From Catajapyx aquilonaris (Eukaryota): a stretch of DNA of 20,000 bases. Where the stretch lies: contig KZ538385.1 in NCBI GenBank assembly GCA_000934665.2, positions 112,155-132,154 of the forward strand. Reading direction: 5' to 3'. Shown here in pieces: positions 1 through 20,000 of this stretch (within the stretch, counting starts at the first letter, position 1; each line of letters begins with the position of its first letter). The notes beneath the pieces are model-generated. The model had not been told where the DNA came from, did no database searches, and worked only from the letters and a program-made list of their open reading frames with translations. The translations under genes and the position numbers were made by a program.

Positions 1-273
1 ACCCTCCCTGCGGATGTTTATCGCATGATGGTGTACTTACAGGGTGAGACGGAACTGCGAGATGGTCCAAACACCAACAGATAATCTGGCAACATCCATA
101 GCTAGATCATACTTTAGTTACTGACTGTAGATAATTTTATACATTTTCTCAGTTAAAAATGTATCATTGATAACTAGGCACCAACTTGCCAAAATTGGGG
201 AAAAAATTATGCAAAATTGCGAAACTGGAGAGAGAGACGCGGACCAGGCAGCGACATCCGACGGTGAAGTGCC

Positions 274-310
274 GAAGTAAGACGGTGCTGAAGTAAGACG
301 GTGCTGAAGT
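274..310. repeat. 16-bp tandem repeat x2.3 in a GC-rich promoter-like stretch
   Basis: GAAGTAAGACGGTGCT at 274 and 290, partial copy at 306. Confidence 0.85.
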
Positions 311-1735
311 GAAAGCGAGTCGCCACCCGGGAGGTGGCGCCCCACGCCCGGAACGGCGGAAATGGGAATTCCGTGGAAAGGTCGGGTTTTTTTTGAGGCG
401 GTCGGCGTTTTTTTACGTTTTATAAATTCCCTGGACACTATTTTCCAAGAAAAGGTTTATTGCAAATATAGAAAACGCGGGTTAAATTTTGACCCCACTC
501 CCAATGCTGTAGGCCGTACGGTGCGGGAGGAGTTGTGGGAACAGTCGTGTGTTAATACTAATATATATTCCAATCGTGCAAGCTGCGCGAACTGTCTTGC
601 GCACGATGTTGCGGTCATAAAATTTTTCCCATCTAATACGTCCACAGTTGGGAGGAGTGTTTGGCAATGGTTTCACTCTGTAATAACTACACAAATTCAC
701 AGTCCAACCACCAATATTGTAACACAAAAAGGTTGGGCCACCCAGCATATGGCCATTTGATTTTATTGTCACTCTGTGCTGATGTCAAATTTAGCGCATA
801 AAAATATTCCCGGTCAGAGTAACAAAATTTCAGCATTGTTGATGTGTTTGGTGCTGATTTTCTCCCATTGGAGGGTTCGCTATTATTGGATCAAGCAATT
901 TGTCCAGTGGTGAGAGAAAAATCGGAGCAGTTTGGCACGTTGGGCACTTATTCAGACGCAACAATTGCAATTGCGGTGTGACTTTTTGGGTCATTTAATG
1001 CGAGGTCCCCTCTTGGGATGGGTTGGAACTATAGTGAATATCAAACAAATTGCTGGTGATGAAATACTAATAGAGCTAATATGTAAGCCAAGCTTACAGG
1101 TTCACTGTAGGTCGATTATGCTTGCGGGGTTAATGAAAAGCAATGTTGAGGAAGCAGAAAGTTTTGTGAATAGAAATGGGGAAGATGAAATATTATGATC
1201 TTATAAGGTAGGAGAAGATTGGGTCTGCTAAAAGTTAGCTCCGTTTTGCTTTTATGTGGAAAATGACATTTCCACTTTATGTGGTTGGGGCAAAATGGAA
1301 TTTCTAAGCGCTGATTTTTTTTTTTTTTGCTGTAATTGCATTCTTTGTAACTGGCGAACACAAGTTTTGCGTTTGTTATTAAGCCTCTCGTTTAGGTGGA
1401 GTGAACATACATGAATGCGGGGTGTATTTTGAATTTCCCAGATGTGAATGAAAATCTGTTCATGTCAGGTGCTTCAAACGGTAAATTAAGCTTGAATGCT
1501 GCGACAAGTATGACTTTGATGTTAGCGCTTGATGATTTGTAACCTACAGTATAAACTGGTTAATTATACAGAATTGAACAGTTATGTGTGCTGGTAAAGT
1601 CAAAGTTTAATTAGGCTGTTGCGTGCGTATCAACTTTTAATGGATTTTCTTTTAGCCCGGCATAGGCCATGTGTACCTTACAAACCCAAATAATGTAGTT
1701 GCAACATCCTGATGAGGTTCTTCTCTTGTTTGCAG

Positions 1736-2090
1736 GAGCATAGGCTGTAACTTGCATTGACACCTGCCATGCTGAGATTGTGTCCTGCCCACTGCGACCA
1801 TGCGTGATGTGCTGGCCCGTAGTGCAAACTCCCGACCTCGGATTCTCACCAGTGCAAGATGGCTGAGGCGCTAACCTACTGGAAGCACAACCGGTGGAGA
1901 ACATTTGAGAGTGTCGGGAGATAGTCCCCAACTTATAAAATGATTAGCAGTGAGCCGACAAAGTAACCACACACCTGGTGCCATTTTTTTTAAAACACAA
2001 GAAACTTGTGCCATATAGCGTCCAAGTGGTGCCAAAAAAGTGTACATATACAGTGCGAAGGGGAGAGGAGATGGGCTAAGCACCCTGCGC
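1736..2090 (+). promoter_or_regulatory. Putative 5' UTR part of NDST coding exon 1, with six upstream AUGs
   Basis: Strong acceptor ttcttctcttgtttgcag at 1735. ATGs at 1769, 1800, 1807, 1859, 1940 and 2071 all close before 2091. Confidence 0.5.
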
Positions 2091-2275
2091 ATGATGTACG
2101 ATGAACACCGTCGTCCACTGCTGCAGGATGTGGAGGGGCAGGGCTGGGGCAGGCTCAGGTCATGTCCCACCGCTCGTCTGGGCACGGTCAAGAGATGGGT
2201 GGCAGCCTCCCTGGTCCTCAGCCTGATGTCCCTCTTCTACCTCACATACTATGTCTCCAACTCGCATTCTTACAG
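2091..2275 (+). CDS. sfl: NDST coding exon 1 (cytoplasmic tail + type II transmembrane anchor)
   Basis: ATG at 2091, [11 protein letters not shown]...[14 protein letters not shown]. Donor AG|GTAAG at 2275/2276, phase 2, matching exon 2. Confidence 0.85.
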
Positions 2276-5200
2276 GTAAGCATCTGAAACTAATCTGGAA
2301 AGCATATCATTACAGTATGATATTCACAATATGTAATTAGAAATTTTCCTTTGATACGACCAGTAACAATTTCATTGTATTATTTAACGTCAGGATGGGA
2401 AAGAGCTTTTTTAATGTGCCTCTTTACATTGACTTGGCTGCTCAATGTTGCGGCGACACAATCACCTTACGCCATTGCCATTGCCGTTAAGCTCACCGTA
2501 AGTTTCCAAGGGAAAAATGGCGGGATAGGTCAAAACTACTGGCCATTATGTGCAGCGTTAAGGCTCAACTGTGCTTCCCGACAAAATTGCATCGTTACTT
2601 TGAAGAATCACATTTTATCATGGTCAGCGGCTGTGTTACAAGAGTTGGCTCAAAATTGCTTGGTGTACTTTAGATTTAGCAGAATAATTTCACTAGATGT
2701 TAAATGTGTCCTAAGTAAGCTAATGAATGCGTAATACTAGTGTAATGCAATTTGCCAATTTTGGTTACCCAGTACATAATTACGAAGAGCGTATGACTCT
2801 TGGAGCACGTTGTGTTTCTCTTTAATGCTTTCTTGCCTCCAGCTCCATTGCCCTTTTAATAACCCCCGGCTGCAGAGGGGTTATTAACAAGAATCGATGG
2901 TTCATATTCTCATTTTATTTGTGTAACCTCTAGTTATGGCGCAGTATATTCTTTTTTTACTCTTCATTTAACGACTGAAACGATAGGAACCTAATAGCAA
3001 ACAAAGGTCAATGAGGCACATGTACAGTAATCGAACAAGGGCCCATGCAGAGCTTTATAATCATCCCGTCAATTGTCTGATTGATCACGAGGCTTAGCCT
3101 TGTAATAACCCCCCCTCGTTTGGATTTGACTTGATTGACTGATGGATTGATTGGCGTCGGTGCAGCTTCATCCGAGGGTCGCGCCCGGAGCCGTCGATAC
3201 GCTGTGCCCTGCTGGGATCCGGGACAAGGAATCCCATCGGGGGCAACCACCACAACACGGAGGCCCAGCTGCGGATAGACCCTCGAGTCCTTGTCTTTGT
3301 GGAGACTGCCTATTCCAGGCTCGGGAGGGAGATTGCTGAGCTGCTTGTGCACAACCGAATGAAGTGAGTCTTTTTGGTTTAACTCATGCATCATATTGGT
3401 TACACTGTTGTCTTTTCTCAAGGTACAAAGTGGAAGTGGCAGGGAAGTCTCTTCCGGTGCTGACCAACCTGGACAAGGGCAAGTTCGGGGTGATAGTGTT
3501 TGAGAACTTCACAAAGTACCTGCACATGGACAAATGGAACCGGGAGCTGCTGGATAAGTACTGTCGGGAGTACCACGTGGGGCTGGTCGGATTCATGCCC
3601 CCCCAGGAGGAGAGCCTGGTGGGGGCCCAGCTCAAAGGGTTTCCAGTGTACGTCCACACAAACCTGAAGCTGAAAGATGCATCGGTCAATCCCGCCTCGC
3701 CTGTTTTGAGGCTCACCAGGGCTGGGGACACTGCGTGGGGCCAGCTGTCTAACGAAGACTGGACCGTCTTCTCGCCCAATCACTCCACATACGAGCCGCT
3801 AGCATGGGCCAGCTTGTTGTCTGACGGAGGTTACGTCGATCCAGAGGCATCAAAGACGCAGCATATCACTGTCCTACAGGTGATTTGGTCTGTCATTACT
3901 GTAGGCCTTCATTACCTGATGAAATGACATAAGACGCTCCCCCATTTCAGTAGATCATATTCGGAGGGGGGGAAAAGTTTTTAGTGCAATAATTTCACAT
4001 CCAAGATGCATGGCGATTTTTTGAGCAATTTTTTTGAGGGGAAAACGCCGTCATACTGTATATGAATATCTGAATGTTACGCAAAGTTAATATGAAGAAT
4101 GGAGCAACCAGCTGTTATGTGGAACCACGTAAACGGTTAGTTCAAAATATTAATGCGGCTAGAACAAACATAATAAATGAGATGGACAGTCGAGCAATGT
4201 GTACAGAGCAAAGCCGCATTTTGCACCCACGTACAACAAAAATGAGCACGCATTTCATTATTATTCATTGATTCGGAGAGGGCAAAATCCACTTTCAGAT
4301 GACAATAGAAATATATTGTTCCTCTGTGTAATATGCGCATTGCCATTGATGGACAATTACGGTTTAAAAAAAAAAAAACTGCGTGTTTCGAAAAAGCATA
4401 TATTGATCATTACAAGCCTTTTTTTGGGGAGTTGATTAGCAGCCTTCAAAGTCTCTCAGATTTTTGTGACTAGTAGAATAACAGTAACGAGGCAGTGAAT
4501 ATAAAGCATTGTGTGATGTATTCATATTATGTAGCCAGCCAGTTTGTCCACTTGTTCTAGTGAACTTTTGTTACCTATGCTGAGGGGAATTTGCTTTCAA
4601 ATTATTGGCTAAACATGTACAGATTCCGAGCTCTGACAATGATGTTCGTTAAAAACGAATCGTTAAAATGCAAATGGTTGACTTGTGACAATGAATGTTG
4701 GCGAATTGTATAGAGTTTGTTGAGTCTACTCTGCGACTAAGTGTTACTTGTTTGTAGAGTAAAAAGCACTTGATGACATGCAATGATGTAATTATTGTTT
4801 TTTTAAGGATCACGGCTTGTACGACGACATCCAGCGCATCCTTTTCGGCAGCGGCCTCCGCTTCTGGCTTCAAAGGCTTCTCTTCCTGGATGCAATGTCT
4901 TACCTCAGTCACGGCCGACTCAGTCTCAGCTTGCAGAGGTTCCTTCTGGTCGATGTGGATGACATTTTTGTTGGAGAAAAAGGAACGAGACTCAAGCGCG
5001 AGGATGTTCAAGTATGATGAGCTGGAACAATACTTTCCGCCATTACCATACGTGCAAGTTTCACTTAAAATTTGGAGCGATCCATTGTCTATTTAAAAGG
5101 TGGAGAGGATTGAAAGTACTTTTATGATCAGAAACTTTGCGGAAAACGAAGCAACTGCTCCTGACTTGTTTGTGACGTATTAACGATTTACTGTTCATGT

Positions 5201-8200
5201 AGTAATTATAACGTTAAAGACACCTGCACAGTGCATATGATACGTCTGGTTTTTTCCTCTCTTGCTCTCCTATAACGTAAATTGTGAGCTCATCTGATTT
5301 GTTATTTGATTATGGAAAGTGGGATGTTTTCATATTGTCAATTCAGAGAGTGGGGGCTTGCAATGTCGATTTCATTAACGTGGAGTAATGCTGTTAGCGT
5401 CACTGCTGGAGTGAGTCTGTGTATTGACATTTGCACTACATGTGGGAATGGCTGCACTTTCCAAAATGGGAAATATATGTGCAGGTAGTTATTTCTTTTA
5501 AATATTACGTACTGGCCATTGCAGGCAATGATAAACGGCCAGGAGCGTCTTCAGAGGTTAGTACCTGGCTTCCGATTCAACCTGGGCTTCTCTGGGAAGT
5601 ACTTCCATCACGGTACGCCAGAAGAAAACGCGGGAGATGACATGCTGTTGGGTAAGCTGACTCCGACACTTTGCCTCTCACTTGTGCGCATATTTTAATC
5701 CCTTTTTTAAATCTTCCTAAATACAGTAGGAGAAACAAATTTTTTTTTCTTCTTTTTTGGGTCCAGGTTGTGGGGAGAATATAAAATTTAATGCATTTGA
5801 TGGTTGATCCCGATAATAATTTGTGTTTGCAGCACATGCACAAGATTTCTGGTGGTTCCCACACATGTTTAGACACACCCAACCCCACCTGTACAATGTG
5901 ACCCAACTCGTTCAAGGCATGACGTGGAATTTTAATTTCGCAAAGGTAGTTTGGTGTGCGAATATTTTCTGCAACACCACTTGGATTTTTTTATTTTGAA
6001 GAGATTACTCTTTGTAGTTTGCACTCCCCTTGTTTTTGCGTTTATGTTTTTTTTTTCTGTCCACTTTGGTTTTGGGATACGGGATGGGGGCACTCTAACC
6101 ACACTCACAACGTAGCGTTTGACTTGCTTCCACATGAAAGTACCCTCTTCTTTCAGCACTTGCATTCACTTTTTTTTTTAAATATTTATATATTTGGTAC
6201 GCACATGTGTTGAAGTGAGAGAGAAAACTTTTTTTTTCTTCTTCGATGGCTCAATTCCCATTTGTAGAACACGCAGATGAGTTTATGTGGTTCGGTCACA
6301 TGTGGAATCATCAACAGCCTCACCTGTATGAAAACGATACCCAACTCCAGCTAGACATGAACCTCAATAAGAATTTCGCAAAGGTAAGCTTTCCCGAAAG
6401 GCACCTTTTTGAGACGTATTAGTCGAACCTTGGGGCTTATGTTCCGTTAAGTTTGTTATGGGGCCACCGTTTGCATGTTTGTGTCGGTAAATCAGGAATA
6501 TTTTTAAATGGGAAACGTTACAGTGCTGAAAGAAGATTTATTTTTTACGTAGCTAGTGGCATGGTGCACGGTGTCTTGATTAACTAATATTAACGGATTA
6601 ATAATCTGCATGTCGATATGTCGTCACCCTGCAGACAATTATGTAGCTTAGCCAAGTGCACTGGACATGTTTGAGGCTCTATAGGTTGCCATGATTAATG
6701 GCAGTGCTCTGCGAAATTAGGGGGGGCTTAATTGAGATTTGTTTGCTGTGGATGGGTAAGCCCTTGACACATTCGAAACAAAACATTACGCAAGTTCAAG
6801 TTTACGTGATTATTGTACAGTGTTTATCTGCGAGTTAAAACACAGTGTAATGTCCATCAGCGAATAACGTTACTTTTGTGGATTAGCGTCATGTCATGTT
6901 AAACTGATGATCTTCTCTGATGCTAATAGAGCCTGAAATGTGTACTTTGTAACACACCTAGTGCAATCGACCTGAAAGCCATTACTGCATAGAGATGAAT
7001 GTCAAATTAACATTCATTAGAGGACTTGTAGCGTTCAGGTCGAAGCTGCAGGATTCACATTGCCGCCACCCTGATAAATAATGCAAACTTCCCTTCCTTC
7101 CGGGCCGCATCTACAAAAGGAACATGGGATTCCAGTAGACTCGGGCTACTCGGTGGCCCCTCACCACTCTGGGGTGTACCCTGTGCACGAGCCCTTGTAC
7201 GAGGCTTGGCGCAAAGTGTGGGGGGTTAGGGCCACCAGCACGGAGGAGTATCCGCACCTGAGACCAGCCAGGCTCAGACGAGGGTTCGTTCATCGTACAG
7301 TCATGGTGCTTCCGAGACAGACTTGCGGGTTGTTCACGCACACCATCTTCATAGAGAGGTATCCAGGTGGTAGGCAGAAGCTGGACGAGAGCATCCAAGG
7401 CGGAGAGCTTTTTCAGACCGTCGTGTACAATCCGGTAAGTTCTACAGCCTTTCGCGGCTTATTGCAAATACTGATTTTCGCTTTACCTGCAGATCAATGT
7501 CTTCATGACCCACATGTCAAACTACGGGAATGATCGGCTGGCCATGTACACGTTTGAGTCCGTGGTTAAGTTCCTTCAGTGCTGGACCAATCTGCAGTTG
7601 CAGACCTTACCGCCAGTGCAGCTTGGAGAGAAGTACTTCCAGATGTATCCAGAGGAAGTTGATCCTGTATGGGGGGTGAGAAATGCTTCTCTTACGCTAT
7701 TGTTTTCTGGGCTATACCATTATGGTTACGTCTGTTTCATACTGTTTCATATTTCTGAATGTGACCTGTTTCAACTATGTAACATCTAAATCTGATCCGA
7801 TTCAGAATCCATGCGACGACCAGCGTCACACACGCATCTGGTCTCCCAACAAGACGTGTGACCAGCTTCCGCACTTCCTGGTGATCGGCCCGCAGAAGAC
7901 TGGAACCACTGCTCTGTACACTTTCCTGGCCATGCATCCTGCAGTGTCTTCCAACTTTCCCTCCCAGGAGACGTTCGAGGAGGTGCAGTTCTTCAATGGG
8001 AAGAACTACTACAGAGGGCTGGACTGGTACATGCGATTCTTCCCTGTTCCCAAGAACTCAACCGGTGGGCATGTTCTGTTTGAGAAGAGCGCAACATACT
8101 TTGAGAGTGAGCTTGTTCCGAGAAGAGCACATGCACTCTTACCAAAGGTATGTGCGGTTGAATTTAACTAGTTGTATGCATTACGTGCAGGGCTAATACT

Positions 8201-9552
8201 TCGTGGTTTACAGGTGAAGGTGGTGACCATCCTGATATCACCAGCGAAGAGGGCGTACTCGTGGTACCAGCACATGAGGGCGCATAATGACCCAGTGGCA
8301 CAGAACTATACTTTTGCGCAGGTCATCATGGCTGGAGAAGCCGCACCTAAGCAACTTAAAGACCTTCGGAATAGGTGTGCAATTTTTTCGGAGCGTGCAA
8401 GACCATTTTGTTCTTCACCGTTGTGTGCACCGTTGCAACCTTCTCATTTCAGGTGCTTGAATCCCGGTAAATATGCTCAGCACCTAGAGCGATGGCTAAC
8501 GTACTACTCCCCTCAACAACTGTATATAATCGATGGGGAGGAAGTTCGAAACAACCCAGTGGACGTCATGAACAAGTTGCAGCAGTTCCTGAAGCTGAAG
8601 CCCTTCTTCGACTACTCGACCAAGCTTAGGTACGGGACACTTGGCTTGCGAATTCTAGGGCATGTTATTCTAACGAGATGGTTAATTCGCAGGTATGACC
8701 CGAGCAAAGGGTTCTTCTGCCAAGTGATCAACTCGGACCATACCAAATGCCTGGGGAGGAGTAAAGGGAGACAGTATCCGGCCATGGATGAAAGGGCATA
8801 CAAGTACCTGCAGGTACGATCTCGGCTCGCATGAGTGTAACGCGTACTGAGAGAATTTTCGTTGATAAACTTTGCTGCGAAAGTGACAGAAATTGATGAG
8901 TTTATTGTTCGTTGTTGGTACACCATCCATAAGTAAAATTAATCAAAGTTAATTAATGATCTTGAAGTATTTTTGATGATTTCAAATAACAATGAATAAC
9001 AATGAATAACAATTATCAACAAGTAACAACTATCAACAATGAATAAATATTATCAACAAATCACAAATTATCAACAATAAAAAGCTTATCGACAAAAAAA
9101 CAACTTATCGTCAAATAATTGTCAACAATGAATAACAATAATTATGAAATAGATAACTATCAATAATTAATAACAATAATTATGAAATAGATAACTATCA
9201 ATAATTAATGACATCTATTGTAAAGAATAATTAGCTAATAACTATTGTAAAGAATAATTAGCTGACATCTACTGTAAAGAATAATTAGCTAATAACTATT
9301 GTAAATTTTAATAAATTACTTATCAAGATAATTGTAAATAACATTTATTACTAATTTATAACTGATATTAATGATATTAATAACTACTACTTATTATTAA
9401 TGATAGTAATAATTTTTAAACATGTTTGTCTTGTACTTTCCCAGATGTACTACATGCCTCACAACACAGCGTTGGTGAAGCTGCTGAAGCGTTTGGACTA
9501 CCCGATACCCCAGTGGCTTAAAGAGGACTTGAGCGATAGGATAGGGATGTGA
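2091..9552 (+). CDS. sfl: Bifunctional heparan sulfate N-deacetylase/N-sulfotransferase (NDST, sulfateless). Spliced CDS join(2091-2275,3166-3363,3423-3879,4808-5011,5525-5651,[5833-5945 OR 6268-6383],7120-7434,7493-7675,7806-8147,8214-8374,8453-8629,8693-8813,9445-9552), 896/897 aa
   Basis: Manual splicing at GT-AG sites gives one open frame with consistent phases. NDST hallmarks present: N-terminal TM anchor ([20 protein letters not shown]), [91 protein letters not shown]-binding [11 protein letters not shown] and [16 protein letters not shown]. Family assignment is from recalled NDST/Sfl sequences. Confidence 0.96.
3166..3363 (+). CDS. sfl: NDST exon 2 (stem, ...[33 protein letters not shown])
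   Basis: Acceptor tgcag|C at 3165/3166, donor AA|GTGAGT at 3363/3364. This frame is not shown in the ORF track. Confidence 0.9.
3423..3879 (+). CDS. sfl: NDST exon 3 ([19 protein letters not shown]...ITVLQ)
   Basis: Lies within ORF 3364-3927. Acceptor ctcaag|G, donor CAG|GTGAT. Confidence 0.93.
4808..5011 (+). CDS. sfl: NDST exon 4 ([14 protein letters not shown]...[22 protein letters not shown]), carries the deacetylase DD motif
   Basis: Acceptor ttttaag|GAT, donor CAA|GTATGA. Confidence 0.93.
5525..5651 (+). CDS. sfl: NDST exon 5 ([42 protein letters not shown])
   Basis: Acceptor ttgcag|GCA, donor G|GTAAGC, phase 1. Confidence 0.93.
5833..5945 (+). CDS. sfl: NDST alternative exon 6A ([38 protein letters not shown])
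   Basis: 113 nt. Acceptor tgtttgcag|CA, donor AAG|GTAGTT, phase 1 to 0, no stops. Paralogous to exon 6B. Confidence 0.85.
6268..6383 (+). CDS. sfl: NDST alternative exon 6B ([39 protein letters not shown])
   Basis: 116 nt. Acceptor tttgtag|AA, donor AAG|GTAAGC, phase 1 to 0, no stops. Confidence 0.9.
7120..7434 (+). CDS. sfl: NDST exon 7 ([23 protein letters not shown]...QTVVYNP)
   Basis: Lies within ORF 7081-7533. Acceptor aaag|GAA, donor CCG|GTAAGT. Confidence 0.93.
7493..7675 (+). CDS. sfl: NDST exon 8 ([16 protein letters not shown]...DPVWG)
   Basis: Acceptor cctgcag|ATC, donor GGG|GTGAGA. Confidence 0.93.
7806..8147 (+). CDS. sfl: NDST exon 9 (start of sulfotransferase domain, [11 protein letters not shown])
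   Basis: Acceptor ttcag|AAT, donor AAG|GTATGT. Confidence 0.95.
8214..8374 (+). CDS. sfl: NDST exon 10 ([20 protein letters not shown]...)
   Basis: Acceptor ttacag|GTG, donor AG|GTGTGC. Confidence 0.92.
8453..8629 (+). CDS. sfl: NDST exon 11 ([15 protein letters not shown]...DYSTKLR)
   Basis: Acceptor tttcag|G, donor AG|GTACGG. Confidence 0.92.
8693..8813 (+). CDS. sfl: NDST exon 12 (YDPSKGFFC...[11 protein letters not shown]...YLQ)
   Basis: Acceptor tcgcag|G, donor CAG|GTACGA. Confidence 0.92.
8940..9420. repeat. AT-rich low-complexity block in the last NDST intron with nested tandem repeats
   Basis: AACAATGAAT-like repeats from ~8987. A 38-bp unit x2 (9131-9206). A 27-bp unit x3.5 alternating two variants (9210-9305). 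Confidence 0.85.
9445..9552 (+). CDS. sfl: NDST last coding exon ([35 protein letters not shown])
   Basis: Acceptor tttcccag|ATG, TGA at 9550-9552. Typical NDST C-terminus (P.WL.E.L). Confidence 0.92.
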   Translation: MYYMPHNTALVKLLKRLDYPIPQWLKEDLSDRIGM

Positions 9553-10818
9553 CAGAAAAAGGACGTTTTGAGAGTACGTGTCGTACTGCATAATTTTAAA
9601 AAGAAATTGAAATAAGAGACTTTCAGAGAGAGGGAGAGAGAGAGAGTAGGAGAGAAAGAGAGAAGAAGAAAAAAAATCACATGAGGTCTCTCGCTTTTTG
9701 ACAATACTTGATCCCAGGGAGGAGCTATTTGCATGTTGAATACATACATAAGGGAGAGTGTGTGTGTGTGTTTCTTTTTTTTTTTTTGTATAAAATAATT
9801 GTCAAAGAAATGAAGCTAAAAAAAAATTGAGTGTCTGCCACTCATGTTGCTGTTCTTACGAGGGCTGATTTTATTGCGTGAGCGACTTTTCAGTAAAGGG
9901 CGTATTTATTTGTGGTATTGTTGGGAAAGAAACAATGCAGTTTAAAATGTTCAGTGTTGATAATCTTCGTGGTCTGTTTGTTCATTGAAGTCCTTTTTTT
10001 TTTTTCAACAATACTCATCCACTGACAATGGGGATCGAAAGAATGTATTTTTGTGCTCCGAGGGATTGCCAATCAATGCATTTAATTTATTTCGTCAAAG
10101 TCCCAAACCCGGTAACAATCAAATGCTATGTGTCATAATGTAGAGATGAGTACAGTTTTATTTGTTATTTTTTTACTGTTATTTTTTTTTAAAGGTGCAG
10201 TCTTAACTTTTTTGGCATTCCTCATTTATTATTTCGTCATACAATGGTCTAATTAATTGTTCTGGTGTGTTGTACAAAATATAAAGAAATCTAATGCTGC
10301 TTTTTTCGTTCTTGCCAAAAAAAAAAGTATTTGTCCTGCAAAAATAATTATTGAAGGTACAAAAGAGTCTATGATGCAACAGAGTAAAAAGTGTATGATA
10401 GTATGTTGTTAAGCTTTCTTGCTTTTTTCCGCCTGATTCTCCGTGGTCTCGTCCTTTTTCGGTAGTTAACATAGATCCGAAGCGTTTGCACTCAAAAGTG
10501 TCCTCCACATAAATGAGGTAGTTTTTACATATGTACTGTGTACTGTGCCATCTGGTGTTTTTAAAAAAAAAATTAGGAAAAAATATTATATATTGGGTTT
10601 TGTGGGATGATATAAAATGTAGAGGGCATTTTTGAGTTCAGACTAGTGCTTTTATAAAAATCAGACACTAAGTGTCAAAATTTATGTGTGAGCCCCAATT
10701 ATTATTATTTTTGTCTTTGTTGTAAGTTGTAAGTTCTACCAAAACGAGGTTGTAAAAAGGTAACTAATGTAGTTTTTCCGTGGGGGGTAAACAAGGGTGT
10801 TTTTTTTTTCCCCATCTT

Positions 10819-10930
10819 AGAAGAGGTTGCGAGTAAGCTCACGAAATTTCACGGAGCAAAGTTTTTCAAACCAAATTTTGAGAGGGTTAGCCTAGAGAAA
10901 TTTCAATTCAGCTTGGTCGCAACCTCTTCT
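10819..10930. mobile_element. Short inverted-repeat element (MITE-like or hairpin) in the probable NDST 3' UTR
   Basis: AGAAGAGGTTGCGA (10819-10832) is the exact reverse complement of TCGCAACCTCTTCT (10917-10930). Pairing extends imperfectly through AAGCT and GAAATTTC. Confidence 0.6.
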
Positions 10931-10972
10931 TTCAGAGCATTTTTGCGTTAAAAAAAAAATGATGATGATGTG

Positions 10973-10978
10973 AATAAA
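10973..10978 (+). terminator. Candidate NDST polyadenylation signal AATAAA
   Basis: AATAAA ~1.4 kb after the stop codon, followed by a genomic A-run. Confidence 0.4.
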
Positions 10979-11306
10979 AAAAGATGGTCATTTACAAAAA
11001 AAAAAAAAAAAGGGTTGGTCTTGTTAATTGAACGTTTGTTATTGAAGAAAACTTGCGGTTCTCCCGATCATCTCGACACGACCAAAAAGAAAATTTTCTG
11101 GAGCATTGGACTCAGGCTTAACTCCCACCTAGTGTTGTTGTTGTTGACATTAAGATATAATTATTTAATTATGCATGAATTTCATTAATATTATCGTGAA
11201 TTATTCAGTGCAATCCATAATTTCACTGAAACTTTGTATTTTAAATTTAATGATGATCTTAGCTAGGATTTGATTAATTAATGGCAATATTATTTAAATT
11301 ATTTTT

Positions 11307-11417
11307 CATTCATTCATTACACTCACAGCATATTCCCAAGATGGGGTTACCAGCGATGACCAGGAACAATCCACCTCGCCATCTCGTACGAACAGTTTAA
11401 TGAATCCTCTATTGACT
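11307..11417 (-). mobile_element. 5'-truncated retroposon 3' end with (GAAT)n tail
   Basis: GC-richer insert interrupting a satellite unit. The minus strand ends ...ggtaaccccatcttgggaatatgctgtgagtgtaatgaatgaatgaa. Confidence 0.5.
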
Positions 11418-11663
11418 GAAATAATAATTATATTAGAATATGGTTAATTAATGAAACAAAATCATTAATTGAATAATTATTATTACTGACACAATAGTGC
11501 AATCCATCATTTCACTGAATTTAAATTTAAATTTAAAGATCTAGATCAATTAACATTTAAATAATTACGAAATAATAATTACCACATTAGAATGTGATTA
11601 ATTAATGAAACTATCATTTATTAAATTAATATGAATTATATACATAATAGTGCCAATCCATCA

Positions 11664-11962
11664 CCAAAGCAGTTTGGAGTAGGGGATATGGTGTCCGCCT
11701 GCTAATCGGGAGGTCCTGGGTTCGAATCCCGGAGCCGGCAACTCTGACCGTGGTTTTCTGTGGTTCCCCACGGTCCCTCCAGGAAAATTCCGGAGTTGTT
11801 TCCGTAATTAATAGGCCACAGCCGCTTCCTTCCGCCCCTATCCTATCCCAAAGAGCACAGTAAAAATGAAAAGCAAAGAGTTCCAGGCAAAACAAAACTG
11901 AAAAACGTCTTCCCTAAAGAGCCGATGGCCGATGGCTGATAACGGGGTATGAATATTATTAT
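11664..11962 (+). mobile_element. tRNA-derived SINE with 16-bp target-site duplication
   Basis: Pol III A box TGGAGTAGGGG (11675-11685), B box GGTTCGAATCC (11719-11729), non-tRNA body and (TAT)n tail. TAGTGCCAATCCATCA is duplicated at 11648-11663 and 11963-11978. Confidence 0.9.
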
Positions 11963-12448
11963 TAGTGCCAATCCATCATTTCACTGAAACTTGAAATTTA
12001 TGTTAATCTCACCTTATCACGTCGCTCTTAGGATATGATTAAATAAAATATTTAAATAATTGCGAAATAATAATTATCCCAGAATATGGATAATTTATGA
12101 AACTATCTTAATTAAATAATTGCGAAATAATGATTATCTGAGAATATGATTAATTAATGAAACAATCTTAAATATAATTGCGAAATAGTAATTACCTTAG
12201 AATATGAATAATTTATGGGTTTGCGAAATAATAATTTAAGAATACGATGAATTAATGAAACGATCTTAAATAATTATGAATTATTGTCATTATTGTGCAG
12301 ATCCATCATTTCACTGAAATTCAAAATTGATTTTAATAATCCCATCGTAATTAAATATTTACATAATTGCGGAATAAGAATTATCTCAGAATATGATTAA
12401 TTAACGAAACAACCTTAATTAAATAATGGCGTAATAATATTATATTAC

Positions 12449-12700
12449 AATATTATTAATTAAGTACAGCCCATCGGGTACGGTAAATAAATAAAAAATT
12501 AAGTACAGCCCATCGGGGTACGGTTAATAAAAAATAAATAAAATATGATTAAGTACAGCCCATTGGGATACGGTAAATAAATAAATGAAATATTATTAAT
12601 TAAGTGCGGCCCATCGGGATACGGTAAATAAATAAATATTATTAATTAAGTACAGCCCATCGGGGTGCGGTAAATAAATATATAAAATATTATTAATTAA
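12449..12700 (+). repeat. Five-copy tandem array of TTAAGTACAGCCCATCGGGRTACGG + (TAAA)n
   Basis: Cores at 12460, 12499, 12549, 12600 and 12646, period 39-51 bp. Confidence 0.9.
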
Positions 12701-12906
12701 TGTAACAGTCTTAATTAATCATTATGAATTATAATATTGTGCAATCCACACATAATTTCACTGAAATTTGAATATATTTAATTTAATCCCATATCTTACG
12801 ATACGATTTAACCAATGAGATAATCCCATTAATTAAATTACCACGAATTATTCAATTTATAGTGCAAATCCGCAAGTTCATTAAATTTTAATTATAGTTA
12901 GTACAA

Positions 12907-12970
<64 letters not shown>
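12907..12970. repeat. (ATT)n microsatellite, about 21 units
   Basis: Directly visible. Explains the poly-I and poly-N ORFs on the minus strand. Confidence 0.97.
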
Positions 12971-12971
<1 letters not shown>

Positions 12972-13269
12972 GGTTTTTTGCTGTTTTGAAATGAGCGCGC
13001 CTTGAAGCGGAGTGAGGGTGCGGATGTTCTCCATTGCCCGCTTTCCTCGAATGGCGAACAGACGCGGCCGTGGCAACTTCACTCCCGTTCCTTCCGCTTT
13101 TGTGGTTGGCATCATTCTCCAAGATGGACGCCTCTCCGCTCGTCGCTTCCCTCCCCCTCGTCTCCTCAGCCTGACCCTTTTTCCCTTCTTAGTGCCGCCC
13201 GTCTCTCGTTTTTAACCCCCTTTGACACACTCCCTCCTCGCCAGGAGGTCACTCATTCAAGCATTCGGA

Positions 13270-13299
13270 GGTGACTCGCTTTGAGTCGCCACAACTAGT
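13270..13299 (+). mobile_element. Helitron-like 3' terminus
   Basis: Hairpin GGTGACTC-gcttt-GAGTCGCC followed by ACAA-CTAG|T. The 5' end was not identified. Confidence 0.45.
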
Positions 13300-13883
13300 T
13301 GGAAGGACGGCAGGTGATGTAACACGTAGGCTTAAATAAGTCGGGGCGGGAGGGTGGGTGGGTGGGGTTGTGGGGGGGGAAAAAAAGGAACAAAATGAAA
13401 ATTGCGCTAATTGCAATTACTGCACATTAAGGTTCATGTTAAGGTGCGTTGCCCCCCGGAACAGTACCTCAAGTGTATTGGGAGCTCCACGGCTTAATAC
13501 ACCGGACTAGGCCTGAGAATTTTTTTTTGCCCCCACAGGTACAATGGACACACAACATGCAGGGCATTGTTCTAATCGCTTTTAGTAGGACACGGAACCA
13601 TATGCTAGCATAAGAGGAACACAGGCCCCTATTCACATTTGTCGAGATTTTTCCCCCCAGTTTCATTCGGGACTAGGCCTGAGATTTTTGTTGTTTTTTT
13701 TTTGCATTAGAATCGCAGGGCGCAATGTGCAGCGCAACGTACAGCGCATGTTCATGTCCTCCTTACATGGAACGTTGTTTGCATAAAAAGGAACAAAACG
13801 GGTCAATGACCTTTTATGTTCAATTTCATGGCACATATTTGGCTCTTAAAGGTGCTGGCGTAATTATTGAAGCGGCTTATTGC

Positions 13884-13948
13884 ATGATGGGGGCCAAGCG
13901 TTGTGGTGTTGCAATAATTGCAACACCACAACGCTTGGCCCCCATCAT
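13884..13948. repeat. Perfect palindrome, 32-bp arms with 1-nt spacer
   Basis: ATGATGGGGGCCAAGCGTTGTGGTGTTGCAAT-A-ATTGCAACACCACAACGCTTGGCCCCCATCAT. Confidence 0.97.
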
Positions 13949-13951
13949 AGC

Positions 13952-14116
13952 AATCGTTACCATGGGAACGGTCACACATACGCTGCTTACTTGAAGCAGT
14001 ACTTTTTATCAAAATTGTGCAGTCACAATAATAATTATTGTGACCGCACAATTTTGATAAAAGTACTGCTTCAAGTAAGCAGTGTATGTAGTGTGACCGT
14101 TCTCATGGTAATGATT
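13952..14116. repeat. Near-perfect palindrome, ~81-bp arms with 1-nt spacer
   Basis: 13952-14032 versus 14034-14116, with four substitutions and two small indels. Confidence 0.95.
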
Positions 14117-14586
14117 CGTCGTAGAAACGCACTGTTGCTAATGGCGCTGTCAAGCGAGGACTGCGATGCTTCTGTCCATTAGAATGCCCCCAAGCCTACA
14201 GGAGTATTCCTCCTCGAAGTACTTCGATCGCAGTTGAAGAAATTTGCACCGACGTTACCAAGACAACAGCGGAGTTGCCATGGAAAATGGGTTGCATTCG
14301 GCATGAAATGGGACAAACGGACAAGCTTCGTCGTTTGTGTCTGTCGAGAGTACAACTGTAGACCTCCATTTCAAACGAAGCGACTTTTTTTTTTTTGCAT
14401 GGAATGCCGTTGCGTTTGGAAATTGACTTTTTCCATGTTCGGAGTAAGTTTCTTGTTTCCATGCTGATTTATGCGTTCAGAGCAGATGTTGAGACTGCAT
14501 TATCCCCCTCAACACCTGCGACCTTTAACGTGTAGGTGACCTTCAGTTGCTGCCAACTGCGTCTAGGCTGGATGGCAATTTCACCA

Positions 14587-14743
14587 AGGGTGTACAGTGC
14601 GGAAAACGAAACGACAATCTGACGTCATCGCCGCGCAGCAATATGGGGAAAACAGTTGTCAACAAAAGGAGCATTGTTTACGCCTATTGTTGCATGAGAA
14701 CAAAATGTCGGATCGTAGTTTCGTTTTCCGCACTGTACACCCT
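14587..14743. mobile_element. MITE (PIF/Harbinger-like termini)
   Basis: Perfect 26-bp TIR AGGGTGTACAGTGCGGAAAACGAAAC (14587-14612 / 14718-14743) with imperfect internal symmetry. The TSD is not clean. Confidence 0.75.
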
Positions 14744-14865
14744 CAGTACTGTACTTTTGTACTTTTGCCTGGTGCAATTGAACAGCATAGCATCAGACCT
14801 GCACATTTCTGCCTAGAGTGGAGGTAGGCAAGCGAAGGCCAGTCGTTACCGCCACCCTCGTGATA

Positions 14866-15264
14866 ATAATAATAATTGTGGCCTTGGCAACGCCATAAAC
14901 AGAGACGAAAAAATCGAATGTTTGCGCCTCTTATGTAGTATATGCTCCCGGCTCAGGGTATCTGCACGGACCTGTATTATTCTTTATAGTACAATTTCGT
15001 ACATCGGAACCTTTAACGAAGCGCCTGGGCCCACGGGCAGGATGACAGGAGGGGATGTCCAAAGTGCAGTTTAATGTCTTATCCGTGGTCGTTTTGTGAA
15101 CTCCCCCAGGTGGTTGAGTCTTAAGGAAATACCACCCAAGACGAAGCCAGAGACAGCCGCTAAACTCTGCAAGAGATGAAGGGGGTGTCCCTGGGCCGGG
15201 ATCAAACCCGGGACTTTAACATCCGTGGGCGCATATGTTACCGCAGCGCCACTTTTGTCTCCCT
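14866..15264 (-). mobile_element. Second tRNA-derived SINE (different family) with 11-bp target-site duplication
   Basis: Minus-strand A box TGGCGCTGCGG (15251-15241), B box GGTTTGATCCC (15208-15198) and (ATT)n tail at ~14866-14877. CCCTCGTGATA is duplicated at 14855-14865 and 15265-15275. Confidence 0.85.
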
Positions 15265-15843
15265 CCCTCGTGATATTGGGCTACATCAGGCCTCTTTGCG
15301 TGTAATTTAGGAGTAGGTAGCTCATGAAGGCTAGCTTTATCACCCTAAGTCGTCCCTCAGCCCAGATTCGCTTATCTTTTTGTCAAGGCAGGAATTAACT
15401 GACGGGATGTTTTTATCAGTCCTGCAAACACTTCGTATCTGGGCGTGCCCTATTTACCAGGAGGTGCCCCTTTTCTGAGAAGTAACTTATCCAACCTGCA
15501 TCACGATTAGTTAGGCAGTTTCCAGTGGTGGGCAAGTAGTGGAGCTGACTTTTTGGTTCACTGATTAGCATTTTCATTAACTTTGTAAACCCTTAGCGGA
15601 CCAATGATTAGCTTAATTTTTCGCTAAATGTAAGTCCGCTAACATATGTATTGAGGCCAAGAGAGCCATTTTAGAGGCTTGAAGCGTGGTACACAGGTAG
15701 GAAGTTACTCGGCCGAGTAGGTGATTACACTTGAACAGTAGCTCACTTGCCCTCAAACTTCCCCTATGAATCGGCCAGAAACCCGTTTGGGAGGCGAGTG
15801 AGCATGCGTAGTAGGCTGCTCGCTGCACTGCTGGACCGAGTAA

Positions 15844-15995
15844 AGGTGCATTAACATGTGAGCGATTTGACGAGCGAAATCTTCGCCGAGACTGAAATTA
15901 ACAATCGATTTTCGCCTCAAACATTGTTGGTTACTTGGGTTACGTAGCGTAGGCGAAGATTTCGTTCGTCAAATCGCTCACATGTAAACGCCACT
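15844..15995. mobile_element. PIF/Harbinger-type MITE with TAA target-site duplication
   Basis: 34-bp inverted arms 15854-15887 / 15952-15985 with one mismatch. TAA at 15841-15843 and 15996-15998. Confidence 0.8.
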
Positions 15996-16183
15996 TAACT
16001 TGCTACGTGTGTACCGCGCTTGATGTTTTTGAAGGCCAACCGCCATCACTTTGAAACGATTGAGTCGGAGATGGTCCAGCCAAAGTGAATTAACATTTTT
16101 CAATTGTACGAGGACCAGTCAAAACAAATTGAGACTAATTCGTTGGTGAATTTGCGGTGAATGGCATCAGTGTGCAGAAAGTA

Positions 16184-16450
16184 TAAAGGCCTGTCCACAC
16201 TAGCGAGTTTTCTTGTTCACGAGCCCCTCGTGCACGAAGCCTCCCAAGTTTTCCCCCTTCCTCCCAACCCCCCAGACCAAGTGTGATGCGATTGGCCCCG
16301 CCGGAAGCCCGCGAGTCCAAGAGGAAAGTTGGACAGGTTCTACTTTTCTCATGGACTCATAGACTCCCAGCCAATTGCGCCACACTTGGTCTATGGGGTT
16401 GGGAGTTGGGAGGAATGGTGGGAAACTCGAGACGCCTCACATGGTAGTCT
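16184..16450. mobile_element. Degenerate palindromic MITE
   Basis: CTCCCAACCCC..AGACCAAGTGTG (16261-16285) versus CACACTTGGTCT..GGGGTTGGGAG (16381-16405). Inner arms GAGTCCAAGAG/CTCATGGACTC. Left end taa-aggcctgtccacact is Harbinger-like. Confidence 0.6.
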
Positions 16451-16953
16451 GCTTTCAAAGAGACAGGTTTGCAGACTCACATCCGAGGACATCTTTAGCA
16501 CCACCTGCGCAGTGATTTTCCAGGAAGATCGCCGCAGAACAGTGGATGACTTTGCCAGAGTATATGGTAGTGCCAACATGATTTTGCATCGACAGTTGAA
16601 CCATTTTCACATGCAACGCGTTTGCGTCCGATGCGATGGGGTCCCAGGCTCTCGGTTATCTGTACCCACCACTGGTAGTTTCCCATGGCAACTACCACAC
16701 AAGCACTCTCTTGCACTAGACAATCCCGTAACTAGGTGGCCACTTGTTTCGTACGTTAGTATTATAGCTGATTGTATGTAATTTACTTATGGCATTACCA
16801 TGAAGAGAACGGTGTGCACAACACATGCAGAATTTTGACTGCGCGCCGAGATGTTTCTTTACATTACATTCACTAGAGTTGTAGTTATCCTGATCCAGCC
16901 CGTTGTTTTTTTTAAACAAGGATGTATTGTTTTCCGCAGGTTCAGCCGGAAGG

Positions 16954-17011
16954 ATGTCGCGGTACCGTGATGGTTGCCCTTTGGACTGCAAGGTCTACGT
17001 AGGAGATCTAG
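16954..17011 (+). CDS. SRSF7: SR protein coding exon 1
   Basis: Acceptor ttttccgcag at 16939 implies an upstream non-coding exon. ATG at 16954, donor G|GTACGT. Confidence 0.9.
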
Positions 17012-19287
17012 GTACGTCGCATAATGGTGTGTTATCATTATTACTTCTTAGTTGTAGTCCTCATTTTAATATTTACTAGTGTAAGCTACAAGCTTGCTTT
17101 GGTTTTTTTTTAAAATTCAAAACAAATTTAGCAATTTTGACATGAGCTGCTGTGTATTCATATTTTGCCTTCTCATTGCCTGCTCTCCTATGCTTGTGCG
17201 GCATGTCCAGGATCTGGAGCCTCAAAGCAGGACCTGGAGGATGCTTTCTCCTACTACGGACCACTGAGGAATGTGTGGGTAGCCCGCAACCCACCTGGAT
17301 TTGCGTTTGTGGAGTTTGAGGATGCTCGAGATGCTGAAGATGCTGTGCGAGGTCTCGATGGAAGGTCAGTCCCTTTGCTGATGACCCGATTGCACTTCCG
17401 GTGCAAAGAAACTAACTTTTTTGCCCATGTCATTCAGGACTGTGTGCGGACGTCGCGTGCGTGTGGAGCTGTCTACTGGGAAGAGCAAGTCCCAGTTCCG
17501 CGGGGCTCCCCCACGCTGGGGCCGTCCGTATCATCCAGAGGACCGCTGCTATGACTGCGGCGAGCGAGGCCACTACGCCAGGGACTGCTCACGGTACCGC
17601 CGGTACCGTATTTGTGGAGAAATCCACTCCTATTTTGCAACATGTGGGCTTGAAATGTGGCGGTTCAGTACTGCCGTATGCGAACTGCAAGTCAGGAAAA
17701 TGATAATTCGAGGCTCTGTTATGGCGACGGAGTATTTGATAGCAGATGTTGACGGCATCGTTTTGTTGCATTTAACATTCAACGCTGAGGGGGTTGGGAC
17801 GAAGTTGGGACGTACCCCGACTCCATGCATGTTTACAGACAAGTTAATGGGATGGGGGGGAAAAAAAATTACTAATTTGAAAAGGGGGAGCAGAGGGCAA
17901 AGATTGATTGATGATTTTGTTCCTGACATTCTTATAGGTGTAACGGCTGAAACTGAGAGTTACACAGCTATGAGAGCTACTACTTCTACTTCTACTACTA
18001 CGGCATTCTCCTTCTACATAGACACAGACCATAAGCCAGTCACTATTTTGTACACGAATGGTCTTCTCGCCTCGCCAGTTACCTGCGAGAAAAGTTCCGC
18101 ATCGAGAGAGGGTACCCTCCCAATAAGAGGCGCGCGCCATGTTGTCTCCAAGATTACATGACGTGCAGCCATTGAGAGAAAGAATGTTAGAAGCAGTCAC
18201 GTCTGTTTTCAACCAGTTAATTATGCTACGGGTGTACAGCTACTGCTCAACAGTTAATTATGCTACGGGTGTACAGCTACTGCTCAACAGTTAATTATGC
18301 TACGGGTGTACAGCTACTGCTCAACTGCCCTTCTACAGAGTACTACTAGAGCTGCAGTCTCGTATTGAATTTTGAATGAGTCGTCGGCCCACTTGTGAGT
18401 CGGCTGGCATATGGTAGGACCACATGCAACTGTCCACATTTCCCTTTCAAATATATCACCAGGTTTTCCTGTGTAACTTACAGAAAATGATTGCGTTGCA
18501 AAGACCTGCCTTCAAATCGCCAAATTTGCCTGTAATTACTGGCATGTTAGTAACGCGGCCTTGGATTTAACCTCATCCTTAGCGGCTGGAGTTAGAGTGA
18601 GGCCGGGTGCCTGCGATTTGCAAGGCAGCGTATGCAAAAGAATTATTTTCTTTTTGGCACGGAGAGGTTAGCCTGTAGTCAGCCCACATTCACTTTCCCC
18701 CCTAGCCGTATGGATACGGTAGTTTAATTCCTGTCTCCCCGCCAGCCCGGAATTTGGCGCTGGCGGTGCTACAGAATTCGCTATACCTCCATCTTGTTCA
18801 TGGTGCGCTCAAGTGGTAAGATTGCGGAGGCTACCTACCACCCGAGTTGCACCTTGATCAAGCTGGCGGCCTAGCGAACGATGGGACGCAGACATTAGGC
18901 TACCGTATTAGAAGAGTGTCAAGGGGCTGCCTTTAGTCAAGGCATGCAAATTAATGCTGCTCTGCTTTGGCCCCCTTTCCCATCTCGTGACCCTGAAGCC
19001 ATTCTCGCAGCCGTTCCCGGAGCCGTAGCCGCAGCCGCTCCCGTGGACGCCGCCGTTCCCGCAGCTACAGCCGCAGCCGTTCCAAGTCCCGCAGCCGTAG
19101 CCGCAGCCGCTCTCCATCCAAGTCCCGGAGCCGCAGCCGCTCCAGGTCTCGCCAGGGGAGCCGTGCAACAGCTGGGGCTGGCGCCAGCGGATCAGGGGGG
19201 ATAGGACCAGGGACCAGTGGTGGAGGCGGCGGAGGCAGTGGAGGGGCCCAGGCTAACCGCAGCCGCTCCAGGTCCCCTGCTCGCTGA
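16954..19287 (+). CDS. SRSF7: Serine/arginine-rich splicing factor 7 (9G8/x16)-like. Spliced CDS join(16954-17011,17211-17364,17438-17602,18999-19287), ~221 aa
   Basis: [20 protein letters not shown] (RNP2), [17 protein letters not shown] (RNP1), CCHC knuckle [14 protein letters not shown] and an RS-repeat exon ending at TGA 19285-19287. The exon 3 donor (17593 or 17602) and exon 4 acceptor (18998 or 19010) are ambiguous, but all are phase 2. Confidence 0.92.
17211..17364 (+). CDS. SRSF7: SR protein exon 2 (RRM core)
   Basis: Acceptor tccag|GA, donor AG|GTCAGT. Confidence 0.95.
17438..17602 (+). CDS. SRSF7: SR protein exon 3 (RRM end + zinc knuckle)
   Basis: Acceptor ttcag|G. Weak tandem donors CG|GTACCG at 17593 and 17602. 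Confidence 0.85.
18214..18324. repeat. Perfect 37-bp tandem repeat x3
   Basis: CAGTTAATTATGCTACGGGTGTACAGCTACTGCTCAA at 18214, 18251 and 18288. Confidence 0.97.
18999..19287 (+). CDS. SRSF7: SR protein RS-domain exon
   Basis: [54 protein letters not shown]...[11 protein letters not shown], in a frame missed by the ORF track. Confidence 0.9.
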
Positions 19288-20000
19288 AGTGTGTGGGATC
19301 AGGGTTCATTTGGAATCGGGTTAACAAACCAGGGGTTAATAAAACCAGGTTATGGGAAGGATAAACTACTACCACCGTGTTTTTTTCTTCTCGCAATAAA
19401 TACCCTCATCCTTTTCCACCTCAACCCGCAACCTTGTTACAGGAGGAGGAGGAGTCCCACGAACCCAAGTGTTGCAACAACCAAGTAATTTCGTTGTAAG
19501 GTGGAGCCTGCTAATTGCGCATAATGACCTGCTGCTCTTACTTGCCCTGATCTGAAAATATCGGGACACCCCCAAAAAATGGAGTGGTGGGGTTATACAC
19601 AGGATGTGATAAAAAGTTTCCATTAAGATTATCTGGACTTTAGAATGGATAATTATGAATAGTAACAATTGAGCTAGGAGGAAACCAAATTTGAAGTTCA
19701 TTTGACAGTTAACAACTGAAATAAATACGATTATACCTTGGACAGTGAATTTCTGTGGGGTCTGGTAAAAATTGCTGCCACTATGTTAATTTCTTACTTA
19801 GCGGGATGTAAATGTTGATAATGAACCTGAGGGGCCGCACAAACCCAAAAACAGTTATGACATTAATTACAAAAAATCTACCACATAATTAAAAAATATT
19901 TGTCGCAAGTGGATTTTTTCAGAAATTGATACACTTGGCTGTACCACATTTAACGGTGTTATTTATTAATAAATTAAAATGTGATAGTATTGTTTATCTA

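What the first reader, a model, noticed from the sequence alone, without database searches (positions are those of the whole stretch)
5833..6383. Tandem mutually exclusive exons swap the catalytic His-x3-His segment of the NDST N-deacetylase domain
Seen: two homologous exons between exons 5 and 7, of 113 and 116 nt. Both are phase 1 to 0, stop-free, with canonical AG/GT, and both end AATTTCGCAAAG|GT. 6A = [38 protein letters not shown] and 6B = [39 protein letters not shown]. Including both (229 nt) or neither shifts the frame. Despite heavy divergence, both keep WF.HM..H.QPHLY and an N-x-T sequon, which suggests purifying selection on both. Established: the NDST deacetylase domain is polysaccharide-deacetylase (CE4/NodB)-like and uses an Asp-His-His metal triad (here the DD of exon 4 plus this H-x-x-x-H). 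Vertebrates diversify NDST through four paralogues, whereas invertebrates typically have one gene. Inference: this animal may make two NDST isoenzymes with different deacetylase active sites from one gene, tuning heparan-sulfate sulfation by splicing. I do not recall this being described for sulfateless, but I cannot verify that.
Basis: partly seen in the sequence, partly recalled or inferred. Interest (0 to 1): 0.9.

Follow-up and report, generated by a model that had tools for sequence, protein, structure and literature searches.

The report
Twin alternative exons in NDST deacetylase core
An arthropod-type heparan-sulfate enzyme gene (NDST) carries two diverged copies of the exon encoding its two metal-binding histidines; both copies look protein-coding and only one fits the reading frame at a time, so the animal probably makes two enzyme versions by splicing, though no RNA data could be checked.

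Summary
Exons 6A (5833-5945, 113 nt) and 6B (6268-6383, 116 nt) lie between NDST exon 5 (ends 5651) and exon 7 (starts 7120). Both have AG/GT sites, phase 1 to 0 and no stops. Both align to human NDST1 residues 381-416, which hold the metal ligands H389 and H393.

6B is the canonical arthropod form and 6A is a divergent copy. 6A keeps 16 of the 17 columns that are invariant in 108 arthropod orthologues, while synonymous sites and flanking introns have largely randomised. In 200,000 unconstrained simulations, none kept that many. So 6A has been selected as coding sequence.

Including both exons or neither gives an early stop codon, so use must be mutually exclusive to give a full-length protein.

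A perfect 15-bp inverted repeat brackets 6B (1 of 1000 resamples reached 15). It is a candidate looping-out switch.

One of 54 metagenomic NDST loci (L039) has an analogous 116/113-nt pair. None of the 80 insect and Daphnia database proteins checked shows a second exon-6 type.

No transcript evidence could be obtained, and any enzymatic difference is inferred. I rate it a new member of a known kind (exon-duplication mutually exclusive splicing), of moderate interest.

The parts
4805..5008 (+). NDST exon 4 (approximate limits from the tblastn match). It encodes ...[11 protein letters not shown]..., with the DD equivalent to human D319 (base) and D320 (metal ligand).
   Evidence: tblastn with P0007. 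PDB alignment to NDST1 268-336. Residue roles from PMC10864358.
5525..5651 (+). NDST exon 5. It ends in phase 1 (...TTG G|gtaagc), and its last G completes the first codon of either exon 6 copy.
5833..5945 (+). Exon 6A, 113 nt, the divergent copy: [38 protein letters not shown]. It has one codon fewer than 6B, a weaker acceptor tract and the donor AAG|gtagtt.
6146..6160 (+). Left arm of a perfect 15-nt inverted repeat (TCTTCTTTCAGCACT), 108 nt upstream of the 6B acceptor.
6268..6383 (+). Exon 6B, 116 nt, the canonical arthropod-type copy: [39 protein letters not shown]. It has a stronger pyrimidine tract and the donor AAG|gtaagc.
6522..6536 (+). Right arm of the 15-nt inverted repeat (AGTGCTGAAAGAAGA), 139 nt downstream of the 6B donor. 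Paired with 6146-6160 it would loop out exon 6B.
7120..7434 (+). NDST exon 7 (phase 0), [24 protein letters not shown]...VVYNP, aligned to human NDST1 418-522.

Best explanation
**What it is.** A tandem duplication of NDST exon 6 created a pair of mutually exclusive exons. Exon 6 encodes the H-x3-H metal-binding motif, the QPH motif, the N-glycosylation sequon and the following helix of the CE4-like N-deacetylase domain.

**How it would work.**
- 6B is the ancestral, default exon. It has the canonical arthropod sequence and the stronger splice signals.
- 6A is a fast-evolved but still constrained alternative.
- Exclusivity is enforced at least by the reading frame. 113 + 116 = 229 nt included, or 0 nt, shifts the frame and gives an early stop, presumably cleared by nonsense-mediated decay.
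- The intron between the copies is 322 nt, so steric hindrance does not apply.
- The choice may be biased by a 15-bp intronic stem that loops out 6B and brings the 6A donor towards exon 7.

**Expected products.** Two NDST proteins that are identical except for 16 of 39 positions around the catalytic metal site: HMFRH against HMWNH, P against G before the first His, one residue deleted before the sequon, and six changes on the following helix.

**Shown:** the anatomy, the homology, the frame logic, selection on 6A and the existence of the stem.

**Inferred:** actual splicing of 6A, mutual exclusivity in vivo, the role of the stem and any difference in enzymatic behaviour.
For: **Anatomy and frame.**

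**Both copies match the same enzyme segment.** Both match NDST1 381-416 and Pfam PF12062 positions 71-107 above the gathering score. H389/H393, D320, D319 and H529 are essential in human NDST1 (PMC10864358, passages read). The N401 glycosite corresponds to the sequon in both exons.

**6B is the canonical type.**
- 119 of the 120 listed arthropod NDSTs hold the region. The 120th is a 278-aa fragment without it.
- All 119 have the long W-containing form.
- 6B matches 17 of 17 invariant columns.

**6A is constrained as coding sequence.**
- It keeps 16 of 17 invariant columns but matches the consensus at only 4 of 22 variable columns (Fisher 2e-6).
- Only 1 of its 16 differences from 6B falls in an invariant column (hypergeometric 8e-5).
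- Zero of 200,000 unconstrained simulations with 38 substitutions kept 16 or more invariant columns. The probability of 23 or more identical residues was 1.2e-4.
- Pairwise dN is 0.36, dS 1.04 and the ratio 0.35.
- 7 of the 12 degenerate codons with identical residues in codons 1-23 differ synonymously, so the conserved core is not kept by recent gene conversion.
- The flanking introns no longer align, except for one T-tract.
- The only indel is 3 nt, in frame.

**The stem.** The 15-nt perfect inverted repeat brackets 6B. One of 1000 first-order Markov resamples reached 15 nt. It forms in both the minimum-energy and centroid folds, z -2.07.

**A parallel case.** In L039, 116-nt and 113-nt exon-6 copies sit between exon 5 (ending in G, phase 1) and exon 7, both with AG/GT sites.
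Against:
- **No 6A-type sequence found elsewhere.** The whole-library search with 6A gave 107 hits, with the highest listed identity 62-69%, and none is a close orthologue. Two word-index searches returned no candidates. Conservation of 6A across species is therefore untested.
- **6A has weaker splice signals.** Its pyrimidine fraction is 0.53-0.54 against 0.65-0.78 for 6B, and its donor is gtagtt against gtaagc.
- **6A changes conserved positions.** It changes one column invariant in arthropods (W to F at the human W391 position) and the 97%-conserved L33 (to W).
- **No second type in sampled relatives.** None of the 80 region-holding members (of 89 listed) of 10 insect and Daphnia clusters, NCBI X1/X2/X3 isoforms included, has a second exon-6 type.
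- **Pairwise dN/dS cannot separate the branches.** The ratio of 0.35 rests on only 19 synonymous sites.
- **The stem is untested.** It has no comparative support, and L039 has no equivalent.
Confidence: 0.65

Rival explanations
1. 6A is a duplicated exon that was once used but is now silent, or is only rarely spliced as noise (a young pseudo-exon). Only 6B contributes to the protein.
For: 6A has weaker acceptor and donor signals. It carries the W-to-F change at a column invariant in 108 arthropod sequences, and L33W. No 6A-type protein is present in the public collections searched.
Against: The frame is open, the AG/GT sites are intact and the only indel is in frame. It retains 16 of 17 invariant columns despite about 33% nucleotide divergence and randomised flanks. 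Any loss of function would have to be very recent. The W-to-F/Y and L33 changes also occur in apparently functional NDSTs of other animals.
Confidence: 0.17
2. 6A acts as a regulatory 'poison' exon. It is co-included with 6B, or included alone under some conditions, mainly to trigger a frameshift and nonsense-mediated decay and so lower NDST output, not to make a second enzyme.
For: Co-inclusion gives a stop 84 nt into 6B. Frame-incompatible pairs are a known route to decay (PMC5740500, passages read).
Against: A poison exon does not need catalytic residues. The residue-specific conservation of 6A points to translation in the NDST frame (H, H, QPH, N-x-T and the helix core residues L, M, N, F).
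Confidence: 0.08
3. The inverted repeat around 6B promotes back-splicing of exon 6B into a small circular RNA, or is a fortuitous or repeat-derived hairpin. It is not a switch for linear exon choice.
For: Flanking intronic complementarity is the usual driver of exon circularisation (general knowledge, recalled). The Drosophila orthologue sfl is known to give a functional circRNA from another exon (PMC7318944, search listing and abstract only).
Against: A 116-nt single-exon circle is very small. Circularising 6B would still leave a linear RNA that needs 6A to stay in frame, so this overlaps with the main reading. There is no comparative evidence either way.
Confidence: 0.07
4. The similarity is an assembly artefact (falsely duplicated haplotype) or chance.
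For: None found.
Against: The copies are only 65% identical in nucleotides (76 of 117), with unalignable flanks, unlike collapsed or duplicated haplotypes. Each copy alone passes the Pfam gathering score.
Confidence: 0.01

Closest known systems
Human NDST1 (cryo-EM structures 8CCY, 8CD0, 8CHS; Mycroft-West et al. 2024, PMC10864358)
   Same: The domain and motifs are the same. Exon 4 DD corresponds to D319/D320. The exon 6 H-x3-H corresponds to H389/H393. The sequon corresponds to N401. Exon 7 matches residues 418-524 with E 2e-53.
   Different: Human NDST1 has one version of this segment (FPHMWSH). The window has two alternative versions in one gene (FPHMFRH and FGHMWNH).
Vertebrate NDST1-4 paralogues
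   Same: Both give several NDST enzymes with different properties from one ancestral gene. That the paralogues differ in their deacetylase/sulfotransferase balance is recalled knowledge, not checked here.
   Different: In vertebrates the diversity comes from whole-gene duplicates. Here only a 38/39-residue cassette in the deacetylase core would differ, and the N-terminal and sulfotransferase domains are shared.
Tandem-duplicated exon substitutions (mutually exclusive exons), e.g. ketohexokinase 3A/3C, cacophony and arthropod Mhc (PMC9741552, PMC5740500, PMC2257972)
   Same: The exons are adjacent and homologous, with the same phase and lengths differing by a multiple of 3. Catalytic or binding residues are kept in both copies while neighbouring residues diverge. 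In KHK the catalytic Arg is kept in both isoforms (PMC9741552, passages read). Frame incompatibility is a recognised enforcing mechanism (PMC5740500, passages read).
   Different: Those events have transcript and often proteomic support and are conserved across species. This one has neither yet. NDST is not mentioned in the main text of either paper.
RNA-pairing control of exclusive exons (Dscam1 docking/selector pairing; looping-out stems, recalled from FGFR2 and 14-3-3)
   Same: An intronic base-paired stem is positioned to include or exclude one member of an exon cluster.
   Different: Here there is a single stem bracketing one exon. There is no docking site with several selectors, no conservation data and no experimental test.
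Drosophila sulfateless (sfl) and other insect or Daphnia NDST genes
   Same: They are orthologous single-copy-type NDSTs, and 6B is 22-31 of 39 identical to them.
   Different: All 119 listed representatives that hold the region, and all 80 region-holding members of 10 clusters, carry one exon-6 type only.

Membership tests
[quoted passage not shown] | Sequence match to the HSNSD-CE profile and to solved NDST1 | tested here: met
   6A scores 35.4 bits and 6B 50.9 bits against a cutoff of 25. The whole gene maps exon by exon onto an insect NDST.
[quoted passage not shown] | His-His-Asp metal triad plus Asp base (D319, D320, H389, H393) | tested here: met
   The DD in exon 4 aligns to 319/320. 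H-x3-H is present in both 6A and 6B at the 389/393 positions. Roles come from PMC10864358. H529 was not examined.
Mutually exclusive exon pair from tandem exon duplication | Neighbouring exons in one intron interval with significant sequence homology | tested here: met
   60.5% identity over 38 aa, E 8e-11. 23 of 39 aligned columns are identical.
Mutually exclusive exon pair from tandem exon duplication | Same phase, lengths differing by a multiple of 3, GT-AG sites, no in-frame stop | tested here: met
   113 and 116 nt, phase 1 to 0, cag|...|gt and tag|...|gt.
Mutually exclusive exon pair from tandem exon duplication | A mechanism that forbids joint inclusion or joint skipping | tested here: met
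   In silico, both-in gives a stop 84 nt into 6B and both-out gives a stop 107 nt into exon 7. Whether such RNAs are degraded was not tested.
Mutually exclusive exon pair from tandem exon duplication | Transcripts that contain one or the other exon, never both | not testable with these tools
Mutually exclusive exon pair from tandem exon duplication | Both copies under purifying selection, or conserved in related species | tested here: inconclusive
   Within-genome tests support constraint on 6A. No genome of a close relative was available, and no 6A-type orthologue was found. An analogous pair exists in the unrelated locus L039.
RNA-structure-controlled exon choice | Intronic complementary elements beyond chance, placed to loop out or select an exon | tested here: met
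   15-nt perfect inverted repeat at 6146-6160 / 6522-6536. One of 1000 resamples reached 15 nt. It is present in the minimum-energy and centroid folds.
RNA-structure-controlled exon choice | Covariation or conservation of the pairing, and an effect on splicing | not testable with these tools
   No related genomes were available and no experiment was possible.

The most novel reading that the evidence does not exclude
Exon 6 of NDST, the metal-binding cassette of the deacetylase, may be a recurrent hotspot for exon duplication in invertebrates. It has been duplicated here, in the animal behind L039 (116 + 113 nt), and in the nematode-like animal behind P0200 (two 38-residue copies about 57 nt apart). 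Each duplication would give a splice-switchable pair of NDST isozymes, substituting for the four vertebrate paralogues. In this arthropod the switch would be set by a 15-bp intronic stem that loops out the default exon.
Probability: 0.3. Interest if true: 0.7.

Novelty: new member of a known kind. Interest (0 to 1): 0.55.

Why it matters
NDST performs the first, pattern-setting modification of heparan sulfate. That modification in turn shapes Wnt, Hedgehog, BMP and FGF signalling. Vertebrates vary this step with four genes, while invertebrates are thought to have one enzyme.

A splice-selected swap of the segment that holds the two catalytic histidines would have two consequences:
- A single-gene animal would gain two deacetylases, giving a tissue-specific handle on heparan-sulfate structure.
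- It would provide a natural pair of active-site variants, differing at 16 positions, for structure-function work on the recently solved deacetylase domain.

It would also add an enzyme active site to a class of mutually exclusive exons that is dominated by channels and structural proteins.

Tried and rejected
**Run search.** The look-up of sequencing runs listed one run, X1. Its kind is unknown, it is kept as contigs, and it holds 0.43 of the sampled words.

**Read laying.** I did not resend.

**Word-index protein searches.**
- With the 37-aa 6A peptide the query was too short.
- With 41 aa in 'longer' mode and the 59-aa ORF in 'near' mode there was no candidate.
- The index seems insensitive for this query. 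Proteins sharing FWWFPHM with 6A exist in the other library but were not returned.

**Metagenome scans.** The 6A query was first too short. With the 59-aa ORF, 132 pattern matches were found and none was confirmed.

**Other resources.** No whole genome is held for this window. Four look-ups of earlier findings returned nothing.

**Docking-site idea.** Both exon 3' ends (AATTTCGCAAAG) pair with 6707-6719 at 12 of 13 positions. An inverted repeat of 10 nt or more appears in about 70% of resamples, so I do not count this.

**Orthology of the 113-nt types.** I compared window 6A with L039 copy 2 by eye, not with a tool. 6A is about 18 of 38-39 identical to either L039 copy, and the order of the two types is reversed. 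Independent duplications are the simpler reading, but 38 residues cannot decide it.

**L039 stem.** A search for an equivalent stem in L039 found none.

**Taxonomic placement.** In the quick tree (the careful search did not finish) the window sits in an unresolved basal polytomy with Daphnia and the insect orders. The best identity is 78%, to a mayfly. I therefore say only 'arthropod-type'.

**RNA genes.** Rfam and tRNA scans of the window found nothing.
Full report
**1. Observation**

The window holds an NDST gene on the + strand, running from about 2100 to 9550 (ORF list; exon-by-exon tblastn with an insect NDST). The sequence shows the following:
- Exon 5 ends at 5651 (...TTGG|gtaagc, phase 1).
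- Exon 6A runs 5833-5945 (113 nt, cag|...AAG|gtagtt).
- Exon 6B runs 6268-6383 (116 nt, tag|...AAG|gtaagc).
- Exon 7 runs 7120-7434.

Both exons end AATTTCGCAAAG|GT.

The frame behaves as claimed:
- 5-6A-7 and 5-6B-7 are open.
- Joint inclusion puts a stop 84 nt into 6B.
- Joint skipping puts a stop 107 nt into exon 7.

The two copies are homologous far beyond chance:
- 6B finds 6A by tblastn at 60.5% identity over 38 aa, E 8e-11.
- Each exon on its own passes the gathering score of Pfam PF12062 (HSNSD-CE) on the same profile positions 71-107. The scores are 35.4 and 50.9 bits against a cutoff of 25.

**2. What the segment is**

- Exon 7 matches human NDST1 418-524 (E 2e-53).
- 6A and 6B both match NDST1 381/382-416.
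- The DD in exon 4 aligns to D319/D320.

I read passages of the NDST1 cryo-EM paper (PMC10864358). They state that:
- D320, H389 and H393 coordinate the catalytic metal.
- D319 is the likely base and H529 the likely acid.
- Alanine mutants of all five are inactive.
- N401 is a predicted glycosite with visible density.

In the alignment, H389/H393 are the H-x3-H of both exons and N401 is the N of both sequons.

**3. Which copy is ancestral**

A search with the exon 3 peptide found 253 relatives. The best 120 listed are all arthropod NDSTs at up to 81% identity. The species itself and its close relatives are therefore not in that collection.

A quick tree leaves the window in an unresolved basal polytomy with Daphnia and the insect orders. 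The best identity is 78% (the careful search did not finish).

Of the 120 listed proteins, 119 hold the region. The other is a 278-aa fragment. All 119 have the long form WF[SGC]HMW.H.QPHLY.N.
- 6B matches all 17 columns that are invariant in the 108 distinct sequences, and is 22-31 of 39 identical to them.
- 6A is 17-23 of 39 identical.

So 6B is the canonical exon and 6A is the divergent copy.

**4. Is 6A a dead copy?**

The evidence says no, or not for long.
- 6A differs from 6B at 16 of 39 aligned columns, including one deleted codon. Only one of these differences lies in an invariant column, W to F at the human W391 position (hypergeometric 8e-5).
- It keeps 16 of 17 invariant columns but agrees with the consensus at only 4 of 22 variable ones (Fisher 2e-6).
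- Nucleotide identity is 76 of 117. NG86 gives dN 0.36, dS 1.04 and a ratio of 0.35, on only 19 synonymous sites.
- In the conserved core, 7 of the 12 degenerate codons with identical residues differ synonymously. The residue identity there is therefore not a product of recent gene conversion.
- The flanking introns no longer align, apart from a T-tract at 5730-5754 / 6219-6243.
- I applied 38 unconstrained substitutions to 6B in 200,000 simulations. None kept 16 or more invariant columns, and 24% stayed stop-free.
- The W-to-F/Y and L33 changes are seen in NDSTs of other animals.

A sequence that had drifted as far as its flanks would not look like this. 6A has been translated in the NDST frame for most of its history.

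**5. How exclusivity and choice would work**

The 322-nt intron between the copies rules out steric hindrance. Both exons have ordinary GT-AG sites. The frame is therefore the demonstrable enforcing mechanism. It is one of the recognised ones (PMC5740500, passages read).

6B has the better signals:
- Its pyrimidine fraction is 0.65-0.78 against 0.53-0.54 for 6A.
- Its donor is gtaagc against gtagtt.

6B is therefore the likely default exon.

A perfect 15-nt inverted repeat brackets 6B, at 6146-6160 and 6522-6536.
- Only 1 of 1000 first-order Markov resamples of the 5652-7119 region reached 15 nt.
- The stem forms in both the minimum-energy and centroid structures, with z -2.07 against 100 shuffles.

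I read it as a candidate looping-out element that hides 6B and favours 5-6A-7. This is inference. It has no comparative support, and it could instead drive circularisation of 6B.

**6. Elsewhere**

An exon 7 query brought in 80 metagenome loci. Of these, 54 hold at least one exon-6-like site at E 1e-3 or better. The same settings detect paralogous copies at 50-60% identity.

Only L039 has two full copies:
- 1553-1668 is 116 nt.
- 2295-2407 is 113 nt.
- Both have AG/GT sites and are in phase 1, after an exon 5 that ends in G. Exon 7 lies 7.6 kb downstream.

L016 shows one exon split in two.

A whole-library HMMER search with 6A gave 107 hits at E 1e-3 or better, and none is a close 6A orthologue. 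The top hit, P0200, is an unnamed read-through ORF. It holds two 38-residue exon-6-like stretches 58 residues apart and resembles a mermithid nematode sequence.

Ten insect and Daphnia clusters had 89 listed members, of which 80 hold the region. These include NCBI isoforms X1-X3 of seven species, and they show one exon-6 type only.

Duplication of this exon is thus rare but recurrent. It is not a general arthropod feature.

**7. Literature**

Full-text searches gave nothing on such an event. They combined these terms:
- NDST with 'mutually exclusive exons'
- sulfateless with 'mutually exclusive'
- 'tandem exon duplication' with 'heparan sulfate'
- N-deacetylase and N-sulfotransferase with splicing
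- sulfateless with 'alternative splicing'

NDST does not occur in the main text of two catalogues of human exon-duplication splicing. Their supplements were not read.

**8. Verdict**

Two coding-competent, frame-exclusive versions of the catalytic cassette exist, and the odd one is under selection.
- Splicing of 6A, tissue regulation and any enzymatic difference are not shown, because the only route to reads was lost.
- It is a new member of a well-known kind of system, in an enzyme where it would be biologically meaningful.

Noticed in passing
window 17140-19290 (+): A second gene whose ORF pieces read as an SR splicing factor. They show an RRM-like stretch (...[25 protein letters not shown]), a CCHC knuckle ([14 protein letters not shown]) and a long RS/SR repeat. 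The resemblance to SRSF7/9G8 is from memory, not from a search.
   Followed up: no
L039 1553-1668 and 2295-2407: An unnamed metagenome contig carries an analogous NDST exon-6 pair of 116 and 113 nt (order reversed relative to the window). Both copies have AG/GT sites, are in phase 1 and score 44.7 and 42.5 bits on PF12062. As in the window, the 113-nt copy starts with Ala and lacks the residue before the sequon.
   Followed up: partly
protein P0200 (unnamed Logan contig), residues about 164-201 and 222-259: A read-through ORF contains two exon-6-like stretches of 38 residues about 19 residues apart, each followed by V (a GT donor). The first resembles the Romanomermis culicivorax sequence P0212. 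This may be a third, nematode-like case of the duplication. The DNA could not be fetched.
   Followed up: partly
window 5901-5945 versus 6339-6383: Synonymous divergence is uneven. In codons 1-23, 7 of the 12 degenerate codons with identical residues differ. In codons 25-39, 0 of 8 differ (Fisher 0.015), although six residues in that half are replaced, several by 2-3 nucleotide changes. This suggests nucleotide-level constraint or old partial gene conversion at the 3' end, with selected replacements.
   Followed up: partly
window 5933-5945, 6372-6383 and 6707-6719: The identical 3' ends of both exons are complementary (12 of 13) to one site in the intron downstream of 6B. This looks like a docking/selector arrangement, but it is within chance expectation.
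   Followed up: partly
window 8983-9305, 12052-12700, 12907-12971: An AT-rich stretch (GC 0.23-0.34 between 9 and 13 kb) contains several minisatellites and a perfect (ATT)x21.7 microsatellite.
   Followed up: no
window 18209-18325: A 37-nt unit is repeated 3.1 times at 98% identity, inside the SR-protein gene region.
   Followed up: no
window about 13850-14100: ORFs on opposite strands give nearly the same peptide (...GAKRCGVAIIATPQRLAPI...), which implies an inverted duplication or palindromic repeat element.
   Followed up: no
proteins P0205, P0243, P0259: The short, 38-residue form of the exon (one residue fewer before the sequon) is the only exon-6 form seen in each of these unnamed animal sequences (P0243, P0259 and the read-through ORF P0205). 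The length of this loop therefore varies among animal NDSTs.
   Followed up: no
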